The notes under the pieces: model-generated
The model's database searches: none
Told to the model about the DNA's origin: nothing
Seen by the model: the letters and a program-made list of their open reading frames with translations, nothing else
Origin: Escherichia phage vB_EcoM_JN03
Length of the DNA: 64,000 bases
Direction: 5' to 3' (one strand)
Sequence record: OR885871
Translations under genes and position numbers: made by a program
Part shown: in pieces, positions 1 to 64,000 of the stretch
Position numbering within the stretch: the stretch's first letter is position 1
How the letters are laid out: each line of letters starts with the position of its first letter

Positions 1-1
1 T

Positions 2-2509
2 TCTACAATTACCTGGGTCTATAATGGGGGTTCAGCGATTGGCGGTGAAACCGAAATCACGTTAGACATCGTTGTTGATGATGTTCCAGCCATTGATATA
101 AACGGAAGTCGCCAGTATAAAAATCTGGGGTTCACATTCGATCCATTAACCAGTAAAATCACTCTTGCGCAAGAACTGGATGCGGAGGATGAAGTTGTTG
201 TAATTATCAATGGAACGCCAAACATCTATAATCAAATTGATTATACTTTGCGGGAAGTGGCTCGTGTAACCAATGTTAAAGATACAGAGGTCATTTATTT
301 TAGTGTTGGTGCTGTGTTAAGTGGATATAAAGTTATCTATGATAAAGTAACACAGAGATCATATTTTATTCCAGAGTTACCGACTGGAACCACGGCGGTC
401 AGCCTTAGTTCTTCGGCTGTACTTGTGCATTCTGCTGGTAGTGTTGATCTGGGCGCATTAGCTGTATCTCGTGAAGAATACGTAACATTGTCTGGGACAT
501 TTGATTCTGGTGCTGTCATCAATGTTAAAAATGAATTACTCACCCACACGGATGGAAAGTATCGCTGGGATGGGGAATTCCCCAAAATCGTTCCGGATGG
601 TTCAACTCCGGCGACGTCTGGTGGCATTGGTATTGGGTCATGGGTTGCAGTAGGTAATGAAGCAATACGTGTAGAGCTTGCAAGTCCTGCAAGTGGGTAT
701 GGTGCTGAAATGGTAGCACTGAAACAGCCAGTTTCTGGCTCAAAAGAGCGCACTGTTTACGACTGGATTGCTGATATCATAACTGCAAAGGATGGGGATA
801 GTATTGTTGCAGATGGTATTAATAATGATGCTGTTGGTATAAACGCTTTCCTACCTGTACTGGCAGCAGCGCAGCGTGAACTCCTTTTAGTTCCTGGCGT
901 TTATTTGATAAACGATGACATTACAATAGATATTCCGGTAACGATCCAGCCAGGTGCAATCCTGAAGCCTAGAAATGGTGCGCAACTTACGTTCAAATCA
1001 GAGATAAGAGCTGGATGCTATAAAATATTCGACACCGAGGATGATTTTTACACGTCACCTGTCGCCGTGCCATCTGTAAAGATAGCAAAAGGCGGAGTAA
1101 AACCAGAGTGGTTTGGTGCTGCTACGGTGAGTTCTTATGATGAGATTGCATCAGCGGTTAACTGCTCTCCGGCATTCATGAAAGCGTGGAGGGCAACAAC
1201 TGGGGAATATACCGCAAACGTTACGGCATCATACAGGCAGTCTGAGTACATGCACTCGTATATAGACCTATCCGCTGGAAAATACCGCATGGATAAAGAG
1301 GTATTCCTTGGTCACACTGATTTCACACCAACAACTGTAAGATACAACAAAAACGGTGGTGGCGTTATAGGGCAAGGTGCAGGTTTATCTATTCTGGTAT
1401 TCACTGACAGCGAGTATGCTGGGAACGCATATTTTACCGCAAATGATATGTCAGGAGAAATGCACACGTTTAAAGGATTTAAATGTACAGCATTCGATCC
1501 ATCAAAAACAGGCACTGCTCAGTATGAAACAAAAGTTGGCGCAATGATTCTGATTGGTAGCGCTGATTCCATAACTACTTCTGATTTATGGGCCGCTGGA
1601 GCGACTACTGTCGTTGCAGATACTAATGGCTTTGGTAGAGGTGGTGTTGGCATTCAGTTTGATTCTCTTGTAGACCATCAATTTTCTGACCTGTTAGTTG
1701 AACATTGTGTGCATGGGGTGGCATTCAGTTCATGCATTTCAACAGGAAATAACATTAAGGGGTTTGCAAACAAAATTAGTGATTTGTCATTCGGAAACTA
1801 CATCCCTGACTGGCCTCAAATGGTATCACAAACAACTAAGAATACTATAGGGGTTAACGGTTTCGAGTCTAAATTCTGCCTGAATAACCCAATAACATTT
1901 GGCACATATGACAACATGGTTGATATAACCGGTGTTGTTGTTGATGGTCGTGCAGAGTCCTCACTGTCAGTCGTTACCAACCGTGTGATTGGATTTGGTG
2001 TTGGTGGTGGTGTGTCAGGCACTATTTCTGGGTCTGCCAGGAATCTGCTTTTAGGACTAATTGCAGATTTCGGGGTCTCATTTGCAGGAAGGGACGGCGC
2101 ACCATTAAGACTTAATTTCGATATCGAGAATATTGTTGGGGCCTCATCTTCTGAAAACGCCGTTGTCGCTGTTGATAAATCTGACTCCAATTTAATTGGT
2201 TCGATTGGTATCTCATCATCTGTGTTTCCTATATTGAGGTCATCTAGCACCACCACCACAATTGAAATAAATGCTAGCGACATAACACTAACAACAGGAA
2301 GCCCTTCTGGAACAAATGCAATCTTATGTAAAGGTGGTAACTTAAACGTCACGGCTTTAAAGATATCAAACTCAACAGGAATAACTGGGTTAGTCTACGC
2401 AGAAAATAGTTCTGTATTACTACCTACACACACTATAAGCCCAACAAGAGCAGTGACAAAAGTTGGCGGAGCGACTATTAAATCGTACTCTATAACTGAT
2501 TTTGCTTAA
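2..2509 (+). CDS. Tailspike / receptor-binding protein TSP-A, 5'-partial (continues upstream of window)
   Basis: Frame is open from nt 2 to the stop at 2507-2509; the ORF-track start at 248 is an internal TTG. Upstream translation (...GGETEITLD...NIYNQIDYTLREVARVTNVKDTEVIYF) parallels the first ~175 aa of TSP-C. Carries the conserved module (NVKD-EVIYF, SGYKVIYD, GSVDLGALAVSREEYVTL, NVKNELL, YRWDG, GSTP..SGG.G.G.W) followed by a Gly/Thr/Asn/Ser-rich divergent C-terminal region. Confidence 0.75.
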   Translation, partial: STITWVYNGGSAIGGETEITLDIVVDDVPAIDINGSRQYKNLGFTFDPLTSKITLAQELDAEDEVVVIINGTPNIYNQIDYTLREVARVTNVKDTEVIYFSVGAVLSGYKVIYDKVTQRSYFIPELPTGTTAVSLSSSAVLVHSAGSVDLGALAVSREEYVTLSGTFDSGAVINVKNELLTHTDGKYRWDGEFPKIVPDGSTPATSGGIGIGSWVAVGNEAIRVELASPASGYGAEMVALKQPVSGSKERTVYDWIADIITAKDGDSIVADGINNDAVGINAFLPVLAAAQRELLLVPGVYLINDDITIDIPVTIQPGAILKPRNGAQLTFKSEIRAGCYKIFDTEDDFYTSPVAVPSVKIAKGGVKPEWFGAATVSSYDEIASAVNCSPAFMKAWRATTGEYTANVTASYRQSEYMHSYIDLSAGKYRMDKEVFLGHTDFTPTTVRYNKNGGGVIGQGAGLSILVFTDSEYAGNAYFTANDMSGEMHTFKGFKCTAFDPSKTGTAQYETKVGAMILIGSADSITTSDLWAAGATTVVADTNGFGRGGVGIQFDSLVDHQFSDLLVEHCVHGVAFSSCISTGNNIKGFANKISDLSFGNYIPDWPQMVSQTTKNTIGVNGFESKFCLNNPITFGTYDNMVDITGVVVDGRAESSLSVVTNRVIGFGVGGGVSGTISGSARNLLLGLIADFGVSFAGRDGAPLRLNFDIENIVGASSSENAVVAVDKSDSNLIGSIGISSSVFPILRSSSTTTTIEINASDITLTTGSPSGTNAILCKGGNLNVTALKISNSTGITGLVYAENSSVLLPTHTISPTRAVTKVGGATIKSYSITDFA

Positions 2510-2513
2510 CAAA

Positions 2514-2540
2514 AACCCCGCTTCGGTGGGGTTCTTATTA
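2514..2540 (+). terminator. Rho-independent terminator (aaccccgcttcggtggggtt + U-tract)
   Basis: GC-rich perfect hairpin immediately after the TSP-A stop, followed by a T-rich run. Confidence 0.7.
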
Positions 2541-2571
2541 TACCTTTGTTCATAAATTTTATTAGTTCAGA

Positions 2572-2579
2572 CTAAATAC
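2572..2579 (+). promoter_or_regulatory. Late-promoter-like box CTAAATAC upstream of TSP-B
   Basis: 7/8 match to T4 late promoter TATAAATA; the same box recurs upstream of several structural genes in this window. Confidence 0.45.
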
Positions 2580-2611
2580 CCCATATTGGTCATCCTTTAT
2601 GGGGTATTATC

Positions 2612-4525
2612 ATGATTTCTCAATTCAATCAACCACGCGGCTCCACTTCCATAGAAGTTAACAAACAATCTATCGCTCGAAATTTCGGTGTCAAAGAAGA
2701 CGAAGTCATTTATTTCACTGTCGGTATTGATCTCAGCGGATTTAAAGTAATTTATGATGAGTCTACCCAACGGGCTTATTCTCTTCCTTCGGGTATTGTT
2801 TCAGGAACGATTGCGATAAGTCTGAACGAACAAGCCATCCTTACTCATTCTTCTGGCTCTGTTGACCTTGGGGAATTAGCAGTAAGCCGCGAAGAATATG
2901 TGACTTTACCTGGTTCTTTTAATTTCGGTCATACCATTAATGTGAAAAATGAACTTCTTGTTCACGATGATAAAAAATATCGATGGGATGGTTCTTTGCC
3001 AAAGGCAGTTGCCGCTGGTTCTACACCCGATAACTCAGGCGGTGTTGGTTTAGGTGCATGGTTGAGTGTTGGTGATGTATCATTGAGAGCGGATTTGGCT
3101 AGTGGCACACTTGGTAAAGGTGCGAATCTTTTGACATATAAGTCACAAGTATCAAACTCGGTTGCTATAAGCCAACAAATTAAAAATAGTGAAAGGGTTT
3201 CTGTTTTTGAGTATTTGGCTAAGCCTATTCCTGGTTTTGATAATGCATCAGCATTCGCTGCTATGAAAGCTGATGCTGAAGCAGGTGTTGTAATAACAGT
3301 ACCTTCAGGAGTATATGAAACATCTGAACCACTGAGATTCACAAAACCTGTTCAAATATGGTTTGATGTAGGAGTGCGAATAAAACTTACATCTGGTGCA
3401 CATGACCATGTTGTGGAAATAGATTTACGTGGACAAGATGAGGGGTATTGGGGGTATAAACCTTTCTTTGGTGGTGGCAGGGTTATTCTTGATGGTCTTG
3501 GTCATGCTAAGTACGGGCTATCACTTCGTGGCGTAATATCTGGTGGTTTTCCTGGTATTCAAGCAACCAATATAACAACTGCTGGGTTATATCTGGCTTG
3601 GACTCAATGCTGTACATACACTGATTTTATTTGCTCTAATAACGTGGAGGTTTTCACAACAAAACCCCTGCACGGTATTTTAGTAGATAAAGATAACAAT
3701 CCGTCAAATCCACGTGGTACATCATGCGATATCTTTATTAACCCATGTGTAGAGCACACTGCGGGTGATGGGTTTGTAGGACTAAGCCTGATGAACTCAA
3801 TGGTTATAAACGGAACAATCGAGGGAAACCTTGGCGCAGGCATTTCATTGGGGCATCCTACAGATAATACTTACACTGCACTGGGTAATACATTTCTTGG
3901 TATTGACCTTGAGGTGAACACGCTAACTGATATTGTGATTAACAAGTTTTCACACATGAACGAGTTCATAGGACTCAAATCAGGTTATTCATCTCCATCA
4001 GTTCAGGTCAGAGGTTTTCGTAACTATTTCTCTGGAGGTACTGTTAGCGATTTCGACTTCAGGCCAGATAGCCATGACAACCACGTACAGGATGTAACAC
4101 TTTTAGCTGAGTTTCCTGTTGTTAATGATGAAGGGATAAGAAACACTTATGAAAGATTATGGAATCTTAACAATGCTCAAGTTAACGTAAGCACAAACCC
4201 TGTTAACACAAGAAGCAATCAGCCTATAGCGGGAGGTGAGACAGTAACGTTAGACCCATATAAAGCATCCTATGTTGTATGCACCGCAACAGGAACACCT
4301 ATTAATATAGTTTCTGCCACCAAAAAATTAGATGGAGCAAGAATAGATTTGACAATTCACAATGCATCAGGAACAGATTCATTAGTCATTAACTGGGCAT
4401 CAGATATTAGAGTTGGCAATTTTACTCCTCCACCAGCAGGTAAACATAAGGGGTTATCACTAAGATATGATGCTAATTACGGTTATTGGACTGTAGTTGG
4501 TGTTGGACTGGACGCTTTATCGTGA
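2612..4525 (+). CDS. Tailspike / receptor-binding protein TSP-B (637 aa)
   Basis: N-terminus carries the conserved module shared with the other three genes (GVKEDEVIYF, SGFKVIYD, GSVDLGELAVSREEYVTL, NVKNELLVH, YRWDG, GSTPDNSGGVGLGAWLSVG); divergent C-terminal domain. Confidence 0.75.
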   Translation: MISQFNQPRGSTSIEVNKQSIARNFGVKEDEVIYFTVGIDLSGFKVIYDESTQRAYSLPSGIVSGTIAISLNEQAILTHSSGSVDLGELAVSREEYVTLPGSFNFGHTINVKNELLVHDDKKYRWDGSLPKAVAAGSTPDNSGGVGLGAWLSVGDVSLRADLASGTLGKGANLLTYKSQVSNSVAISQQIKNSERVSVFEYLAKPIPGFDNASAFAAMKADAEAGVVITVPSGVYETSEPLRFTKPVQIWFDVGVRIKLTSGAHDHVVEIDLRGQDEGYWGYKPFFGGGRVILDGLGHAKYGLSLRGVISGGFPGIQATNITTAGLYLAWTQCCTYTDFICSNNVEVFTTKPLHGILVDKDNNPSNPRGTSCDIFINPCVEHTAGDGFVGLSLMNSMVINGTIEGNLGAGISLGHPTDNTYTALGNTFLGIDLEVNTLTDIVINKFSHMNEFIGLKSGYSSPSVQVRGFRNYFSGGTVSDFDFRPDSHDNHVQDVTLLAEFPVVNDEGIRNTYERLWNLNNAQVNVSTNPVNTRSNQPIAGGETVTLDPYKASYVVCTATGTPINIVSATKKLDGARIDLTIHNASGTDSLVINWASDIRVGNFTPPPAGKHKGLSLRYDANYGYWTVVGVGLDALS

Positions 4526-4573
4526 CATCACCAACATTATAAAATGATGTTGTTGCTGTTAAAATTTAAATAA

Positions 4574-4598
4574 CCCCGCTTTGGCGGGGTTCTTGTTA
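4574..4598 (+). terminator. Rho-independent terminator (aaccccgctttggcggggtt + U-tract)
   Basis: Near-identical copy of the hairpin at 2514-2540; part of a ~100-bp repeated intergenic cassette. Confidence 0.7.
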
Positions 4599-4629
4599 TA
4601 CCTTTGTTCATAAATTTTATTAGTTCAGA

Positions 4630-4637
4630 CTAAATAC
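4630..4637 (+). promoter_or_regulatory. Late-promoter-like box CTAAATAC upstream of TSP-C
   Basis: Same cassette as at 2572-2579. Confidence 0.45.
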
Positions 4638-4672
4638 CCCATATTGGCAAATCCTTTATGGGGTATTTTCAA

Positions 4673-7438
4673 ATGACCAGAAATGTAGAAGAATTATTCG
4701 GCGGCGTAATCACAGCTCCTCACCAGATTCCTTTCACGTATAAATCAAATGTCGGTGGAGAAACTTTCCTTTCTTTGCCGTTCCATCCCGTCACTGGTGT
4801 TATCACAATCAACGGTGGTATGCAAGTTCCGTTAGACAACTTTGAAATCGAAGGAAATACGTTGAATCTCGGGCGCGCATTGTCCAAAGGCGATGTTGTG
4901 TATTGCTTATTCGATAAAATTCTTTCGCCAGAAGATACAGCCAAAGGTATCCGCATATACAAATTTCAGGCCGTGGGAGGTGAAACCGAGTTCACTCCTG
5001 ATTTCACATCCTATGGTGTCCAATCTCTTTATATCGGTGGCGAGTACAAAACACCCGAAATTGAATATTCCTATAACAGCACGACAGGGAAAGTGTCTTT
5101 GCAAACTGCACTGACTGCAGGCGTTTGGGTAGTCGCTGAAATGTCTGTTAAACAACCGAATATCAGTCCGGCGTTTGACCGAAGTATTCAAGAAATCGCC
5201 CGTTCTGCTAATGTAAAAGACTCTGAAGTCATCGTTAGTACGGACACCATATCTTTGTTGGATGGGAAGAAAGTTGTTTATGATATAGCGACGCAAACCA
5301 GTTATGGTTTACCAACCATTCCTGATGGTTCTGTCATTTCTTCTGTATCTGCTGGGAAATTGAATTACAACCCAGGTGATGTGCAGGTTGATTTGTTGCC
5401 TTTAGAAGATTCATTTATTAATGTGATAAACACTCTGGGGCGCAATGATGGTGCCAAGTATATTGGAGAATGCCATTCTGTTGCTGATCTCAGGAATACT
5501 GAACCCACTATGGATGGACAACGCATTATTCTTAAGCAACACACTGCGGGTACTCTTCTTGGCGGAGGGGTATTCCGTGCGTTAATTGATGGTACAGGAA
5601 AGACTGATAATAACGGTACTGTGATCAAAACTGTTGGCGGCGCGGCATGGTTACGTGTTAATGCTGATAGAGTTAACCCATTCATGTTTGGTGCTTTGGG
5701 TGGTTCTAATGATGATACTATTCCAGTACAATCTTGTGTGGATAGTGGTAAGGCCACACAATTAACTGATGCACATTACGTTAGCAATATCCAGTTAAAA
5801 TATAATACGTCGTCTATTTATGGGTCTGGATTACATTACTCAAGGTTGCATCAGTTGCCTTCTGCTACTGGGAATTGTATTACCATAAAAGATACATGCT
5901 CCCTTATTGTATTAGACGCCTTTGGGGTATATGGCACAGGTGCACAACAAGGCATGCCATTTACTGCGGGCACAACAGGTATCTATGTAGAAACTCCTTC
6001 AGGTCTCTCAGCCGATTATCCGTTCCACACTACCGCAGACCCAAGACGCGACTTGTGTATTTCTAAGGTCCATATAGCAGGTTTTGATGAATATGGGTTA
6101 AATATTGATAGTGGTAACTTTAGTGTTACTACAGATTCTCTTTTAGTCAACCACATCAATCAGGTGGGTGTCCGTTGTGCTACTACTGATTGGACTTGGA
6201 CAAATATCCAGGTTAATACCTGCGGTAAACAATGTCTGGTTCTTGATGGTTGTGGTAATGGTCGTATTATTGGCGGTAAATTCATTTGGGCTAACTGGCA
6301 ACCTTATGGTACAGTAGGACAGTTCCCAGGCATTACTATTAATAACAGCCAGAATATGGTTATTAATGGTATTGAGGTACAAGATTGTGGCGGGAATGGC
6401 ATTGAGATTAGCGATTCATATTCAATTTCCATGAACGGATTGAACACCAATCGTAACGGCATCAATGCTAACAACACTTTCTACAACATCGTATTTAACA
6501 AAAGCGATGCAGTTATCAACGGATTCGTAGGACTCAATTATGCCGCGAATAGTGGTTCAGGTGCTAACTCTAGTGCAGGCAATTTTCAGTTCCTGTCTAA
6601 TGATTGTAGTGTCACCATTAATGGTGTGGTTGAGACTGGTTATATGGGCATTAACTTTATTGGTGATAACAATATTATCAACCCCACCAATTCCGACCTG
6701 AGCATTAACGGATTGGTTAATTATTCCAAGACTGGTTTGCAAACCATGAACGAGACCCCTACATTTGATGGTGTTAGCACTACACCTGTTTATGTAAGTG
6801 TCCCATCTTCTGTAGGGCAAGTAAATGGTCTGAGACTATCACAAGCCAACAAAGATAAATTACTGTATTCAAGAACAGCAGGTCCAGAAGGTATTACCAT
6901 GGCTGCTGTTGTAGTACCCACCATATCTGGAGCTGAAGTATTTAACTTCATGGCCATTGGTTCAGGGTTTAGTGATACATCCAACAGTCTTCATCTTCAA
7001 TTAGTTATAGACGCTTCTGGAAAACAAACAATTGCTTTGCTATTGGGGGGCGATGGTACAACCCAAATTTTATCTGGGGATTTACCTAACGACCTTAAAC
7101 TACAAAGTGGTGTACCATATCATATAGCTATTGGTGCTAAACCTGGATATTTCTGGTGGAGTATTCTTAATATTCAGACGGGTAAGAGAATCAGACGGTC
7201 ATTCCGAGGCGCTTATTTAGCCGTACCATTTAATTCTATATTCGGATTAACTTCTTCATTAACATTCTTCTCGGATAGCAATGCTGGTGGGGATGCTTGT
7301 TCTGGGGTTGGTGCTAAAGTGTATGTTGGTATGTTCTCTTCTGAGAACGATTATGTAGCTTCACGATACTACAACCTGATTAATCCTGTAGACCCTACTA
7401 AGTTAATTAGTTACCGTATATTGGATTCTTCTATTTAA
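4673..7438 (+). CDS. Tailspike / receptor-binding protein TSP-C (~921 aa) with long N-terminal extension
   Basis: Start moved to the ATG at 4673 because the ORF-track ATG at 4658 lies inside the conserved hairpin. The conserved module is internal (IQEIARSANVKDSEVI ... from ~aa 175), preceded by an N-terminal domain like the upstream part of TSP-A. Confidence 0.7.
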   Translation: MTRNVEELFGGVITAPHQIPFTYKSNVGGETFLSLPFHPVTGVITINGGMQVPLDNFEIEGNTLNLGRALSKGDVVYCLFDKILSPEDTAKGIRIYKFQAVGGETEFTPDFTSYGVQSLYIGGEYKTPEIEYSYNSTTGKVSLQTALTAGVWVVAEMSVKQPNISPAFDRSIQEIARSANVKDSEVIVSTDTISLLDGKKVVYDIATQTSYGLPTIPDGSVISSVSAGKLNYNPGDVQVDLLPLEDSFINVINTLGRNDGAKYIGECHSVADLRNTEPTMDGQRIILKQHTAGTLLGGGVFRALIDGTGKTDNNGTVIKTVGGAAWLRVNADRVNPFMFGALGGSNDDTIPVQSCVDSGKATQLTDAHYVSNIQLKYNTSSIYGSGLHYSRLHQLPSATGNCITIKDTCSLIVLDAFGVYGTGAQQGMPFTAGTTGIYVETPSGLSADYPFHTTADPRRDLCISKVHIAGFDEYGLNIDSGNFSVTTDSLLVNHINQVGVRCATTDWTWTNIQVNTCGKQCLVLDGCGNGRIIGGKFIWANWQPYGTVGQFPGITINNSQNMVINGIEVQDCGGNGIEISDSYSISMNGLNTNRNGINANNTFYNIVFNKSDAVINGFVGLNYAANSGSGANSSAGNFQFLSNDCSVTINGVVETGYMGINFIGDNNIINPTNSDLSINGLVNYSKTGLQTMNETPTFDGVSTTPVYVSVPSSVGQVNGLRLSQANKDKLLYSRTAGPEGITMAAVVVPTISGAEVFNFMAIGSGFSDTSNSLHLQLVIDASGKQTIALLLGGDGTTQILSGDLPNDLKLQSGVPYHIAIGAKPGYFWWSILNIQTGKRIRRSFRGAYLAVPFNSIFGLTSSLTFFSDSNAGGDACSGVGAKVYVGMFSSENDYVASRYYNLINPVDPTKLISYRILDSSI

Positions 7439-7444
7439 AAATAT

Positions 7445-7468
7445 ACCCCTCTTCGGAGGGGTCTTTAC
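7445..7468 (+). terminator. Rho-independent terminator (acccctcttcggaggggt + U-tract)
   Basis: Perfect hairpin right after the TSP-C stop. Confidence 0.6.
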
Positions 7469-7489
7469 TAGAAAAACAATGAGGTACTT

Positions 7490-9535
7490 ATGAACGAAAT
7501 GTTTAGTCAAGGTGGTAAAGGTTCGACTGGAATCTTAACCAATAAACAAGCAGTAGCCAGACACTTTGGTGTTAAACAATCTGAGGTTGTTTATGCCAAA
7601 TCAGGACAGTCCTTGTCTGGTTATAAAGTGATCTACGATAAGGTATCTCAACGTGCCTACGCTCTCCCTTCTAACATTGGTGCTGTAACGGTCACCAGTT
7701 TGGTCGACGGCATCCTCACGCACTCTGGAGGCACCGTAGATTTGGGTGCATTGGCTGTGTTAAGGGAAGAGTATGTTACTCTTGTTGAAAATTTTACTTC
7801 TGGATTTACGATTCGTGTCAAGAACGAAGTCGTGAGCGATGGGGTGAGTCTATATCGTTGGGATGGTGCTTTACCTAAAACCGTTGCACCTGGCTCAACA
7901 CCTGAAACAACTGGTGGAGTTGGTTTAGGTGCATGGTTGAGTGTTGGTGTTGCCACATTAAGAAGTGAATTAACATTGAATGTTTCAGATATTAATGGAT
8001 TGATTAACGTTAATACAAGAAACAAAAATTTCATGTATGTTACATCATCGTTTCGAGGGGGTGGAGGTGCTGGTGTATATGTATGGAATCCCACAAAAAA
8101 TAAATCATTACATAACGGAGCGACTATCATAGACCCATCAAGGACTCTACCGATAAACTGGGATTCTCAGTCGCAAATAGATGATTGGTTTACAATTTCA
8201 TCCACAGATGGGGTGGGATGTTTTGAATTAATTGAGGGGGAGAGCTCGGTTAATCCATTGCAGTGGGGCTGCTTGGGCGATTCATCAAAAGACAACCCAC
8301 ATAGTGGGTATGATAACTCTTTAATATCTGATTATGTTGATGACTACGCTGAATCAGTAAATAAAACAGTATTTTGGCCTCACGGTATATTTAGATTCAC
8401 TGGCCCACAGCAAAGAAAGACAAGGCATGATGGACATGAATACATTAGAATGAATAGTGAGTTTTCTACTGTTTTTATTATTGATAATCAGACGCCAATA
8501 ACTTTTCTAAAAGGAAAAGGGATTGGGACCGACCATCAGAAACTGTATGCCCACGGTTCAAGAGGAATAGAATATATTGGCAACCCTAAACGAATCCATA
8601 CTCTTCTTGATGCATACATGTACACGACATCATGGGAGCATTTTGCTGTTCGTGGATTTAAATATGGATTTGATATAAATTTTGTTTCTTTCCATATTCA
8701 GAATTTCTATTTTACTGATAATGAAATTGGAATTTACCCAAAACCACTAATGCCGCCATTGCAAGCTGCCGCACCAAGTACAATGCTATCATTATCTTAC
8801 GGTGCATTTGATTTCAGTAAGAATGGAATAGTATTCACTGAGAGATTTGGGCTTGGCGAGGCAGAAAACGTCATAAACGTAAATCTATCTTCTGTTGTGT
8901 TCGAACAAAATGAATTTGACGGATTCAGTTGTGCTAACTATCCATTACCTGTCGGTGTGAAAAATGCCAACAACAGGGTTATGAACCTTACAGTAAATAA
9001 TTGCTGGGCTGAACTTAACGGTAGAGCTGGTTTCAATTTCGAGAACGCTGACGTAACTGCGAATTCATTGAGAATAAATGAAGCGGATGAATTGATTTAT
9101 CCAGCAGGGGCAAGGACATACTCTATTGATGTAAATGGTGTAAGGGAAACAAACGTACTAAAATCGTCACTTTATGGAGCGCATAATATAGAAGCTCCGG
9201 TATCTGGTCAAATGATAATAAAACCAGATGGTAGCATTTATTCTGGTGCGACAATGCCTTTTACTGTTACAAAGACATCGGAAGGTCAATTTAAATTAAC
9301 GAATGCATCATCTACTCAGGGGTTTCAATACGTATCAATAGAGGTTATGCCATTCGATAGAGCAAGGATTGATACTGTTGTGACATGTGACCCATCAGAT
9401 GTCGCAGCGTTCGTTCAGTTTGGTACAATATCAAGCTATAAGATTGAATTTACATCGAGAGGCACATCTACATTTGTAACTCCAGAGGCTGGTTTCGCAG
9501 TTAAATTCTCATGGGTTCACCCTCTTAATAATTAA
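7490..9535 (+). CDS. Tailspike / receptor-binding protein TSP-D (681 aa)
   Basis: RBS gagg 7 nt upstream. N-terminal conserved module present (GVKQSEVVYA, SGYKVIYDKVSQRAY, GTVDLGALAVLREEYVTL, RVKNEVV, YRWDG, GSTPETTGGVGLGAWLSVG); divergent C-terminus. Confidence 0.75.
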   Translation: MNEMFSQGGKGSTGILTNKQAVARHFGVKQSEVVYAKSGQSLSGYKVIYDKVSQRAYALPSNIGAVTVTSLVDGILTHSGGTVDLGALAVLREEYVTLVENFTSGFTIRVKNEVVSDGVSLYRWDGALPKTVAPGSTPETTGGVGLGAWLSVGVATLRSELTLNVSDINGLINVNTRNKNFMYVTSSFRGGGGAGVYVWNPTKNKSLHNGATIIDPSRTLPINWDSQSQIDDWFTISSTDGVGCFELIEGESSVNPLQWGCLGDSSKDNPHSGYDNSLISDYVDDYAESVNKTVFWPHGIFRFTGPQQRKTRHDGHEYIRMNSEFSTVFIIDNQTPITFLKGKGIGTDHQKLYAHGSRGIEYIGNPKRIHTLLDAYMYTTSWEHFAVRGFKYGFDINFVSFHIQNFYFTDNEIGIYPKPLMPPLQAAAPSTMLSLSYGAFDFSKNGIVFTERFGLGEAENVINVNLSSVVFEQNEFDGFSCANYPLPVGVKNANNRVMNLTVNNCWAELNGRAGFNFENADVTANSLRINEADELIYPAGARTYSIDVNGVRETNVLKSSLYGAHNIEAPVSGQMIIKPDGSIYSGATMPFTVTKTSEGQFKLTNASSTQGFQYVSIEVMPFDRARIDTVVTCDPSDVAAFVQFGTISSYKIEFTSRGTSTFVTPEAGFAVKFSWVHPLNN

Positions 9536-9540
9536 TATAA

Positions 9541-9568
9541 AAACCCCGCTAATGCGGGGTTTTATTTC
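9541..9568 (+). terminator. Rho-independent terminator (aaaccccgctaatgcggggttt + U-tract)
   Basis: Hairpin plus T-run directly after the TSP-D stop. Confidence 0.7.
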
Positions 9569-9589
9569 TATCTGTTTGTTGGCTGTATA

Positions 9590-9597
9590 CTAAATAT
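9590..9597 (+). promoter_or_regulatory. Late-promoter-like box CTAAATAT
   Basis: About 33 nt upstream of the ATG at 9630. Confidence 0.4.
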
Positions 9598-9629
9598 CTC
9601 TATAAAATGGCACTCGATGGAGCATCAAA

Positions 9630-12600
9630 ATGCAATCTACAAATTTAAACCGTCGCCCGTATTGGGATGACTGGAATCCTGGGAAACGTTTTTCACGGAT
9701 TCTTTTTCGTCCGATGCCTATCAAGGTTCAGACTCGCGAACTGAACCAGATGCAGACTATTCTTCAGGATCAAATTGAAAAACTGGGCAACCATTTGTTC
9801 AAAGATGGTTCTATGGTTATCCCTGGCGGTCTGACGATCACTAACGCCGCAGTCTCTTTGAAATTCACTTTGGCGGGTGGTACTGAATTCACCGATCTGG
9901 AAGGTATTTCTGAACTCTACGTTTTGGGGAAGGACAATAATGCCAAAGCGCGTGTGTTGTCTCTTGAACGTGATCTGTCTGCTCCTGATACGATGCTGGC
10001 TATCCTTGAGATGACTGAAGCGGGTAATGCTGACGGATTCCATGTTAACGATAATCTGTATTTCCAGACTTACGACGTGAATGATAATTTCATTCGTATT
10101 GGTTATGGTATCGCAGCTGCGGTGACTGGTTCTATCGTCGCTCGTATGACGAAAGGCGTTTACTTCATTCGTGGGATGTTCCTAGACGTTGATGACGCAA
10201 CTCTTATCGTTGATAAAACTTCGAACACGTCTTCCCACCGCATCGGATTTAAAGTCACCGAAACCATTGTCACTGAAACAGAAGATGAATCCCTTTATTC
10301 AAATGCTCAGGGAACGATTAACTCCAAAGCCCCAGGCGCTCATCGTCTTCGAATAGATCTGGTCTTATCTCGATTTGATTATGATGCTGTGGTTGAAGAC
10401 TTTGTTGAACTGGCCAAAGTTCGTGATGGTAAAATCCAGTCTATGGTGACTCAGTCTACCTATAATATTCTGGAAGACACGTTAGCCCAACGGACTTATG
10501 AAACCAACGGCGATTATAACGTTTCAACGCACCAGATCGACATCCGCGAACACCTGAAAGTCAATAACAATGGTGGTGTATTCAATGCTGCTGATGGCGG
10601 TGACGAGAGCAAATTTGTTTCTGTGATGAAACCAGGTATTTCCTATGTTCGCGGTCGACGTATCGAAAATGTCGGGGAAGAACTGGTTATTGTCGACAAG
10701 GCGCGGGATACCGATGTCCTGAATAACACCCCTGTTGCGGTGGCCACAGGCAATTATCTGGTCACTAAGAATTCTAAAGGTGTGCCAGTGATATCCCGCA
10801 CCGTTCGATACAAATTACTGAATGCTTCAGGCGTTACCCAGGCTACAGCACTTTGTATATCAGCTGAACGTAATTCAACAGAATTTCGTCTGTATATGCG
10901 CGACCTGGTCGTTACTGGCGATGCATCCACTATCACCAAAGTGTCTTACGAAGAAAGCGGTATCACCATGTTCTCTGCTGAACTGGAATCCAATCAGTTT
11001 AACCAGAGTTCTATGATAGATCTGATCTTCTCTCTTCCGGTATTCGGTGTCAAGACTTTAGCACCAACTGGCTCCGTGGATATCAACTACACTGTTCTCA
11101 GAACGTATAAAGTGACGTTGGACAACAGCGGCGCGGGTTCTATTTCTGCTCCATTGGGATATAGTTTTTCCCCAGAATTTTCGTTGTACTCTGCAGCGAA
11201 ATCTGATGGTTCTGAAGCGCAGTTCGATATCTCTGGTTCTTTGTCTTTGACTGGTTCTCCGGTCGGTTCGGCGCTGCAGATTTCTCTGGGTAGTGGTAAT
11301 GCTAACCAGTCAATCAATTTGCTGGCGCTGATGATTCGTACCACGGCCACAATCAAAACGAAGACCATCACTGAAACAACTGAAACAGTGACGTTCACCT
11401 CGCAGACTAGCCGTCCTTTGGCGAATCACGATGGTTGGAAATTGGTATCGGTCAAAAACGATACTGGCGCAGACGTGACCTCCAGCTTCGTCCTAGATGG
11501 CGGACAGCGTGATGCAGGGTATTACAAGTCTAACTTGTTATCCAGCGCTGGAGCAATCTCAGGGACGTATACAGTGGTGTATCAATACTTCGCCCACAGT
11601 TCCGGTGATTTCTTCTCTGCTGATTCGTATACTTCGATGGATTATAAAGATATCCCGAATTATACATCTTCTACATCAGGCGCGGTGTACGGCCTGGCAG
11701 ATAGTTTGGATTTCCGTCCGAAAATCACCAACGGAACTTCTGACACAGATATGGTTCGTCCAAACACTGCAGTTATTCTGGACACAGAATATTATCTGCC
11801 GCGTATTGACGCGATTTATCTGGCAGACAACGGTGTGTTTGGTGTGGCTCGAGGCATTAGTTCTAACAACCTGGCTTCTCCAGCAATCCCAGCGAACGCC
11901 ATGCGTTTGTATGAATTGTTGATCCCACCGTATACGCCGAATATTGATGATATACAAATTCGCACTATTGACAATCGTCGTTATACGATGCGCGATATCG
12001 GTAAACTGGAAACCCGTATTTCCAATGTTGAATACTATACCTCTCTGTCACAGCTGGAATCTTCGGCGATGACACAGCAAGTGTTCGACCCCATCACGGG
12101 TAATCCCCGTTTCAAAAATGGTATTGCGGCTGATCCGTTCAAAGACTTCCGGTTGATTGATGACTTGTCTGAAGATTGGATGGGTTCTATCGATACCGAA
12201 AACGGACGTCTGCGCCCGTTTGTACAACAAAACGTTGTTGACATGACTCCTGTTGGCTGGAACAAAGTGATGGATGGGATGGTGGTTTGCAATTACACGC
12301 CTGAAATCTCAGTGAACCAAGAATATGCGACGACGACGATCAACGTTAACCCGTACGCAGTATTCAATTGGGAAGGTTTCTTGAAGATTAACCCGACCAC
12401 AGACTACTGGTTCGAAAACTATTATGTTGCACCGCGTATTATCAATGAAACGATCAACACCCGTGGTACTGTACAAGAAGGTTCAGTGTACGGAACATGG
12501 CGTACTGTTTCTGTTTCTGATCGTGTTTGGGAACCGCATGGTGCTGGTGGTGTGTGGTGGGGATATCGTTACCGCACGACTGTTTCTGCCCGTGATGTCA

Positions 12601-14468
12601 CCACATATACATACACGGACAAAACAACCACGACCATGACTGGTGAACAGATTGTGGAGACGCAAGTTATCCCATACATGCGCGAGATCGATATTTCTTT
12701 CGACGCATCTGGGCTGCGACCTTTCACTCGTATGTATGCGTTTTTCTCTGGTCGTGACGTTAATCTGTATTGCAAACCGAATGGTGGTAATTTCGGAGAC
12801 CCAATCACCACTGATGCCAATGGTGCTGTTAAAGGTGTATTCCGCGTTCCACAGAACGATACAATCAAGTTCAACACAGGCGACAACGTGTTCCGCTTAA
12901 CGGATAGCCCTGTTGACAGTAAATCTGCGGATGATACACTGACCAATGCAGAAATTGTTCATAAATCTTTCGGTAAGAAACAAGGTATTCAAAAGACCTT
13001 TGTCAACACTCGTGTCCTTGGTTACACTGCCAGTACTCGCACCGAAACCAGCACTTCTGAAGTTGTGGTCGACCAATGGCGTGATCCGATTGCCCAATCG
13101 TTTATGGTGGCGACTAAGAATGGCGGCGAGTATATCGAAGGCGTGGAAGTATTCTTCTCTACCAAGTCACGTGATGTTCCGATCACTCTGGAAATTCGCG
13201 AGATGGAGAATGGCTTACCTTCTCACACAGTCATTACTCGTAAGACTTTGAACCCATCTGAAGTGACGATCTCTACAGACTCTTCCGGCGGTACGAAGTT
13301 CACCTTTGATTATCCGGTGTATCTGCAAGCATCTACTGAGTTTGCTATCGTTTTGTTGGCGAATACTCAGGATTACAACGCGTATATCGCGGAAATGGGC
13401 AAGAAAAACCTTCTGTCCAACGAATATATCGCCAAACAACCGTATACGGGGGTGTTCTTCACTTCTTCAAACGGTTCAACTTGGTCTCCGAACCAAATGG
13501 CCGATATGAAATTCCGCATATATCGTTGCAACTTTGCGGCTGGTCAGAACGTTGTAACATTTGATCCGAAGCTCGGGCCAAAACAACGTCCGTTGGGATT
13601 GAACACTCTGAACTGCGTAAGCGGGTCTTCTGTTGTGACTGTGTTTGCACCTGGTCATGGTTTGGTTGCTGGGAACAATGTCACTCTTTCTGAATTGACA
13701 GGCGGTTGTGGCTTTACTCCTGAACAACTTAACAAAACGTTTACTGTGACAGATGCGAGCTATACTTCATTCAAGATTGACGTCGGTACGGCAGCAGACA
13801 GCAATGGGCAAATCGGTGGAGATAATGCTTCTTTCTTGGGCAATTATCTGGTTGATATGTTCTATGCCAGCGTTACCAATTCGGCTCTGGAAGGTTCAAT
13901 TCTGAAATTGGAATACCGTTATCGCGATGCCACTTCAAATTCTATGTCTGATTGGGCTGAGTTTGAAACTGACACTGACGTGGCGTTACCGACTGAAGGT
14001 ATCTATCGTCAGGTTGGTGACTTCCAGATTCGTGCTACTATGACTCGTAGTGAAAACAACGTGTACACAGCACCGATGATTGATGGTGATGACCTGAGCG
14101 TGATCTTCAACTCTTATGGCGTAGATCCTTTTGAAGACGTTTTCAAATATGTCACAAAGGACATTGGTTTCGATAACCCATGTTCGACTGTGAAACTGTT
14201 CTTCGGGGCGATGCTGCCTTCTCAGTCTTCGATGAAGATGCAGGTGAAACTTCTACGAGCAGGGCAAGAGATGGATAGTGTGGCTTGGGAAGACGTCGCC
14301 CCAACTTCGCCTTTGGTTAACGACGGTTCCACATTCTTTGAATATGAGTATGACAAGACTGTGGCAAGCAACAATCCGTTCGTTGGATTAAAAGTCAGAG
14401 CACTTGTAAGGGGGAACCGAGTTGCTCCTCCTTCGTTCAAAGACTTCCGTCTTATTGCTCTGGCATAA
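9630..14468 (+). CDS. Large (1612 aa) putative virion structural protein, tail/baseplate-associated
   Basis: Long uninterrupted ORF between the tailspike cluster and the neck genes, preceded by a late-type box. Ser/Thr/Gly/Asn-rich composition typical of fibre or baseplate proteins. No catalytic motifs recognised; function is positional inference. Confidence 0.45.
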   Translation: MQSTNLNRRPYWDDWNPGKRFSRILFRPMPIKVQTRELNQMQTILQDQIEKLGNHLFKDGSMVIPGGLTITNAAVSLKFTLAGGTEFTDLEGISELYVLGKDNNAKARVLSLERDLSAPDTMLAILEMTEAGNADGFHVNDNLYFQTYDVNDNFIRIGYGIAAAVTGSIVARMTKGVYFIRGMFLDVDDATLIVDKTSNTSSHRIGFKVTETIVTETEDESLYSNAQGTINSKAPGAHRLRIDLVLSRFDYDAVVEDFVELAKVRDGKIQSMVTQSTYNILEDTLAQRTYETNGDYNVSTHQIDIREHLKVNNNGGVFNAADGGDESKFVSVMKPGISYVRGRRIENVGEELVIVDKARDTDVLNNTPVAVATGNYLVTKNSKGVPVISRTVRYKLLNASGVTQATALCISAERNSTEFRLYMRDLVVTGDASTITKVSYEESGITMFSAELESNQFNQSSMIDLIFSLPVFGVKTLAPTGSVDINYTVLRTYKVTLDNSGAGSISAPLGYSFSPEFSLYSAAKSDGSEAQFDISGSLSLTGSPVGSALQISLGSGNANQSINLLALMIRTTATIKTKTITETTETVTFTSQTSRPLANHDGWKLVSVKNDTGADVTSSFVLDGGQRDAGYYKSNLLSSAGAISGTYTVVYQYFAHSSGDFFSADSYTSMDYKDIPNYTSSTSGAVYGLADSLDFRPKITNGTSDTDMVRPNTAVILDTEYYLPRIDAIYLADNGVFGVARGISSNNLASPAIPANAMRLYELLIPPYTPNIDDIQIRTIDNRRYTMRDIGKLETRISNVEYYTSLSQLESSAMTQQVFDPITGNPRFKNGIAADPFKDFRLIDDLSEDWMGSIDTENGRLRPFVQQNVVDMTPVGWNKVMDGMVVCNYTPEISVNQEYATTTINVNPYAVFNWEGFLKINPTTDYWFENYYVAPRIINETINTRGTVQEGSVYGTWRTVSVSDRVWEPHGAGGVWWGYRYRTTVSARDVTTYTYTDKTTTTMTGEQIVETQVIPYMREIDISFDASGLRPFTRMYAFFSGRDVNLYCKPNGGNFGDPITTDANGAVKGVFRVPQNDTIKFNTGDNVFRLTDSPVDSKSADDTLTNAEIVHKSFGKKQGIQKTFVNTRVLGYTASTRTETSTSEVVVDQWRDPIAQSFMVATKNGGEYIEGVEVFFSTKSRDVPITLEIREMENGLPSHTVITRKTLNPSEVTISTDSSGGTKFTFDYPVYLQASTEFAIVLLANTQDYNAYIAEMGKKNLLSNEYIAKQPYTGVFFTSSNGSTWSPNQMADMKFRIYRCNFAAGQNVVTFDPKLGPKQRPLGLNTLNCVSGSSVVTVFAPGHGLVAGNNVTLSELTGGCGFTPEQLNKTFTVTDASYTSFKIDVGTAADSNGQIGGDNASFLGNYLVDMFYASVTNSALEGSILKLEYRYRDATSNSMSDWAEFETDTDVALPTEGIYRQVGDFQIRATMTRSENNVYTAPMIDGDDLSVIFNSYGVDPFEDVFKYVTKDIGFDNPCSTVKLFFGAMLPSQSSMKMQVKLLRAGQEMDSVAWEDVAPTSPLVNDGSTFFEYEYDKTVASNNPFVGLKVRALVRGNRVAPPSFKDFRLIALA

Positions 14469-14520
14469 ATAATGTTGAAAGGTGGGCGTAAAGCCCACCA
14501 AACCAATAGAGGATAAAAAT

Positions 14521-14769
14521 ATGCGTGGAGTGAAAGTACAGGGGCACGCATCCATGTTGAGAAGCAGTTCTTGCCCTGGCGCGATTATTTGCACCGATCA
14601 CGCCGCTGGCATGGCTGCATTGCAAGCCCGTCAACGCAATGAAACTCGTGAAGCCACCATTGTTGAACAATCAAACCAGATATCTAATCTGGAGGCGACA
14701 ATCAAAATGATGGCCGAAAAGTTGGGGATCGAAATCCCCGAAGGAGGTCAGAATGGCGACGCAAGCTGA
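14521..14769 (+). CDS. Hypothetical small protein (82 aa)
   Basis: ATG with RBS agagga upstream; the ORF-track start at 14482 has no RBS. Confidence 0.45.
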   Translation: MRGVKVQGHASMLRSSSCPGAIICTDHAAGMAALQARQRNETREATIVEQSNQISNLEATIKMMAEKLGIEIPEGGQNGDAS

Positions 14770-15094
14770 AAGAACGGGGCTTGACATCCGTGGTATCTTA
14801 ACCGCTGTCGTGGCTTCTGCATTGGTCTCGGCAGCATCGTTCCTTTGGTTCATGGGCGGGATGGAAACGCGCGTGAATGTATTGGAACGAGATTCCAACA
14901 AGATGGATCAAGTTCTTCAGAAAGTGAATGACATGAGTGAACGTATGGCGATCATGAATACTGACCTCGCATATGTCAAACAAAACATGGCTGAGTTAAA
15001 ACTCAATAGCAGCAGTCTTTCAGATGATGTTCGCACACTGCGGATTACTGTATCTGATTTGCAGCAAAAGGGGAATAACAATGGCCGTCAATAA
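14753..15094 (+). CDS. Membrane-anchored coiled-coil protein (113 aa)
   Basis: RBS gaaggagg. One hydrophobic helix (ILTAVVASALVSAASFLWFMGG) followed by a heptad-like segment. Confidence 0.5.
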   Translation: MATQAERTGLDIRGILTAVVASALVSAASFLWFMGGMETRVNVLERDSNKMDQVLQKVNDMSERMAIMNTDLAYVKQNMAELKLNSSSLSDDVRTLRITVSDLQQKGNNNGRQ

Positions 15095-15833
15095 GATTCG
15101 AGACAAAAAATCTTTTATGAATTATGTCTTGCGTAAATTGGGCGCTCCTGTGATCCAAATTAACCTTGACAGTTCACAAGTCGAAGATGCAGTCGATGAT
15201 GCTCTGCAGAAATTTTGGGAATATCATCGTGATGGTAGCCAAGATGCGTTCTTCCTGTACCAAGTTAAACAAGAAGATATCGACAAGGGATATATAGAAT
15301 TTCCCGATGATATTGACGATGTGATTGAAGTTATCCCTGGACCTCCTATTGAGTCAATCGGAAACTGGGCAACTCCTCAATGGCAAATGGCTCAAGCAAT
15401 GCTTGTCCCCAAAGCAGCGCTGGTTTCTATTCGTCTCATTGATTATGTTTCCATGCAACAACGCCTGTCGGATATCACAAGCGTCTTAAATGTTCGCCGT
15501 AATTTTGTGTACAAGAAGTTCCAGCGACGCCTTTACCCGCAGTTTGCTGCCATTGTTGATGAAACTCTGGCTTTTCGTTGTTATCAAAATATCGACCCCG
15601 AATCGGAAGAAAACGCTGAAGCATGGAATGATATGTGGTTGAAAGCGTATGCGACTGCATTGGTCAAGCGCCGTTGGGCAGAGGTGCTTAAGAAGGCAAG
15701 AGGCATCCGTCTCCCTGGTGGTATCGAACTGGATGGTGATAGTATGTTCAGTGAGGCCGAGACCGAGATAGAGCGGCTGGAGGAAGAATTGCGTACTGGT
15801 CAGCAATACCCTATCGATTTTATGATGGGATAA
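15081..15833 (+). CDS. gp13: Neck protein gp13 homolog
   Basis: N-terminal RKLGAPVIQINLDSSQVEDAVDDALQKFWEYHRDG resembles T4 gp13 (recalled from memory); sits immediately upstream of gp14/gp15 as in T4. Confidence 0.65.
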   Translation: MAVNKIRDKKSFMNYVLRKLGAPVIQINLDSSQVEDAVDDALQKFWEYHRDGSQDAFFLYQVKQEDIDKGYIEFPDDIDDVIEVIPGPPIESIGNWATPQWQMAQAMLVPKAALVSIRLIDYVSMQQRLSDITSVLNVRRNFVYKKFQRRLYPQFAAIVDETLAFRCYQNIDPESEENAEAWNDMWLKAYATALVKRRWAEVLKKARGIRLPGGIELDGDSMFSEAETEIERLEEELRTGQQYPIDFMMG

Positions 15834-15837
15834 GAGA

Positions 15838-15868
15838 AGGCGGGTTATCCCGCCTTTCTTTTTATAAC
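15838..15868. terminator. Bidirectional terminator hairpin (aaggcgggttatcccgcctt flanked by A/T runs)
   Basis: Lies between the convergent gp13 (+) and the minus-strand ORF 15862..16074. Confidence 0.6.
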
Positions 15869-16074
15869 TTGATGTCGCGTCCGGAAGGATCTGAATTTGC
15901 TAGAATATAACCATCAACCACGTTCTTTTCGTCCCACCATTCAATAAAATCATTATCCTTTTCGCCTTTGATAAGACCCACAATGTTATATGAACCATCG
16001 GCGATTTTAGCATCTACACAGATAATTCTCACACGCCTTCCGTCACGAGTTTCTTTAATATCTTCAACCTTCAT
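15862..16074 (-). CDS. Small minus-strand protein (70 aa), function unknown
   Basis: Occupies the 300-bp gap between gp13 and gp14. Strong RBS on the minus strand (ttgaggaattgataaATG). No similarity recognised. Confidence 0.5.
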   Translation of the reverse strand: MKVEDIKETRDGRRVRIICVDAKIADGSYNIVGLIKGEKDNDFIEWWDEKNVVDGYILANSDPSGRDIKL

Positions 16075-16105
16075 TTATCAATTCCTCAAAAGAATTAATG
16101 ATTGA

Positions 16106-16113
16106 CTAAATAC
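16106..16113 (+). promoter_or_regulatory. Late-promoter-like box CTAAATAC upstream of gp14
   Basis: About 22 nt upstream of the ATG at 16136. Confidence 0.4.
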
Positions 16114-16135
16114 CTTCAAAATTGAGGGTAAAGTC

Positions 16136-16777
16136 ATGGCTACTTCAAAATATTTCAACTATACAGCACATCAAGGTACTCAAAAATTAATTGATGACTT
16201 GGTGGTCGAGATGATACAATTGCGTGGGATTGACGTCAAGTATATCCCACGTTCTATTGTTGAAAAATACCCAATTTTAAACGAGGCCGAACACAAATTC
16301 GACCAAGCGTTTGACATCGAAGTGTATATGCAGGATTATCAAGGCTTCAACACACAGATGTGGGAAAAGTTCGGCGGTATCCAATTACAAGATGAAGTGA
16401 CCTTCACTATTGCTCGTCGTCGTTTTTCAGAAGTTATTGGTAATGGTCCAGGCCTTGAACAAATGCCTCAAGAAGGTGATTTGATATATCTGCCTATGGC
16501 TAACAAAATATTTAAAGTGAATAACCCGAACAACGATGAAGAATTCATGCAATTTGGGAAATGGTACACATATTCCCTACCATGTACGTTGTTCCAATAC
16601 GGTAACGAAGATTTCGATACAGGTGTATCTGAAATAGACGATATCGATAAACGATTGCAGGATCTGGAAGGAGACGGTGTGTACAAAGACGCCAGCCTGC
16701 AAACGGATAACCAATTTGCGGACGAAATAGAGAAAGATCTTTCGCCCAATAAAATGAAGATAGACTTCGGGGAATAA
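16136..16777 (+). CDS. gp14: Neck protein gp14 homolog
   Basis: EKYPIL, PQEGDLIYLPMANKIFKV and LPCTLFQYGNED segments resemble T4 gp14 (from memory); position between gp13 and gp15. Confidence 0.7.
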   Translation: MATSKYFNYTAHQGTQKLIDDLVVEMIQLRGIDVKYIPRSIVEKYPILNEAEHKFDQAFDIEVYMQDYQGFNTQMWEKFGGIQLQDEVTFTIARRRFSEVIGNGPGLEQMPQEGDLIYLPMANKIFKVNNPNNDEEFMQFGKWYTYSLPCTLFQYGNEDFDTGVSEIDDIDKRLQDLEGDGVYKDASLQTDNQFADEIEKDLSPNKMKIDFGE

Positions 16778-16779
16778 TC

Positions 16780-17478
16780 ATGGCCAGACCATTTGAAAAA
16801 TATTTCTACCATGAATCGTTGTTGAAATATATCCATGTTTTCAACGCTATCATGTCGGATTTAAAAGTCAAAACCGAACGTGGCTTGATGGAAATCCCGC
16901 TGCATATGGCCATTGGCCGCCGTAATGACCTCAACAGGAACGTGCCAGCCAATATGCTGCCATTTGCAACAATGTCCTTTGGTCAGTTCGAAATCAATAA
17001 ACAGGTGACCAAGTCGTATCATAATCAGATATCGACTGCAACTGCGCGGTCCAAACAACGAATTCCGATCATTATAGATTTTGAATATAACATCAGAACG
17101 AAGAAACTGGTCGAAATGCTACAGGTGTTGGAACAAATTTATTCTGTGTTCACTCCTTCTGTTGACTGTCAGATAAAGGACAACGACACTTTATCTCAAG
17201 ATCAGAACGTGAAGATAATGTTGGTAAATCACACGATTTCTGACAACTGGGAAGGAGACGCAACAGAATCACCACACATAGATTGTTCATTCAATTTTCA
17301 ATTACATGGTCACATCTATGGAGAAGATTATTGGGTTGATGATGGTTCGGGCGGTGGGGATCCAAACGTCATCAAAGAGATAATTATTGAAATGTCTAAT
17401 GATTTGAACATGCCATGGTCGGAACTTCCTGAATGGTTCCGAGTTGATAAAGACGGCATACATCATCCGGAGGATTGA
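16780..17478 (+). CDS. gp15: Tail sheath stabilizer / tail completion protein gp15 homolog
   Basis: LLKYIHVFNAIMSDLKVK and VKIMLVNHTISDNWEGD...FNFQLHGHIY resemble T4 gp15 blocks; starts 2 nt after the gp14 stop. Confidence 0.65.
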   Translation: MARPFEKYFYHESLLKYIHVFNAIMSDLKVKTERGLMEIPLHMAIGRRNDLNRNVPANMLPFATMSFGQFEINKQVTKSYHNQISTATARSKQRIPIIIDFEYNIRTKKLVEMLQVLEQIYSVFTPSVDCQIKDNDTLSQDQNVKIMLVNHTISDNWEGDATESPHIDCSFNFQLHGHIYGEDYWVDDGSGGGDPNVIKEIIIEMSNDLNMPWSELPEWFRVDKDGIHHPED

Positions 17479-18161
17479 TCATGAGCAATATGTCAGAAAG
17501 GTTACTCGCCACACTTGATGCGGTGACTGCCCGAGACGAAGTTGGGAAGGAGGCAATGGAGGCTGTCGCCCCTCGTCCAGGTATTGACTTCGATGAAAAT
17601 ACAGGTGAATGGTTTGGTGAACGTCCGGAAGGGTATCAGCCGATTCCTGAACCGCCTTCATTGGAGGATATTGCTTCCAAGGAATCCAAAGTACCTGAGT
17701 TTGCGGACACTGATGCTACAACGGATTACAAACGGATACGCGACACAACATATGCCATGCAAGAAGCCACAATGTTCATGATGGGACAAGCCGCTAAATT
17801 GGCTGCATCCACAGAAGCTCCGCGAGCATTTTCTGTTTTCCGTGAATTGGGTGAACTCATGCGAGGTCTGAATAAAGACTTGATGGAAAACCAGAAAACC
17901 ATCAAGGCAGTAACAGGTGATAAAGAACCACCTGTTGATGACACGACAGTGGATGTTACAACTTCACCAGACGGAACAACAACAGTATCGGTTGGGAAAA
18001 AGGCGCGATCTTCTCGCGATTTATTGAAGACGATCGAAGATGCACGCCGCCGCGCTGAAGAAAGAGCACAAGCAAAGGCCGCACAACAACCAGAAGATGA
18101 AATCATTGATGGTGAAACAGTTGATGTGAAGGAAGAAGACGATGGCGTATCAGAAGCGTGA
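17475..18161 (+). CDS. gp16: Terminase small subunit gp16 homolog
   Basis: Immediately upstream of and overlapping the large terminase. Segment EAPRAFSVFRELGELMRGLNKDLMENQKTIK resembles T4 gp16; acidic C-terminus. Confidence 0.65.
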   Translation: MIMSNMSERLLATLDAVTARDEVGKEAMEAVAPRPGIDFDENTGEWFGERPEGYQPIPEPPSLEDIASKESKVPEFADTDATTDYKRIRDTTYAMQEATMFMMGQAAKLAASTEAPRAFSVFRELGELMRGLNKDLMENQKTIKAVTGDKEPPVDDTTVDVTTSPDGTTTVSVGKKARSSRDLLKTIEDARRRAEERAQAKAAQQPEDEIIDGETVDVKEEDDGVSEA

Positions 18162-20352
18162 TATAGAATATGCCCCAATTAAAACGGGGTTCAAAATAGA
18201 CGATGTGAAATTGCGTATGGACCAAACGTTCATGCGCAAACCTTCTGTGCGTGCTCCTCGAGTCGAGTTAATGCTGACAGATGAACAAGAAGACGAATTC
18301 GTTGAATGTTCTATGGATGCACACTACTTCGCCGCCAACTATTACAAGATAACCACGATCGATAAGGGCTTTATCCTTTTCGATATGCATGATTATCAGA
18401 AGCAGTTGTTCCACGACTTTCAGGACTATCGATTCAATGCGGTCGTCCAGGCTCGTCAGTCCGGTAAATGCGTCCGTGGTGATACTCTTGTTTATGTCTA
18501 TGATACAATCAGTCAACAAGAGTTGCATCTCACCATAGAAGAGCTTCACAAGCGCTTCGAAGGACCGAACCATGCTGTGCCACTGAATACCATTGGCAAC
18601 CACAATAAGTTTGTAGACAGCCGTTTCGGGAAACGATATTTTGTTGAGTCCGACACTGGCTGGGTTCCGGTTATTGCCGCTCATAAAACGAAAGAATACG
18701 CTGAATACGTTGTCAGGACTGAAACCGGACGCACAATTCATGTCGCAGATGAGCACATGTTCTTCAATGAATATGGGCGCGAAGTATTTGCTAAAGACAT
18801 GGAGGCCGGAGATGCCATAATGACCCAGGAGGGAATAGAATTCATCTCTGAGATCTGGGAGACTGGTGAGTACCACCACATGTATGACTTGCAAGTCAAG
18901 TCCAGCGATCAACGTTATTACACGAATGGGTTCCTCAGCCATAATACCACGGTCGTGGCTGCGTTTCTTCTTTGGTATGCGATGTTCCACTCAGACAAAG
19001 AAATCGCGGTACTGGCAAACAAAGAGAAACAAGCGATTGAAATTCTTGACCGTATCAGGAAGGCGTATCAGGACCTCCCATTCTTCCTTCAGCAGGGTTG
19101 TGAGAAGTTTGGTTCTACCCTGATAGAGTTTGAGAATGGTTCTAAGATATACGCTTATGCCACGTCTTCGGACTCCATCCGTGGTCGTTCTGTATCGCTC
19201 TTGTACGTTGACGAAGTCGCGTTTATCGAAAACGACTTTGAATTTTGGGAATCAACTTTCCCAGCCATTGCATCTGCCGATACATCACGCTGTATTTTGA
19301 CAAGTACTCCGAAAGGCCAGCGAGGGTTGTTCTATGATATTGTCACCAAAGCAGATCCGCGCCATCCACAATACAACGACTTCCACCTAACTGAAGTCCC
19401 ATGGTATAAGGTTCCGGCATATACCAAAGATCCAGATTGGGAAACCAAACAACGTGCCCGTCTGGGGGATGCTCGTTTCGATCAAGAATTTGGCATTAAG
19501 TTCCGTGGTTCCGTGGGTTCATTGATTCCGGCCAAATGCTTAGATAAAATGACGTCCAAGTTATATCGGGAACCTAATGAATTCACCAAGATTTATAAGG
19601 AATACGACCCACAACGTCTCTACTTTGGGATTGCGGACACTGGGAAGGGGGTGGAAGGAGATTATTCCGTCTTAACAATTCTGGATATAACTGAATATCC
19701 GCATGTTATAGCAGCCAAGTACAGGAATAACACGATACCTCCTATGATGTATGCATACACGATAGCTGATATGTGCACCGAATACGGGGAATGCCCTGTC
19801 CTTGTTGAAACAAACAACGACGTCGGCGGTCAGGTTATTACAATTCTTTATCAAGAGATAGAATATCCAGAAATCATATTCACATCAACAGATAACAAAG
19901 GGACGGGGAAACGGATTGGTGGACGTAAACCGGAACCTGGTATCAATACCAACAGAAAAGTCCGATCTATCGGTTGTGCTAACCTGAAAGCGCTCATTGA
20001 GAAAGAAATGTTGGTGATAGAAGACCAGGACACGATAGATGAACTCAGTACATTTGTGTTCAAAGGCGCTCGGTATGAAGCCGATGACGGTTGTCACGAT
20101 GACTGTGTCATGCCGTTGGTCTTATATTCTTGGGCAGTTAAACAAGAATGGTTCAGTGATTTGACATCTACAAGTATTTCTCAGGACATGAGAAACCGAA
20201 TGTCTTCAACTGAATCTCAGCAGGTATTCCCATTTGGTGGTTTAGTCGTTGGAGACACCCCATCCGAAACTGAGCATTTGCCTGGTTTCGGGGGTATTCA
20301 AGTTTTCAACGAAATGTCAGGGATGACCATGGATGAGTGGTTTAAGAATTGA
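18142..20352 (+). CDS. gp17: Terminase large subunit gp17 homolog, interrupted by a mini-intein
   Basis: Extein sequence QARQSGK/TTVVAAFLLWYAMFHSDKEIAVLANKEKQ matches the T4 gp17 Walker A region (SRQLGKTTVVAIFLAHF...). Downstream blocks (LLYVDEVAFI, TSTPKG) fit the ATPase/nuclease. 736 aa in total, 577 aa after excision. Confidence 0.9.
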   Translation: MAYQKRDIEYAPIKTGFKIDDVKLRMDQTFMRKPSVRAPRVELMLTDEQEDEFVECSMDAHYFAANYYKITTIDKGFILFDMHDYQKQLFHDFQDYRFNAVVQARQSGKCVRGDTLVYVYDTISQQELHLTIEELHKRFEGPNHAVPLNTIGNHNKFVDSRFGKRYFVESDTGWVPVIAAHKTKEYAEYVVRTETGRTIHVADEHMFFNEYGREVFAKDMEAGDAIMTQEGIEFISEIWETGEYHHMYDLQVKSSDQRYYTNGFLSHNTTVVAAFLLWYAMFHSDKEIAVLANKEKQAIEILDRIRKAYQDLPFFLQQGCEKFGSTLIEFENGSKIYAYATSSDSIRGRSVSLLYVDEVAFIENDFEFWESTFPAIASADTSRCILTSTPKGQRGLFYDIVTKADPRHPQYNDFHLTEVPWYKVPAYTKDPDWETKQRARLGDARFDQEFGIKFRGSVGSLIPAKCLDKMTSKLYREPNEFTKIYKEYDPQRLYFGIADTGKGVEGDYSVLTILDITEYPHVIAAKYRNNTIPPMMYAYTIADMCTEYGECPVLVETNNDVGGQVITILYQEIEYPEIIFTSTDNKGTGKRIGGRKPEPGINTNRKVRSIGCANLKALIEKEMLVIEDQDTIDELSTFVFKGARYEADDGCHDDCVMPLVLYSWAVKQEWFSDLTSTSISQDMRNRMSSTESQQVFPFGGLVVGDTPSETEHLPGFGGIQVFNEMSGMTMDEWFKN
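18469..18945 (+). other. Mini-intein (159 aa) within the terminase large subunit P-loop
   Basis: Begins with Cys (CVRGDTLV, block A-like), ends with ...NGFLSHN followed by a Thr +1 residue. Removing it restores the canonical GKT Walker A. Too short for an endonuclease domain. Confidence 0.8.
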
Positions 20353-20355
20353 TCA

Positions 20356-20363
20356 CTAAATAT
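20356..20363 (+). promoter_or_regulatory. Late-promoter-like box CTAAATAT upstream of the sheath gene
   Basis: About 42 nt upstream of the ATG at 20405. Confidence 0.4.
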
Positions 20364-20404
20364 CTTTCAAATTGAGCGAAACTCTACCGAGAAGGAATGA
20401 TATT

Positions 20405-22300
20405 ATGGCAACTCAAAGCTTCAGCGTTGCGCCGTCCGTTCAGTGGACTGAGCGTGATGCCACGCTTCAGACGTCCCCGTCCGTTGTTGTTCAGGGCGCG
20501 ACCGTCGGAAAATTTCAATGGGGTGAAGTTGAACTTCCAGTGCTGGTGACTGGTGGTGAGACAGGTTTGGTGAAGAAATTCTTCAAACCCAACGACAGTA
20601 CTGCGACCGATTTTCTCGTAATCGCGGACTTTTTGTCTTACAGCTCTATGGCATGGGTGACCCGTGTTGTTGGTCCTCTGGCCAAGAACTCTGTTACCAA
20701 AGGTCAGACAGCGATTGCGATCAAAAACAAACTGGATTTTGAAACAGCAAGTCCTTCGGCGTCCATCACTTGGACTGGTCGTTATCCAGGTTCCCTGGGT
20801 AATGATATTGCTATCAATGTTTGTGATGCTGCTGGATTCTCAACTTGGGAATTCCGTAATAACTTTGCATACGCACCTCAGTCTGGTGAATTCCATGTAG
20901 TTGTCGTAGACAAAGTTGGTCGCATTACCGACTCTGCTGGCGCGGTCGGTCAGGTTGACCGTATCTCCGTTTCTGGTACGGCTACTGCTGCTGGCACCAT
21001 CAGTGTGGCAGGTGAAGATATCGCATATCTGGATACTGATACTCCAGCCGATTTGGCAACCAAAATCGGTACAGCACTAACTTCCCTGACAAGTGTTTAT
21101 TCTTCTGTTGTCGTGAAGTCCAACACTGTCATCGTGACCCATAAAGCTATTGGTCCCCAGACAGTTACTGCTATTGTTCCAGATGATAAGGGGCTGACTG
21201 CAACCGCCGTGATTACCACTGTTGGCGCATCTGGTTCTATTATCGAAAAATACGAACTCATGCAGAACACACAGGGTTCCAAAAAGTCCGATGGCGCGAA
21301 TGCGTACTTCAAAGATGTCATCAATGATACATCAAATTGGGTGTACACCTTCGCTACCGCTCTGGCAGCAGGTGTTGTTGAATTAGAAGGCGGCGTAGAC
21401 GATTATAACATCAACCGCGTGGCAGCTATCCAAGTCTTGAACAATGCTGAAGCATATGATGCGAAGCCAGTATTTGCGTACTGTGAAGAACTGATTGAGC
21501 AACAAGCATTGATCGACTTATCTACTGAGCGAAAAGATACGGTATCTTTCGTATCCCCGCTCCGTGATACGGTTGTTGGCAACCGTGGTCGTGAAATGGA
21601 TGATGTCGTTGCTTGGCGTGAAAGCCTTGTTCGCGACTCTTCTTATTTCTTCATGGATGATAACTGGGCATATGTGTACGACAAGTACAACGACAAAATG
21701 CGTTGGATTCCGGCTTGTGGTGGCACCGCAGGTGTTTGGGCGCGAAGCATTGAAATCGCGGGTATCTACAAATCTCCGGCGTTCCACAACCGTGGTAAAT
21801 ACAACAACTATAATCGAATGGCGTGGTCTGCTTCTTCTGATGAACGTGCTGTGTTGTACCGCAATCAGATCAACAGCATCGTAACCTTCTCCAATGAAGG
21901 CATCGTCCTGTATGGTGACAAAACTGGCCTGACCCGCCCGTCGGCGTTTGACCGCATCAACGTTCGTGGTCTGTTCATCATGGCTGAGCAGAACATCGCC
22001 GCAATCGCCAAATACTATCTTGGTGAGAACAATGACGCGTTTACACGTGGTCTGTTCAGCAATGCGGTTCGTCCATATATCCGCCAGCTGGCAAATATGG
22101 GCGCGATTTACGATGGTAAAGTCAAATGTGATGAAGACAACAACACTGCTGATGTCATTGCGGCAAACCAAATGGTTGCAGGCATTTGGTTGAAGCCTGA
22201 GTACAGCATTAATTGGGTCTACTTAGATTTTGCTGCAGTTCGACCAGATATGGAGTTCAGCGAAATCGAATCCGGTGGCGGCATCGTTGCTGCTTCATAA
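20405..22300 (+). CDS. gp18: Tail sheath protein gp18 homolog
   Basis: Start set at MATQSF (RBS gaagga). GATVGKFQWGEVE aligns with T4 gp18 AGKFQWGPAF; size ~630 aa. Confidence 0.85.
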   Translation: MATQSFSVAPSVQWTERDATLQTSPSVVVQGATVGKFQWGEVELPVLVTGGETGLVKKFFKPNDSTATDFLVIADFLSYSSMAWVTRVVGPLAKNSVTKGQTAIAIKNKLDFETASPSASITWTGRYPGSLGNDIAINVCDAAGFSTWEFRNNFAYAPQSGEFHVVVVDKVGRITDSAGAVGQVDRISVSGTATAAGTISVAGEDIAYLDTDTPADLATKIGTALTSLTSVYSSVVVKSNTVIVTHKAIGPQTVTAIVPDDKGLTATAVITTVGASGSIIEKYELMQNTQGSKKSDGANAYFKDVINDTSNWVYTFATALAAGVVELEGGVDDYNINRVAAIQVLNNAEAYDAKPVFAYCEELIEQQALIDLSTERKDTVSFVSPLRDTVVGNRGREMDDVVAWRESLVRDSSYFFMDDNWAYVYDKYNDKMRWIPACGGTAGVWARSIEIAGIYKSPAFHNRGKYNNYNRMAWSASSDERAVLYRNQINSIVTFSNEGIVLYGDKTGLTRPSAFDRINVRGLFIMAEQNIAAIAKYYLGENNDAFTRGLFSNAVRPYIRQLANMGAIYDGKVKCDEDNNTADVIAANQMVAGIWLKPEYSINWVYLDFAAVRPDMEFSEIESGGGIVAAS

Positions 22301-22308
22301 AAATGACC

Positions 22309-22336
22309 AACCCCGCTTCGGCGGGGTTTTCCTTTG
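22309..22336 (+). terminator. Rho-independent terminator (aaccccgcttcggcggggtt + U-tract)
   Basis: Hairpin plus T-run after the sheath stop. Confidence 0.7.
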
Positions 22337-22358
22337 TCTTATTGATTTGAGTTATTGA

Positions 22359-22817
22359 ATGATATACGCATACAAAATTGAAACGATAACTAATGGAAAG
22401 GTCTACATCGGTGTGACCAATGACCCACAACGAAGATATGATCAGCATTTTGCGAATGCTTTTCATCATGGAGTCCAAAGTGAATTGTATGATGCCATGC
22501 GTAAGTATGGAACATCTGGATTTACTTTCGTTGTAATTGCTCAGACCGATGAAGTCCATAAATGGGAATTAGAGAAGCAACTCATCGCTCAATATAATTC
22601 TTATGAGATGGGTTACAACATGAATAAAGGCGGTAATGATGGAAGTCATATGCTGGGTAAAACTGCAGCAAAATTGACATCCACAGGTGAACACATTGGT
22701 CTTGTTTCTCTCATAGATCCCCGTTGGGAATTGTGTGAAATCGAACCCGTTTTAAGCAATGTTGACCACGGATTTGATTTTTCTTCCATGAAGATTAAAA
22801 GATTGACGACTAATTAG
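22359..22817 (+). CDS. GIY-YIG homing endonuclease (free-standing, short form)
   Basis: IYAYKIE...GKVYIGVT (GIY/YIG), RRYDQH (conserved Arg), YNMNKGGNDGSH (conserved Asn region). Inserted between the sheath and tube genes. Confidence 0.8.
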   Translation: MIYAYKIETITNGKVYIGVTNDPQRRYDQHFANAFHHGVQSELYDAMRKYGTSGFTFVVIAQTDEVHKWELEKQLIAQYNSYEMGYNMNKGGNDGSHMLGKTAAKLTSTGEHIGLVSLIDPRWELCEIEPVLSNVDHGFDFSSMKIKRLTTN

Positions 22818-22847
22818 AATTGTGTACTCTTATTTGGAGATATAAAA

Positions 22848-23381
22848 ATGGCGACAGTCAATGAGTTTCGCGCAGCCATGTCACGAGGGGGCGGCGTACA
22901 ACGCCAACACCGCTGGCGTGTGACTGTAAACTTTCCTTCTTTTGTTGCTGGTTCCGACACAATTCGTGACGTGTCCTTGCTGGCTGTAACCACCAACACC
23001 CCAACAGGTCAGCTGGGCGAAATTCTGGTGCCCTGGGGTGGTCGTGAACTTCCGTTCCCAGGGGATCGTCGTTTCGAAGCGCTTCCTGTGACGTTCATTA
23101 ACGTGGTGAACAACGCTCCATACAATGCTTTTGAAGTGTGGCAGCAATTCATCAACGGTAGTGAAAACAACCGCGCCAGCGCGAATCCAGATGATTATTT
23201 CCGTGATATCATCATGGAACTTCTGGACGCGAATGACAACGTGACTAAGACATGGACTTTACAGGGCGGCTGGCCTCAAAACCTCGGCCAACTGGAACTC
23301 GATATGTCGGCAATGGACTCTTACACACAGTTCACTGTCGACTTGCGTTATTTCCAAGCCGTTTCTGACAAGTCATTGTAA
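22848..23381 (+). CDS. gp19: Tail tube protein gp19 homolog
   Basis: C-terminus TWTLQGGWPQNLGQLELDMSAMDSYTQFTVDLRYFQAV aligns with T4 gp19 KGLWPTNVGELQLDWDSNNEIQTFEVTLALDYWE. Confidence 0.8.
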   Translation: MATVNEFRAAMSRGGGVQRQHRWRVTVNFPSFVAGSDTIRDVSLLAVTTNTPTGQLGEILVPWGGRELPFPGDRRFEALPVTFINVVNNAPYNAFEVWQQFINGSENNRASANPDDYFRDIIMELLDANDNVTKTWTLQGGWPQNLGQLELDMSAMDSYTQFTVDLRYFQAVSDKSL

Positions 23382-23448
23382 TGTCCTCGGTGCTGGGGGA
23401 ATGTTATTCCCCCTCACTAATTACAAGAAAACGTTGAGGACTTAGATC

Positions 23449-25131
23449 ATGGCTGGATACGGCATGGGGTTCTTCGGTTTGTTTGGTGGCGGCGGTTTAG
23501 TCAATGCCAAAGTCGACACCGATAAGTTAGCCCAAAAACAAGATGAATTGTTGCTCACCAAGGCGACAGTTGTTGCTCTGGACGATGCTCAAGACGGTTC
23601 TATAATCCTTCAGGGCGGTGCAAACACCTACAACTATGTTGGCGTTGAGAGTGAACTTCTCAGCGTTAAAACAGTTGTGGAAGAATATCAGTCCATGGCT
23701 CAACAGCCTGAAATTCGCAAAGCTGTGGACATTATTGTCAATGATGTTGTCACCTGTGAGGAAGATGAAACTCCAGTGACAGTAAACCTTGACAAAGTTG
23801 AAGGGATATCTGATACTGTTAAAGAATCTATCACCGAATGCTTCAAAGAAGTTATGCACTTGATGGACTTTGACAATACAGCATATCAGAAGATCCGGAA
23901 ATGGTATGTTGACGGTCGACAAGCATATCATGTCATCGTTGATCCCACGAATAAAAAAGGCGGGATCAAGAAATTGGTTATGCTTGATTCTCGTTGCATT
24001 CGTCCTGTCTATATCGTTGAGAAGGCGATGCGTGAAGGCGGTATTGAAGCAATAGAATCTGTAACATTGAAGTATTATTACAACCCGAATTATAATCGAA
24101 ACCAATTCACTGGCCAATCTGGTACTTCCCAGAACTTCCAGCCTTCACAGCAAGAACTCGTATTCGATGACGAAAGCATTGTTTACATCGATAGTGGTGA
24201 AGAGCCATTGGCCAATGGTATTGTCCCAGGCCTTTTAAATCCTGCTATCCGTCCGTTGAACAACCTGGTTACGACTGAAGATGCGACTGTAATTTATGCC
24301 ATCACTCGCGCCCCTGAGAAACGCGCATTCTATCTTGACGTCGGTACTCTCGGTAAGAAATCTGCTGAAGAATACATGACCATGATGATGGGTAAATTCA
24401 AAAACCGCAACGCATATGACCGCACCACTGGTAAGATAACAGGTAATGCCCATCTTATGGGTATTGCAGAGGATTATTGGTTGCCGCGCCGCGAAGGTCA
24501 GAATGCTACAGAGATTGCGACTGTTGGGGGTGGGAATCAATTGGGCGAAATGGATCACGTGAACTATTTCCGTGAAAAACTCTATGATGCTCTAATGATC
24601 CCTAAGAGCCGCCTCCAAGAGGAAGGATCTATTAACATTGGGGGTTCTAACCTTGCGGAGATTACACAGGAAGAGCTGCGCTTCAGCAAGTTCTGTGCTG
24701 GGTTACGACGCCGTTACTCCCATTTCTTTATGGAATTCTTGCGCCGCCAGTTAATTTTGAAAGGCGTTACGGATGAAAAGGATTGGAATGAGAAGATCAA
24801 ACCGTTTATAAAGTTTGAATTCACATCCGATAGTTACATTCGTGAACAACAAGAAAACGCTATCTTGAATGATCGTCTGGCTTCATTGAACACTGTTGAG
24901 CCATTTGTTGGTTCCATTTTCTCCATAGACTACGTCATGAGAAATGTATTGCGTATGTCTGATGAAGAAGTTAAAGAACAACAAACGAAGATCGCGGAAG
25001 AGAAAAAGAAAGGTCTCTATCCGAAGGTTCAAGCAGATGAAACTGGCAATTATAGCGGTTCAGATGTTAGTCCGTTGAAGTTTAAACCTGAGACTATCCC
25101 ATTCTCCGGTTCAACAGACGATAGTATTTAA
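23449..25131 (+). CDS. gp20: Portal vertex protein gp20 homolog
   Basis: 560 aa ORF in the T4 gp20 position, between tube and prohead core genes; acidic C-terminal tail. Assignment mostly by size and synteny. Confidence 0.65.
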   Translation: MAGYGMGFFGLFGGGGLVNAKVDTDKLAQKQDELLLTKATVVALDDAQDGSIILQGGANTYNYVGVESELLSVKTVVEEYQSMAQQPEIRKAVDIIVNDVVTCEEDETPVTVNLDKVEGISDTVKESITECFKEVMHLMDFDNTAYQKIRKWYVDGRQAYHVIVDPTNKKGGIKKLVMLDSRCIRPVYIVEKAMREGGIEAIESVTLKYYYNPNYNRNQFTGQSGTSQNFQPSQQELVFDDESIVYIDSGEEPLANGIVPGLLNPAIRPLNNLVTTEDATVIYAITRAPEKRAFYLDVGTLGKKSAEEYMTMMMGKFKNRNAYDRTTGKITGNAHLMGIAEDYWLPRREGQNATEIATVGGGNQLGEMDHVNYFREKLYDALMIPKSRLQEEGSINIGGSNLAEITQEELRFSKFCAGLRRRYSHFFMEFLRRQLILKGVTDEKDWNEKIKPFIKFEFTSDSYIREQQENAILNDRLASLNTVEPFVGSIFSIDYVMRNVLRMSDEEVKEQQTKIAEEKKKGLYPKVQADETGNYSGSDVSPLKFKPETIPFSGSTDDSI

Positions 25132-25172
25132 AGTTCAACTAAATATAGAAAATTAATTCGGAGATCAAAATC

Positions 25173-25343
25173 ATGAGCGCAATTGATATCGTTCGTGCAG
25201 TAATTGACGGTGACACTGAAACTGCTGTTGCAGAATGCAACATGGAACTTGATGCACGTAGTCAAGAACTATTAAACCAAGGCACAGCATATGTTCTGGA
25301 TTCTATCGCAGCTGATATGAATTCAAACAACAACGGCCAGTAA
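25173..25343 (+). CDS. Small prohead core protein-like ORF (56 aa), below the ORF-track size cutoff
   Basis: ATG with RBS ggag and a CTAAATAT box ~30 nt upstream. Acidic helical peptide MSAIDIVRAVIDGDTETAVAECNMELDARSQELLNQGTAYVLDSIAADMNSNNNGQ in the T4 gp67 position. Confidence 0.5.
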   Translation: MSAIDIVRAVIDGDTETAVAECNMELDARSQELLNQGTAYVLDSIAADMNSNNNGQ

Positions 25344-25351
25344 GGAGATGC

Positions 25352-25669
25352 ATGATGGAAATCACAGAGATCGCCACGTTCGCTGATTTCCTGGCCTCTC
25401 GTATGGACGAGCAGCGAGTCATCGATAAAGTGAACGCTCGTGGTAAACGCCGCCGCCGCTTGAAATGTGCCCCTGGGTTCAAATTGTCGGCTGATGGTTC
25501 ACGTTGTGAAGTTATGGACGCCAGCGAACGTCGTGTTCGCAAGATCGGCAACCGCAAAGCCCTCCGCTCTAAAAAGCGTATGGGAATGGGCTATCAACGT
25601 AAAATCGAGCGCCGCAAGAAAAAGGCTATGAAGTTCCGCAAAATGATGGGACTGAGTAAGAACAAGTAA
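25352..25669 (+). CDS. Highly basic Arg/Lys-rich protein (105 aa), putative prohead core / internal protein
   Basis: RBS aaggag. Runs of R/K (KRRRRLK, RKIERRKKKAMKFRK). Lies between portal and protease, like T4 gp68 and internal proteins. Confidence 0.45.
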   Translation: MMEITEIATFADFLASRMDEQRVIDKVNARGKRRRRLKCAPGFKLSADGSRCEVMDASERRVRKIGNRKALRSKKRMGMGYQRKIERRKKKAMKFRKMMGLSKNK

Positions 25670-25676
25670 GGAGTTT

Positions 25677-26345
25677 ATGATGAAACTGTTGCGTGAGATC
25701 ACAGCGATAGGGAAGGATCTTCAAATCGGTGAGGCCACAACCTCAACTGGTGGGAAGGCCATGTTCATCGAAGGTCCGTTTGTGATGTGTAACCAAGTCA
25801 ACCGTAACGGGCGTAACTATGATCTGCAGAAAGTGGGTATTCCTGCTGTCGAAGCATACGACAAAGAGTATATCCAAGATCGTCGCGCAATCGGTGAAGT
25901 CACACATCCTGACTATCCTTTCCCTAATCTGGTGGAAGCTGCGCTCAAAACCGAATCCCTTCGCTGGGAAGGCACCAATGCCATCGGTCGGGCGCGAATT
26001 TTAAATACACCAAAAGGCCAAATCATACGTGCATTGGCTGAAGCAGACTTCAATCTGGCCGTGTCTACACGTGGTCTGGGTGAGACCAAGTCAGTAAACG
26101 GTTATGACGACGTTCAACCTGGCTTTATGCTCACCGCTGTTGATGCAGTCGACCGTCCTTCTGGACAAGTTTGTTATGTTAAGGCTGTGAGTGAATCTGT
26201 TGAATGGCAGCTTGATGAGGCTTCTGGTATTTGGATGCCTCGGGATGTTAAAGGAAACGTTGTTGATCAGTTGGTGAAAGCCAATATTCAAGTAGAAGAC
26301 GACTTCCTGCGCCGCCTTGATGCAGCATTGAATCATCTGGGCTGA
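25677..26345 (+). CDS. gp21: Prohead core protease gp21 homolog
   Basis: 222 aa ORF directly upstream of the scaffold and capsid genes, as T4 gp21; called by synteny and size. Confidence 0.55.
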   Translation: MMKLLREITAIGKDLQIGEATTSTGGKAMFIEGPFVMCNQVNRNGRNYDLQKVGIPAVEAYDKEYIQDRRAIGEVTHPDYPFPNLVEAALKTESLRWEGTNAIGRARILNTPKGQIIRALAEADFNLAVSTRGLGETKSVNGYDDVQPGFMLTAVDAVDRPSGQVCYVKAVSESVEWQLDEASGIWMPRDVKGNVVDQLVKANIQVEDDFLRRLDAALNHLG

Positions 26346-26356
26346 ATTTCAGCTCA

Positions 26357-26364
26357 CTAAATAC
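26357..26364 (+). promoter_or_regulatory. Late-promoter-like box CTAAATAC upstream of the scaffold gene
   Basis: About 28 nt upstream of the ATG at 26392. Confidence 0.4.
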
Positions 26365-26391
26365 TGAAAAATCGTTCAGAAGGAAACTATC

Positions 26392-27225
26392 ATGAAACCT
26401 GAATTGCAAAAACTGTTTGAAGGCGTTAATGGCCTCAGCACCGATTTCTTGGACAAAGTATCTGGTCTGCTGGAATCTAAAGTTGAAGCCGCCCGTCTGC
26501 AAGCTATTCAAGAAACTGAAGCGGCTGGTAACGTTGAGCGCCTGACTCTGGTAGAAGCCCACCAGAAAGAAGTCGCAGACCTTAAAGAAAATTTCACTCT
26601 TCAGTTGGCGGAAAAAGTTGATTCGTTCCTCAACGCGGTGGTTGAAGAATGGGCTAACAAAAATGCCCCAGCTATTGACGCTCAGATCAAAACTGAAGCT
26701 GCTGAACGCTTCCTCACTGGTTTCTCCAACGTGCTGAAAGAAGCAGGTGTGAGTTTCGCTACTGACCCAGACGGTCAGATTGCCGCCCTCACCAGTCGCC
26801 TTGCTGAAGCAGAACAACGCGCCAGCATTGCCAATACTGAATTGGCTCAGCTCAAAGAAAGTGAAACCAAACGCCAGCGCACCGACGTAATTGATCGCAT
26901 TTGTGAAGGCATGGTTGACACCAAGAAAGACACTGTTGTCAACCTGCTGGAAGGTATTGAATTCCAGACCGAGTCTGAATTTGAATCCCGTGTGCGCACC
27001 TTCCGTAACCTGGTAGAAGGCAAAGATGACTTCTCTGATAAAGTCGGCAAAGACAATGAAAAAGGCAAGCCGGATGGCGACAAGTCTGAAAAAGACATCA
27101 AAGAAGGTAAAAAACCGAAGAAAGAAGGTGAAGCCGACGATGATGACGATGACGACAAAGACGAAGTTGGCAAAGAAGTCAACGAAGCCGTCCGTCGCCA
27201 GATCAGTGCTTTGCTGAACGGCTAA
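26392..27225 (+). CDS. gp22: Prohead core scaffold protein gp22 homolog
   Basis: Acidic coiled-coil protein with a poly-Asp tract (EADDDDDDDKDE). LNAVVEEWANKNAPAIDAQIKTEAAERF resembles T4 gp22. Confidence 0.7.
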   Translation: MKPELQKLFEGVNGLSTDFLDKVSGLLESKVEAARLQAIQETEAAGNVERLTLVEAHQKEVADLKENFTLQLAEKVDSFLNAVVEEWANKNAPAIDAQIKTEAAERFLTGFSNVLKEAGVSFATDPDGQIAALTSRLAEAEQRASIANTELAQLKESETKRQRTDVIDRICEGMVDTKKDTVVNLLEGIEFQTESEFESRVRTFRNLVEGKDDFSDKVGKDNEKGKPDGDKSEKDIKEGKKPKKEGEADDDDDDDKDEVGKEVNEAVRRQISALLNG

Positions 27226-27316
27226 TTTTAGCAGCCACAGCCCTCGAAAGGGGGCTTGATTTTGAACTACTAAGTAATTTCAACTTAACTGAATATCAAT
27301 GTAAGGAACGAGCATC

Positions 27317-28639
27317 ATGACTAAGAAACTTGTAACCGAAGAAATGCGCAAACAGTGGCTGCCAGTTCTCCAAAAAGAATCTGAAGCTATTCAACCTCTG
27401 TCTGCCGAAAACGTAACCATCCGTCTGATGCAGAACCAGGCTGAATGGAACGCAAAAAACCTGGGCGAATCTGACGCACCTGGTTCTGTGAACAGCACTG
27501 TCGGTAAATGGCAGCCAGTTCTGATCGACATGGCAAAACGTCTGGCGCCGATCAACATCGCGATGGACTTCTTCGGTGTTCAGCCGCTGTCTGGTCCTGA
27601 CGGTCAGATCTTTGCACTGCGCGCTCGCCAGGGTGTTGGTGACAGTTCCAACACCGCACAGTCTCGTAAAGAACTGTTCATGCAGGAAGCCGATTCCGGC
27701 TATTCCGGTGATGGTACTGTACAGGCTGGCGACCCGTCAGGCTTTAGTCAGGCTGAGATCGAAGGTTCCGGCTCTGTCGTGACCACTATCGGTAAAGGTA
27801 TGCCGTCAACCGACGCGGAACTGCTGGGTACTACCACCAATCCGTGGGCGCGTGTTGGTATCACCGTTCAGAAAGCGACCGTTACTGCCAAGTCTCGCGG
27901 CCTGTACGCTGATTACAGCCATGAACTGCGTCAGGACATGATGGCAATTCACGGCGAAGACGTGGACAATATCCTGTCTGACGTGATGGTAACTGAAATT
28001 CAGGCGGAAATGAACCGTGAATTCATCCGTACCATGAACTTCAGTGCTGTTCGCTTCAAAAAATTCGGCACCAACGGTGTTGTTGATATCGCGCAGGACA
28101 TCTCCGGTCGTTGGGCGCTGGAAAAATGGAAGTTCCTAACTTTCATGCTGGAAGTTGAAGCGAACGGTATCGGTGTTGACACCCGTCGTGGTAAAGGCAA
28201 CCGTGTTCTGTGTTCTCCGAACGTGGCATCCGCTCTGGCGATGTCTGGCATGCTGGACTATGCTCCGGTTCTGCAGGAAAACACTAAACTGGCTGTTGAC
28301 CCGACTGGCCAGACCTTCGCTGGTGTTCTGTCCAACGGTATGCGCGTCTATGTTGACCCGTATGCTGTAGCAGAATATATCACTCTGGCATACAAAGGCG
28401 CAACTGCGCTGGATGCCGGTATCTTCTTCGCGCCGTATGTGCCGCTGGAAATGTACCGCACCCAGGGTGAAACCACCTTCGCTCCGCGTATGGCGTTCAA
28501 AACCCGTTACGGCATCTGTGCTAACCCGTTCGTACAGATTCCGGCTAACCAAGACCCGCAGGTTTACGTGACTGCTGACGGTATTGCTCAAGACAGCAAC
28601 CCGTATTTCCGCAAAGGTCTGATCAAATCTCTGTTCTAA
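27317..28639 (+). CDS. gp23: Major capsid protein gp23 homolog
   Basis: MDFFGVQPLSGPDGQIFALRARQG aligns with T4 gp23 FDICGVQPMNSPTGQVFALRAVYG; high-expression codon usage. Confidence 0.9.
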   Translation: MTKKLVTEEMRKQWLPVLQKESEAIQPLSAENVTIRLMQNQAEWNAKNLGESDAPGSVNSTVGKWQPVLIDMAKRLAPINIAMDFFGVQPLSGPDGQIFALRARQGVGDSSNTAQSRKELFMQEADSGYSGDGTVQAGDPSGFSQAEIEGSGSVVTTIGKGMPSTDAELLGTTTNPWARVGITVQKATVTAKSRGLYADYSHELRQDMMAIHGEDVDNILSDVMVTEIQAEMNREFIRTMNFSAVRFKKFGTNGVVDIAQDISGRWALEKWKFLTFMLEVEANGIGVDTRRGKGNRVLCSPNVASALAMSGMLDYAPVLQENTKLAVDPTGQTFAGVLSNGMRVYVDPYAVAEYITLAYKGATALDAGIFFAPYVPLEMYRTQGETTFAPRMAFKTRYGICANPFVQIPANQDPQVYVTADGIAQDSNPYFRKGLIKSLF

Positions 28640-28657
28640 TCGACAGGGTTTGATAAC

Positions 28658-28687
28658 AAACCCCGCCGAAGCGGGGTTTTTCTTTAT
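28658..28687 (+). terminator. Rho-independent terminator (aaaccccgccgaagcggggttt + U-tract)
   Basis: Strong hairpin and T-run right after the capsid gene. Confidence 0.75.
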
Positions 28688-28733
28688 AGGGATATGTAAG
28701 ATAATAAAGCCTCATTTATCAAAGGAGGTTAAA

Positions 28734-28970
28734 ATGTCTCATCAATTATCCGGCGGTGCCGTCGATACTCTATTCGTTCTTTTCTGGTTTGGACCTCGTG
28801 AAGCTGGGGAAATACCTGCTAAATCTGGAGAAGCCGAATTGGCCTCCCTGGGGTTTTGTAAACGAGTTGATGTTAAAAACGTACCAAAAGGTCGAGATAC
28901 ACATCTGTGTGTACTCACCGAGGAAGGTTACAAATACGCATATCTGAAATATGTTTCTCAAAATACGTGA
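28734..28970 (+). CDS. Hypothetical protein (78 aa)
   Basis: ATG with RBS aaaggagg; the ORF-track start at 28650 overlaps the terminator. Confidence 0.5.
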   Translation: MSHQLSGGAVDTLFVLFWFGPREAGEIPAKSGEAELASLGFCKRVDVKNVPKGRDTHLCVLTEEGYKYAYLKYVSQNT

Positions 28971-29057
28971 TTGTTTATCGTAACGATTTAATACGCGAAT
29001 AGTTCAATAACAATTCCTGTTGTACGATATAACTTTCTTACAACAGGAGTATCAGTC

Positions 29058-29372
29058 ATGACAACCCGAAATATTACCTCTGAACAATCCGTGTCACAAA
29101 TCCTCATTAATTCCCGCACCCAAAAAGAACGTCTTTTTGACATCCTCACTAATGTGATCAATATTCGTCGACAATTAGATGGTGAATTTCCCGAATCTGA
29201 TTCTGAAGAAAAATCAACACACAATCCAGGTCTTGTTGGTGCTATCCTTAACATACAAGGAGAGCAGGACGATATCATCGATAGAATCAATGCTCACATG
29301 GACGTCATCCATACTAAACTGGGAACGTTTTATCACCCAAATTGTGAAGACGAGTCTAAAGATAATTGTTAA
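29058..29372 (+). CDS. Hypothetical protein (104 aa)
   Basis: RBS caggag 8 nt upstream. Confidence 0.5.
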   Translation: MTTRNITSEQSVSQILINSRTQKERLFDILTNVINIRRQLDGEFPESDSEEKSTHNPGLVGAILNIQGEQDDIIDRINAHMDVIHTKLGTFYHPNCEDESKDNC

Positions 29373-29433
29373 TGTTTTCAATAAATGGGTAATGAACCAT
29401 CATTACCCAACTTTCACAATAGGAATACAACTC

Positions 29434-29628
29434 ATGGCAAAAGAAACTCTTAACAATGAAAACTCCAACTTTGCAGAATGGCATACCGAATTAGAGCGCG
29501 TTGCCCGTTCTCAACATGGTTCTGCCGCTGATGCAGATGCTTGGCGTGAAGATTATGAATCTGGAAAAACTCCACGTCAGGCTTGGGAAGACGAATGGGG
29601 GTGGGATGATGCCGACTCTAATCCGTAA
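29434..29628 (+). CDS. Hypothetical small acidic Trp-rich protein (64 aa)
   Basis: Internal ATG of ORF 29179..29628, with RBS agga; the longer form overlaps the previous gene out of frame. Confidence 0.4.
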   Translation: MAKETLNNENSNFAEWHTELERVARSQHGSAADADAWREDYESGKTPRQAWEDEWGWDDADSNP

Positions 29629-29839
29629 GATATATCTGGATAAGAACTATTTGGAATCTAAAATCGAAGTTTTCACGGCTCAAAAAATATTTGAAGACGG
29701 TGAAACGAGATATTATCTGAATCCAGACCTTTATCTCCCAGGAAGTAATTTGAATCGCGACATATCCCAAATAGATGGCACAATCATTCGTTGGGAAATA
29801 GCGACGCAAGAAGACAACTGTCACAACATAACACTTTGA
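29606..29839 (+). CDS. Hypothetical protein (77 aa)
   Basis: ATG after a G-rich RBS-like stretch (ggggtggg); overlaps the upstream stop. Weak support. Confidence 0.3.
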   Translation: MMPTLIRKIYLDKNYLESKIEVFTAQKIFEDGETRYYLNPDLYLPGSNLNRDISQIDGTIIRWEIATQEDNCHNITL

Positions 29840-29854
29840 AGAGAGAACTACATC

Positions 29855-30301
29855 ATGTCTAAACAAAATTATATCTTTATTAGTCCAGGACGTTCCCAGT
29901 TTTTTCGTAGCGACATCGATACACCTATCGAAGGTTTTCGCATTTTCAAATGCTATAAATTGGCCAGCGGTGACATTGATTATCAAAGTCACGACAATGA
30001 CCGCCAAGACTTGGTTGATAACGGTTGGGAAGAAATAGATTCTCCTCAATATCTGACCGTCAACCTTTATTATATGAAGGAAAGCGGTAAATATTATTCG
30101 ACTGGGGAGTTGAAAATCCGAGTTTCAGAAGCCCAATCCAATCCAGCAAAAAGTTGGTATGACACGCAAGAGTTAGTGCGTGATCTCCTGAAGAAAGGCG
30201 AACTGCCTGGCTTGGTTAAAGGTTCCCGTTTTGATACCTTCATGTCCTGCGAACAACACCCGTGCTATGTTCCGACTTTATTTAAAATCAGCAACATGTG
30301 A
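29855..30301 (+). CDS. Hypothetical protein (148 aa)
   Basis: ORF with start close to the upstream stop; no motif recognised. Confidence 0.45.
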   Translation: MSKQNYIFISPGRSQFFRSDIDTPIEGFRIFKCYKLASGDIDYQSHDNDRQDLVDNGWEEIDSPQYLTVNLYYMKESGKYYSTGELKIRVSEAQSNPAKSWYDTQELVRDLLKKGELPGLVKGSRFDTFMSCEQHPCYVPTLFKISNM

Positions 30302-30312
30302 GAGATTAATAT

Positions 30313-30687
30313 ATGAGCAATTTACCACTGCTTCAAGTCGGCGATGTGTTCGTTCTCACAGAAGAAATGACCATTGAAACTCAGGTGCCTAAGCATTTCT
30401 TGTATTCTAATTGCAAGGGAGATTGGCAAACGGACTCTGGTTATATCACCCCTGAGGGATTCTTCGGTTACATGCAAGGGCATTATGTCGTTACCAAAAC
30501 AGCTCTACAAGGAGGTAGCGCTGGTCACGACCCATACCCAGACGGTCATCATGTTTGGGCACAGCATACCGAAAATGAACGCATCAGGATCTGTTTTTAT
30601 CAGACAGGCAGCTTCAGAAACATGCACCGTAACGTTCCAGTAGTCGGAAAAGCCAAGGCGCAAACATGGACTTGGGAGAAATTATGA
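30313..30687 (+). CDS. Hypothetical protein (124 aa)
   Basis: Compact spacing; no motif recognised. Confidence 0.45.
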   Translation: MSNLPLLQVGDVFVLTEEMTIETQVPKHFLYSNCKGDWQTDSGYITPEGFFGYMQGHYVVTKTALQGGSAGHDPYPDGHHVWAQHTENERIRICFYQTGSFRNMHRNVPVVGKAKAQTWTWEKL

Positions 30688-30920
30688 GAATCAAAAAGAT
30701 TGGAGCAAGCCCGTTGACGGGCACTATCTTCCAAGGTACATTGAATACCAAAACCAGTATGTGGGTAGGTGAGAAGACCGACGTGACTAACGACTGTGTA
30801 GCGGCTACGGCTGAACACATGCGCCACATCAAGAAAGACTACTGCTTCCCTACTAAAGACGGCAAGTTCCTGGTGCTGAGCGCTGAGGTTCACGACACTC
30901 TTCCTGATCGCTTCAAATAA
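30666..30920 (+). CDS. Hypothetical protein (84 aa; start may be the ATG at 30684)
   Basis: Overlaps the upstream gene; the ATG at 30684 has RBS ggaga. Confidence 0.4.
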   Translation: MDLGEIMRIKKIGASPLTGTIFQGTLNTKTSMWVGEKTDVTNDCVAATAEHMRHIKKDYCFPTKDGKFLVLSAEVHDTLPDRFK

Positions 30921-30945
30921 ATTTAAAATTTATTCAATAAACGGG

Positions 30946-30974
30946 GTTTACTTCTTCAATAAACCCCGTATACT
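30946..30974 (+). promoter_or_regulatory. Sigma70-like early promoter (GTTTAC - 17 nt - TATACT) embedded in a hairpin
   Basis: Same GGGGTTTAC -35 context as the cassettes at 49.7 and 50.05 kb; 17-nt spacer; upstream of the gene at 31008. Confidence 0.45.
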
Positions 30975-31007
30975 TCATTCCATAAGCAGCACAACACTGA
31001 CTCTGAA

Positions 31008-31319
31008 ATGAAGGACTACACCATGAACAACATGCCAACCACCAAAACTGCTCTGGAAATCGATTCTCGCTTTATCGTTGAAGCATGGGCCAACAGCCAA
31101 AACTCTTATGTGTATTCCCTTTATGTCGGTGACACTTATGTTTCTTGCCTCGGCATCGACGGCTCCAAGAACGAGCACGGCGTGAACGAGCGCTATACCA
31201 AAAAGCAGGCTATCGCTGATGCTACCAAATTCGCGACCGACATTCTGGGTCGCATCAATGCGGGTAAACCGTACAAACGCGGTGAAAAGGGCTATGTCAC
31301 CCAATTGCTTGGTGCTTGA
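31008..31319 (+). CDS. Hypothetical protein (103 aa)
   Basis: Start context gaaggactacaccATG, a recurring early-gene initiation motif in this window. Confidence 0.5.
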   Translation: MKDYTMNNMPTTKTALEIDSRFIVEAWANSQNSYVYSLYVGDTYVSCLGIDGSKNEHGVNERYTKKQAIADATKFATDILGRINAGKPYKRGEKGYVTQLLGA

Positions 31320-31388
31320 TTTGTTCTAAACCTTTGAACGGGGTATGTTAACCGCATACCCTATCCCCTACAAATAGAGGACTTTACC

Positions 31389-31733
31389 ATGACAGTCGAC
31401 ACCAAACTGAATAATTCCGTGGAGATCCCCAACATCGTCAAATTCGAAAAGCCGAGCGAGCGTAAGCCACGCAAAACGCGCCGCCTGGTCACCAAGCTGG
31501 ATCTTCTGAAACAGAAGTTCGGCGATCACAGTGTGTTCACTCGCATCCGTAACGCATTAAAGGAAGGGCGAACCGAGTTGGAGCTATATCGTCCAAACGG
31601 TTCCACTCGTGCGTATCAGACCACCGACGGCTTGCTGGAACTGATCCGCCTCTCGGGAATGAGCATAGAACCTCGTTCATCAGGGACTCCCTTGTGCAGC
31701 CTGTATGTAATCGGCAATCTTGGGGCGCTGTGA
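31389..31733 (+). CDS. Hypothetical protein (114 aa)
   Basis: RBS agagga; basic N-terminus. Confidence 0.45.
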   Translation: MTVDTKLNNSVEIPNIVKFEKPSERKPRKTRRLVTKLDLLKQKFGDHSVFTRIRNALKEGRTELELYRPNGSTRAYQTTDGLLELIRLSGMSIEPRSSGTPLCSLYVIGNLGAL

Positions 31734-31738
31734 GTTCT

Positions 31739-32161
31739 ATGAAGAAGTATATCGTTCTTATAACGGGTTCCCGTTCTATAACTGAGCGGGATAAAATATT
31801 TGCCAAATTAGATGAACTCTTAATCCCTCACGAGATAGAGACGTTTATTGAAGGTGAAGCAGTAGGTGTGGATCTGATATCCCGTGATTGGTGTGAAATC
31901 AATTATGTGCATATTACACCAATGCCGATTCCTCAAAATTACCATACGTTATATGGGAAAGGTGCGGGCAATCAACGTAACAAAGATATGCTGGACAAGG
32001 CTCTAACATTGGCGAAGCAAAAAGATCTTGAGGTCTTTGGAATTGCATTATGGGATGGTTCGTCTACTGGGACGCAAGACATGATCAAGCGCATGAAGAA
32101 AGCGGGAATAAATGTCAATATCACTCTCATGGGCAAACCCAAAACCAAACGATTGTTATAA
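31739..32161 (+). CDS. SLOG/LOG-like Rossmann-fold protein (DUF2493-like)
   Basis: N-terminal LITGSRS and downstream ALWDGSSTGTQDMIKR resemble the GGSR and PGGxGTxxE motifs of the Smf/DprA-LOG (SLOG) fold. Start uncertain (31694 or 31739). Confidence 0.45.
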   Translation: MKKYIVLITGSRSITERDKIFAKLDELLIPHEIETFIEGEAVGVDLISRDWCEINYVHITPMPIPQNYHTLYGKGAGNQRNKDMLDKALTLAKQKDLEVFGIALWDGSSTGTQDMIKRMKKAGINVNITLMGKPKTKRLL

Positions 32162-32191
32162 ATAAATTTGCCACCCATGAGGAGTTATACC

Positions 32192-32362
32192 ATGTTACAA
32201 ATACTGTTGGTGCTTTGTGTCGCATTTACCATGTACTTCATGGCGCGCATCTGTTTTATTACTTTAGATGACATGAAGGGTATCCCACGTGACCCCAAAT
32301 TCATCTTTCTGAAGAAGTTTGCCAAAAAGTTCTCAGAAAACTTTATTTATCATCTACCATGA
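32192..32362 (+). CDS. Small hydrophobic membrane protein (~57 aa)
   Basis: ATG with RBS gaggag; single TM helix LQILLVLCVAFTMYFMARICFI. Confidence 0.4.
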   Translation: MLQILLVLCVAFTMYFMARICFITLDDMKGIPRDPKFIFLKKFAKKFSENFIYHLP

Positions 32363-32392
32363 TTAAATACCCCCAAAATTGGGGGTATTTTT

Positions 32393-33121
32393 ATGAACGC
32401 ACAAATCTACGATGTCCTTTCCTCTGGTAACGCATTTAGCAATCCGCTTCCGTCCCTCTCCGGTCCCTCACAGGATTTAATCACCAGTGGTAGTACCAAT
32501 ATACCATTGATAACTGCCAACGCGACTCCGGAAATGCAGGTGGCTATGTCAGCAGGTGGATTAACACCAGATAAACTTACAGCAGCCACAAACATGTATA
32601 GCTCTGCCAACACGGGGATAACGACACTGAACACATATGGCGACCAGAGCATAAATGAAGCGTATTCAAGAATTGGGACTTCCGTTTCATATAAATCAGG
32701 TTTGAAAAGTATATCACGGGAACCAAACAATTGTGACCTGATCAACAAAGCATTCGGTGTTATTCAGGATCTAGGCCGCCAATGGTTAAACGCTATGGAA
32801 GGCGCTCTCCAGACTGTGACTAACAAGATATCGGAATTGTATGACATGATTATGGAAGGTGCCTCAGAAGGGATGGCAAAACTACAGCAATTGGCTGCTG
32901 AAGTAACAGGACATATCAATGAGGCAATAACCGCCGTCAATGGAGTTATAAATGATATCACCGATGGGATAGCTGCAGAACTTGCTCATATTGAAAGTAT
33001 GATCAAAGAATGTCTAAACTTCTCTTTTGCGAATGTTCTTGGAGAATGGGCCAAAGATCTCTGTGCTGGAGGCGTTATTGATAAAATAGGGACTCCAGAA
33101 TTAAAAGAGTCCCTGAAATAA
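32393..33121 (+). CDS. Hypothetical protein (242 aa), possibly virion-associated
   Basis: Preceded by the box TTAAATAC and a hairpin; Ser/Thr/Gly/Asn-rich N-terminus, helical C-terminus. Confidence 0.45.
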   Translation: MNAQIYDVLSSGNAFSNPLPSLSGPSQDLITSGSTNIPLITANATPEMQVAMSAGGLTPDKLTAATNMYSSANTGITTLNTYGDQSINEAYSRIGTSVSYKSGLKSISREPNNCDLINKAFGVIQDLGRQWLNAMEGALQTVTNKISELYDMIMEGASEGMAKLQQLAAEVTGHINEAITAVNGVINDITDGIAAELAHIESMIKECLNFSFANVLGEWAKDLCAGGVIDKIGTPELKESLK

Positions 33122-33820
33122 TCAATGTCTAGCGGGGAGAACTCCCACTGGTTCGATACCTTCCATCACCAGGGAGTTCACCCCAACATCACTCATTCGA
33201 ATCCATACTTTACCGCCTGGTCTTATTTCATAGATGTTCATTTCATTACCCACAGCAGATCCATTAACGAAAACACCCTGAGTGGCAATTCGGATCGGAG
33301 ATTTGGTGTTATTAACTATCTGAAATGATATTGCAACGTCTCTGGTGATTTCTACGTCCCTTGCTTGAGTATTCCTTCTGAGTTTGTCAAAGAAAGAAGG
33401 GTTGAAAGTCGCTATGATGCTATTATTCTGAGAGTAATAAATACTTGCGGATAGATATGGGATCTTTCCTTCGTCACCTTTCCTCAATAGGGGAATCGTG
33501 GTTTTCCAGTATGGTCTCAGTGACTGGTTGTTATCATCAAAACAACCAACAGCTTGAAGAGTCTGGAAGTTCTGAAAATCAGATACTACTTGATTCAGAA
33601 TATTTTTATTGCATTTATCAATGTCGGCTGAGATGTTAACAGGTATGGTTCTGATTTCAGGATCCCAGAGGTCGGTTACAGAAATGACGGACGTGACAAA
33701 GATACGGCAACTTGTGAGTGCAAGCACCATTATCATCGTCATGATCCATTTTCTGAATCCGCGTGTCAGGAACACTAAAACGTTCTCCACAGCAAAGGTG
33801 CTAACATGACAGGTGTACAA
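33122..33820 (-). CDS. Putative lipoprotein / membrane protein (minus strand)
   Basis: Positively charged n-region and hydrophobic stretch ending in lipobox-like LTSC (RGFRKWIMTMIMVLALTSC). True start may be an internal Met near 33742. Confidence 0.5.
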   Translation of the reverse strand: MYTCHVSTFAVENVLVFLTRGFRKWIMTMIMVLALTSCRIFVTSVISVTDLWDPEIRTIPVNISADIDKCNKNILNQVVSDFQNFQTLQAVGCFDDNNQSLRPYWKTTIPLLRKGDEGKIPYLSASIYYSQNNSIIATFNPSFFDKLRRNTQARDVEITRDVAISFQIVNNTKSPIRIATQGVFVNGSAVGNEMNIYEIRPGGKVWIRMSDVGVNSLVMEGIEPVGVLPARH

Positions 33821-34303
33821 TTCAAAAACGAAAATCCTAATTTCGCGGCTTCCGATAAATGGCGCTTAACTATCGGAGACCTGATATTGCTTACTCGTTC
33901 AATACATGACTTCAGTATTCCTGGAGTGTATTCTGAAGGTATCGAGGGTCCATCCCCTGGCGATGTGCTCAACTCCATACCTTCAGAACGTCTCACGTAT
34001 GACCCCATCGTATTTACGTTCGTTATCGATGAGAGTTGGTACAACTGGGAACAGATTTACAATTGGATTGCGTCTAATGCTGGATCTGATTTAGCTGTTA
34101 GCCGCGACATCACCATCGACCTTCTTGATAACATGAATCGACCTATTGGTCTACAATTGTTGTTGGAAGAAGCCCGTCCCACAGCTTTGGATAACGTATT
34201 GGTGGATGTGGATGCTGCGGTTCCCCAACTGGTCACGACTGTTACGTTCAAATATTTGAAACTGACTCCGACTCGCGTCACCCGCGAAATTGATAAACAA
34301 TAA
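33806..34303 (+). CDS. Tail-tube-fold paralog (gp19/gp48/gp54-like), putative baseplate tube protein
   Basis: C-terminus LVDVDAAVPQLVTTVTFKYLKL mirrors the tube protein C-terminus LELDMSAMDSYTQFTVDLRYF; adjacent to recombination genes as baseplate hub genes are in T4. Confidence 0.4.
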   Translation: MTGVQFKNENPNFAASDKWRLTIGDLILLTRSIHDFSIPGVYSEGIEGPSPGDVLNSIPSERLTYDPIVFTFVIDESWYNWEQIYNWIASNAGSDLAVSRDITIDLLDNMNRPIGLQLLLEEARPTALDNVLVDVDAAVPQLVTTVTFKYLKLTPTRVTREIDKQ

Positions 34304-34341
34304 GTTATAATACAGAGAGTTGAAACAGCAGGGAATAAATC

Positions 34342-34797
34342 ATGAGCGAAACAAAACTTGAAACGATGAAAACCGAAGATATAATGGCAGAATTGGAACC
34401 TCTTATTTCGGTAAATCCTGAAGACATGAACTTGGACCAAATGTCATTGAAAATTGGTCGTTCGTGGATGACTGTGCAACGCCATTATATTCGTGAAGGA
34501 AGATATCTGGAGTATCTAACTGGCAAATTCCGCCAAATAGATCTCTATTTACGCCGATTTTATGCAGGGGAATTGCCGCCCAACGTTTATGTTGAACGCC
34601 CATTAAAAGTTCGACCCCTGAAATCTGATATAGATGTATGGGTAAAAGCAGATGATGATTATATCGAATTGTCTAGCATGCTTCAAGAGCAGAAAGCCAA
34701 AGTCAAGTTCATCGAAAGTTGCTTAGATCGTTTGAACAAACTCGGATATGAAGTGAAGAATGCTATTGATTGGCGAAAATATTTGGATGGGATGTAA
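34342..34797 (+). CDS. uvsY: UvsY-like recombination mediator (tentative)
   Basis: C-terminal FIESCLDRLNKLGYEVKNAIDWRKY resembles T4 UvsY FCSGALDAIKSRGFAIKHIQDMR; next to uvsW; similar size. Confidence 0.4.
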   Translation: MSETKLETMKTEDIMAELEPLISVNPEDMNLDQMSLKIGRSWMTVQRHYIREGRYLEYLTGKFRQIDLYLRRFYAGELPPNVYVERPLKVRPLKSDIDVWVKADDDYIELSSMLQEQKAKVKFIESCLDRLNKLGYEVKNAIDWRKYLDGM

Positions 34798-35543
34798 TGG
34801 TTTCTCTACAGGCTTTGCGCAAACTTAATGACTTTGAAAATCGTCATCATACATTTCAGCAATATTCCTTGCCGTTTAAGGAACTGACTTGCGTAACTAC
34901 CGAAAATGGTCGTCACTATGTTTCTCCCACTGGAGTCAAACTGACTTCAGTGACGACCATGTTAGGGCGTACTGGTGACCACACATGGTTAGAAGCCTGG
35001 CGGGACAAGTTGGGGCATGAAGCTGCTGATATAGAAACGCATCGTTGCGCAGACCGTGGGGAAAAACTTCATTTGGCTTGTGAGTTGTATCTCAAAAACA
35101 GACCAATGAAAGAAGTTCTGGAAGCTGCAGGGGAATACGTGTTTATGTTCAAACAGGTTTTCCCCTACCTTAACAAAATGAGCAAGATATATGCACAAGA
35201 GATTCCATTATATAGCGAAGTCCTGGGTCTTGCTGGTCGTGTTGACCTCATCGGGGTTTACGAAGGAATTCCAAGCATAATCGATTTCAAAACATCCAAC
35301 ACCCTAAAAACTCGAAGCATGATAGAAGATTATAGTATTCAATTGTGTCTATACTCAGTCATGTTTCAACAAATGTTTAATGTCAAGATAGAGCGTTTAA
35401 TCAATATTATATCCAACGAAAATGCCCTTGTTCCCACCATAATCGAATTCGATCGCAAAGACGTTATTTCTAAAATGTTTGACCGTGTCCGTCTGTATCA
35501 CAAAATGGACAAAGAACAGAAAGGAATCTGGGCGGATCGCTAA
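34770..35543 (+). CDS. PD-(D/E)xK-type nuclease superfamily protein
   Basis: Motif GRVDLIGV...SIIDFKTS (D ... D-x-K) with an upstream acidic residue, typical of RecB/Cas4/lambda-exo-like nucleases. Confidence 0.5.
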   Translation: MAKIFGWDVMVSLQALRKLNDFENRHHTFQQYSLPFKELTCVTTENGRHYVSPTGVKLTSVTTMLGRTGDHTWLEAWRDKLGHEAADIETHRCADRGEKLHLACELYLKNRPMKEVLEAAGEYVFMFKQVFPYLNKMSKIYAQEIPLYSEVLGLAGRVDLIGVYEGIPSIIDFKTSNTLKTRSMIEDYSIQLCLYSVMFQQMFNVKIERLINIISNENALVPTIIEFDRKDVISKMFDRVRLYHKMDKEQKGIWADR

Positions 35544-35547
35544 ATAC
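35540..35547 (+). promoter_or_regulatory. Late-promoter-like box CTAAATAC upstream of uvsW
   Basis: About 25 nt upstream of the uvsW start. Confidence 0.4.
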
Positions 35548-35572
35548 TCCATAATATTGGGGGAAATTAGTG

Positions 35573-37072
35573 ATGTCTGAGATCCAAATAGTCAAAGTGA
35601 ACGAAGTTAGAATGCGGATCCTTGCCGAGGATTATATCCGTGAAGAACTCAACGATTACTTCAAATTTGAAGATCCTAATTTCCAACCGAATCCGTTCAG
35701 TAAATGGGACGGCGTAGTGCGGTTGTTCACAAAGAGTTCTGGGCTTATCGACATCGGCCTGTTATTTGAGGTGTTCAAATTCTGTAAGATGAACGGTTAC
35801 ACCATCAAATTAGATCCGGCCTTAAAATATATTCAAGATATTCCGGATGAAGAAATTCATGCGTTCATCGATACATTGAATGCGGTGTACCGAGACGAAA
35901 ACAAACAATATCAAAAAGCGATTGTCCGCGATTATCAATTTGATTCTGTTGCCACAGCAATACGCCAAAGCAGATGTGTCCTCGAAGCTGCCACGAGTGC
36001 TGGCAAATCCTTTATTTTGTACATCATGGCGCGTTACTACAGGCAACGCAGAGATGCCCTCGAAAGTAATCTGAGGACGTTAATCGTTGTACCATCCATT
36101 CATTTGGTGACTCAGTTGTATGACAACTTCGAAGAATATAGCCACGGGACAGAATGGAAACCATTGATGAATGTCCAGACAATATACGAAGGGGCAACGA
36201 AAGAGATTTTCAAACCCATAGTTATTTCAACTTGGCAAGGTATCCAGAACCAACCCAAAGAGTGGTTCCATCAATTTGGAGATATCGTCGTCGACGAAGT
36301 ACATACATCAAAATCAGATAAATTGTCTTACATCTTGAATAACTGTATTAACGCTGATCAACGTTTGGGAGTAACCGGAACCCTGGCGAATACAAAGGTC
36401 GCAGGGTTACAAGTCGTTGCTCACTTTGGCGCATATCATAAAATTATTACAGCGCGCGATTTAATCGATCTAGGATTTGCGGCGGACATCAATGTTAATA
36501 TGATTGAAGTCATACATCCTATGGCAGACTGTATTGAAATGCACGGTGCTGAGTATCAAAAGGAAATAGAATTCCTCATTGCTAACGAACGCCGCAATGA
36601 ATTGATAGCTCGAATGGCTCTATCTTTGAAAGGGAACGTCGCAGTAATGTTCGAACGTATCGATGCACACATGATGTTGGTTTATGAAATGCTATCGGCA
36701 GTCAAGAAAAACGTATTCGTCATCAACGGGGAAGTCAAGACAGAAGTTCGTAAACAGATTCAGGCTGCTATGGAAGAAGGGGAAGATATAACACTGTTAG
36801 CATCATATGGCACTATGCAACAGGGCGTATCTATCAAAAAACTCCATCATCTGATTTTGGCCCATCCCAGCAAATCTTATATCCGTGTTATACAGACATT
36901 GGGGCGTTTGATGCGTCAGCATTCCTCTAAGGATGTTGCGCGAATCTGGGACCTGGTAGACAACCTGCGCTACAACGGTTCTTACAACCATGCTCTCAGG
37001 CATTCTCATGAGAGATATAAATTTTATCTTATGGAGCGCCACCCTGTTAAAATGAAAAAAGTGGCGCTCTAA
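35573..37072 (+). CDS. uvsW: UvsW-like SF2 DNA helicase
   Basis: Walker A EAATSAGKS, DEVH box (IVVDEVHTS), ~500 aa like T4 UvsW. Start may be the GTG at 35570. Confidence 0.75.
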   Translation: MSEIQIVKVNEVRMRILAEDYIREELNDYFKFEDPNFQPNPFSKWDGVVRLFTKSSGLIDIGLLFEVFKFCKMNGYTIKLDPALKYIQDIPDEEIHAFIDTLNAVYRDENKQYQKAIVRDYQFDSVATAIRQSRCVLEAATSAGKSFILYIMARYYRQRRDALESNLRTLIVVPSIHLVTQLYDNFEEYSHGTEWKPLMNVQTIYEGATKEIFKPIVISTWQGIQNQPKEWFHQFGDIVVDEVHTSKSDKLSYILNNCINADQRLGVTGTLANTKVAGLQVVAHFGAYHKIITARDLIDLGFAADINVNMIEVIHPMADCIEMHGAEYQKEIEFLIANERRNELIARMALSLKGNVAVMFERIDAHMMLVYEMLSAVKKNVFVINGEVKTEVRKQIQAAMEEGEDITLLASYGTMQQGVSIKKLHHLILAHPSKSYIRVIQTLGRLMRQHSSKDVARIWDLVDNLRYNGSYNHALRHSHERYKFYLMERHPVKMKKVAL

Positions 37073-37077
37073 CTATT

Positions 37078-37443
37078 TCAAAGATCTTGGTTCACATAGG
37101 CGGGGGTTGCCTCGCCTTCTTTGTTGGAACCAAATAAACAGTCGATCGTGCCAATACATTGTTGTAGCACTTTCGGCTCAAGAATCTGAGAAAACAATTC
37201 TTCATTAGATGCCAGCAATGGAACAACTTTCACTTCCCGCGCCTGGCCTTGTTGAATAATGCCAACATACAGACCTTTGTTATTTGGGAGTAATGGTATC
37301 ACCATCATCGGTGTCACAACAAACCCCGATGTACAGAAAAGGCTTTGTAAATAAACGCCTTTTAATGACGAACGTTGTTCTGATATGGAAAGAATTGCTT
37401 CTTGGTCTTCCCCTACTGCGTATAAACCAACAAATTGCTTCAT
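37078..37443 (-). CDS. Hypothetical protein (121 aa, minus strand)
   Basis: Convergent with uvsW and divergent from gp45; no recognised motif. Confidence 0.45.
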   Translation of the reverse strand: MKQFVGLYAVGEDQEAILSISEQRSSLKGVYLQSLFCTSGFVVTPMMVIPLLPNNKGLYVGIIQQGQAREVKVVPLLASNEELFSQILEPKVLQQCIGTIDCLFGSNKEGEATPAYVNQDL

Positions 37444-37781
37444 ATGTATTTCTCGCGTGTTAGCAAACTTGGCTACATAATAATGTCATGCTCTGTTTAG
37501 ACCAAATAAAATATTTTACTTGTTGAATAAAAATCGCTTTCTTGTTGAACAATCCGTGCGTAATATACGAGTTGTGAGCTTTGCGAGCAACGAGTATTAT
37601 CACGAGCGAAGCGAGTAGACTGATAAAGAAAGGTTTTATTAAAACAGAATATTATAAATGCCGTCAGGCATTTATTTATCGCGCGTAGGGCAATTTATCA
37701 CTTGTTCTATAACTACAAACACGCGATACTAATTTGCGTCAAATATGACTTGAACCCCACTATATTTTGAGGATACAACTA
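37444..37781. promoter_or_regulatory. Long (~340 bp) divergent intergenic control region
   Basis: AT-rich; contains CGAG-rich repeats (cgagttgtgagc / gcgagcaacgag / cgagcgaagcgag) and a perfect hairpin aaatgccgtcaggcattt followed by a T-run. No tRNA-like structure seen. Confidence 0.5.
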
Positions 37782-38450
37782 ATGCAAGAGATCACTCTCT
37801 CCGAACGCACTTTACAACTGCTGGCTAACTTTGAAACCATCTGCCCCTCTATCGTTCTGGCACCTGGTAAAAAGTTGCGCACTGTTAACGATTCCAGTAC
37901 AGTTATCGCTATTGCCGACATTGACGAAGACTTCCCGTTCGAATTCCCGATTCTGGATCTGACCAAATTGCTGGCAATCCAGCGTCTGCCGAGTTTTAAA
38001 GGCGGTAAAATTGAAATGTCGGAAGACCACATTTTGCTGAAAGGTGAAAACTCCCAACTGCAATTCTGGCGTTCCGCTAAAGAACTGACTGTCGTTCCAG
38101 CAGACAGCATCGATCTTCCGTCTGTAGAATTTGAAGCAACAGTCACTCCTGAAAAAATGAAAGAGCTGACTCGCGCCTGTTCTACTCTGGGCCACAAAAC
38201 TGTACGCCTGGTGGCCAGCGGCGGTAAAACTCGTCTGGTGGGCACGACCACTACTATCGACAATTCCAACGATTACACTGTTGAGTTGGGTGAAACAACT
38301 CTGGGTGATTTTGCTATGCCTGTTGATGTGGTCAACCTGAAAATGATCGAAGGCAACTACGTGATCCGCGCCTGTGCCGAAATGCAACTGGTTAACTTCC
38401 AATCCGCAGACGGCACCATCAACTATTACGTCGGCATGCAGCTGGATTAA
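37782..38450 (+). CDS. gp45: Sliding clamp gp45 homolog
   Basis: Start at the ATG with RBS gagga; the ORF-track start is a TTG. 223 aa; N-terminus MQEITLSERTLQLLANFETI aligns with T4 gp45 MKLSKDTTALLKNFATI. Confidence 0.75.
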   Translation: MQEITLSERTLQLLANFETICPSIVLAPGKKLRTVNDSSTVIAIADIDEDFPFEFPILDLTKLLAIQRLPSFKGGKIEMSEDHILLKGENSQLQFWRSAKELTVVPADSIDLPSVEFEATVTPEKMKELTRACSTLGHKTVRLVASGGKTRLVGTTTTIDNSNDYTVELGETTLGDFAMPVDVVNLKMIEGNYVIRACAEMQLVNFQSADGTINYYVGMQLD

Positions 38451-38480
38451 TCAATAACGATTCGGCGCTTTATTATCGGT

Positions 38481-38505
38481 GGCGGGGGTTTCCCCGCCCT
38501 TTGAA
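38481..38505 (+). terminator. Terminator-like hairpin (ggcgggggtttccccgcc + T-rich)
   Basis: Immediately downstream of gp45. Confidence 0.5.
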
Positions 38506-38528
38506 ACGTTTTATCTAAAGAGGCTGCA

Positions 38529-39518
38529 ATGTCTAACATCACTATCGTCACAGATCAATACGCGTGGGAAAACAAATATCGTCCTGACAATCTGGATGAG
38601 ATCGTCCTCCCTTCAGACGTCCGTGCAAAAATCCATGGCTATGTTACATCAGGCAATGGAAACATCCCCTCAATGCTGTTCTATTCCCCTCAGCCTGGCA
38701 CGGGCAAGACTACTTCTGCTCTGGCTGTGTGCAACGAAATCGGTTGTATCAAACCGTTGATGATCAATGCGTCACTGGATAACAGCATTGATGTCATCCG
38801 TGACCGTGTTATTCAATACGCAACTGGCGTCAGTGTTTTCGGTGGCCGCAAAGTCGTTATCCTCGATGAAGTTGAGCGACTTTCCATGGCGGCGCAGGAA
38901 TCCCTGAAAGGCATCGTAGAGAAAGTCTCCAAAAACTGCTCCTTCATCCTGACGACTAATGCGAAACAGCGCGTTAACGAACCTCTGCGTTCCCGCTGTC
39001 GTGAAATTGATTTTATCTGGTCCGAAAAGGAAGCAGATGAAGTTAAACTCCAATTCATGCGTCGTTGCGCAACTATCCTGACAGAGGAAGGTATTCCGTA
39101 TGAAGCTGGTGTAATTGCTTCCATTGTGAAAGCATATTTCCCAGATAATCGCAAAATTATGGGAACTCTTCAGGATAATGCCACCACGTTTGGTAAAATC
39201 GATGAACGCGCTCTGGCACAGGTTAAAGCAGGGGAATTCCAAGCGCTGGTTGATTTCCTGAAAACCAATGATTGGGCTGGGATGAAGCAGTGGGTGACCG
39301 ACAACCAAAACTACATCACTGAAGATTTTTATTCCCGTTTCTTCCATTTCTGCGTTCCCCAGAACAAGGAAAAGACTCCTTTGATTCAAAAAGAGTCAAT
39401 CCCTGATCTGGTATGTGTCTGTGGTCAGTCTCAGATTGAACATCGTTCCGTCGGCGACGTCTGGTTACACGGCGTTTACTTCTTGACTAACGTCATGCTC
39501 AACATCAAATGGAAGTAA
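38529..39518 (+). CDS. gp44: Clamp loader large subunit gp44 homolog (AAA+)
   Basis: KYRPDNLDEIVLP...SPQPGTGKTT aligns with T4 gp44 KYRPSTIDECILP...SPSPGTGKTT; DEVE Walker B. Confidence 0.85.
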   Translation: MSNITIVTDQYAWENKYRPDNLDEIVLPSDVRAKIHGYVTSGNGNIPSMLFYSPQPGTGKTTSALAVCNEIGCIKPLMINASLDNSIDVIRDRVIQYATGVSVFGGRKVVILDEVERLSMAAQESLKGIVEKVSKNCSFILTTNAKQRVNEPLRSRCREIDFIWSEKEADEVKLQFMRRCATILTEEGIPYEAGVIASIVKAYFPDNRKIMGTLQDNATTFGKIDERALAQVKAGEFQALVDFLKTNDWAGMKQWVTDNQNYITEDFYSRFFHFCVPQNKEKTPLIQKESIPDLVCVCGQSQIEHRSVGDVWLHGVYFLTNVMLNIKWK

Positions 39519-39522
39519 TATT

Positions 39523-39945
39523 ATGGCCGCTCCGTCACTGTTCGATTACCTCGGTGCGTTGAATAGCACCAAAGAGAATCTGTTGATGACCGAAGACCCC
39601 GAAATCAGAAAGGCATTTGATCCTTTCATGACTCGGCGCGGCCTTGCTCAGAGTAAAGACACGCTTGTGGTTGCTGAACAAATGAACCGCTTCCATGCCA
39701 TTACTCCTTGGATGCAATGGAACCTGGCGTTTCATAGCATTCCGGCAAAACGTCGCTATGACAAGTGGTCTAAGAAGGGAGCTATGGATCCTGATGTAAA
39801 ATTGATTTCTGAGTATTATTACATCAGTCCTGAAAAGGCTTCAGAATATGTTCGATTCCTGCCGAAAGAAGTCCTGGCTGAAATCAAGGCGAAGGTCGAA
39901 CGTTCCAACAGCAACGAAAAAGCCAAACCGCGCAAGGCTAAGTAA
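39523..39945 (+). CDS. gp62: Clamp loader small subunit gp62 homolog
   Basis: SIPAKRRYDKWSKK resembles T4 gp62 AVPRGKRYGKWAKL; position after gp44. Confidence 0.7.
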   Translation: MAAPSLFDYLGALNSTKENLLMTEDPEIRKAFDPFMTRRGLAQSKDTLVVAEQMNRFHAITPWMQWNLAFHSIPAKRRYDKWSKKGAMDPDVKLISEYYYISPEKASEYVRFLPKEVLAEIKAKVERSNSNEKAKPRKAK

Positions 39946-39974
39946 TTCAAATAATTGTTAAAGGGGTATGAGTC

Positions 39975-40439
39975 ATGGCGCGTAATACGCTGGACATCTT
40001 AAAACTTTCAGCTGTCAACGATGAGGCCAGCATTGTTGACTGTATGGTTGAAGTTCAATTGAACCAAGACAAACCAGGGATTTTCCTGGGTATCAAGGAA
40101 ACGCTGAGTCGGATAGGGGTTAACACTCGTCAAGAGCCTAACACCTTGTATCAAACGTGCCATATTCTGCATAAATTTGGCAGATATCACATCGTGCATT
40201 TCAAGCATTTGTTCATGCTAGATGGGCACTACAACGGCTTTACGCGTGAAGATGTCCTGCGTATGAATCGGATTATACGGCTTCTGGAGCAATGGAATAT
40301 GGTTAAGATCTTGCATCCGGAACAAATAACCGAAGTGGCTGACATGTCTCGGATCAAAGTTGTAAAACATGACCAAGTTTCTGAGTGGAAATTGGTTCCA
40401 AAATACACCATTCGCCCAAGTCGGGCAAAAAGCGAATAA
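39975..40439 (+). CDS. regA: Translational repressor RegA homolog
   Basis: LYQTCHILHKFGRYHIVHFKHLF and EWKLVPKYTIRP match T4 RegA LYQSCHILQKKGLYYIVHFKEM and EWKLVPKYTIG. Has ~23 extra N-terminal residues if the RBS-supported ATG at 39975 is used. Confidence 0.85.
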   Translation: MARNTLDILKLSAVNDEASIVDCMVEVQLNQDKPGIFLGIKETLSRIGVNTRQEPNTLYQTCHILHKFGRYHIVHFKHLFMLDGHYNGFTREDVLRMNRIIRLLEQWNMVKILHPEQITEVADMSRIKVVKHDQVSEWKLVPKYTIRPSRAKSE

Positions 40440-40455
40440 CTGGAGTCGCTATATT

Positions 40456-41319
40456 ATGACAACTACATTTAATAAAAACGTGAGATTGAATTTGGCTTTT
40501 GGTAATGCGGCTGGAGATATTACAGCCCCTGACTTCGGTAAAATTCGCAATCAGGCCAAACTGGTTCTGGAAGAGACCCGCGAATTACTGGAAGCGGCTT
40601 ATTTCGATCATGACATCAAACTTGAGCTGGTGGCAACTCCAAAAGAAGACACCGATGATGTTGATATGGATAAAATCCTGAAAGCCATCATGGACGCTCA
40701 GGGTGATATCACAACTGTTAATGACGGCGTGGCCCATATCGCTGGGTTTAATGGTGATGAATGTTTACAACGCGTGTTTGCCTCTAACATGAGCAAATTT
40801 ATTCGCTCAGAAGATGAAGTCGGTCCGGCACTGGAATATTATTATTCACGCGGTTTCCCAGATGGCCAGTTACGCGTTGAAGGTGAATTCCCTCAGGCAT
40901 GCATCAAAGTGAATGAGACTGTGATGTGGAATGGCAAAGAATATCCGAAAGGAAAATTCCTGAAAAACATGGCTGTGTTCAAAGAGCCTGATTTCTCTGA
41001 TATGCTGACGAATACCCCTTCCCGTCAGATCAATGACATCGTTGCCAGCATGGCAATTGAAGAAGGTCAGGTATTTATTGATGATCTGAACGGCGTGGCG
41101 TTGGTATCTCCAAAAACGTTGGAAGTAATTCTTTCTATGGCAGTTGAAAAATCTTCTCGACCCGTAGATGTTAACGGCCAAATTGAAAGTTATGTGCCAG
41201 CGTATATCATTAACGATACCAATATGCCTAAGCTGTGTGGGGTGTGGGGTGCTAATGTTCGTGTATACGCGTGCGCACCTGTTCAAAACACTGTGACACA
41301 CCTCTCTCGCTTCGATTAA
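40456..41319 (+). CDS. MazG-like NTP pyrophosphohydrolase domain protein with C-terminal extension
   Basis: N-terminal helix with EExxE signature (AKLVLEETRELLEAAYFDHD) typical of MazG/HisE all-alpha NTP-PPases; ~190-aa uncharacterised C-terminal region. Confidence 0.5.
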   Translation: MTTTFNKNVRLNLAFGNAAGDITAPDFGKIRNQAKLVLEETRELLEAAYFDHDIKLELVATPKEDTDDVDMDKILKAIMDAQGDITTVNDGVAHIAGFNGDECLQRVFASNMSKFIRSEDEVGPALEYYYSRGFPDGQLRVEGEFPQACIKVNETVMWNGKEYPKGKFLKNMAVFKEPDFSDMLTNTPSRQINDIVASMAIEEGQVFIDDLNGVALVSPKTLEVILSMAVEKSSRPVDVNGQIESYVPAYIINDTNMPKLCGVWGANVRVYACAPVQNTVTHLSRFD

Positions 41320-41342
41320 TATAATCCGTTATTCACTAAACA

Positions 41343-41370
41343 ACAGAGGCTATAATGGCCTCTGTTTTTG
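41343..41370 (+). terminator. Terminator hairpin (acagaggctataatggcctctgt + T-run)
   Basis: Perfect 8-bp stem followed by ttttg. Confidence 0.6.
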
Positions 41371-41388
41371 TATTCTAGAGAGGATACC

Positions 41389-42612
41389 ATGAAAGATAAA
41401 CCATATGACATCCCATATTGCGGTGTCCGTGAAACCAAAATCAAATCAGCCCATCCTATGTTAAGTTCATTCCACCGCCAGCTGGCATATGAATGGATGA
41501 GGGATCGTTATGCGATACATGTCAAGAAGGACGTGCAATGCCTTCCAGCGCCATGGACGGATAATCCGGTATTACGCCAAGTCAAGTTTTGTAACGTGCG
41601 GAGAGAGCACGATAGGCAGTCTCGAAATTTGATCAATAATATCATCCTCGATCAGGATCTCACGCTATCTGACAAAATGTTCAACTGTGTATTGTTCCGC
41701 ATGTACAACATGTGGGAACCTATACAGGCTTTGGGTGGTCCATGGACGATCGAAGAATTCGGAAACATAAATCTTGAATGGTGTCGAGATGTTCTTCAGG
41801 AATTCGAATCTAAAGGTGGCAAAGTTTTCACCAATGCGTTTAATACAGGCGGTCTGAAACAATGCCTGGCTTTCCCTGAACTAGTTGTCAACCACAAGGA
41901 GCAACGCTTTGGCGGCATGAAAGTAAAAGTCCATCGGGTTGGCGGTGTTATAGATGAAATGGATTACAAGGTTGCCAAGAAGCTGGCCGAAGATAATCCT
42001 GGTGAATACAAAATAGAAGGCTGGGAACCATACATGCCGATGCGAGTCATCCGCTCTTTGAAGGCATTCGTCAACAAACACCCTCATTACTTTGATCGCC
42101 TCAGGGAATTTAGCCGTCCCGACTCTGTTTACCAGGCGATGTATGACGACATTGAGGGGCTTGGACCATTCTTGGCATACCAGATTTGGGTTGATTTTAC
42201 ATACATCGATGAATATCCATTCAGTGAAAACCACTTCACTATCGCTGGTCCAGGTTGCCGTGCTGGTATCGATCTGTTATTTTTGGACAAGGACGGCATG
42301 ACGCATGAAGAATGCATATTCTGGGTTCGTGATCATCAAGATCAATTGTTCGCTCAGTATGGGTATAAACGTAATGAATTTTGGTCGGCAGAAGAACCGG
42401 AAGATCGTTGCATGAATGTTATGCAGCTGGAGAACATGTTCTGTGAACTTCAGAAATATACCCGCTGCGTTGAGGCGGTGATGCGCGGGGAGAAACCTCG
42501 AGGAAAGGTGGGGTATGACGGGAATGGCAGTGCGTATAAGCAACGTTGTGATGAAGTCGTCCTCAAACGTGGTTCCGTGAATCTTTTAGAACGTTTGAAG
42601 AAACCTGAATAA
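41389..42612 (+). CDS. Hypothetical protein (~407 aa), function unknown
   Basis: ATG with RBS gagagga; the ORF-track start at 41368 is a TTG inside the terminator. No confident motif. Confidence 0.5.
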   Translation: MKDKPYDIPYCGVRETKIKSAHPMLSSFHRQLAYEWMRDRYAIHVKKDVQCLPAPWTDNPVLRQVKFCNVRREHDRQSRNLINNIILDQDLTLSDKMFNCVLFRMYNMWEPIQALGGPWTIEEFGNINLEWCRDVLQEFESKGGKVFTNAFNTGGLKQCLAFPELVVNHKEQRFGGMKVKVHRVGGVIDEMDYKVAKKLAEDNPGEYKIEGWEPYMPMRVIRSLKAFVNKHPHYFDRLREFSRPDSVYQAMYDDIEGLGPFLAYQIWVDFTYIDEYPFSENHFTIAGPGCRAGIDLLFLDKDGMTHEECIFWVRDHQDQLFAQYGYKRNEFWSAEEPEDRCMNVMQLENMFCELQKYTRCVEAVMRGEKPRGKVGYDGNGSAYKQRCDEVVLKRGSVNLLERLKKPE

Positions 42613-42727
42613 AGATTCCCTTTACTTCATTCTTCAATAACTCTTTTCAACGTATTATTGACCTCACTTAAACGAAGCGCCCTGGCAAACGGGGCGCACA
42701 TTTGAACTGAAACAGGAAGACTATACC

Positions 42728-44746
42728 ATGGCAGAATTCAAACCCTTCGCAACGGCAGTTAATAACAACGTGCTGGCGATGTCCGCAACTGGTCTGTTCA
42801 TGACCAATATCGATAAAGATGCTCTTTGGGATCTGTATCTGGAATCTTTCCCTGCTGGTACCAACCCGCTCTACCGTGAGCGTACCGAGCACGACTGTAC
42901 CTGCTGTAAACAATTCATCCGTAACATCGGCGGTGTGGTCACCATCGACTCCGACCTGAACGTGATTTCCATCTGGGACAACATTGATCTGGGTAATGAA
43001 TATGACGTGGTGGCTGCGGCGCTGTCGGCGTATGTCAAACAACACGCAATCGTCGATGTTTATTTTAACGATTCTGCCAAAGTCGGCCTGTCTCACAATC
43101 ACGAATCTGGTGAAGATGGCAAAATCCGTACTTATAATCATTTCCATACCCAATTACTTGGTAGCTATGTTCTGCGTCCGGACGCAATCGCTTCGAAAAA
43201 AGGTGAAATCCGCCAGGCTATTGAATTGTTTGAACGCGGTCTGCGTGAAATTACTCTGGAATCAGCTGAAATCGTTCTGGAACTGATTGACCAGAATTCT
43301 CTGTATCGCGGCGCAGAACACAAAGCAGCAGTGAAGGGATTTGTTGAAACCAAAAAGGCATATGAACAAGTCCCCGAATCAGCCCGTTCTCTTTGGGCAT
43401 GGCATACTGGATACCGTTCAAACAATCATGTTCCACACGGCATCCGTAACACAGTTATCGGCACTCTGCTGACAGATATCAGCGAAGGCGTGGAACTGGA
43501 AAAGGCTGTTAAATCGTTTGAATCCAAAGTTGCTCCGGCGAACTACAAACGTCCGACAGCGCTGGTTTCAAAATCCATGATCGAAAACGCTCAGAAAGAA
43601 GTTATTGCTCTGGGTTTGGAAGACTCACTGGCGCGTCGTTATGCGGTTTATGATGATCTGACAATCAACAACGTTCTGTTCGCAGATCTGGCTGCTCAGA
43701 AAGCGATGGATCCGTTTGCACAGCTGGCCGCCGAAGTGAAAACTCCGACCAAGTCCCTGGAAAAAGTTGAAGAGATCAGCGTTGATGATTTCCTGAGCAA
43801 TGTTCTGCCAAAAGCGCATTCAATGGAAGTGCTTGTAGAGAATTCTCATACTAGCAACCTGATGTCCCTGGTTGCTCCGGCGAACCCAGATGCGCCTAAC
43901 TTGTTCAAGTGGAACAACGGTTTCTCCTGGTCTTACAATGGTGAAGTGGCCGATTCCATTAAAGAACGTGTAAAGGCTGCTGGCGGTAAAGTTGACGGGT
44001 ATCTGCGCGTTTCCTTGGCGTGGCACAATAACGACGACCTCGATCTGCATATGTTCAACAACATGGAGCACGTTTACTTCCGCGATCGCCGCTCTATGAC
44101 AGGTGCCCATCTGGATATCGATATGAACGGTATGGATGGTATTGATCCAAACCGCGCTCCGGTGGAAAATATCATCTTTACAGATGAAAGCAAGCTGCGC
44201 GATGGTGAATACCGTTTCGAAATCCACAACTACAATCAACGTGAAAAAATCGACGAAGGGTTTGAAGTAGAAGTAGAATACAAAGGCGCAACGCATCGTT
44301 TCAGCCATCCTGGCCTGAAAGATCAGGGGCGTATCACTGCAGTCATCCTGACTGTTAAAGACAAACAAGTTGTTGGCATTAAGTCCGAACTGGCTAATGT
44401 TGATAAGTCTAAAGAAGTTTGGGGTATCAAGACTGCGACCTTCCAGAAAGTACAGCTGGTCCTGAACTCACCAAACCATTGGGATGGCGAGCAGACAGGC
44501 AACAAGCACGTGTTCTTCATCCTGGAAGGTTGTGCTAATCCTGAAGGTACTCGTGGTTTCTACAACGAATATCTGAAGCCAGAACTGGATAAACATCGTA
44601 AGGTTTTTGAAATGTTGGGTAGTAAAATGAAAGTCCAGCCGAATGAAAACCAACTGTCCGGTCTGGGATTCTCGACGACGCAACGCAACCACGTGTTCGT
44701 CAAAGTGTCCGGCGCGTTTAACCGTACTGTAAAAGTCATTTTCTAA
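42728..44746 (+). CDS. Large hypothetical protein (672 aa), function unknown
   Basis: Start context caggaagactataccATG. Cys cluster near the N-terminus (HDCTCC). No polymerase or P-loop motifs found. Confidence 0.5.
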   Translation: MAEFKPFATAVNNNVLAMSATGLFMTNIDKDALWDLYLESFPAGTNPLYRERTEHDCTCCKQFIRNIGGVVTIDSDLNVISIWDNIDLGNEYDVVAAALSAYVKQHAIVDVYFNDSAKVGLSHNHESGEDGKIRTYNHFHTQLLGSYVLRPDAIASKKGEIRQAIELFERGLREITLESAEIVLELIDQNSLYRGAEHKAAVKGFVETKKAYEQVPESARSLWAWHTGYRSNNHVPHGIRNTVIGTLLTDISEGVELEKAVKSFESKVAPANYKRPTALVSKSMIENAQKEVIALGLEDSLARRYAVYDDLTINNVLFADLAAQKAMDPFAQLAAEVKTPTKSLEKVEEISVDDFLSNVLPKAHSMEVLVENSHTSNLMSLVAPANPDAPNLFKWNNGFSWSYNGEVADSIKERVKAAGGKVDGYLRVSLAWHNNDDLDLHMFNNMEHVYFRDRRSMTGAHLDIDMNGMDGIDPNRAPVENIIFTDESKLRDGEYRFEIHNYNQREKIDEGFEVEVEYKGATHRFSHPGLKDQGRITAVILTVKDKQVVGIKSELANVDKSKEVWGIKTATFQKVQLVLNSPNHWDGEQTGNKHVFFILEGCANPEGTRGFYNEYLKPELDKHRKVFEMLGSKMKVQPNENQLSGLGFSTTQRNHVFVKVSGAFNRTVKVIF

Positions 44747-44784
44747 TTGATTTTGACCACAAATTCGTAATAAGGAACAATGAA

Positions 44785-45156
44785 ATGTTTGATCAAGCAA
44801 CCCGTTTAAAACTGCGTTTCAACTCTAACAAAGGTCTGCTGTCTGTTGAGCAGGTTTGGGATCTGAACCTGAATGCCCTAAACGAACTGGCGAAAGACCT
44901 CAGCCGTCAGGTGAAGGAAGCCGCCAGCGATGAAGAAGATTTCATCGGCGTGAAAAGCGCAGTCGACTCTCAGTTACAACTGCGTTTCGATATCGTGAAA
45001 GCTATCATCGGTGTTAAACTGAAAGAACGTGACGAAAGCGCAACCGCCGCCGAACGTAAAGCGAATAACCAGGCGATCATGGAACTGATCCAGCGTAAGA
45101 AACAGCAGGAACTGGAAGGTCTCTCTGTTGAAGAACTGGAAAAACTCCTGAAATAA
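44785..45156 (+). CDS. Hypothetical coiled-coil protein (123 aa)
   Basis: Charged helical sequence; terminator directly downstream. Confidence 0.45.
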   Translation: MFDQATRLKLRFNSNKGLLSVEQVWDLNLNALNELAKDLSRQVKEAASDEEDFIGVKSAVDSQLQLRFDIVKAIIGVKLKERDESATAAERKANNQAIMELIQRKKQQELEGLSVEELEKLLK

Positions 45157-45176
45157 TCTGTCGGCTCCGGCCTGAG

Positions 45177-45206
45177 CAACCCCGCCGTGTGCGGGGTTTC
45201 TTTTGG
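45177..45206 (+). terminator. Rho-independent terminator (caaccccgccgtgtgcggggtt + U-tract)
   Basis: Hairpin plus tcttttgg. Confidence 0.7.
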
Positions 45207-45215
45207 ACAAAGAAT

Positions 45216-45452
45216 ATGAAACAAATTACTAAGACAGTACAAATCACCCAATATCAAACGGATGACGGCAGAGTGTTCGATACTCTTGGTCAGGCCGAAC
45301 ATTATGAGAAGATGAAGTCCGGTATTCGCAAGGTATGCCCTTCTTGTGATGGCAAAGGTCGCGACTCTCCGTCTGGCGACGGGCGTGATATGACGACTTG
45401 TCATTATTGTGGTGGTAAAGGCTGGGTAGAAAAGAAAGAGATATGGGGTTAA
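45216..45452 (+). CDS. DnaJ-type zinc-finger mini-protein (78 aa)
   Basis: Two CxxCxGxG repeats (CPSCDGKG, CHYCGGKG). Confidence 0.5.
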   Translation: MKQITKTVQITQYQTDDGRVFDTLGQAEHYEKMKSGIRKVCPSCDGKGRDSPSGDGRDMTTCHYCGGKGWVEKKEIWG

Positions 45453-45862
45453 TGAAACCTGTCATCTGTGATTACTGCGGCCTTCCTGCCAAATACGTCA
45501 GTGGTGATGTACTCTACCCTCATCGCCCAGATCTACACAAACTGAAGTTCTGGGTATGCTCGCCATGCGACGCTCGTGTGGGTTGCCATACCCATGGGGA
45601 TGGTAGACAACCTCTGGGAAGGATGGCGAATGCCGCTCTCCGTGCTGCTAAGCAGGAAGCTCATAGGTCGTATGACCCTATCTGGAAAAGTGGGCAGAGG
45701 AGCAGGAGTGATGCTTACAGCTGGCTGGCTCATAATCTGGGGATCAAGAAGCGCGATTGCCATATCGGCTTGTTCGATATCGATATGTGCCGTAAAGTAG
45801 TCGCTGTGTGTAATCAACTAGAGGTGTCAAACGATGTCAAAGGAAATACAAGAATCTTTTGA
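45443..45862 (+). CDS. Cys-rich zinc-ribbon protein (139 aa)
   Basis: CDYC ... CSPC cysteine pairs near the N-terminus. Confidence 0.45.
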   Translation: MGLMKPVICDYCGLPAKYVSGDVLYPHRPDLHKLKFWVCSPCDARVGCHTHGDGRQPLGRMANAALRAAKQEAHRSYDPIWKSGQRSRSDAYSWLAHNLGIKKRDCHIGLFDIDMCRKVVAVCNQLEVSNDVKGNTRIF

Positions 45863-46085
45863 AAAGTTATCTCAGGTAATGACCGACTGCAACCGCCGAA
45901 ATTATTGCGATGAAGCGTATACGCAATTGAAAACCGTCGTCGAATCTGAGTTGAATAACCTTTCAACTTTTAAAGATATTCAGACCGAAGTGCTATATCT
46001 GTCGGATGAAGATTTAAGGCGTTGTCCCCGCAAGATTTACCAATTACTGGATCGTTTGGTGAAAGTGGGGGTGGATAATGGGTAA
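45834..46085 (+). CDS. Hypothetical protein (83 aa)
   Basis: Overlapping compact arrangement; no motif recognised. Confidence 0.4.
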   Translation: MSKEIQESFEKLSQVMTDCNRRNYCDEAYTQLKTVVESELNNLSTFKDIQTEVLYLSDEDLRRCPRKIYQLLDRLVKVGVDNG

Positions 46086-46803
46086 TCGTGAAGGGATTAA
46101 ACTCACACAAGAACTTCTGAAGTCACATATTGCTGAAGTGATTTATGAAGACCGTGAAGTCGGTGGCCATCGTGTCATTACATGCCACTTCAAGATGGAC
46201 AATGGCTTCGTCGTCTGGGGGAAGAATAGTTCAACTTCTATCGACCCAGCCAACTTTGATGAAGAGTTGGGTAAGAAACTGGCCTATGAAAAGACCTTCT
46301 CCCAGCTGTGGGAACTGGAAGCATATCGCGCGATGGTAGAAAGGCAGATTATCGATGTGTCCGTCAAAGATGCTAAGATCAACATTGATGAATATGTGTC
46401 AGAAAGGGAAGCGATACATGAGATGGGTGGTTCTGAATTCCTTAAGGGTAAAGGACAATCCGTCGTGTTTCGTCATCCCAAGGATCCAAGTCGGGGATTT
46501 CGAGTTGAATTTGTTCGCACCGATAATGAACGTTATAACGAACGGCGTAATGGTGAAGCAAGATCTTTGGTGGAAGCGTATCTTCGCTCATTCATGACTT
46601 CTGAAGAACTAAATTCTGAACTTGTCTTGCGTTTGGCGAAAACGTGTAATGCTGCTTCAGGGGATTATCCGTGGTGTGACCTGTCAGAAGACAAACGCCA
46701 AGCAGCTTGTGATCGTGTTAAGAAATTCTTGTTAGATCCGAAAGCCCAACCTGGTGATTCCGTGGGGGCGCTGTATAGAGCCATCGTGGTGTCCTACTTG
46801 TGA
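46078..46803 (+). CDS. Hypothetical protein (241 aa)
   Basis: No motif recognised. Confidence 0.45.
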   Translation: MGNREGIKLTQELLKSHIAEVIYEDREVGGHRVITCHFKMDNGFVVWGKNSSTSIDPANFDEELGKKLAYEKTFSQLWELEAYRAMVERQIIDVSVKDAKINIDEYVSEREAIHEMGGSEFLKGKGQSVVFRHPKDPSRGFRVEFVRTDNERYNERRNGEARSLVEAYLRSFMTSEELNSELVLRLAKTCNAASGDYPWCDLSEDKRQAACDRVKKFLLDPKAQPGDSVGALYRAIVVSYL

Positions 46804-46902
46804 TTTTCAAAAGTCTTTCAAAATCAATAACGTCCGGCAAATTGCTGGGCGTTTCAATTAACAAGCCAAGGTATAATGGTCTAATTGTAAAGCGAGGAAA
46901 TC

Positions 46903-47097
46903 ATGTCCGTAAAAATGAAAATTGATATGACCAAACCATTTTTGCGTTCAGGAGTTGACTCTCTTGACTCACAGTTTAAACCCAGCGAAGTTTTAATCCA
47001 ACAGATTGAGACTAATCGCGAATTCATAGAACACATGCTGGTGAAGCCGGAAGGTGAAGCCGTCCATACCACTAAAGAAGGTAATAACGATGATTGA
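46903..47097 (+). CDS. Small protein (64 aa) translationally coupled to the vWA protein
   Basis: Stop codon overlaps the downstream start (ATGATTGA arrangement). Confidence 0.45.
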   Translation: MSVKMKIDMTKPFLRSGVDSLDSQFKPSEVLIQQIETNREFIEHMLVKPEGEAVHTTKEGNNDD

Positions 47098-49306
47098 ATC
47101 ATTAACATTTAAGAATGCGGTTGCGACCGTCGCGCCGTCTAACCATGTAATCGTTGTGGATATCTCCGGTTCCATGTATCGTTCACTTCCAGAAGTCCGT
47201 AAGCATCTGAAGGAGAACCTGCCTTCCCTGGTGAAACCGGAAGATACTGTGAGCATCCTTTACTTTTCATCTCGCGGTGATTTCGGAACGGTATTTGCCG
47301 GACGTCAGATTAACAGTGCAACTGACCTCAGTGAGATCAATAATCTAATTGACCGTTTCCTGAAGCCTTCTGGTTGTACTGGTTTTGTTGAGCCGCTGAA
47401 ACTGGCTGCGGAAACTGCCATTAGCCTGAATAAACCTGGTTATGTTAACAACCTGGCATTCATGACCGACGGGTATGACAACTGCTGGCGTTCTAATGAA
47501 ATCCTGGATGCCGCTGAAGTACTGCCCAAAGCGTTTGATAACATTACCTTCATCGAATACGGTTGGTATTGTAATCGCGAACTGCTGGGGCTAATGGCAG
47601 AACGTTCTGGTGCGACCCACGTATTCGCCGAAGGACAGAATGAATATCAGACCGAATTGGAAAACGTGCTGAAAACTTCTTCACCGAAAGTTGTAGTCGA
47701 TGTTCCTCTGGTTTATACCCATGCCATTTATGTTGAAAATGGCGTGGCGACTGTTTTAGCTGTGCATCCTGATGAAGAGCACCCTATTGGCCACGTCAGC
47801 ATCCCTGAAAGCGTTTCTCAGCTGTGGGTTGTAAACCCCAACATGATCGACCAGCTGGATAATCTGGCAGACATCCAAGCGGCATACGTGCTGGCATTTT
47901 ACGGCGTGTATACCATGGACGCAGATTTGGTTTGGGCTGCGCTGAAGAAAACGGGAGATGTTCGTTTCATCAAACAATACAGCAACTGTTTCACCAAGCA
48001 GGACTATTCCAACATCAAAGTCGATCTGACCCAGGCTATCGTGGATGAAACTCTGCGCGGCGTAGATGGCATCGATTACAATATGGTTCCGGCTGAAGAC
48101 GCCACCACCATTGTTGATGTTCTGACGTATTTGGCTGAAGCAGATGTCTCTATCGTCACCAAGCATCCGCTATTCTCTTACAAGAGCATTGGGCGCGGTA
48201 CTATACAAAAAGTTGACGACACCGAAGACAAGTTGGCCGAAGAGATTGCGAATGCGACTTCTAAAGAAGAGCGTAAAGCCCTGGCGCTCAAACTGGCCGA
48301 GCACGAAGATTGGACGCCGGAATTCAATCCAGCAGATGATAAAGGGATTGTCCCGATCAGCAATTTGGTCTATAATTCAGAACGTCCTAACATCAGTGTG
48401 CAGACAGTTCAACACGGAACGGTTATTGTGCCTGAGTTTGTACAGAAGAAATATGAACTTCCTGAAGAGCTGGGAACCTGGCGTTATCGCAATTACACCA
48501 TTGTCAAGGATGGTATCATCAACCTGAAAACAATGCCTATCACTGCAGATTCTCCGATTGTTCGGGCTAAGGTGGCACAGGATTTGACTGCCATGGGTGT
48601 TCATGTGTTTGGTGGGCCGGAAGTCTTCATTGTAAATCTGGAAAGTGTCCCAATGGTTAACCGCGCCATGACAAAGAATATCAGTGCTGCTGAATTCTTT
48701 GCAGACAATGTGCGCCGTGAAGCATTGAAGGCAAAGCAAAAAGTTCTGAAATTCTACCGTGATGAACTGGTTGGCAAAGGCAACGCTACTGGTCTGGCTT
48801 CAAAATATGGCAAAGAAGCGGCTGATTTCCTGTCAGCAAACGGCATTCGCGACTATGGATTTTCACCGAAGACTTCTTCTGTAGAATCAACCGATGTCTA
48901 TATGAGTCGTGAATTGAATGTGAAAATCAAAGGCGCATCTTCACTGCCGAGCATCGCGTCTGTTATCAAAAAACAGACGGACGGTAAAAAACTGAATGTC
49001 GCTGATCAGCTGATCGCTAATGCCCTGGCCGAATACAATGCGTTTGTTAAATCGCCGATGATCACCAGCGTACCGGAAGAGACTCAGAAAAAGCTGATCG
49101 AAAGTTGGATTGGTGATGCAGCAAAAGCAGCTATCAACGAAGTTCGATCTCTGAACAAAACGCTGTCCAAGGTAGTTTATGGGATTGTTGCAGGCCATGG
49201 TTGGTTTACCGACCTGGATTTGGAAGAATCCACTATGGATGTGGAAGTTGATGGGGTGAAATACACTGTCACTGCCGAACTGGCTGAAAAAGAAGTCAAA
49301 ATCTAA
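47090..49306 (+). CDS. von Willebrand factor A (vWA) domain protein (~738 aa)
   Basis: MIDAS motif VVVDISGSM, conserved Thr region (SGCTGF) and FMTDGYDN, followed by ~550 aa of uncharacterised sequence. Start at the ATG with RBS aagaagg. Confidence 0.75.
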   Translation: MIESLTFKNAVATVAPSNHVIVVDISGSMYRSLPEVRKHLKENLPSLVKPEDTVSILYFSSRGDFGTVFAGRQINSATDLSEINNLIDRFLKPSGCTGFVEPLKLAAETAISLNKPGYVNNLAFMTDGYDNCWRSNEILDAAEVLPKAFDNITFIEYGWYCNRELLGLMAERSGATHVFAEGQNEYQTELENVLKTSSPKVVVDVPLVYTHAIYVENGVATVLAVHPDEEHPIGHVSIPESVSQLWVVNPNMIDQLDNLADIQAAYVLAFYGVYTMDADLVWAALKKTGDVRFIKQYSNCFTKQDYSNIKVDLTQAIVDETLRGVDGIDYNMVPAEDATTIVDVLTYLAEADVSIVTKHPLFSYKSIGRGTIQKVDDTEDKLAEEIANATSKEERKALALKLAEHEDWTPEFNPADDKGIVPISNLVYNSERPNISVQTVQHGTVIVPEFVQKKYELPEELGTWRYRNYTIVKDGIINLKTMPITADSPIVRAKVAQDLTAMGVHVFGGPEVFIVNLESVPMVNRAMTKNISAAEFFADNVRREALKAKQKVLKFYRDELVGKGNATGLASKYGKEAADFLSANGIRDYGFSPKTSSVESTDVYMSRELNVKIKGASSLPSIASVIKKQTDGKKLNVADQLIANALAEYNAFVKSPMITSVPEETQKKLIESWIGDAAKAAINEVRSLNKTLSKVVYGIVAGHGWFTDLDLEESTMDVEVDGVKYTVTAELAEKEVKI

Positions 49307-49314
49307 ATTCAACT

Positions 49315-49338
49315 GGCGGGGAAACCCGCCTTCATTTT
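49315..49338 (+). terminator. Terminator hairpin (ggcggggaaacccgcc + ttcatttt)
   Basis: Right after the vWA gene stop. Confidence 0.6.
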
Positions 49339-49349
49339 GAGATATGCTT

Positions 49350-49661
49350 ATGTCAAACAAACCAACTTATGTTGAAGTAATGCGTGTTCTGGCTCAGTAC
49401 GCTTGTGACAACCTGAACATGGAAACTTGGCGCAACGGGGATCACAAGGACAAGTTTGATAACATTGATGATAATATCGATGCTTTAGCGCCGTTACGGG
49501 TTAAGAATGATCTCGGCGGTGACGATCTTGACATGATTGAGCTGGTCATGGAAATCGAAGAAGAGTACGATGTAGAAATTAGTGACGAGTGGGTGGGTAA
49601 ACATGGAGATGATCCTACCCTCGGAGAGTTAGCTGAACTCGTCGTTGCCCTGCGCAAGTAA
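49350..49661 (+). CDS. Acyl carrier protein-like protein with Ser-to-Asp substitution at the phosphopantetheine site
   Basis: VKNDLGGDDLDMIELVMEIEEEYDVEISDE aligns with E. coli ACP [29 protein letters not shown]; the DSL serine is Asp (DDL). Confidence 0.7.
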   Translation: MSNKPTYVEVMRVLAQYACDNLNMETWRNGDHKDKFDNIDDNIDALAPLRVKNDLGGDDLDMIELVMEIEEEYDVEISDEWVGKHGDDPTLGELAELVVALRK

Positions 49662-49667
49662 CTGAAG

Positions 49668-49734
49668 ATCCCCAACGTTTGTTGGGGATTTTTACTTTTA
49701 GGGGTTTACTTCTATAAGGCAAATGCGTATTATT
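49668..49734 (+). promoter_or_regulatory. Terminator hairpin + sigma70-like early promoter cassette, copy 1
   Basis: Hairpin ccccaacgtttgttgggg, then GTTTAC - 18 nt - TATTAT; 53 bp identical to copy 2. Confidence 0.6.
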
Positions 49735-49782
49735 GAATTCATCGGGCGGGGCGTTCCCGTTCATTGAAAGAAGGTATATATT

Positions 49783-50013
49783 ATGTCTGCTGTATCACGC
49801 GTTGTTGACCTCACCCCATTTTGCCTGAACAATATTGCTAACCCTAAATTGGTATTGTTTAAAGATCCCTCTAATTTCTGCTGGCTGGCAAGTTGTGATA
49901 CCCACAACGGACGTCGTGCTGTTTGGGAGTTTCCCGCAACTGATGAAGGTAGAATTTCCGCTATAAGAAAATTAGAACTGGAAAATTCAAGCCGAGAAAT
50001 TAAACAGGCATAA
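49783..50013 (+). CDS. Hypothetical protein (76 aa)
   Basis: Sits between the two promoter cassettes. Confidence 0.45.
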   Translation: MSAVSRVVDLTPFCLNNIANPKLVLFKDPSNFCWLASCDTHNGRRAVWEFPATDEGRISAIRKLELENSSREIKQA

Positions 50014-50079
50014 CTTTTATTAAATCCCAACAAACGTTGGGGATTTTTACTTTTAGGGGTTTACTTCTATAAGGCAAAT
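50013..50079 (+). promoter_or_regulatory. Terminator hairpin + sigma70-like early promoter cassette, copy 2
   Basis: Hairpin cccaacaaacgttgggg (loop is the reverse complement of copy 1's loop), then an identical promoter. Confidence 0.6.
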
Positions 50080-50139
50080 GCGTATTATTCAATAACTGGC
50101 GAACGATGGGTTCACCAGGTTGAAAGGTAAGATTATATC

Positions 50140-50379
50140 ATGAAGAACAAAATGGTAGAAACTTCAGTGGAGATTGATCGTAATTGGGGCTTGCTCCGCG
50201 CTAAAGGGTTCCGTCGTGTGTATGCGACCAAAGAAGTATATGCCCAGCGCCGCGATGTTATCATCAGCAAGAAGGGAAAAGATTGGGTTGCCGAAGAAGT
50301 CGATGTCGAAACAGGCGTCGTCGGAAAGGTGAAAGCCAAGGCCGCGATCCTCTTCGCTCTTCTGAAGCACATCAGTTAA
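50140..50379 (+). CDS. Hypothetical basic protein (79 aa)
   Basis: Downstream of cassette 2; RBS aaaggtaag. Confidence 0.45.
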   Translation: MKNKMVETSVEIDRNWGLLRAKGFRRVYATKEVYAQRRDVIISKKGKDWVAEEVDVETGVVGKVKAKAAILFALLKHIS

Positions 50380-50438
50380 TTCTATAACTTAGGGTGGGGT
50401 ATGATTACCCCGCCTATTTGAAATGCAGGAACTATACC

Positions 50439-50945
50439 ATGACCGATCAACAAATTCAAGATTTATTTTACCTCGTCCATGATAAGTCCCATATTATGCG
50501 CCCTGGCACTGTTTCTCCTGTCGTCCGTGATCTGGTGCAAGAATTACGCGAACCGCAGATGACCACACTTTATCGTGGGTTGCCTAAAGAGGACGTTGTG
50601 CGTTTAGAGATGATGTTTGAACGAGGCGACATGTTCCAGACATGGGATTCTTGTCTTAGCTTCAGTGAATTGAAGCATGTGGCCAAAAAATTTTCTAAAT
50701 CGTATGGAACCAGAGCTGTTGCTCGCATTTGTTACAAACATCGAAACGGACTCCCAGAGGGGCTTAATGTCTTTGGTTCTCTAGAAAAATTTGTGAACAA
50801 AGACGATGAATCAGAAATGGATATGCTGGACTTGGCGTCCATGGAGAAAGAATGGATATTCTGCCAGCCTCGCGTCTTCCCAGTTTCAAGAAAAATGGCA
50901 ACAGATGGGACGATGGTTTTTACCGTATCACTTATTACTCTATAA
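50439..50945 (+). CDS. Hypothetical protein (168 aa)
   Basis: Start context tatttgaaatgcaggaactataccATG, repeated before the next gene; begins MTDQ. Confidence 0.5.
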   Translation: MTDQQIQDLFYLVHDKSHIMRPGTVSPVVRDLVQELREPQMTTLYRGLPKEDVVRLEMMFERGDMFQTWDSCLSFSELKHVAKKFSKSYGTRAVARICYKHRNGLPEGLNVFGSLEKFVNKDDESEMDMLDLASMEKEWIFCQPRVFPVSRKMATDGTMVFTVSLITL

Positions 50946-50998
50946 ACCCACGGCGGGGTATCTTTGCCCCGCCTATTTGAAATGCAGGAACTAATATC

Positions 50999-51277
50999 AT
51001 GACAGATCAAAGAAGTATTGCTCGTTCGGAAATCAAAGATATTATACAGAGCAAAACCAACGAAACTCATGCTCAATCCAGAATGCTATCTCGATTTGTT
51101 GAAATTAAGTTTGACATTGAAGAGAATAACAATCGGAGAGCGCTGGAGGGAATGTTGGCGATTATCTTGGGCCATGTCACCAATTCAGCATACGACATGG
51201 ATGATTTAACTCGTTTGTTGAACGCCCAGAATAACGTTGGGACTTCTGTTCGCGAATTGCTGTTTAAGTCCGAATGA
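50999..51277 (+). CDS. Hypothetical protein (92 aa)
   Basis: Same hairpin + tatttgaaatgcaggaacta leader as the previous gene; also begins MTDQ. Confidence 0.5.
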   Translation: MTDQRSIARSEIKDIIQSKTNETHAQSRMLSRFVEIKFDIEENNNRRALEGMLAIILGHVTNSAYDMDDLTRLLNAQNNVGTSVRELLFKSE

Positions 51278-51314
51278 ACTAACTAAGGGATAACCCTATA
51301 TCCCGAGGTGTGTC

Positions 51315-51764
51315 ATGTTCCTTACATCCTTTATTGACTGGATGAATATCATAAATGGTCTGAGGATCCCTGTTGGGAACCTCGGGCTTTCTCGTTCTTC
51401 TATGCCGCAAATCGATGCCGACAAACAAGAAGATTTTCACAAATATCTTGAAGACAACGGCGTGTCCATAGATGCTGCGCAAGTACCCATCAAAATGCTT
51501 CGTCTTACCCAGAACGAAATCAATAAAATGAAGGTCTGGAAGATTATGAAGCAGATCAGAAATAAGAAGCCCATGGGTCGAGTTTGGGTGTCTTCTGACA
51601 ATTACGTTGTTGACGGGTCTCACCGATTTGTCGCTGCGTTGAACATGGACGGCAAACAGCGCATGAAGGTCTACAAAGTTGATTTGCCAGCGATGGAATT
51701 TGTTAAACTCGCTAAACAGTTTCAGGGTGTGCGATACAGAACGGTCAGCGATACCCGTTTCTGA
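51315..51764 (+). CDS. ParB/Srx-like nuclease-domain protein
   Basis: Motif VVDGSHRFVAALN resembles the ParB N-terminal domain core (DGxHR...A). RBS gaggtg. Confidence 0.5.
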   Translation: MFLTSFIDWMNIINGLRIPVGNLGLSRSSMPQIDADKQEDFHKYLEDNGVSIDAAQVPIKMLRLTQNEINKMKVWKIMKQIRNKKPMGRVWVSSDNYVVDGSHRFVAALNMDGKQRMKVYKVDLPAMEFVKLAKQFQGVRYRTVSDTRF

Positions 51765-51843
51765 ATACGATAGTTTATTGAAACCCTTTACTCAACATGG
51801 TGACATCCCTATCATTTTATCCAATGAAATAAGGAGAATCACC

Positions 51844-52533
51844 ATGAAACGTTTAATCATCGGGGTTGTGCTGGCTGGTCTGGCACTTCCTGCCACCGCC
51901 AAGCTGAACTCCACAGGTGAAAAACTGTGGTCTGATCTTTCCTACTGTGCTGGGTTCTCCCAAGCTGTTGCTATAGACAAAACTGGTTCCATAGAGAACT
52001 TTGCTGAACTCTGGGCCACAGGTAACGTCACAGATGCCGTTGTAAACGCTGGTATTGAGTTTAATCGATATAAGCAAGGCGCGTTCAACCTGAAAGGATA
52101 TATGAACGACGAAGCATTTAACCGAGGAGGCATGGAGGCGAGCGATCTTATTATGACTGGTCGTATGGACACACAAGGACGAATGACCGTAAGACAGTGC
52201 CGTTCTCTCCCTTCTCCAGCATTACAAAAAGGTGTGCAGGTTGGCCGACGTCAGCTGGACCTCATCAATGATGGAAACCAATGTATCCGAGTATTTGAAT
52301 ATAGCGCTGATCAAGAATCTGATCGAAGACTGAAAAAGGAATGGCGGACTCGCGCCCTTGGCCTGAGAGCATGGCTGGTGGAAAATGATCATTATTATGA
52401 AGACCGTGTTCAGAATGGTTTGAAAGATCTTTCCACTAATTTGTCTGTCAATCTTGATGATCCCAGGCTTGCCCGTGAACTCAAGCAAACAAGAATTGAC
52501 TGTGATAATATGATGAAGGAGAACGAAAGATGA
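51844..52533 (+). CDS. Secreted (periplasmic) protein with signal peptide (230 aa)
   Basis: RBS aaggag. N-terminus MKRLIIGVVLAGLALPATA is a signal peptide with an A-x-A cleavage site. The ORF-track start at 51679 is upstream and unsupported. Confidence 0.55.
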   Translation: MKRLIIGVVLAGLALPATAKLNSTGEKLWSDLSYCAGFSQAVAIDKTGSIENFAELWATGNVTDAVVNAGIEFNRYKQGAFNLKGYMNDEAFNRGGMEASDLIMTGRMDTQGRMTVRQCRSLPSPALQKGVQVGRRQLDLINDGNQCIRVFEYSADQESDRRLKKEWRTRALGLRAWLVENDHYYEDRVQNGLKDLSTNLSVNLDDPRLARELKQTRIDCDNMMKENER

Positions 52534-52850
52534 AAATCAAAATCTTATTGTTATTCCTGTACACTTTCATGTCTTCCCAAGTATTGGCAGCTCCGGCCAG
52601 TAAGTTGAATATTTGTGCTGCTTGGTTGTCTACATATCAACAATTCCATCCGGATGATAAGGATACATCAATCCTTTTATCTGATTATGAAGGTGAATTG
52701 AAACGCCTTGATCTCTATAGTGTGGACCAGATAGAGAATGCGCTTGATTTACCCATGATGGAATCTGCTGCAGACAACAGCAAACAGACTATTAAAGATT
52801 TGACCATGTGCCGTGAAATTGCAACTAATTTCGTTGGAAATCAAAGATAG
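52530..52850 (+). CDS. Secreted protein with signal peptide (106 aa)
   Basis: MKIKILLLFLYTFMSSQVLAAPA signal peptide; start overlaps the upstream stop (ATGA). Confidence 0.5.
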   Translation: MKIKILLLFLYTFMSSQVLAAPASKLNICAAWLSTYQQFHPDDKDTSILLSDYEGELKRLDLYSVDQIENALDLPMMESAADNSKQTIKDLTMCREIATNFVGNQR

Positions 52851-52899
52851 TTTCAGGTTAAAATTTTATTCCCCATTGAACTGAAAGGTGTATTTCGTG

Positions 52900-53691
52900 A
52901 TGATCATTACCAAAAAGATCGCTGAGGCGATCGTTGAAAAGAATAAAATGTTCGCACCTAGCAAAGCAAAGGTTATTCTGATCCATGATGATGGTCGCGT
53001 GGTCTTCGCTGAAAAATTTGAGCAAGGGTGCGCTTTCTGGTTTGCAGACACTATGCGTGAAAGCAAGCTACAGGGCATCATTTACAAATTAACTCTGGTT
53101 GCCAAGCGCAACGATCAGGGTGACTGGGTTACGGTTTGTGATTTCAGCTCCAAGGTTGATACTCGACCAAAATCTCGCCAAGAGAGAATTCTGGAAGCTC
53201 AGGAAAAACTTGTTGCTGCTCGTACTTCACCAGTCATTAAGCCAGCAGTCATCTCCCCTTCTATTGATCTGCCGCCTGTCAGCCAAAAGGCTGTTGAGCA
53301 ATATGCAGAAAAACGAAAAGAAGAACCCGTGAAGTCTCCAGTTGAGAATAAAGAAGAATCTGAATTTATTTCAATCAGGCAGTTATGTCCGCAAGAAAGA
53401 CGATTTTCTTCACCAAATGATTTATTCGTGTCTTTCCGGTCTAATGGGAAGATTATATTGTGCAAAACCCTACGGGAACAATTGCAGTGGACTAACATCA
53501 ATATGATGGTGAGTCGGAACTTCAAACGATTCGCAATCGGTGAAGGTAAAGATTATCCTGTTAATAAGAGCGGAACATATGCAAATCGTCATATGTGCGA
53601 CAAATTGTCTTTCCCAAACGATTCCGGAACCATCCGCGTTCGTTTAGAATGGGATGAAAGTTTGAACATGTATGTCGGTGATATAAAATAA
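52900..53691 (+). CDS. Hypothetical protein (263 aa)
   Basis: No motif recognised; start ambiguous (52888 or 52900). Confidence 0.45.
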   Translation: MIITKKIAEAIVEKNKMFAPSKAKVILIHDDGRVVFAEKFEQGCAFWFADTMRESKLQGIIYKLTLVAKRNDQGDWVTVCDFSSKVDTRPKSRQERILEAQEKLVAARTSPVIKPAVISPSIDLPPVSQKAVEQYAEKRKEEPVKSPVENKEESEFISIRQLCPQERRFSSPNDLFVSFRSNGKIILCKTLREQLQWTNINMMVSRNFKRFAIGEGKDYPVNKSGTYANRHMCDKLSFPNDSGTIRVRLEWDESLNMYVGDIK

Positions 53692-53748
53692 TTCAATAAC
53701 ATTAGGGCGGTTATTATTAAACCGCCTTTTATTTGAGAGATCTATATT

Positions 53749-54417
53749 ATGAACAACAAGAGCCGTATTATCATCGGGGCTGACCAGGGTAATTTATATT
53801 TTGAAAGATCTGGTGTTGTCGCCCACGCTATCCTTCCCACTGGAATTTCCGTTTATTGTGTGGAACATCCTGACCCTGCAGTTAAACGTCTTTGCTATGT
53901 CTCCCGTGAAAATGGACTAATTGTATTGCCAGAAGGCGCGATTATGCGCGCTCGTTTTTGGCCGATCGATTTTAATTCCATGAGCAATAGGGAGATCGAC
54001 GCCCGTTTCTTCGTACATAATATGAACCGGACTCTGAAAAATGAAACTCAGAGAGTTGTTCATTTCGACAATGAAACTCATGGAGTGACGTTAGAATTCA
54101 GAACTCGTGGTGAAGCTCTTCAGGTGAAGAAATCAAGCTGGAAAACTGAAGGGACGTTCACATATGATTATGCGTTAATCGACAAATTGTGTAATCAGTT
54201 TCGCATTAGCCTGACTGCCAACGACGATTTAGGTCAGTATGTTGTATGGACAGCCCGTTCACCACATATGAACGGTATCATGATGGAGAGTGAAACTCGT
54301 AATCGCGCTGTGCTCCAACTGCTGCTGTTAGACGCGTATTCTCGCAACCCGTTGGAATATCTGTCTCGGGAACAGATTGATAACGCGCTTTCTCATTGTA
54401 ACCGTCTGGAGGTGTAA
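53749..54417 (+). CDS. Hypothetical protein (222 aa)
   Basis: No motif recognised. Confidence 0.45.
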   Translation: MNNKSRIIIGADQGNLYFERSGVVAHAILPTGISVYCVEHPDPAVKRLCYVSRENGLIVLPEGAIMRARFWPIDFNSMSNREIDARFFVHNMNRTLKNETQRVVHFDNETHGVTLEFRTRGEALQVKKSSWKTEGTFTYDYALIDKLCNQFRISLTANDDLGQYVVWTARSPHMNGIMMESETRNRAVLQLLLLDAYSRNPLEYLSREQIDNALSHCNRLEV

Positions 54418-54418
54418 T

Positions 54419-54706
54419 ATGTCCGGCGTATGGTGTGATGTATTGTTGGTAAGATTTTCAAACGGGATGGATAATCAGATCATTTCATTCTTTTATCCTG
54501 TTCCCTTTTCTTCTATGGGTCTGACTGTCAAGCGCGTTCTTGACATAGAAGAAAAACTCAACACGATGCCGTATATGGCGCGACCACACGTGCTGGGTTG
54601 TGAACTGTTAAACGAAATGATGATTGACGAGAATCTTGTTGAAACAATTATCACGCGTGAACAGATGAAAACCATACTGTCTCAGGGAGAACCCCATGTC
54701 GAATAA
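54419..54706 (+). CDS. Hypothetical protein (95 aa)
   Basis: ATG with RBS ggaggtg, directly after the upstream stop. Confidence 0.45.
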   Translation: MSGVWCDVLLVRFSNGMDNQIISFFYPVPFSSMGLTVKRVLDIEEKLNTMPYMARPHVLGCELLNEMMIDENLVETIITREQMKTILSQGEPHVE

Positions 54707-55016
54707 ACCGTTTGAACTTAAATTTCGCGTTTGGCATATTCCCCAGGTTCCTGGGATCGCTTTTCATGTTGAGGTTCCAACATTTGAAGAAGCGCAGCGC
54801 CTGAAGAATACTCTGGCTGATTACGACCTGTTTCAGTATAACAATAACATCAAGCCGGATTATTGTAATGCTTCCGGCGTTCAAATATACCAACATGATC
54901 TGACTGAAGAAGATCTAAATGATATGGGTCTGGATGATCGTTGGGTTGATATCGAAGATATTGACGAACTCAACGATTATTTTGATCATCTGCGTAGCAC
55001 AGGGTGGGAAATATGA
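54696..55016 (+). CDS. Small acidic protein (106 aa)
   Basis: C-terminal half is strongly acidic (EEDLNDMGLDDRWVDIEDIDELNDYFDHL). Confidence 0.45.
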   Translation: MSNKPFELKFRVWHIPQVPGIAFHVEVPTFEEAQRLKNTLADYDLFQYNNNIKPDYCNASGVQIYQHDLTEEDLNDMGLDDRWVDIEDIDELNDYFDHLRSTGWEI

Positions 55017-55222
55017 TCGGGTTAATCCGTTATCTGTTCATATTCGTAATTTCAACATTCATTTTATTTTTCTTTTTCAAATACTTGAAAGAGACTAAAA
55101 TCTACCGAAGTAAACGTTGGCGTAAACGGGTGAGGGTAACTTTCCTGCTGCTGATTTCTTCGGTTACAATAACTGCACTCACATTGGGTGCTTATATTTA
55201 CATTTTTGAAGGAGTACATTGA
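55004..55222 (+). CDS. Small two-TM membrane protein (72 aa)
   Basis: Two hydrophobic helices separated by a basic loop (KRWRKRVR); stop overlaps the start of the SPFH gene. Confidence 0.5.
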   Translation: MGNMIGLIRYLFIFVISTFILFFFFKYLKETKIYRSKRWRKRVRVTFLLLISSVTITALTLGAYIYIFEGVH

Positions 55223-56013
55223 TGTTCAAGAAACTGGTATTTGGCGCAATTATGGTCCTAGCAGCAAGCATTCTTTCGGGCTGCGGCGGTGTTATCGATG
55301 AAGGAAACGTCGGTGTTCGAACCCAATGGGGTGAAGTGGACATGAACCCTGTAACCGCAGGTATCTACACCAGTTTCGTTTCAAGTGTAGATGTCTATAC
55401 GACTAAAGAAGCCGTCGTGAGTCTGACGAAAATGACGCCAAAGGCCAAAGACAACCTGACCTTGGAAGATCTGGATGTGGATGTTTATTACACACCGAAC
55501 GTCGCAAAGGTTCCGTGGTTCCATACCAAATTTGCAGGTCAGAGCGCTGAACTCGGTGACGGCACGATAGCGGTGGGATTCAACCTGGTTAAAACCGCCG
55601 CAGCATCCTCAACGATGGACGCCGTTTCCTCTTTGGATTCTATGACAATTCACACCCAACGGGCTGAGTTAGAAAAGATGATCAAGGAACGCACCCAGCA
55701 GCAATTGGAAACTGCTGCGCCTGGCATGTTCACAATCACACGTGTGTTGGTGAAAAAGGCGCTGACAGATCCTTCGATTGAGCAATCTATCCGTGATAAT
55801 GTCATGGCCGACAAACGTTTGGATACAGCAAGAAAGAACGTTGAAATTCGCGACCAAGAAGCCAGGGCGAATCAGAAACTGACGACATCTCTGACACCTG
55901 AATATTTACAACACGAATATAACATGGTGTTGCAATCTTGCGCCAACAGCGGGAAATGTACTCTGATTGTTGATGGTTCTGGCTCAAGTAAAATGCTAAA
56001 CGTCGGCAAATAA
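55222..56013 (+). CDS. SPFH/band-7 (stomatin/prohibitin-like) domain lipoprotein
   Basis: Lipoprotein signal with lipobox LSGC. VIDEGNVGVRTQWGEV start resembles SPFH domain proteins, followed by a coiled-coil-like region. Confidence 0.55.
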   Translation: MFKKLVFGAIMVLAASILSGCGGVIDEGNVGVRTQWGEVDMNPVTAGIYTSFVSSVDVYTTKEAVVSLTKMTPKAKDNLTLEDLDVDVYYTPNVAKVPWFHTKFAGQSAELGDGTIAVGFNLVKTAAASSTMDAVSSLDSMTIHTQRAELEKMIKERTQQQLETAAPGMFTITRVLVKKALTDPSIEQSIRDNVMADKRLDTARKNVEIRDQEARANQKLTTSLTPEYLQHEYNMVLQSCANSGKCTLIVDGSGSSKMLNVGK

Positions 56014-56096
56014 ACGCTTTATTCAATAGTATTTGTTAGGTAAGCTGTAGTCCTCTTGTAGTGAAACATCGTAAACAACCAACTGGAGTAATCCGA

Positions 56097-56375
56097 ATGA
56101 ACCGTACTGATTTTATCGCCCACATCGCCCAAACCCAGGGTATGACCAAAGGCGAAGCAGAGAAGATCGTGGCATCCTTTATCAACGGCGTGAAAACTGC
56201 AGTCGCAGCTGGCCAATCTGTCCAATTCGTAGGCTTCGGCGCGTTCGAAGTTAAACATCAGGAAGCGCGCACTGGCCGCAACCCGCTGAACGGACAACAG
56301 ATCCAGATCGAAGCGAAAAATGTAGTTAAATTCAAAGTCGGTGAAGGTCTGAAAGCTGCTGCCAACGGCCAGTAA
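56097..56375 (+). CDS. HU/IHF-family histone-like DNA-binding protein
   Basis: MNRTDFIAHIA...VQFVGFGAFEVKHQEARTGRNPLNGQQIQIEAKNV aligns closely with E. coli HU ([35 protein letters not shown]). Confidence 0.85.
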   Translation: MNRTDFIAHIAQTQGMTKGEAEKIVASFINGVKTAVAAGQSVQFVGFGAFEVKHQEARTGRNPLNGQQIQIEAKNVVKFKVGEGLKAAANGQ

Positions 56376-56424
56376 TCACATCCAGAGCGGTCGCGCCTAG
56401 CACAGCGTGTTAGGCTAAAAGAGA

Positions 56425-56453
56425 AAGCCGAGGTTAATGCCTCGGCTTTTTCG
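56425..56453 (+). terminator. Rho-independent terminator (aaagccgaggttaatgcctcggcttt + ttcg)
   Basis: Strong hairpin plus T-run after the HU-like gene. Confidence 0.7.
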
Positions 56454-56500
56454 TTGTTGGGATTCGGGTAAACTATAACAGAATCCAAAGGAGGAACAAC

Positions 56501-58222
56501 GTGACAGCATTTAATCAACACCGAAAGGCGATTGACGCCATAGGCCGTAAGGTTCCTATGGAAGAAATACAACGCCTTGCCAAAGATGAATTCCCATATG
56601 ACAAAGCGAACCCAGGCCAGATGGAATGCATCGTCGAAGCCATAGATGCGCTTATCAACAAAAAGGTTAAACATGTCATCATTGAAGCTCCGACAGGCGT
56701 CGGTAAATCTTTGATTGGCACTACCATTCATAAAGTGATTCGTCATCTGGTTTTACAGGCTGATCCTTATGGGCAATTTCGCACTTCTATCAGCACCCCG
56801 ACCAAAGGTCTGCAAGATCAGTATGCTGCTGAAAAAGCAGTATCGATCGATATCCTGAAAGGCAAGAAGAATTATCGTTGCCACGTACATCCAGATGTGT
56901 ATTACAATGCTGTCCAATGCCGTATAGCATGCCGTGACGGGCATTGTAGCAAACGCCGCTGTCCTTATGTACAGGCGCGTAATTTGTGGACGGATATTTC
57001 ATCATTGCGTTGTACTAATGCTGCCATGATGATCGAAATGTGTACAACAATCTGCATGAAGCCCGAAAACCGTTCCGATATGCTGATCCTTGACGAGTGC
57101 CATAAAATGCCCTCTACGCTCCTAGAGCACACGATCATGGAATACAATACAAAGGCCGTGGAGGGGCTGCGTTCTATCCCTGAGGGCAAGGAGATCGTCT
57201 CTACCATTGGTGATATCGTAGAACGCACCAAGGACTATGTCCTGGGCAAGTTATATTCTTTGTCTGGTGAACTACATTCAATGTTTGAAGACCTCCATCT
57301 CAAAGTAGAAAATTTGTTGGAAGTCCTTGAAGAATTGGTCGAAGATGATCGCTTGAGTGAAAGCCAAGTGATGAAACTCGCAGACATTATAGATGTCTTG
57401 CATAACTTGAGTGATTATTGCGGTATTATGTCACAAACCCAAGCAAGTACATTTATTGTGCAAGAAAAGGGGGAAGATTTTATCCGGTTTAAACCTGTTA
57501 TGCCTTCTGATGTAAGTGAATTCGGGTTATTCCGAAAAGCCGATTATCACGTTCATATGTCAGCAACGATCTGTGGTATAGATTCTTATGCTCGTTCATT
57601 GGGTATTCGACAGGGGGATTATCATTCCATTCAGATCGGCAACCCTATCCCAATTGAAAACAGAAAAGTCAACTATATGCCCATAGTGAAGATGACTAAC
57701 AATATGGGCGACTATGAAATGAAAAGGTTGACGGAATATATTGATGAAATAATCGCGTTCCACCCAGGTCAGTCCGGCATTATCCATACAGTGAGTTATG
57801 ATCGCGCCTTGGCAATACAAAAATTTAGTAAATATCAGAATTTTATCCATGTTCCGCGCACCCGAAAGGCGTTGATGGATATTATGGAAAATGCTTTTAG
57901 AACAAAGTCCCCATGTGTCATTGCCAGTCCGGCTATGGAAGAAGGTTATGATTTCAAAGGGGATTACAGCCGTTTCCAAATACTGATCAAAGTCCCTTAT
58001 GATTATCTGGGTGATCCACTGATAGCACATATCAATTCAGTGGATCCGTCGGCATACTTCCGCAACGCAGTACTGCGCATTGTTCAAATGTGTGGGCGTT
58101 CGGTCAGGGGTGTTGATGACTGGGCTGCGACATACATCATTGATTCATCCTTTGAATCTCTTATGATGCGCAACCCAGAATTCTTCCCAACCTGGTTCAC
58201 CGATGCAGTGTTTGAGGTTTAA
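56501..58222 (+). CDS. DinG/XPD-like (Rad3-family) SF2 helicase with Fe-S cysteine cluster
   Basis: GTG start with RBS aaaggagg. Walker A APTGVGKS, DECH box (ILDECHKM), Cys-rich insert (CHVHPDVYYNAVQCRIACRDGHCSKRRC). Confidence 0.7.
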   Translation: MTAFNQHRKAIDAIGRKVPMEEIQRLAKDEFPYDKANPGQMECIVEAIDALINKKVKHVIIEAPTGVGKSLIGTTIHKVIRHLVLQADPYGQFRTSISTPTKGLQDQYAAEKAVSIDILKGKKNYRCHVHPDVYYNAVQCRIACRDGHCSKRRCPYVQARNLWTDISSLRCTNAAMMIEMCTTICMKPENRSDMLILDECHKMPSTLLEHTIMEYNTKAVEGLRSIPEGKEIVSTIGDIVERTKDYVLGKLYSLSGELHSMFEDLHLKVENLLEVLEELVEDDRLSESQVMKLADIIDVLHNLSDYCGIMSQTQASTFIVQEKGEDFIRFKPVMPSDVSEFGLFRKADYHVHMSATICGIDSYARSLGIRQGDYHSIQIGNPIPIENRKVNYMPIVKMTNNMGDYEMKRLTEYIDEIIAFHPGQSGIIHTVSYDRALAIQKFSKYQNFIHVPRTRKALMDIMENAFRTKSPCVIASPAMEEGYDFKGDYSRFQILIKVPYDYLGDPLIAHINSVDPSAYFRNAVLRIVQMCGRSVRGVDDWAATYIIDSSFESLMMRNPEFFPTWFTDAVFEV

Positions 58223-58986
58223 TAACCCGCAATAAACGATAAATGGCACTTGATATTTGGTTCAAGTGTCGTTATCGTGATAATCATATTGTCCACATCT
58301 TGGCTGAAAGATATATTTGCGATCGGTTTGGTTTGAACATGATTATACAGGCTATAAATCAGATCTTCACCACGATAACCGATTTTGCCATCAGTGTCCT
58401 GCCAATGACCGAGGGTAGACTCTCGAGCGTGTACTCGGAATTCGACCATATGAAACAATGCTTTTGGGATGGTCTTCAGTATGCTGGTCCCAACAACCGG
58501 AATATCAATAGAAGAGTCGTTGGAGTTTCCTTCATAAACAGATTCCCAACCAAATATTGGATCACCTCCTGCCACAGGAGTTCTTTTCCAGTATTGGAAT
58601 TCTGGGTTGCCCGAAGCGTTCTTTTGTAGGAGGATTACTTCACCGCCTTCAAAATTGGAAGTGTCTATATCGTCCCTTGCTAATAAATCTGCCGGAGAAC
58701 CAATAAATTTCCAAGTTTCGCGATCTAAAATAGACTTATAATAATCGGTGAATACGTTGCTGTCGTTAGCTGCATTGATTGCGTCTTTAAGACCTTCACC
58801 TGTGACCATCTCATTAAGTTTTAGCCACATGTTTTTGACAGCTGACGCAGCTGCGACTTGACCTTCAGTCCCACCCGCCGTGTAGTCATAAATGATGTCC
58901 AGCTTTTGTATGGAATCATTTATAGACAAGAGCAAACGCTCAATTTCTGGGGCGGTCAGACTGAAACGATATGCGCGTTCTGACAT
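58219..58986 (-). CDS. Hypothetical protein (255 aa, minus strand)
   Basis: Minus-strand RBS gaggaa; a TATAAGTA-like box lies upstream on the minus strand. No motif recognised. Confidence 0.5.
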   Translation of the reverse strand: MSERAYRFSLTAPEIERLLLSINDSIQKLDIIYDYTAGGTEGQVAAASAVKNMWLKLNEMVTGEGLKDAINAANDSNVFTDYYKSILDRETWKFIGSPADLLARDDIDTSNFEGGEVILLQKNASGNPEFQYWKRTPVAGGDPIFGWESVYEGNSNDSSIDIPVVGTSILKTIPKALFHMVEFRVHARESTLGHWQDTDGKIGYRGEDLIYSLYNHVQTKPIANISFSQDVDNMIITITTLEPNIKCHLSFIAGY

Positions 58987-59028
58987 GATTCGTTCCTCAT
59001 CGATAAAACCAGTTTGGGATACTTATAC

Positions 59029-59556
59029 ATGATTGAAATATACACTGACGGGGCATCGTCCCCTCAGAAGACACGAGCCGCTGGTTGGGCATTTGCCATC
59101 AGTCCAATCACTGGAGAGCAATGGAAAGTGTTTTATGGGTATTTACCCCCGCCGTCAACGAACAATATAGCTGAGTTACTCGGGGTTATAAACGCAATGA
59201 AGATCCTATGGAAATTCTCTAATTGCGGTGAACGCTGCATTCCCCCAGCCCGCATCATATCCGACAGCCAATATGTTATCAATAGCGTTTTGGAGTGGCG
59301 TCGTAAATGGGAATATGAAGGAATGCCGCCTAAGAACACAGAACTTCTGCTCGAGTTGTTCGATTATTATGACAAAGTTTGTTCAATTTGTGAACTTGAA
59401 TTAAAATGGGTGAAAGGTCATGCAGGAACGATGGGCAACGAAATTGCGGATCAGTGGAGCGTTAGAGCCAAAGAAGATAGTTCAATGGTTCTTGAAAATA
59501 ACCGTTTCTCGGTCAAGAAAGTCGTTGGTTCTTTCAATGAATTCATTGGTATTTGA
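59029..59556 (+). CDS. RNase HI-type ribonuclease H
   Basis: IYTDGAS, GWAF, NNIAELLGVINAM and KGHAGTMGNEIADQ are the canonical RNase HI catalytic blocks. Confidence 0.85.
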   Translation: MIEIYTDGASSPQKTRAAGWAFAISPITGEQWKVFYGYLPPPSTNNIAELLGVINAMKILWKFSNCGERCIPPARIISDSQYVINSVLEWRRKWEYEGMPPKNTELLLELFDYYDKVCSICELELKWVKGHAGTMGNEIADQWSVRAKEDSSMVLENNRFSVKKVVGSFNEFIGI

Positions 59557-59567
59557 GGATTATCACG

Positions 59568-60359
59568 ATGGGTATGAATTTTGTAGACAGGGGTGATAAC
59601 GTCACCAAATATTTCACAGACGAAGATAATGACCGTGTTGTTGGAATATTGAGAGATTGGATTCCGGCTCGCAAAAAGGCTTTGGCCGAAGGAACACCCC
59701 TACCAAGAATCCCCAATTATGTGGCCATGAATGTTCAGATGATTATTAAGAACATGAGTATGCGCTACAACTATCGTGATTATCCATACCGCGAAGACAT
59801 GGTCAGTGAGGCCGTTGTCAACATCCTTCGTTACCTCCATACATTTGACGTCAGTCATATCGGCAAGAAAGGAAAAATCAATTTCTTCTCTTGGGTAACG
59901 ATGTGCGCCGACCGTTCATTCGCCAAGAAACTCACCAGTGAAGAAGAACACAATTATATCAAGTTGCGTTCATTTGAAGAAGCAGGTGGTTTCGCTGCAT
60001 TATCAGATGACCCAGACTTCCAGCAACAGACATTCGTAGACAGCACTGGTATAACAATGGACTTCCGTGAGCGTATCGGAAATTTTGAAACTAAGAAAGA
60101 AGCCCAGCGCGAAAAGGAACGCCAAAAGCAAATCGCCATCAAAGAAGAGGAAAAGAATAAGAAAATTCCTCGCGGTATACTTCAATGTCTCACAAAGAGT
60201 GAAAATACCATTACCGCCGACGCCGAAGATAATTCAGACTATGACTTCGGCTCTACTCAATTCAATCTGGAAGACGAAATATGTTCTATGGAACCAGATT
60301 GGGAAGAAGCAAAGAAACGAGCATTAGAACGGGAGCAACAAAATAATGGCGATTGCTAA
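59568..60359 (+). CDS. gp55: Late sigma factor gp55 homolog
   Basis: NYRDYPYREDMVSEAVVNILRYLHTFD resembles T4 gp55 [29 protein letters not shown]. Start at the ATG with RBS gagga. Has an acidic/basic C-terminal extension. Confidence 0.65.
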   Translation: MGMNFVDRGDNVTKYFTDEDNDRVVGILRDWIPARKKALAEGTPLPRIPNYVAMNVQMIIKNMSMRYNYRDYPYREDMVSEAVVNILRYLHTFDVSHIGKKGKINFFSWVTMCADRSFAKKLTSEEEHNYIKLRSFEEAGGFAALSDDPDFQQQTFVDSTGITMDFRERIGNFETKKEAQREKERQKQIAIKEEEKNKKIPRGILQCLTKSENTITADAEDNSDYDFGSTQFNLEDEICSMEPDWEEAKKRALEREQQNNGDC

Positions 60360-61461
60360 AATTGGCGATTTACATATCGGGAGCCGTAATGGTTCCCGTT
60401 ACGTTCGAGAATTCATAAAGAATTATCTCATCAATTATTTTATTCCAGAATTGGTTGACGCCGATATTAAAGAAGTGTGGCAATTTGGTGATACGTTTGA
60501 TGTTCGCAAATTCATGTATGGTCGTGATAAAGATTGGTTGAAAGATGAATTGACGCCAGCGCTGCGCAAAGCAGGTATTAAATGGAATGGCATCGTAGGC
60601 AACCATGATATCACGTTAGAAGAGTCCAATCGCATTAACTGGCCTTCTTATCTTAATGAATTGGCACCAGATGTTTATCATTATTACAGTGAACCAACTG
60701 AAGTAATGATTGAAGGTGTCAAGACCCTCCTACTGCCGTGGATTAACAAAGAGAACTATGATGCGTCCATTAAAGCGATACAAGATACAGACGCCAAGTA
60801 CTGTTTTGCGCATCTGGAGTTGGCAGGGTTCAAAATGTACCAGTCCTCTGTATGTGATAAAGGTCAGATCGACTTGGCGCTCCTTTCGAAATTCGAGCGC
60901 GTGGATACCGGACATTTCCATACCCGTTCGATGGAAGGTAACATTCAGTATATTGGGACTCCTTATCATCTTACCTGGGAAGACCACAAAGACGGGACGA
61001 ACCGAGGATTCTATGTAGACGACATGAATGGCGGGGAATTGTTTATCCCCAACAACGAACAACAAACGTTGTTCCGGTTCGTGGAATACGACTACACACA
61101 AATGTCTTCTGATACTGAAGGTAATTGGATCGACCCCGATTGGTTAAACAATGTTTTGGGCATTGAAGGGCAAATCGTTAAGGTGATTGTACAGAACCGT
61201 GACAATGCCAAGCATTATGAAAAGTTCTGTGACGCATTGAAGCGCTGTAAATGCATCGATTACAACTTCATCGATCGGACGATTACTGTTGCTTCCGAGA
61301 AGGTAGAAGTCACTGAAGAGATGGTGGCCACTGATGCTGTGGAAGTCCTGAAGAAAGATATCCGCGCCGCCAATAATATCCAGCGCCCTGAAAATGTTTG
61401 CAAATTAGCAGAACAATTCTATAATGCTGCCCAACAACGCCTGAACACATTGGATGCATAA
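60346..61461 (+). CDS. gp47: Recombination nuclease subunit gp47 (Mre11/SbcD-like)
   Basis: Phosphoesterase motifs GDLHIG, GNHD and a downstream GHFH motif; N-terminus aligns with T4 gp47 MKILNLGDWHLG. Confidence 0.85.
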   Translation: MAIAKIGDLHIGSRNGSRYVREFIKNYLINYFIPELVDADIKEVWQFGDTFDVRKFMYGRDKDWLKDELTPALRKAGIKWNGIVGNHDITLEESNRINWPSYLNELAPDVYHYYSEPTEVMIEGVKTLLLPWINKENYDASIKAIQDTDAKYCFAHLELAGFKMYQSSVCDKGQIDLALLSKFERVDTGHFHTRSMEGNIQYIGTPYHLTWEDHKDGTNRGFYVDDMNGGELFIPNNEQQTLFRFVEYDYTQMSSDTEGNWIDPDWLNNVLGIEGQIVKVIVQNRDNAKHYEKFCDALKRCKCIDYNFIDRTITVASEKVEVTEEMVATDAVEVLKKDIRAANNIQRPENVCKLAEQFYNAAQQRLNTLDA

Positions 61462-61463
61462 TA

Positions 61464-63797
61464 ATGAGCAATGTAGACCTATTATCAAAATTTGGTTCGC
61501 TGTTGAAAGAAGCGGACACTCCTGTTTCTGTTGAAGCACCATTTGAAATCCGTGGGGAAATTACCCACAAACTGACTTTCCATCGCGGTCGCGCTAAAAA
61601 CTTCCGTTCCATCGGTAATGAATTCATGGAAATTGATTACCAACGCAATTCGGCAACCTTGGTTACATCCGATGACAATGGGGCGGGCAAATCTACAATG
61701 CTTGTTTGGCTGTTGTTCTTCGTTCTGTATAATGACACATACAGCAAGAAAGAAAAGAAAGCCGGATTAGTCAATTCCCAAAACAAAAAGGAATGCGTGG
61801 GTGAAGTTGAGTTCTCTACTCGCGGAAGTGAATGGAAAGTCCGTCGTGGTATCAAACCTGATTTCGTAGAAGTCTATCAGATGGTAGACGGTGAGTGGAA
61901 GAAGGTCGTGAATGATGCGGCCAAAGCCGACATGAACAAATATATCGTGAACCTGATTGGCGTAGACCAGAAGATGTTTGAGAACTCCCTGGTTCTGGGC
62001 AAAGAGAAGTTCATCCCATTCACGGAAATGTACACTGCCGACCGTCGCGCTATGGTAGAGACAATCTGGGATTTGGGGTTCTTCAGTCTGATGAATGAAG
62101 ATGTAAAAGCATCTATCAAGACAGTAACGAATGAACTCACGACGGTCACCAATGATTACGCCTTTCATGATGTGAATCTAAAAGGCCAGCAAGCGCAGTT
62201 GGAACAGATCAATAATTCCAATGCGATGATCCAGCAACAATCTGCGGATATTCTTGTCCAAGAGAAGGAACGTCTGAATAGCCTGAATTCAGATATCGGC
62301 GCAGTGCAGGAACAACTGACAGAGTCCCGTGCTCAAGACTCTAAATTGGAATCAGAATTATCAGATGTTCGAAATAGACTGAATGCCGAAATGAAAGGGG
62401 ATATCGATGCCATCAATGAAGAGTATGCGGCCAAAATCCAAGCGGTTCAGGATGAGGCTGATACCAAGGCTGAAGACTATGAGCGTATCGAGGTGTCTGA
62501 TGGCGAACGTTCATTACAAGAAATTCGGGAGAGAATGGCGGTAGTCGCGGAACGTAAAAATGATCTGGTCAGCCAACGGAATGCTAACCTGGATGAACTG
62601 AACAAAGCATTAGCGCGGCGTCAGCAGGGTGAGAACTTCCGTATCAAATTCGTAACAGAAATGGAAGGACATGAATCTGCCATCAAACGTTTCCACGATA
62701 TGGGCACTTGCCCTACGTGTACGCAATTAGTGTCGGACGATACCAAATCACGCATTGAAAGTCAATATTATCCACAAATCAGTGAACTGACTGACAAGAT
62801 TCTTCAGGTTGATACAGCCCTAGAAGAAGTGAATTCCCTGATTGAGAATTACAATGTCAGAGATTCAGAATTATCTTCTCAGATTTCGGTTATTGACAAA
62901 GAACTGGATGCTTTGCGCAATGAAATCCGAGAAGCGGAATCAGCGATCGCTACATTAAAACGCGACATCCAAGGATTCTATGATGTCGCTGCTGTTGAGA
63001 AAACATCTTTACAGCGGGAACAACAGTCCAAAATTAACGACGTCCTCAAGGCCGTAGACACCCGTTACGAAGATATCACGACGTCAATCCGTCAAGCGCG
63101 TGAGCAGCTCTCTAAGAGTATCAACGACACGGCTGATAAACTCACCAGCCTGAAATCACGCCGTGCCCCTCTGGAGGCATCCATTGCCGATTTAGAGCGT
63201 AAATTGGCGGTTAAGCCGACACCAACTGACGCCCTGGAAGGAGAGATCGCTCGCATCACGGCATTAATGGAAGATCTGAATGCGCGGCGCGTAGAGTTGG
63301 ATGAGAAATTGCAAGACCTGAACCATCTTCTGTTCTTCCTAAAAGATGATCAGACCAAGGCTCGAATTATCAGCCTGTATTTGCCTTTCCTCAATAGTAA
63401 AATAAACGAGTATCTTGAAGCACTCAATATGTTCTTGGATATTGCTGTTGATGATACATTTGAAATCACCATGAGCGCTGCAGGTCGTAAAGGGCAAAGC
63501 ATCTTCTCGTTATCTACTGGTCAGCGTAGTCGCCTGAACCTGGCTGTGACATTAGCTTTACGAGATGTTGCAAACCTCAAGGCGTCGGTGCAATGTAACC
63601 TGTTTGTGCTAGATGAAATCCTTGAGAACATGAGCGAGCGCGGCGTACAAGAATCGGTTGAGATGCTGAAGCATAAATTTGGCGGGAACAATCTGTTCGT
63701 TATCAGTCAACGCGAGCAGGAATTCCAAGAGTATTTCCAACACAACATCCGTTATGGTCTGCGTAATGGCATGACTGAAGTGATTAAGAAGGATTGA
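61464..63797 (+). CDS. gp46: Recombination ATPase subunit gp46 (Rad50/SbcC-like)
   Basis: Walker A DDNGAGKST, long central coiled coil with CPTC zinc hook, signature LSTGQRSRLNLA, Walker B LFVLDEILE. Confidence 0.85.
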   Translation: MSNVDLLSKFGSLLKEADTPVSVEAPFEIRGEITHKLTFHRGRAKNFRSIGNEFMEIDYQRNSATLVTSDDNGAGKSTMLVWLLFFVLYNDTYSKKEKKAGLVNSQNKKECVGEVEFSTRGSEWKVRRGIKPDFVEVYQMVDGEWKKVVNDAAKADMNKYIVNLIGVDQKMFENSLVLGKEKFIPFTEMYTADRRAMVETIWDLGFFSLMNEDVKASIKTVTNELTTVTNDYAFHDVNLKGQQAQLEQINNSNAMIQQQSADILVQEKERLNSLNSDIGAVQEQLTESRAQDSKLESELSDVRNRLNAEMKGDIDAINEEYAAKIQAVQDEADTKAEDYERIEVSDGERSLQEIRERMAVVAERKNDLVSQRNANLDELNKALARRQQGENFRIKFVTEMEGHESAIKRFHDMGTCPTCTQLVSDDTKSRIESQYYPQISELTDKILQVDTALEEVNSLIENYNVRDSELSSQISVIDKELDALRNEIREAESAIATLKRDIQGFYDVAAVEKTSLQREQQSKINDVLKAVDTRYEDITTSIRQAREQLSKSINDTADKLTSLKSRRAPLEASIADLERKLAVKPTPTDALEGEIARITALMEDLNARRVELDEKLQDLNHLLFFLKDDQTKARIISLYLPFLNSKINEYLEALNMFLDIAVDDTFEITMSAAGRKGQSIFSLSTGQRSRLNLAVTLALRDVANLKASVQCNLFVLDEILENMSERGVQESVEMLKHKFGGNNLFVISQREQEFQEYFQHNIRYGLRNGMTEVIKKD

Positions 63798-63800
63798 ACA

Positions 63801-63974
63801 TGAACTGGGATCATCTGTGGTTGGCTATCAGTGTCTTTATGTTCTTTGATGCGTTGTTGGGAACGTACGAGATGAGTAGGGAGTCCAGAGTCGGGGTGAT
63901 GGTTTGTTGTTCCCTTATCGGCGTGGTATCCCTTTATTTCGCTATTGGGTTTGCCGCAGAGATCTTCAAATGAA
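63801..63974 (+). CDS. Small membrane protein (57 aa), below the ORF-track cutoff
   Basis: ATG with RBS gaagga; two hydrophobic segments (LWLAISVFMFF, VMVCCSLIGVVSLYFAIGF). Confidence 0.45.
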
Positions 63975-64000
63975 AGTTGTCCACTTCAAGAAGGAACCAT

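What the first reader, a model, noticed from the sequence alone, without database searches (positions are those of the whole stretch)
50391..51001. Second repeated leader family (hairpin + tatttgaaatgcaggaacta) preceding two MTDQ-initiated genes
Two consecutive genes are each preceded by a GC hairpin and the near-identical leader ccccgcctatttgaaatgcaggaacta(t/a)a(c/t)catg, and both proteins begin MTDQ. Similar leaders (tgaaatgaaggactacaccATG; gaactgaaacaggaagactataccATG) precede the genes at 31008 and 42728. This indicates a conserved translation-initiation or regulatory RNA element shared by a subset of early genes, possibly a site for a translational regulator such as the RegA encoded in this window.
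Basis: seen in the sequence. Interest (0 to 1): 0.45.

Follow-up and report, generated by a model that had tools for sequence, protein, structure and literature searches.

The report
Repeated hairpin-plus-ribosome-site gene junction
Two neighbouring early genes of this Vi1/CBA120-like phage are each preceded by the same ~70-base junction, a stable RNA hairpin followed by the phage's standard ribosome-binding leader, and related phages show different genes swapped in and out exactly at this junction, so it looks like a promoter-less relative of the 'PeSL' shuffling cassettes of T4-type phages rather than a special regulatory RNA.

Summary
Window 50380-50452 and 50939-51011 are two copies of one unit: TCTATAA, a 9-10 bp GC hairpin, YNATTTGAAA, AGGA, ACTAYAYC, ATGAC(C/A)GATCAA. 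A 27-mer is identical in both (0 expected by chance). The two proteins (168 aa ADP-ribosylase-like; 92 aa) are unrelated beyond MTDQ.

The window is a Kuttervirus (99.9% identical to Salmonella phage SPTD1 across the locus). A covariance model finds only these two copies in the SPTD1 genome. The looser ribosome-site consensus A[AG]GA-N1-3-TAYAYY-ATG occurs 10 times there, always at annotated starts.

Across Ackermannviridae the element follows the same 79-aa gene but precedes at least four confirmed genes: the ADP-ribosylase-like gene, the 92-aa gene, DenV and a signal-peptide gene. Two relatives have one hybrid copy and lack the first gene, as recombination between the repeats would produce.

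The element has no promoter, and none lies between 50088 and 51787, so the hairpins are probably read through. The leader is unstructured. There is no Rfam match.

Best reading: a promoter-less PeSL-like junction (leaky terminator or stabiliser hairpin plus stereotyped ribosome site) that also serves as a recombination linker. RegA is encoded in the window, but nothing links it to this leader. Modest interest.

The parts
50380..50452 (+). Element copy 1, the whole repeat unit: TCTATAA, hairpin, leader and the first 4 codons.
   Evidence: Covariance model R1 scores 70.7 bits at 50384-50428.
50392..50415 (+). Hairpin of copy 1: GGGUGGGGUA-UGAU-UACCCCGCCU, 10 bp including U.G and G.U pairs.
   Evidence: Fold. 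Pair conservation is 94.7% across 19 distinct copies, and the one-sided changes are wobble pairs valid only in the sense-strand RNA.
50416..50438 (+). Leader of copy 1: AUUUGAAAUGC, the Shine-Dalgarno AGGA (50427-50430) and the spacer ACUAUACC.
   Evidence: The leader is no more structured than shuffles (z=+1.1).
50439..50945 (+). Gene 1, 168 aa, starting MTDQQ. It matches PHROG 832, 'RNA polymerase ADP-ribosylase'.
   Evidence: E=9.5e-16. No Pfam hit and no PDB sequence hit.
50939..51011 (+). Element copy 2, the whole repeat unit. Its TCTATAA contains the stop codon of gene 1.
   Evidence: R1 scores 60.8 bits at 50943-50987.
50952..50973 (+). Hairpin of copy 2: GGCGGGGUA-UCUU-UGCCCCGCC, 9 bp.
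50974..50998 (+). Leader of copy 2, with AGGA at 50986-50989 and the spacer ACUAAUAUC.
   Evidence: Unstructured (z=+0.5).
50999..51277 (+). Gene 2, 92 aa, starting MTDQR. PHROG 4458, function unknown.
50140..50379 (+). Upstream 79-aa gene (PHROG 804). Copy 1 of the element follows this gene in every relative examined.
50026..50093 (+). PeSL-like repeat D5, copy 2: terminator hairpin plus TTTACT-N17-TATTAT. This is the likely promoter of the operon p79, gene 1, gene 2, p149.
51787..51815 (+). Next early-type promoter, TTTACT-N17-TATCAT. No promoter-like site lies between 50088 and this point.
42677..42730 (+). Looser relative: hairpin, ACATTTGAACTGAAACAGGAAGACTATACC and ATG of a 671-aa gene.
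31003..31025 (+). Looser relative, ribosome site only: TGAAATGAAGGACTACACC-ATG. It lies downstream of a PeSL-type promoter at 30947-30975.
39975..40439 (+). regA homologue.

Best explanation
The element is an intercistronic junction inside an early operon of a Kuttervirus. The operon is read from the promoter at 50060-50088 and runs p79, the ADP-ribosylase-like gene, p92 and p149.

The junction has two functional halves.
1. A stable GC hairpin forms in the sense RNA directly after the stop codon of the upstream gene. It has only a short U-tail (UAUUUG) and is followed by genes that have no promoter of their own. It therefore most likely acts as a leaky terminator (attenuator) and/or as a 3'-end stabiliser of the upstream message, not as a full stop. 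This step is inferred.
2. An unstructured, purine- and AU-rich leader carries the phage's stereotyped ribosome-binding region: UUUGAAA, AGGA, an 8-9 nt ACUAYAYC spacer and AUG. It drives translation of whatever gene follows. The sequence features are shown. The activity is inferred.

The two copies are so alike, even into the first four codons, because the junction is a preferred site of homologous recombination and gene conversion. Relatives show that cassettes have been inserted, deleted and replaced exactly at it. In evolutionary terms it works as a portable 'linker' that lets a new gene arrive already equipped for expression. This is the same logic as the PeSL cassettes of T4-type phages, but without the promoter. 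The comparative pattern is shown. The recombination mechanism is inferred.
For: The repeat is real and non-coding:
- establish the repeat and the lack of protein similarity.

The hairpin acts at the RNA level on the sense strand:
- Pairs are conserved in 94.7% of cells across 19 distinct copies.
- 23 wobble cells and one GC-to-AU compensatory change keep pairing only in the sense RNA.
- Loop sequences differ between copies, and in two relatives the loop is inverted. This argues for a structural role.

The hairpin is not a canonical terminator:
- The terminator scan did not flag it. Only 4 of the first 8 tail bases are T.
- Klebsiella phage Madison's own annotation lists a terminator elsewhere in the locus but none at the element.
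- No promoter-like site lies on the + strand between 50088 and 51787, even with a relaxed pattern. Downstream genes therefore need read-through.

The leader is an open ribosome site:
- It folds no better than shuffles (z from +0.2 to +1.7 for six leaders).
- The consensus A[AG]GA-N1-3-TAYAYY-ATG occurs 10 times in the SPTD1 genome, always at annotated starts.
- The motif is enriched in the window, 4 matches against 0.43 expected.
- 'Hairpin then TTTGA[AG]' occurs 14 times against 1.9 in shuffles, mostly 12-29 nt before a start codon.

The junction serves as a recombination linker:
- In Kuttervirus, Limestonevirus, a Klebsiella phage, a Yersinia phage and phage AV101, the element follows p79. 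It precedes the ADP-ribosylase-like gene, p92, DenV (PF03013) or the MKKLIL signal-peptide gene.
- L004 and L005 have p79, one hybrid element and p92. The hybrid has the copy-1 hairpin and the copy-2 coding start. This is the product expected from a crossover between the two direct repeats.
- The same leader allele precedes different genes, and the same gene carries different leader alleles.
- Within-genome identity between the copies is 30/32 in the window and 32/32 in L007. That exceeds the orthologous identity between the window and CBA120 (27/31), although their flanking DNA is about 97-98% identical.

Precedent:
- PeSLs carry GGGG...CCCC stem-loops with SD and ATG at their 3' end, lie in hyperplastic regions, and have crossovers mapped between the SD/ATG and the -10 box (PMC2839356, PMC4122927).
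Against: - No transcript data exist for this phage family in the searched literature. Read-through, attenuation and stabilisation are therefore untested.
- Covariation in the hairpin is thin. There is one compensatory change, and 53 of 500 shuffles reach the observed covariation score.
- ATTTGAAA is invariant in all 19 copies, and copy 1 is conserved across subfamilies. This is more conservation than a mere spacer needs, and it could reflect a sequence-specific factor.
- Concerted evolution is seen in only some genomes.
- An unrecognised middle-type promoter cannot be excluded. Early and middle regulation of ViI-like phages is uncharacterised (PMC3184105).
Confidence: 0.6

Rival explanations
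1. The leader is an RNA operator for a translational repressor, either the RegA encoded at 39975-40439 or another phage RNA-binding protein. The repressor binds the conserved single-stranded UAUUUGAAAU..AGGAACUAUAYC-AUGAC and co-regulates the two genes.
For: - RegA is present.
- The leader is unstructured, as RegA sites are in T4 (the T4 part is from my own knowledge).
- ATTTGAAA is invariant in 19 copies.
- The identity extends across the AUG into the coding sequence.
Against: - The leaders of gp45, gp44, gp62 and regA, which are orthologues of the classical T4 RegA targets, lack the motif.
- The SD-to-AUG part of the leader, where a repressor would compete with the ribosome, is the most variable part among copies.
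- Only two copies exist per genome.
- The same leader serves unrelated genes in relatives.
Confidence: 0.1
2. The element is an endonucleolytic processing site, for RNase E or a phage nuclease. Cleavage in the AU-rich single strand just 3' of the hairpin leaves the upstream message capped by a protective 3' hairpin and releases the downstream message with a short leader.
For: - The architecture is a stable hairpin followed by single-stranded UAUUUGAAAU. This resembles classical RNase E sites such as RNA I ACAGUAUUUG (from my own knowledge).
- 'Hairpin then TTTGA' is enriched at gene junctions.
- This reading is compatible with the read-through requirement.
Against: - The base before AUUU varies among copies (U, C or G). 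The purine preferred at position -2 in the published RNase E consensus (from my own knowledge) is not conserved.
- No data support cleavage.
- This reading is not exclusive of the best explanation.
Confidence: 0.12
3. The hairpins are efficient intrinsic terminators, and each downstream gene is transcribed from an unrecognised phage-specific (middle-type) promoter embedded in TATTTGAAAT...TATAYC.
For: - The stem is strong.
- TTGAAA matches TTGACA in 5 of 6 positions.
- Early and middle promoters of ViI-like phages are said to be unidentified (PMC3184105).
Against: - The spacing from TTGAAA to TATAYC is 9 nt, not 16-18.
- A start site about 7 nt after TATAYC would fall inside or beyond the ATG.
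- No promoter-like site is called here.
- Kutter et al. found no MotA or AsiA homologues.
- The U-tail is short.
Confidence: 0.06
4. The conserved hairpin is a DNA-level target, for example a cruciform or hairpin recognised by a phage nuclease or recombinase, or a minus-strand promoter. On this reading the RNA features are incidental.
For: - The hairpin core occurs in both orientations (GGGGTATGATTACCCC and GGGGTAATCATACCCC). This points to DNA-level events at the palindrome.
- A minus-strand extended -10 site, TTGAAT-17-TATAGT with an upstream TG, lies at 50459..50431.
- The PeSL authors speculated that GGGG..CCCC stems might be a target.
Against: - The wobble changes in the stem preserve pairing only in the sense RNA, not in DNA or in the antisense RNA.
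- The antisense promoter-like site exists only at copy 1, and its -35 lies in the gene-specific coding sequence.
Confidence: 0.05

Closest known systems
PeSL (promoter-early stem-loop) mobile regulatory cassettes of T4-type phages: RB49/phi1, T4/PST and KVP40/nt-1 (Arbiol et al. 2010, PMC2839356; Comeau et al. 2014, PMC4122927)
   Same: - It is a short conserved intergenic module with a GGGG...CCCC stem-loop, and with SD and ATG at its 3' end.
- It lies in a gene-variable region of small early genes.
- Direct repeats flank a cassette that is present or absent in close relatives.
- Replacement of unrelated genes occurs at the same junction.
- The crossover zone lies in the leader.
   Different: - The element has no sigma-70-like promoter, so its cassettes are not transcriptionally autonomous. 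They depend on read-through from an upstream PeSL-like promoter.
- It occurs in Ackermannviridae, a family for which the papers I searched describe no PeSLs.
- It has only two copies per genome.
- The neighbouring D5 repeat (49671 / 50026) and the element at 30947 do look like full PeSLs.
Intercistronic stabiliser or attenuator stem-loops in polycistronic mRNAs, for example REP hairpins in malEFG, the puf operon hairpins and hairpins in T4 early transcripts (from my own knowledge)
   Same: It is a stable hairpin directly after a stop codon, inside an operon whose distal genes have no promoter of their own, with a weak U-tail.
   Different: No decay or termination data exist here. The hairpin is also fused to a conserved ribosome-site leader and behaves as one recombining unit.
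T4 RegA translational operators
   Same: The site is single-stranded, overlaps the SD and AUG of early genes, and a RegA homologue is encoded nearby.
   Different: There is no sequence resemblance to the leaders of this phage's gp44, gp45, gp62 or regA orthologues. The part nearest the AUG is the least conserved. No binding data exist.

Membership tests
PeSL cassette (Arbiol 2010; Comeau 2014) | A conserved stem-loop, typically GGGG...CCCC, in an intergenic region. | tested here: met
   The stems are 9-10 bp, GGGG..CCCC. They are conserved in 19 distinct copies.
PeSL cassette (Arbiol 2010; Comeau 2014) | A sigma-70-like early promoter (-35, N17, -10) within the element. | tested here: not met
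   No + strand promoter-like site lies in 50380-50440 or 50939-51000, nor anywhere between 50088 and 51787, even with a relaxed pattern.
PeSL cassette (Arbiol 2010; Comeau 2014) | A Shine-Dalgarno sequence and the start codon of the downstream gene at the 3' end of the element. | tested here: met
   AGGA lies 8-9 nt before the ATG in both copies.
PeSL cassette (Arbiol 2010; Comeau 2014) | The element lies at insertion, deletion or replacement boundaries between close relatives, and repeats flank a removable ORF. | tested here: met
   The arrangement p79-E-ADPRT-E-p92 contrasts with p79-E-p92 in L004 and L005. DenV or the MKKLIL gene occupies the same slot in other relatives.
PeSL cassette (Arbiol 2010; Comeau 2014) | Formation of mini-circles by recombination between flanking copies, and measured promoter and terminator activity. 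| not testable with these tools
   This needs inverse PCR on infected cells and reporter fusions.
Canonical intrinsic (Rho-independent) terminator | A GC-rich stem-loop followed directly by a U-rich tract (at least 5 U in 8). | tested here: not met
   The stem is present, but the tail TATTTGAA has 4 T in 8. The scan did not call it, and the Madison record does not annotate it as a terminator.
Canonical intrinsic (Rho-independent) terminator | It marks the end of a transcription unit, so downstream genes have their own promoter. | tested here: not met
   No promoter-like site lies before 51787.
RegA translational operator | The cognate repressor is encoded by the phage. | tested here: met
   PF01818, E=4e-35, at 39975-40439.
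RegA translational operator | A motif shared with the initiation regions of the known RegA regulon (genes 44, 45, 62, regA). | tested here: not met
   The leaders of those orthologues in SPTD1 lack the element and the AGGAACTAYAYC consensus.
RegA translational operator | Specific binding of the repressor and repression of translation. | not testable with these tools
   This needs biochemistry or genetics.
Any curated RNA family (Rfam 15) | A match to a covariance model. | tested here: not met
   No match with E<=1 in 49000-52500 on either strand.

The most novel reading that the evidence does not exclude
The hairpin with its invariant ATTTGAAA is a specific recognition site. It could be an RNA operator or processing signal for a phage factor, or a DNA hairpin targeted by a phage recombination enzyme. 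Either way it would actively direct cassette capture at a fixed 'docking' position downstream of the 79-aa gene throughout Ackermannviridae. That would be a phage analogue of an integron attachment site, rather than a passive patch of homology.
Probability: 0.1. Interest if true: 0.65.

Novelty: new variant of a known kind. Interest (0 to 1): 0.3.

Why it matters
Early and middle gene regulation in ViI/CBA120-like phages is uncharacterised (PMC3184105). These phages are widely used for biocontrol and therapy.

This locus gives a clean, testable example of how accessory genes (an ADP-ribosylase-like gene, DenV and a secreted protein) are exchanged at a conserved junction while staying expressed. 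It extends the PeSL idea to another phage family and to a promoter-less form.

In practical terms, the junction marks a natural insertion site with a ready-made ribosome-binding leader for engineering these phages.

It is not a new class of regulatory RNA.

Tried and rejected
1. A stem pairing UUUGA with UCAAA that would occlude the SD and AUG. Whole-segment folds suggested it. It was rejected because the leader alone folds no better than dinucleotide shuffles in six examples (z from +0.2 to +1.7), and the downstream partner is not kept in the DenV or MKKLIL versions.

2. Paralogy of the two MTDQ proteins. Rejected, because there is no BLASTP alignment and the two fall in different PHROGs.

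3. A sigma-70 or MotA-like promoter in the leader. Rejected on spacing and by the scans.

4. A known RNA family. None matched.

5. A genome-wide family of the full element. Rejected, because the covariance model finds two copies only. The next hit scores 17 bits and lacks a hairpin.

6. The IMG/VR scan with CCCCGNCNATTTGAAAT returned mostly chance hits in unrelated contigs. Only the 150-160 kb Ackermannviridae contigs were informative.

7. Searches for transcriptome or promoter papers on Kuttervirus and Ackermannviridae found nothing usable.

8. PDB sequence and Pfam searches for the 168-aa protein gave nothing.

Full report
**Identity of the window.** Across the 3.3 kb around the finding, the window is 99.9% identical to Salmonella phage SPTD1. 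It is 97-98% identical to CBA120, SJ3 and other Kuttervirus phages of the family Ackermannviridae, the 'ViI-like' phages. I assembled the SPTD1 genome (157.5 kb) and used it as a proxy for the complete genome. The window is collinear with it apart from small indels.

**The observation.**
- The 27-mer CCCCGCCTATTTGAAATGCAGGAACTA occurs exactly twice, at 50408 and 50967. No match appeared in any shuffle.
- Read directly, the repeat unit is about 70 nt. It consists of TCTATAA, 5-6 variable bases, a GC hairpin, YNATTTGAAA, 2-5 bases, AGGA, an 8-9 nt spacer ACTAYAYC, and ATGAC(C/A)GATCAA.
- The unit occupies 50380-50452 and 50939-51011. In copy 2 the TCTATAA contains the stop codon of the upstream gene.
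- The hairpins fold as 10 and 9 bp stems with 4-nt loops.
- The downstream ORFs are 50439-50945 (168 aa) and 50999-51277 (92 aa). Both begin with MTDQ but are otherwise unrelated.
- The 168-aa protein matches PHROG 832, 'RNA polymerase ADP-ribosylase'. The 92-aa protein matches PHROG 4458, of unknown function.
- The similarity is therefore a shared non-coding junction that runs 12-13 nt into each gene. It is not a duplicated gene.

**Copy number.**
- A covariance model built from 19 distinct copies of hairpin plus proximal leader finds only the two copies in the window and in the SPTD1 genome, at 70.7 and 60.8 bits. The next hit scores 17 bits and has no hairpin. The strict element is a two-copy, locus-specific family.
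- Two looser features do recur.
- First, the ribosome-site consensus A[AG]GA-N1-3-TAYAYY-ATG occurs 10 times in SPTD1, always at an annotated start codon. AGGAACTAYAYCATG with up to 2 mismatches occurs 4 times in the window against 0.43 expected.
- Second, a GC hairpin followed within 5 nt by TTTGA[AG] occurs 14 times against 1.9 in Markov shuffles, mostly 12-29 nt before a start codon. This includes the gene at 42728.

**Structure.**
- Across the 19 copies, 94.7% of stem cells pair. The one-sided changes are G.U or U.G wobbles, and there is one GC-to-AU compensatory change. These keep pairing only in the sense-strand RNA, which points to an RNA-level hairpin.
- The covariation is statistically weak: 53 of 500 shuffles do as well.
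- Loop sequences differ between copies. In two relatives the 16-nt hairpin core is present in inverted orientation. This argues for a structural role, not a sequence-specific role, for the loop.
- The leader downstream of the hairpin is not structured. Six leaders fold no better than their shuffles (z from +0.2 to +1.7). That rejects the SD-occluding stem hinted at by the whole-segment folds.
- There is no Rfam match.

**Transcription context.**
- The only early-type promoters near the locus are TTTACT-N17-TATTAT at 49705 and 50060, both inside the neighbouring 68-nt repeat D5, and TTTACT-N17-TATCAT at 51787.
- Nothing promoter-like, even with a relaxed pattern, lies between 50088 and 51787 on the + strand.
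- The 79-aa gene, the 168-aa gene, the 92-aa gene and the 149-aa gene are therefore most simply one operon, and both hairpins must be read through.
- The tail after the stem (TATTTGAA) has 4 T in 8, and the terminator scan does not call it. Klebsiella phage Madison's annotation marks a terminator elsewhere in the locus but not at the element.
- I infer a leaky terminator or attenuator, and/or a 3' stabiliser. This is not shown.

**Comparative evidence.**
- I examined about 25 relatives from IMG/VR and GenBank.
- Copy 1 of the element follows the 79-aa gene in Kuttervirus, Limestonevirus (Kamild), Klebsiella phage Madison, Yersinia phage CAU_YEP3 and phage AV101.
- What follows the element differs between relatives:
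  - the ADP-ribosylase-like gene;
  - the 92-aa gene directly;
  - DenV, a pyrimidine-dimer glycosylase (PF03013, E=4e-13);
  - a signal-peptide protein beginning MKKLIL;
  - in L060, a different stretch whose gene I did not characterise.
- L004 and L005 have the 79-aa gene, one element and the 92-aa gene. That single element combines the copy-1 hairpin with the copy-2 start. This is the product of a crossover between the two direct repeats, or its reverse, an insertion.
- Where DenV is followed by the MKKLIL gene there is no hairpin, but the junction TGAAGAGACTATATC-ATG keeps the ribosome-site consensus. Here the TGA is DenV's stop codon.
- Leader alleles and downstream genes assort independently.
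- In the window and in L007 the two copies are more alike (30/32 and 32/32) than orthologous copies in 97-98% identical genomes (27/31). This suggests gene conversion in some lineages.

**Comparison with known systems.**
- PeSLs of T4-type phages are short cassettes made of a GGGG..CCCC stem-loop and a sigma-70-like promoter, ending in SD and ATG.
- They sit in hyperplastic regions and flank ORFs that are gained, lost or replaced. Crossovers have been mapped between the SD/ATG and the -10 box (PMC2839356, PMC4122927).
- The element here meets every sequence and comparative criterion except the promoter, which was tested and is absent. I therefore do not file it as a PeSL. I describe it as a promoter-less PeSL-like junction.
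- The adjacent D5 repeat flanks a 76-aa ORF that is missing from CBA120 and Se-G. The element at 30947 has its stem-loop between the -35 and -10 boxes. Both look like full PeSLs.

**The RegA idea.**
- RegA is encoded at 39975-40439.
- The leaders of this phage's gp45, gp44, gp62 and regA lack the motif.
- The segment nearest the AUG is the most variable part of the element.
- The same leader serves unrelated genes in relatives.
- I give this idea about 0.1. An RNase E-type processing site is compatible with the architecture but has no support from data, and I give it about 0.12.
- The CBA120 genome paper states that early and middle control in these phages is unknown. I found no transcriptome study.

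**Verdict.**
The regulon and RegA reading is unsupported.
- The most likely nature is a read-through hairpin plus stereotyped ribosome-binding leader that doubles as a recombination linker for cassette exchange.
- It is a new variant of a known kind and of modest interest.

Noticed in passing
window 49671-49738 and 50026-50093: A 68-nt direct repeat (93% identical) made of a terminator hairpin with a T-run plus the promoter TTTACT-N17-TATTAT. It flanks the 76-aa ORF at 49783-50013, which is absent from CBA120 and Se-G. It looks like a full PeSL-type cassette in an Ackermannviridae phage.
   Followed up: partly
window 30947-31025: An early-type promoter, TTTACT...TATACT, with a GGGG..CCCC stem-loop between the -35 and -10 boxes. 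It is followed by a conserved 5' UTR (TCATTCCATAAGCAG...) that recurs at two other SPTD1 genes, whose starts are at record positions 99035 and 64125.
   Followed up: partly
L007 2445-2500 and L072 (minus strand, about 2544-2574): In copy 2 of the element the 16-nt hairpin core is inverted (GGGGTAATCATACCCC instead of GGGGTATGATTACCCC). This suggests strand-switch or inversion events at the palindrome.
   Followed up: no
window 50439-50945: The 168-aa protein matches PHROG 832, 'RNA polymerase ADP-ribosylase' (E=9.5e-16), and RefSeq names it that way. It has no Pfam hit and no PDB sequence hit. The CBA120 genome paper stated that ViI-like phages lack Alt and ModA homologues. In some relatives the same slot holds DenV instead.
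   Followed up: partly
window 50459..50431, minus strand: A promoter-like site, TTGAAT-17-TATAGT with an upstream TG (extended -10), lies on the antisense strand over the start of the 168-aa gene. It is present only at copy 1. The reverse complement of the ribosome-site consensus (CATGATATAGT) generally resembles an extended -10 element.
   Followed up: no
window 2511-2589 and 4569-4647: A 79-nt repeat (95% identical) made of a terminator hairpin followed by CTAAATACCCC, the motif annotated in SPTD1 as the Kuttervirus late promoter. It lies upstream of two tailspike genes.
   Followed up: no
L021 4831-4890, L047 4579-4640; window about 38472-38511: The gp45-gp44 junction carries a GGCGGGG..CCCCGCC hairpin followed by (TA)TTTGAAA. 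In Limestonevirus-like contigs its 3' arm and tail (CCCCGCCTATTTGAAATG) are identical to the element over 18 nt, although the rest of the leader differs.
   Followed up: no

What the first reader, a model, noticed from the sequence alone, without database searches (positions are those of the whole stretch)
51315..51764. ParB/Srx-like domain protein in the early accessory region
The motif VVDGSHRFVAALN resembles the nucleotide-binding / nuclease core of the ParB N-terminal domain. Stand-alone ParB-like domains in phages have been linked to nuclease activity and to DNA-modification or anti-defence contexts. Here it precedes secreted and membrane proteins of unknown function.
Basis: inference. 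Interest (0 to 1): 0.5.

Follow-up and report, generated by a model that had tools for sequence, protein, structure and literature searches.

The report
Virion-carried solo ParB/Srx-fold phage protein
This gene of a Vi1-like Salmonella phage encodes a small, highly conserved protein with the nucleotide-binding ParB/sulfiredoxin fold that is found inside purified virus particles; that is a known kind of phage protein whose actual job nobody has yet tested.

Summary
The ORF (51315-51764, +, 149 aa) and the motif VVDGSHRFVAALN (aa 98-110) are present as described. The gene is real. It occurs in 417 phage records, evolves under strong purifying selection (dN/dS about 0.05), and its product has been detected by mass spectrometry.

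It is not a partition ParB, a sulfiredoxin or a P1 DdrB-type ParB domain. It belongs to a large family that no Pfam model detects, with at least 4,874 clusters at 50% identity. The family consensus is R..MPQ / L.TQ.E...KV / S.D.Y.LDGHHR.A.

- The gene is a conserved core gene of Ackermannviridae, not an accessory one.
- An identical protein (Sajous1 gp192) and an 83% identical one (LIMEstone1) were found in purified virions.
- In other phages the same domain sits inside giant "polyvalent" proteins of the kind known to be delivered by virions.

Best guess: a virion-carried, NTP-binding enzyme that acts at or soon after genome entry. The substrate is unknown. This is a new member of a known kind and of moderate interest.

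The parts
51315..51764 (+). CDS of the 149-aa ParB/Srx-fold protein. It is 100% identical to Salmonella phage Sajous1 gp192.
   Evidence: conservation; dN/dS
51462..51719 (+). ParB/Srx core, about aa 50-135: strand 52-58, helix 71-82, strands 90-92 and 97-100, helix 102-111, strand 116-122, helix 126-134.
51606..51644 (+). It contains D100-G101-S102-H103-R104, the presumed phosphate-binding and catalytic loop. The family consensus is DGHHR; this lineage has Ser at 102.
   Evidence: aligned to DGHHRW of 1VK1 and SerK and to ESGNGR of DdrB-ParB
51504..51536 (+). Motif L64-T65-Q66-N67-E68 ... K73-V74 (LRLTQNEINKMKV). Q66 is invariant and K73 nearly so. By position it corresponds to ParB box I or the Srx Lys-containing helix (inference).
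51393..51410 (+). Family-specific N-terminal motif R27-S-S-M30-P31-Q32, invariant or nearly so, in an extension that precedes the ParB/Srx core.
   Evidence: the extension is modelled with lower confidence, pLDDT 65-72
51318..51359 (+). N-terminal hydrophobic helix, aa 2-15 (FLTSFIDWMNIING). It is conserved only among close relatives and could be a lineage-specific targeting or packaging element (speculative).
   Evidence: the broad family alignment starts at about aa 14-23
51279..51308 (+). Conserved 5' leader CTAACTAAGGGATAACCCTATATCCC followed by GAGG. It includes a hairpin, GGGATA (51287-51292) paired with TATCCC (51299-51304), directly before the Shine-Dalgarno sequence. It is conserved in Kuttervirus and Limestonevirus even though the upstream gene differs.

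Best explanation
The gene encodes a stand-alone ParB/sulfiredoxin-fold protein. It consists of a roughly 50-residue N-terminal extension and an 85-residue core, with no DNA-binding HTH and no dimerisation domain. The protein is incorporated into the virion of Ackermannviridae phages.

It is the solo form of a domain that other phages place inside giant, virion-delivered polyvalent proteins. The most likely mechanism is as follows. The conserved pocket (Q66, E68, K73, D95, D100-G-S/H-H-R104) binds a nucleoside triphosphate and hydrolyses it or transfers its phosphate. The basic protein (pI 9.9) travels with the packaged DNA and acts at or just after genome entry. It would work either on DNA, as an NTP-regulated nicking or DNA-binding activity, or on nucleotides.

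Shown: the fold, the conserved pocket residues, presence in virions, and the fusion partners.
Inferred: NTP binding, ejection into the cell, timing, and substrate.
For: Fold:
- AF2 model pLDDT 80.9, pTM 0.75.
- Foldseek against the PDB agrees.

Pocket residues: invariant or nearly invariant in 74-172 diverse members.

Virion association:
- Sajous1 gp192 is 100% identical. It gave a count of 11 in Table 6 ('# Retrieved') from CsCl-purified virions (PMC10892097).
- The LIMEstone1 orthologue (83% identical, 17.3 kDa) is marked 'confirmed structural protein', with 35.6% coverage and 5 unique peptides (PMC3296691).
- That paper also states that all 12 unknown structural proteins of LIMEstone1 have structural counterparts in ViI.

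Polyvalent-protein context:
- The domain lies inside Pseudomonas phage USP_25 gp31 (4,899 aa) with ART-PolyVal, LPD23 and a helicase.
- It also lies inside Ralstonia phage Eline gp53 (4,514 aa) with SLT, an Eco57I-type methylase, LPD3 and LPD38.
- Metagenomic fusions include Mu-type portal, Zeta-toxin and AAA_33 kinases, GNAT, ART, RelA/SpoT, cytidylyltransferase-like, poly(A) polymerase head and Acb1 domains.
- A BFVD relative is annotated 'Phage-like element PBSX protein, XkdF'.
- Iyer et al. 2017 (PMC5512222) argue that ParB-superfamily domains of polyvalent proteins are virion-delivered, NTP-regulated enzymes.
Against: - No biochemical data exist for any member of the family.
- The gene lies among replication and recombination genes, not in the structural module. 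It also lacks the ACTAAATA late-promoter-like motif that precedes the structural genes of this window.
- Both virion proteomes also contain some proteins that are clearly not structural: RegB, SSB, ligase and gp44. Co-purification therefore cannot be excluded.
- The first 40 residues contain no T4-type capsid-targeting sequence with an L/I-x-E cleavage site (sequence inspection).
- In this lineage Ser replaces the first His of the DGHHR consensus, which could change or remove catalysis.
- Ejection into the host has never been shown.
Confidence: 0.5

Rival explanations
1. It is an intracellular DNA-metabolism accessory factor: a ParB-fold NTP switch or nickase that works with the phage replication and recombination machinery. 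It ends up in virions only because a basic DNA-binding protein is co-packaged or co-purified with DNA.
For: Macro-synteny is conserved. In the window and in a distant metagenomic relative (41% identity) the gene lies between clamp-loader genes and a helicase, RNase H and SbcCD. There is no late-promoter motif in the 37-64 kb part of the window. The pI is 9.9. Both virion proteomes also list replication proteins.
Against: Coverage of 35.6% with 5 peptides in LIMEstone1, and a count of 11 in Sajous1, are comparable to genuine baseplate proteins and well above the <5% coverage of the contaminant-like proteins. Fusions to portal, SLT and LPD domains in polyvalent proteins point to delivery by the virion.
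Confidence: 0.25
2. It is a small-molecule or protein phosphotransferase of the SerK, SbnI or sulfiredoxin type. It would use ATP to phosphorylate a metabolite or a protein and would not act on DNA.
Against: The protein lacks the C-terminal substrate domain of SerK and SbnI, which are about 240-250 aa. It has Ser, not the catalytic Cys of Srx, at the equivalent position. No metabolic partner genes are adjacent.
Confidence: 0.12
3. It is an accessory or activator of DNA base modification, analogous to the ParB-like activators of phage thymine dioxygenases. It would help the 5-hmdU-derived hypermodification of Ackermannviridae DNA.
For: Homologues occur in several phages known to carry hypermodified thymidine, including ViI-like phages and PhiW-14 gp75. 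A precedent exists for ParB-like activators of DNA-modifying enzymes (PMC13229309).
Against: 5-NeOmdU synthesis of ViI was reconstituted with P-loop kinases, aGPT-Pplases and a PLP enzyme, and the paper never mentions a ParB-like protein (PMC8989533). The family is far more widespread than hypermodification, with at least 4,874 clusters that include T4-like Aeromonas phages and many others. The dioxygenase-associated ParBs have a C-terminal dimerisation domain, which this protein lacks.
Confidence: 0.05
4. It is a canonical partition or centromere-binding ParB.
For: Only the shared fold.
Against: 149 aa with no HTH or dimerisation domain. No PF02195 hit. No ParA is annotated within about 9 kb on either side. 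The phage is a virulent myovirus.
Confidence: 0.01

Closest known systems
DdrB-like ParB domains of phage polyvalent proteins (Pfam PF18763; Iyer, Burroughs, Anand, de Souza & Aravind 2017, PMC5512222)
   Same: Both are ParB/Srx-superfamily domains found solo or embedded in giant phage polyvalent proteins. Both are associated with virions (a processed form of P1 DdrB is packaged in the head). Both have a conserved Arg after strand 3. Neither has a ParA partner or other DNase domains. Function is untested in both.
   Different: This is a different sequence family. The target gives no PF18763 hit, whereas P1 DdrB scores 2e-39. hhalign between the two family alignments gives a probability of 1.4%. 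The motifs differ: DG(H/S)HR and TQxE here, against ESGNGR and ELQPRDR in DdrB-ParB. This family also has an R..MPQ N-terminal extension.
ParBc_2 (PF08857), Atu1540, SerK and SbnI-type ParB/Srx proteins with a DGHHR motif
   Different: All Pfam scores are below the gathering threshold, and the target itself gives none. The target lacks the C-terminal domain of SerK and SbnI. This lineage has Ser in place of the first His.
Sulfiredoxin
   Different: There is no catalytic Cys (Ser102 occupies that position) and no peroxiredoxin context. The protein is viral and found in virions.
Canonical ParB, Noc and KorB CTPase clamps
   Different: No HTH, no C-terminal dimerisation domain, no GERRxRA or box III, no ParA or parS. 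A PF02195 search does not detect it. The PF02195-based survey of the fold (PMC12704722) would therefore not have captured this family.
T4 internal proteins and Alt (injected head proteins)
   Same: Small proteins, not needed for building the particle, that are carried in the virion of a T4-related myovirus. In this window an Alt-like ADP-ribosyltransferase gene lies two genes upstream.
   Different: No T4-type N-terminal capsid-targeting sequence or L/I-x-E cleavage site is visible. The fold is unrelated. The gene is conserved across the whole phage family, whereas T4 internal-protein genes are hypervariable.

Membership tests
ParB/Srx superfamily (fold level) | alpha+beta core with a four-stranded sheet and two conserved helices, superposable on ParB-N and sulfiredoxin | tested here: met
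ParB/Srx superfamily (fold level) | Conserved Gly-x-x-Arg-type loop at the strand 3 / helix 2 junction, with the active-site arginine | tested here: met
   D100, G101 and H103 are invariant and R104 is in at least 90% of 74-172 members. The register matches DGHHRW of SerK/1VK1 and ESGNGR of DdrB-ParB.
ParB/Srx superfamily (fold level) | Significant sequence-profile match to a Pfam member of the ParB clan | tested here: inconclusive
   The target has no Pfam hit at E<=1. Among family members, 26 of 74 hit PF08857 (best 1e-4, below the gathering score), 4 hit PF18763 and 1 hits PF02195. phrog_1033 'ParB-like' scores E 0.0016.
ParB/Srx superfamily (fold level) | NTP binding, hydrolysis or phosphotransfer | not testable with these tools
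   Requires biochemistry. Kaljevic et al. 2025 report that neither sequence analysis nor AlphaFold3 reliably predicts the nucleotide specificity of this fold (PMC12704722).
Canonical partition ParB (CTPase DNA clamp) | Central HTH DNA-binding domain and C-terminal dimerisation domain | tested here: not met
   The protein has 149 aa. The model contains only an N-terminal extension and the ParB/Srx core.
Canonical partition ParB (CTPase DNA clamp) | Box II GERRxRA and box III motifs; match to PF02195 | tested here: not met
   The loop is DGSHR. There is no PF02195 hit at E<=1.
Canonical partition ParB (CTPase DNA clamp) | Adjacent parA gene | tested here: not met
   No ParA-like gene is annotated within about 9 kb on either side in the near-identical phage KE30, nor among the ORFs scanned here. 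The whole genome was not scanned.
DdrB-like ParB (PF18763) | Match to PF18763, with ELQPRDR and ESGNGR motifs | tested here: not met
   P1 DdrB aa 36-167 scores 2.1e-39 and the target gives no hit. A broad-family HMM against DdrB scores -0.6 bits. hhalign of A2 against A4 gives probability 1.4%.
DdrB-like ParB (PF18763) | Occurs solo or inside phage polyvalent proteins and is associated with the virion | tested here: met
   Found in giant proteins with ART-PolyVal, LPD3, LPD23, LPD38 and SLT. Virion MS. This is a shared way of working, not membership.
ParBc_2 (PF08857) / SerK / SbnI-type | Score above the Pfam gathering threshold (23.6 bits) | tested here: not met
   The best family member scores 22.6 bits. 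The target gives no hit.
ParBc_2 (PF08857) / SerK / SbnI-type | DGHHR(W) loop | tested here: inconclusive
   The family consensus is DGHHRW, but this lineage has DGSHRF.
ParBc_2 (PF08857) / SerK / SbnI-type | Additional C-terminal substrate-binding domain (proteins of about 240-250 aa) | tested here: not met
Sulfiredoxin | Catalytic cysteine in the GCHR loop | tested here: not met
   Ser102 (His in most family members) occupies that position. The correspondence of positions is inferred from the motif register.

The most novel reading that the evidence does not exclude
The protein represents a very large ParB/Srx family (at least 4,874 clusters at 50% identity) that no Pfam model detects. Its members would be capsid-delivered enzymes that sense, hydrolyse or phosphorylate nucleotides at the moment of genome entry. 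They could, for example, deplete or modify an NTP or an immune signalling nucleotide, or gate the first steps on the incoming DNA. That would make them a general anti-defence or take-over module, used solo in Ackermannviridae and as a cassette in polyvalent proteins elsewhere.
Probability: 0.15. Interest if true: 0.7.

Novelty: new member of a known kind. Interest (0 to 1): 0.38.

Why it matters
Ackermannviridae (Vi1-like phages) are widely used as therapeutic and biocontrol candidates, and this is one of their conserved proteins of unknown function that is physically present in the particle.

The ParB-CTPase/Srx fold is currently being recognised as a versatile NTP-binding module. This family escapes searches based on PF02195, so it is missing from recent surveys. 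It is nevertheless very common in phages and in their giant injected proteins.

A biochemical activity for this 149-aa protein would annotate thousands of phage proteins and one recurrent module of polyvalent proteins. As it stands, the finding adds a well-supported fold assignment and a corrected context (virion protein, core gene). It does not reveal a new kind of system.

Tried and rejected
- Direct Pfam scan of the protein at E<=1: no hit. NCBIfam: none.
- PDB sequence searches with the single protein and with two profiles: nothing significant. The von Willebrand A1 'DGSH' matches (E about 0.3) are chance. With the broad profile only the DGHHRW loop of 1VK1 and SerK aligns, at E 0.6-1.4.
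- Membership in the P1 DdrB-type ParB family: rejected.
- 5-hmdU DNA kinase or hypermodification enzyme: rejected as the main reading. The ViI kinases are P-loop enzymes and the pathway was reconstituted without this protein.
- T4-type late promoter TATAAATA upstream: absent. The phage's own late-like motif ACTAAATA is also absent from this region.
- T4-type capsid-targeting sequence or L/I-x-E site at the N-terminus: not seen.
- The conserved 5' leader does not recur elsewhere in the window.
- Literature search for a Kuttervirus transcriptome: the search terms were poorly chosen and returned nothing useful.
- Cluster-member names for 10 representatives: uninformative.
- The AFDB50 fold library was not available.
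- The antisense ORF 51279-51623 (114 aa, - strand) is treated as spurious because it lies inside the conserved gene.

Full report
**Where the window comes from**
The stretch 50300-53700 is 100% identical to Salmonella phage SPTD1 and 96-99% identical to many other Kuttervirus genomes (Ackermannviridae, Vi1-like myoviruses of about 157 kb).

**Observation**
The ORF at 51315-51764 (+) encodes 149 aa and is preceded by a GAGG ribosome-binding site. The motif VVDGSHRFVAALN is aa 98-110.

The gene is real and under selection:
- tblastn finds it in 417 phage records. These cover Salmonella, Klebsiella, Escherichia, Dickeya, Serratia, Erwinia and Vibrio Ackermannviridae. More distant copies occur in Delftia PhiW-14, Ralstonia RSP15, Acidovorax ACP17 and T4-like Aeromonas phages.
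- All 16 nucleotide differences from Sajous1 are synonymous.
- dN/dS against Dickeya phage JA15 is about 0.05.

**Fold**
Sequence searches do not identify the protein directly:
- Pfam at E<=1, NCBIfam and PDB phmmer/hmmsearch give nothing significant.
- PHROGs places it in phrog_2859 (unknown function, 3e-45). It also gives weak hits to a ParB-like phrog (0.0016) and to a profile 3,431 positions long.

Structure prediction settles the question:
- An AlphaFold2 model built from 17 orthologues has mean pLDDT 80.9 and pTM 0.75, with values of 82-93 over residues 31-140.
- Nearly all of the first 45 Foldseek PDB hits belong to the same superfamily.
- UniRef already labels the orthologues 'ParB/Sulfiredoxin domain-containing protein', as does BFVD for viral relatives.

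The core spans about aa 50-135. Residues 1-50 form a family-specific extension.

**The family**
A profile search of 1.84 billion cluster representatives found 4,874 clusters at E<=1e-3 and 2,272 at E<=1e-10.

Across 74 to 172 diverse members the consensus is R..MPQi / Lk.TQ.E.n..KV / p.ivS.D.y.lDGhHRw.A. Residues R27, P31, Q32, Q66, D100, G101 and H103 are invariant. M30, K73, D95, R104 and A107 are nearly so.

The DG(H/S)HR loop occupies the position of GERR in ParB, GCHR in sulfiredoxin and DGHHRW in SerK and 1VK1. Ackermannviridae carry Ser in place of the first His.

Among 74 members, 26 give sub-threshold hits to PF08857 ParBc_2, 4 to PF18763 and 1 to PF02195. The family therefore sits in the ParB clan, but no current Pfam model covers it. 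A PF02195-based survey of the fold, such as PMC12704722, would not have retrieved it.

**What it is not**
- It is not a partition ParB. It has no HTH or dimerisation domain, no GERR or box III motif, and no nearby ParA.
- It is not a sulfiredoxin, because it has no Cys in the loop.
- It is not a DdrB-type ParB, which is the ParB family described for polyvalent proteins. P1 DdrB aa 36-167 scores 2e-39 on PF18763 and the target gives no hit. A broad family HMM does not detect DdrB. hhalign between the two family alignments gives a probability of 1.4%, although the aligned register of the catalytic loop is correct.

The region 49.6-51.3 kb is indeed plastic:
- Two 68-nt hairpin-plus-sigma70-promoter cassettes lie at 49671-49738 and 50026-50093.
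- Two 49-nt hairpin/leader repeats (50386-50434, 50945-50993) precede an Alt-like ADP-ribosyltransferase gene and a small ORF. Both of these ORFs begin MTDQ.
- In Sajous1 and in the Dickeya phage JA15 these two genes are replaced by a denV-like gene and small ORFs.

The target gene and its 35-nt leader, which includes a hairpin directly before the Shine-Dalgarno sequence, are conserved regardless of what lies upstream. In a distant relative the gene lies between the clamp loader and a helicase, RNase H and SbcCD, which is the same macro-synteny. It is therefore a core gene sitting next to an accessory slot.

The late-promoter-like motif ACTAAATA occurs seven times. All copies are on the + strand, just upstream of genes, at 2.5-26 kb. 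None occurs at 37-64 kb. The gene is therefore probably not driven by a canonical late promoter.

**Virion association**
- Sajous1 gp192 is 100% identical to the window protein. [quoted passage not shown] That is comparable to baseplate proteins in the same table (PMC10892097).
- The LIMEstone1 orthologue is 83% identical and has a mass of 17.3 kDa. The matching table entry reports 35.6% coverage and 5 unique peptides (PMC3296691).
- That paper adds that all 12 unknown structural proteins of LIMEstone1 have structural counterparts in ViI.
- Caveat: both data sets also list a few replication or RNA-processing proteins.
- The vWA protein encoded at 47054-49306 is also in both proteomes.

**Polyvalent-protein link**
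The same domain lies inside two giant phage proteins:
- Pseudomonas phage USP_25 gp31 has 4,899 aa and also carries ART-PolyVal, LPD23 and a helicase.
- Ralstonia phage Eline gp53 has 4,514 aa and also carries SLT, an Eco57I-type methylase, LPD3 and LPD38.

Among the top 150 representatives, 83 are longer than 200 aa and 11 are longer than 1,000 aa. Their partner domains include Mu-type portal, GNAT, Zeta-toxin and AAA_33 kinases, cytidylyltransferase-like, poly(A)-polymerase head, RelA/SpoT, ADP-ribosyltransferases and Acb1. A BFVD relative is annotated 'Phage-like element PBSX protein, XkdF'.

These are the hallmarks of the virion-delivered polyvalent proteins described by Iyer et al. 2017. 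Those authors argued that the ParB-superfamily domains of such proteins are NTP-regulated enzymes acting early in infection (PMC5512222).

**Most likely mechanism**
The protein is probably a virion-carried NTP-binding enzyme of the ParB/Srx fold that acts at or soon after genome entry, on DNA or on nucleotides. The fold, the conserved pocket, presence in virions and the fusion pattern are shown. NTP binding, ejection and substrate are inferred. I give this 0.5.

The main rival (0.25) is an intracellular replication or recombination accessory that is merely co-packaged with DNA. It is supported by the synteny, the missing late-promoter motif and the basic pI. A SerK/Srx-type phosphotransferase (0.12) and a DNA-modification accessory (0.05) follow. 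The modification rival is weakened because ViI hypermodification was reconstituted without this protein (PMC8989533).

**Verdict**
The ParB/Srx assignment is supported by structure and motif but not by a significant profile hit. The description 'early accessory' is only partly right. This is a new member of a known kind: a solo ParB/Srx domain of a large family that lacks a Pfam model and has not been characterised. The fold was already flagged by automatic annotation and the virion presence by one proteomics paper. Interest is moderate, because a simple biochemical assay could annotate a very large phage protein family.

Noticed in passing
window 49671-49738 and 50026-50093: A 68-nt direct repeat (93% identical). 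Each copy consists of a GC hairpin, a T-run and a sigma70-like promoter (TTTACT-N17-TATTAT). They resemble the promoter-early stem-loop (PeSL) cassettes that flank shuffled ORFs in the hyperplastic regions of T4-type phages (resemblance from memory).
   Followed up: partly
window 50386-50434 and 50945-50993: A 49-nt repeat (86% identical) made of a hairpin (GGGGTAT...CCCC) and the leader CTATTTGAAATGCAGGAACTA. Each copy precedes an ORF that begins MTDQ: the ADP-ribosyltransferase-like gene and ORF 50999-51277. Sajous1 and JA15 have denV-like and small ORFs in place of these two genes, so this is a swappable cassette slot.
   Followed up: partly
window 50439-50945 (+): A 168-aa protein that matches phrog_832 'RNA polymerase ADP-ribosylase' (Alt-like) at 1e-16 but has no Pfam hit. 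The real start is probably ATG 50439, not the GTG at 50394 given in the ORF list. An ART gene and a ParB-fold gene lying close together mirror the domain content of polyvalent proteins.
   Followed up: partly
window 47054-49306 (+): A 750-aa protein with an N-terminal vWA-like domain. Its orthologues were also detected in virions (LIMEstone1 ORF108, 6 peptides; Sajous1 gp185, count of 1), even though the gene lies outside the structural module.
   Followed up: partly
window 2571, 4629, 9589, 16105, 20355, 25138, 26356 (+ strand): The motif ACTAAATA occurs 7 times against 1.9 expected. Every copy is on the + strand, just upstream of genes in the structural half of the window. It is probably this phage's late-promoter core, a variant of T4 TATAAATA. 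It is absent from 37-64 kb.
   Followed up: partly
window 51844-52533 and 52530-52850 (+): Two ORFs that overlap by ATGA, both with N-terminal signal-peptide-like segments. The second matches phrog_3843 'Rz-like spanin' (2e-58). No lipoprotein box is visible in either, so the spanin label looks uncertain.
   Followed up: no
window 49344-49661 (+): An acyl-carrier-protein-like gene (PF00550 at 3.7e-7; phrog_4154 at 1e-56) directly downstream of the vWA gene. It is conserved in Sajous1 and JA15. The role of an ACP in a virulent myovirus is unexplained.
   Followed up: no
window 51279-51308: A leader conserved between Kuttervirus and Limestonevirus, with the hairpin GGGATA-N6-TATCCC directly before the Shine-Dalgarno sequence of the target gene. 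It is unique in the window. It could be a translational or RNA-processing control element.
   Followed up: partly

What the first reader, a model, noticed from the sequence alone, without database searches (positions are those of the whole stretch)
51844..52850. Two consecutive signal-peptide proteins expressed from the early region
Both ORFs start with classical Sec signal peptides and are translationally linked (ATGA overlap). Early-expressed periplasmic phage proteins are typical of superinfection exclusion (T4 Imm/Sp-like logic), lysis inhibition, or inhibition of periplasmic host enzymes. Neither matches a family I can name.
Basis: inference. Interest (0 to 1): 0.45.

Follow-up and report, generated by a model that had tools for sequence, protein, structure and literature searches.

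The report
Secreted phage protein pair mislabelled spanin
Two overlapping genes of a Salmonella phage encode small proteins that are almost certainly exported to the space between the host's two membranes; public databases call them "spanins" (lysis proteins), but they lack the membrane anchors that define spanins, so their real job (most likely protecting or controlling the infected cell's envelope) is still unknown.

Summary
The window is Salmonella phage SPTD1 (Kuttervirus, Ackermannviridae). ORF A (51844-52533, 229 aa) and ORF B (52530-52850, 106 aa) overlap by ATGA. Each has its own AAGGAG ribosome-binding site and a short N-terminal hydrophobic segment ending in a conserved small-x-Ala signal-peptidase-I site.

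The pair is a core gene pair found only in Ackermannviridae: 281 phage records, and no relatives elsewhere in billions of proteins. It keeps its stop/start overlap across at least five genera.

I traced that label to phage Marshall in the 2018 spanin census. There ORF B happens to carry a lipobox Cys inside its signal peptide. Only 8 of 53 ORF B proteins have that Cys, and SPTD1's does not. ORF A has no lipobox (0/36), a hydrophobic core of only about 12 residues, an invariant A-x-A site and no coiled coil. The spanin label therefore fails its defining tests.

ORF B folds confidently into a compact helical bundle with no informative structural match. It is not related to T4 Spackle or RI.

Expression from a host-type (non-late) promoter is likely but inferred. 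The function is unknown; periplasmic exclusion or envelope protection is the best guess. Interest is moderate.

The parts
51787..51815 (+). Promoter-like site TTTACT-17 nt-TATCAT, 29 nt upstream of the ORF A start codon
   Evidence: Found by the consensus scan. The hexamers are conserved while the spacer varies among Kuttervirus and Limestonevirus. A -10-like TATCAT, TATGAT or TACTAT is kept at the same distance in phiMAM1, Bue1 and L010. This hexamer pair occurs 6 times in the genome against 1.7+-1.1 in simulations, and 5 of 6 copies lie 29-78 nt upstream of an ATG with a ribosome-binding site. Function is inferred, not shown.
51831..51836 (+). Ribosome-binding site AAGGAG of ORF A
   Evidence: Read directly from the sequence. 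It is also annotated as an RBS in Marshall and Maynard.
51844..51900 (+). ORF A signal peptide (residues 1-19, MKRLIIGVVLAGLALPATA), with predicted signal-peptidase-I cleavage after ATA
   Evidence: Ala at -3 and -1 is invariant in 21/21 homologues. The uncharged stretch is only 16 residues with a 12-residue core. No lipobox in 0/36.
51901..52239 (+). ORF A N-terminal domain (residues 20-132), the part shared by all lineages; contains Cys35 and Cys119
   Evidence: phiMAM1 (126 aa) and Bue1 (165 aa) encode only this domain. It matches phrog_22078 over residues 1-129. The AlphaFold model is unreliable here, with pLDDT below 50.
52240..52533 (+). ORF A C-terminal helical domain (residues 133-229, Cys147 and Cys220) plus stop codon; a lineage-specific addition
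   Evidence: Helices at 140-157, 161-180 and 207-228, with pLDDT 65-89. The domain is absent from phiMAM1 and Bue1. It is lost by frameshift in phage 38 (P0067).
52516..52521 (+). Ribosome-binding site AAGGAG of ORF B, inside the end of ORF A
   Evidence: Read directly from the sequence.
52530..52533 (+). ATGA stop/start overlap (translational coupling)
   Evidence: Seen. A 4-nt or 1-nt overlap is kept in Marshall, Maynard, PP35, phiMAM1, Bue1, L009 and L010.
52530..52589 (+). ORF B signal peptide (residues 1-20, MKIKILLLFLYTFMSSQVLA), with predicted cleavage VLA|AP; contains no Cys
   Evidence: Position -1 is Ala in 28/28, -3 is small in 28/28 and +2 is Pro in 27/28. The segment is otherwise hypervariable. 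No lipobox is present in this phage.
52590..52850 (+). ORF B mature domain (residues 21-106, 9.7 kDa, pI 4.5) plus stop codon; a compact five-helix bundle with invariant Cys29 and Cys94 and the motif C-x-A-W-x-x-x-Y-x-x-x-H
   Evidence: AlphaFold mean pLDDT is 86, and above 90 over the mature part. Invariant residues come from the diverse alignment.
52900..53691 (+). Next gene downstream (263 aa, phrog_3828, no export signal); possibly co-transcribed; not conserved next to the pair in phiMAM1 or Bue1
53704..53728 (+). Terminator-like hairpin (9-bp stem followed by a T-run); the first good terminator after the pair

Best explanation
ORF A and ORF B are two Sec-exported proteins whose signal peptides are cleaved by signal peptidase I. 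They are soluble in the periplasm and stabilised by disulfide bonds.

They are made in a fixed ratio from a translationally coupled gene pair. The pair is transcribed by host-type RNA polymerase, so expression is early or middle, not late. They are not a spanin.

The most likely role is to act together in the periplasm of the infected cell as an envelope-protection or superinfection-exclusion module. In that model they bind a component specific to Ackermannviridae that arrives in, or acts from, the periplasm. One example is the CHAP peptidoglycan hydrolase on the tail spike of a second infecting phage. This is the logic of T4 Spackle, carried out by unrelated proteins.

What is shown: gene structure, coupling, conservation, signal-peptide features, absence of membrane anchors, and a compact helical fold for ORF B.

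What is inferred: periplasmic location and cleavage (high confidence, about 0.85); not a canonical spanin (about 0.8); non-late expression (about 0.65); physical A-B complex (about 0.5); exclusion or envelope-protection function (about 0.3-0.35).
For: **Export and cleavage.**
- Both proteins have a basic n-region, a short hydrophobic core and an invariant small-x-Ala site. The rest of the segment is hypervariable, as expected for a removed signal peptide.
- The mature parts carry conserved Cys pairs: ORF A has Cys35/119/147/220 and ORF B has Cys29/94. This is typical of periplasmic proteins.

**No membrane anchor.**
- Neither mature protein has a further hydrophobic segment.
- ORF B is a compact bundle with pLDDT above 90.

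**Coupling.** The stop/start overlap is kept in every lineage.

**Timing.**
- A conserved promoter-like site lies upstream.
- No CTAAATA late-promoter motif occurs between window positions 35547 and 64000, and the record's curators annotate no late promoter here.

**Family-specific partner.** Both proteins are confined to Ackermannviridae: 10 hits among 1.8 billion representatives, 50 profile hits all on contigs of about 150-164 kb, and 22 of 22 viral loci on 152-164 kb contigs.

**Neighbourhood.** Within 3.5 kb lie a P22 gp17-type exclusion-related gene, a 2-TM peptide and an SPFH lipoprotein.

**Layout parallel with T4 Spackle.** Sp is a 97-aa precursor with Cys29 and Cys81; ORF B is a 106-aa precursor with Cys29 and Cys94. 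This is a lead only.
Against: - There is no experimental datum for any member of the family.
- ORF B shows no sequence or fold similarity to Spackle, RI or any exclusion protein or inhibitor.
- The ORF A model is unreliable, with mean pLDDT 45.
- No multimer prediction could be run, so an A-B complex rests only on the gene coupling.
- The signal-peptide calls are rule-based, not from SignalP, LipoP or DeepTMHMM.
- Charges do not suggest an obvious electrostatic pair: ORF A is about neutral and ORF B is -6.
- A sub-lineage (Marshall, Maynard) has a real-looking lipobox in ORF B, so at least there the protein may be tethered to the outer membrane.
Confidence: 0.35

Rival explanations
1. The public annotation is right in spirit. 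The pair is the outer-membrane-disruption (spanin-type) system of Ackermannviridae, either canonical in some lineages or a non-canonical version that works without the usual anchors.
For: - Two adjacent, overlapping genes for envelope proteins is the 'separated/overlapped' spanin architecture. The 2018 census files the Marshall pair this way.
- In the Marshall/Maynard sub-lineage, ORF B has a canonical lipobox, L-I-A-G-C15.
- A six-frame screen of the whole SPTD1 genome finds no other plausible o-spanin or u-spanin. The census lists nine or more Ackermannviridae as spanin-less, so the function is unassigned.
- T4 spanin genes also sit away from the holin and endolysin genes.
- The endolysin is a cytoplasmic type, so the phage needs a full lysis pathway.
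Against: - The lipobox is absent in 45 of 53 ORF B proteins, including SPTD1 and all the most divergent genera. The signal-peptidase-I site is universal, even in lipobox-bearing members.
- ORF A has 0/36 lipoboxes, a 12-residue hydrophobic core, an invariant A-x-A site and no other hydrophobic segment.
- The census's own tables give the Marshall 'i-spanin' 0 coiled-coil segments and 35% helix. They flag the pair as the longest in the data set and as singleton families.
- ORF B is a compact globular bundle, not an extended or Pro-rich chain; its mature part has only 3 Pro.
- ORF A is only about 106 residues when mature in phiMAM1.
- The same census lists Maynard as spanin-less, although its two proteins are identical to Marshall's.
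- The promoter is not of the late type.
Confidence: 0.13
2. The pair controls lysis timing (antiholin-like, in the manner of T4 RI). In this model the periplasmic proteins bind the periplasmic domain of the still unidentified holin and delay lysis, perhaps in response to superinfection.
For: - T4 RI is also a small, helical, early, periplasmic protein (established knowledge; sequence).
- The phage encodes rIIA and rIIB.
- The holin of this family is unknown, and several type-II membrane proteins with periplasmic domains exist in the genome, such as the 189-aa ORF266.
- Restriction to the family fits a phage-encoded partner.
Against: - There is no similarity to RI by sequence or fold.
- RI uses an uncleaved signal-anchor-release domain, whereas these proteins have strong cleavage sites.
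- No T-type holin was detected, and ORF266 is labelled 'virion structural protein' in PHROGs.
- Lysis inhibition has not been reported for these phages in the papers searched.
Confidence: 0.12
3. The pair targets a conserved host periplasmic or outer-membrane component. Possible roles are receptor masking (as with T5 Llp or Cor), inhibition of host peptidoglycan or envelope enzymes or proteases, or interference with polysaccharide export. These would condition the envelope or stop progeny being trapped on debris.
For: - The mature domains are strongly conserved (about 65-85% identity) across phages of Salmonella, Escherichia, Klebsiella, Dickeya, Serratia and Enterobacter, which share periplasmic machinery.
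- A viable sub-lineage with an outer-membrane lipoprotein form of ORF B suggests it can work tethered at the outer membrane.
Against: - No lysozyme-inhibitor or other inhibitor family matches.
- There are no bacterial homologues at all.
- Strict restriction to one phage family argues somewhat for a phage-specific rather than a host target.
Confidence: 0.2

Closest known systems
Two-component spanins (lambda Rz/Rz1; T4 PseT.3/PseT.2), the label currently attached to this pair in GenBank, RefSeq and PHROG 3843
   Same: - Two adjacent, translationally coupled genes.
- Both products are directed to the envelope by N-terminal signals.
- Periplasmic cysteines are present.
- In one sub-lineage (Marshall, Maynard) the second protein has a lipobox.
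   Different: - In SPTD1 and in 45 of 53 homologues the second protein has no lipobox Cys.
- The first protein has a cleavable signal peptide instead of a transmembrane anchor, and no coiled coil.
- The second protein is a compact helical bundle.
- Combined periplasmic length is about 300 residues, an outlier in the census.
- The promoter is not of the late type.
T4 Spackle (Sp, gp61.3), an early periplasmic inhibitor of the tail-spike lysozyme of superinfecting phage
   Same: - A small precursor of about 100 aa with a Sec signal peptide.
- An all-helical mature protein of about 9 kDa.
- One Cys near each end (Sp 29/81; ORF B 29/94).
- An early-type gene in a T4-like gene set.
   Different: - No sequence similarity once signal peptides are removed: hhalign score 9.9, and 82 of 200 shuffles score at least as high.
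- The SPTD1 spike carries a CHAP domain, not a lysozyme.
- Here there are two coupled proteins, not one.
T4 RI antiholin
   Same: A small, helical, periplasmic, early protein of a large lytic myovirus that also encodes rIIA and rIIB.
   Different: - No sequence or fold similarity.
- RI has a non-cleaved signal-anchor-release domain.
- No T-type holin has been identified in this phage.
T5 Llp and Cor-type receptor-blocking lipoproteins
   Same: Early phage envelope proteins that act from the periplasmic side of the outer membrane. The Marshall-type ORF B would be an outer-membrane lipoprotein.
   Different: - Most family members, including SPTD1, are not lipoproteins.
- No homology was found in Pfam or PHROGs; this was not tested directly against Llp or Cor sequences.
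- The secondary receptor of these phages is unknown.

Membership tests
Two-component spanin: o-spanin subunit | Outer-membrane lipoprotein signal: lipobox [LVI][ASTVI][GAS]C directly after the hydrophobic segment | tested here: not met
   ORF B of SPTD1 has no Cys in residues 1-28. Its invariant Cys29 lies 9 residues after the A-x-A site, behind charged or polar residues, and is preceded by L-N-[I/M/T/K/V/L]. A strict lipobox is present in only 8 of 53 family members.
Two-component spanin: i-spanin subunit | Type II inner-membrane protein with an uncleaved N-terminal transmembrane helix | tested here: not met
   The ORF A uncharged stretch is 16 residues (core 12), followed by Pro and an invariant A-x-A|K. 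This assessment is rule-based; SignalP and DeepTMHMM were not available.
Two-component spanin: i-spanin subunit | Periplasmic domain dominated by long or coiled-coil helices able to span the periplasm | tested here: inconclusive
   The census supplement gives the Marshall orthologue 0 coiled-coil segments and 35% helix. The AlphaFold model is unreliable for residues 1-140 and shows short helices in 140-229.
Two-component spanin | Adjacent, overlapping or embedded gene pair | tested here: met
   The ATGA overlap at 52530-52533 is conserved. This feature is not specific to spanins.
Two-component spanin | Required for outer-membrane disruption; complements lambda Rz/Rz1 amber mutants | not testable with these tools
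   This needs genetics. No published test was found.
T4 Spackle (Sp) | Sequence homology to Sp | tested here: not met
   Full-length hhalign gave probability 12.7%, driven by the signal peptides. Mature versus mature scored 9.9, no better than shuffles.
T4 Spackle (Sp) | Spackle fold | tested here: not met
T4 Spackle (Sp) | Target: lysozyme domain of the gp5 tail spike | tested here: not met
   The SPTD1 gp5 homologue has Gp5_OB and CHAP domains and no lysozyme domain.
T4 RI antiholin | Sequence or fold homology to RI; signal-anchor-release domain | tested here: not met
   hhalign probability is 0.3% or less. No RI structure appears in the fold searches. Strong cleavage sites are present instead of a SAR domain.
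Periplasmic lysozyme inhibitors (Ivy, MliC/PliC, PliI, PliG) | Match to the family profile | tested here: not met
   Neither protein matches any Pfam family at E<=1. ORF B is all-helical, whereas these inhibitor families are mostly beta-rich (my own knowledge).
PulS/OutS pilotin-like periplasmic helical proteins | Fold similarity | tested here: inconclusive

The most novel reading that the evidence does not exclude
Ackermannviridae have no canonical spanin in their genomes and have been listed as 'spanin-less' since 2018. This soluble, family-specific periplasmic pair could be their missing outer-membrane-disruption or lysis-completion system. It would work without an inner-membrane anchor and usually without a lipid anchor, which would be a third mechanism beside spanins and the phiKT-type cationic peptide.
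Probability: 0.07. Interest if true: 0.8.

Novelty: new member of a known kind. Interest (0 to 1): 0.4.

Why it matters
**Annotation.** A label that fails its own defining criteria ('i-spanin', 'o-spanin', 'Rz-like spanin', PHROG 3843) has spread to many of the 281 Ackermannviridae genomes. These phages are widely used for Salmonella and E. coli biocontrol and as engineered reporter phages. The label hides two facts: the family still has no identified outer-membrane-disruption system, and it carries a conserved secreted protein pair of unknown function.

**Biology.** Early periplasmic phage proteins are few, and each one characterised so far (Spackle, RI, Llp) revealed a distinct mechanism of exclusion or lysis control. 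A core pair that is restricted to one family and translationally coupled is a well-defined, testable candidate for another.

**Tractability.** SPTD1 and CBA120 can already be engineered genetically (PMC9965104).

Tried and rejected
1. **ORF A's C-terminal domain as a duplicate of ORF B.** I saw a by-eye resemblance ('YYEDRVQNGLKDL' against 'YSVDQIENALDLP', with Cys near both ends). hhalign gives probability 0.4%. Rejected.
2. **Homology of ORF B to T4 Spackle.** The first hhalign hit (P=0.002) came from signal-peptide composition. It disappears when only mature domains are compared and a shuffle control is used.
4. **Structure of ORF A.** Mean pLDDT was 45, too poor for a fold search. Both prediction jobs are now used.
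5. **Remote homologues.** An exhaustive profile search for ORF A found 10 hits. A profile search for ORF B found 50, all in the same phage family. Viral contig scans and PDB sequence profiles added nothing. There are no hits in Pfam, NCBIfam or PADLOC.
6. **Looking for a 'real' spanin elsewhere in SPTD1.** Only three lipobox ORFs turn up in six frames, and none is spanin-like. The type-II membrane protein ORF266 is labelled a virion protein in PHROGs.
7. **Literature.** I found no transcriptome for any Ackermannviridae phage and no functional study of these genes.
8. **Charge complementarity between ORF A and ORF B.** Not evident.

Full report
**Identity of the window and the observation.** The stretch 51300-53700 is 100% identical to Salmonella phage SPTD1 (OP991882.2), a 157.5-kb Kuttervirus of the family Ackermannviridae. 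The window's + strand is the record's - strand. ORF A (51844-52533, 229 aa) and ORF B (52530-52850, 106 aa) are present exactly as described. Each is preceded by AAGGAG, and the two overlap by ATGA. SPTD1's curators annotate the same two genes as hypothetical proteins ORF088 and ORF090.

**Signal peptides.** SignalP was not available, so I used rules together with conservation.
- ORF A begins MKRLIIGVVLAGLALPATA|KLN. Two basic residues are followed by a 12-residue hydrophobic core, then Pro, then A-x-A.
- In 21 homologues, Ala at -3 and at -1 is invariant.
- ORF B begins MKIKILLLFLYTFMSSQVLA|AP. In 28 homologues the hydrophobic part varies freely in sequence and length.
- In those same homologues, -1 is Ala in 28/28, -3 is V/A/S/T in 28/28 and +2 is Pro in 27/28.
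- Orthologues at 30-50% identity keep the same design. These include Serratia phiMAM1, Erwinia Bue1, two metagenomic phages and 13 further proteins.
- Neither mature protein has another hydrophobic segment.
- The mature parts carry invariant cysteines: four in ORF A (35, 119, 147, 220) and two in ORF B (29, 94). This fits oxidised periplasmic proteins.

**Distribution.**
- The pair occurs in 281 phage records, all of about 150-164 kb.
- An exhaustive profile search for ORF A found only 10 proteins among 1.8 billion cluster representatives.
- A profile search for ORF B found 50 proteins with a sharp cut-off, the weakest at E = 1e-22.
- All 22 viral-contig loci lie on 152-164 kb contigs.
- The genes are listed in the published core genome of Vi01-like phages.
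- The stop/start overlap is kept everywhere.
- ORF A has two parts. The N-terminal domain (about residues 20-132) is universal. The C-terminal helical domain is missing in phiMAM1 (126 aa) and Bue1 (165 aa), and is frameshifted away in Salmonella phage 38.

**The spanin label and why it fails.**
- Many records call ORF A 'i-spanin' and ORF B 'o-spanin', 'Rz-like spanin' or 'lipoprotein'. PHROG 3843, which contains ORF B, is named 'Rz-like spanin'.
- The notes in those records point to phages Marshall and Maynard.
- In the 2018 spanin census (PMC6139136), the Marshall pair is a 'separated' two-component spanin, and each subunit forms a singleton family.
- The census gives the pair the longest combined periplasmic length in the data set (300 residues), zero predicted coiled coils and 35% helix for the 'i-spanin'.
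- Its 'o-spanin' is 108 aa with a 94-residue periplasmic part, so the lipid-modified Cys was taken to be residue 15.
- Marshall ORF B does read MKCKILLLMVLIAGC15VNA|AP.
- That Cys is not a family feature. A strict lipobox occurs in 8 of 53 distinct ORF B proteins: seven of the Marshall type plus one other. It is absent from SPTD1 and from all divergent genera.
- The lipobox-bearing proteins still keep the A-x-A|x-P site three residues further on. The closest non-lipobox relative differs by Ser for Cys at that position (P0005).
- ORF A has no lipobox in 0/36 and lacks a transmembrane-length segment.
- The same census lists Vi01, SFP10, SJ2, SJ3, CBA120, ECML-4, PhaxI, AG3 and Dickeya RC-2014 as spanin-less. 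It also lists Maynard as spanin-less, although Maynard's two proteins are identical to Marshall's.
- The label therefore rests on a lineage-specific residue and has been propagated by similarity.
- My six-frame lipobox screen of the whole SPTD1 genome found only three candidates: a 38-aa hydrophobic peptide, the 264-aa SPFH lipoprotein, and a probably spurious antisense ORF. SPTD1 is therefore spanin-less by the canonical criteria.

**Structure.**
- ORF B gives a confident AlphaFold model, with mean pLDDT 86 and above 90 for residues 21-106. It has five helices, at 25-39, 44-59, 65-71, 75-81 and 85-105.
- Foldseek against the PDB finds nothing with E<3.6.
- BFVD returns only the phiEa2809 orthologue, with TM 0.71 at 31% identity. 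This shows that the fold is conserved within the family.
- ORF A modelled poorly, with mean pLDDT 45. Only residues 140-229 are moderately confident, and they are helical.
- A suspected relationship between ORF A's C-terminal domain and ORF B was not supported.

**Comparison with known periplasmic phage proteins.**
- I took T4 Sp and RI directly from the T4 record.
- ORF B against full-length Sp gave a weak hhalign hit, but it is carried by the signal peptides.
- With mature domains only, the score is no better than for shuffled sequences. RI gives nothing.
- Pfam, NCBIfam and PADLOC give no hit at E<=1.
- The SPTD1 gp5-like spike has a CHAP domain rather than a lysozyme.
- The endolysin is a cytoplasmic PG_binding_1 + muramidase protein.

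**Timing of expression (inferred).**
- TTTACT-17-TATCAT sits 29 nt upstream of the ORF A start codon.
- Its hexamers are conserved while the spacer varies among genera. The most divergent phages keep a TATCAT, TATGAT or TACTAT at the same distance.
- The hexamer pair occurs 6 times in the genome, against 1.7+-1.1 in simulated genomes. Five of the six copies lie just upstream of an ATG with a ribosome-binding site.
- Two of those copies are part of an exact 54-nt stem-loop-plus-promoter repeat nearby.
- The Kuttervirus late promoter annotated in the SPTD1 record is CTAAATA. None occurs between window 35547 and 64000, and no late promoter is annotated in this 24-kb stretch.
- The first good terminator is at 53704-53728, after the next gene.
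- No transcriptome for any Ackermannviridae phage was found.

**Interpretation.**
- The secure conclusion is structural. This is a conserved, coupled pair of exported, soluble, disulfide-containing periplasmic proteins, specific to Ackermannviridae, and not a canonical spanin.
- For function I favour a periplasmic exclusion or envelope-protection role directed at a family-specific component. Four points support this.
  - The pair is strictly restricted to one phage family.
  - The promoter is not of the late type.
  - Neighbouring genes are exclusion- or envelope-related: a gp17-like gene (PF17420), a 2-TM peptide and an SPFH lipoprotein.
  - ORF B shares its overall layout with Spackle.
- This functional reading is a low-confidence inference (about 0.3-0.35).
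- The rivals are a non-canonical outer-membrane-disruption role, lysis-timing control, and action on a conserved host envelope component. The Marshall-type lipoprotein form shows that ORF B tolerates outer-membrane tethering. That is compatible with action at the outer membrane and keeps the first and last rivals alive.

**Verdict.** The main added value is showing that the widespread spanin annotation does not pass its defining tests. That leaves two open questions for this phage family: what the pair does, and how these phages breach the outer membrane.

Noticed in passing
window 49681-49734 and 50036-50089: An exact 54-nt direct repeat, made of a stem-loop (TCCCAACAAACGTTGGGG) followed by TTTACT-17-TATTAT. 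The two copies bracket a small 76-aa gene (49783-50013). It resembles the promoter-early stem-loop cassettes that flank shuffled small genes in T4-like phages.
   Followed up: partly
window 50439-50945: SPTD1 has a 168-aa gene here that matches the C-terminal part of an Alt-like 'RNA polymerase ADP-ribosylase' PHROG (phrog_832). Close relatives (dinky, LPST94, ST-W77) have denV at this position. The two proteins show no BLASTP similarity, so this is a gene replacement in an otherwise collinear region.
   Followed up: partly
window 54696-56013: A tight cluster of envelope-related genes with overlapping ends: a P22 gp17-type 'superinfection exclusion' protein (PF17420, 54696-55016), a 69-72 aa two-TM peptide (55004/55013-55222), and a Band_7/SPFH lipoprotein with a canonical LSGC lipobox (55219-56013). 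The last is the only convincing lipoprotein in the genome.
   Followed up: partly
window 51315-51764: The gene just upstream of the pair (149 aa) matches only an internal part (positions 316-467) of a 740-position PHROG profile (phrog_2859). It also matches ParB-like proteins weakly. Relatives annotate it as a virion structural protein or a 'PLxRFG domain' protein.
   Followed up: no
L004 (Marshall) 1697-2709 and L008 (Maynard) 1815-2827: Marshall and Maynard encode identical ORF A and ORF B proteins. The 2018 spanin census nevertheless lists Marshall as having a two-component spanin and Maynard as spanin-less.
   Followed up: yes
L011 48346-49971 (SPTD1 record, outside the window): The gp5-like baseplate central spike carries a CHAP peptidase domain plus the Gp5 OB domain. 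It does not carry the lysozyme domain of T4 gp5.
   Followed up: partly
L036 26552-26758 and L011 30872-30988 (SPTD1 record, outside the window): Two small ORFs with membrane-active features. One is 68 aa, with a signal-like N-terminus and a very cationic tail (KKAKTHGKNKKKRRK). The other is a 38-aa hydrophobic peptide ending in FKRKR. Both are possible candidates for a non-spanin outer-membrane-disruption factor in this spanin-less phage.
   Followed up: no
P0067 (Salmonella phage 38) and P0037 (Escherichia phage A221): Natural variants of the pair. In phage 38, ORF A is frameshifted after about residue 130, so it loses the C-terminal domain. In A221, ORF B is annotated as 78 aa without its signal peptide. 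This suggests that parts of the pair are dispensable in the laboratory, or that these are sequencing or annotation errors.
   Followed up: no
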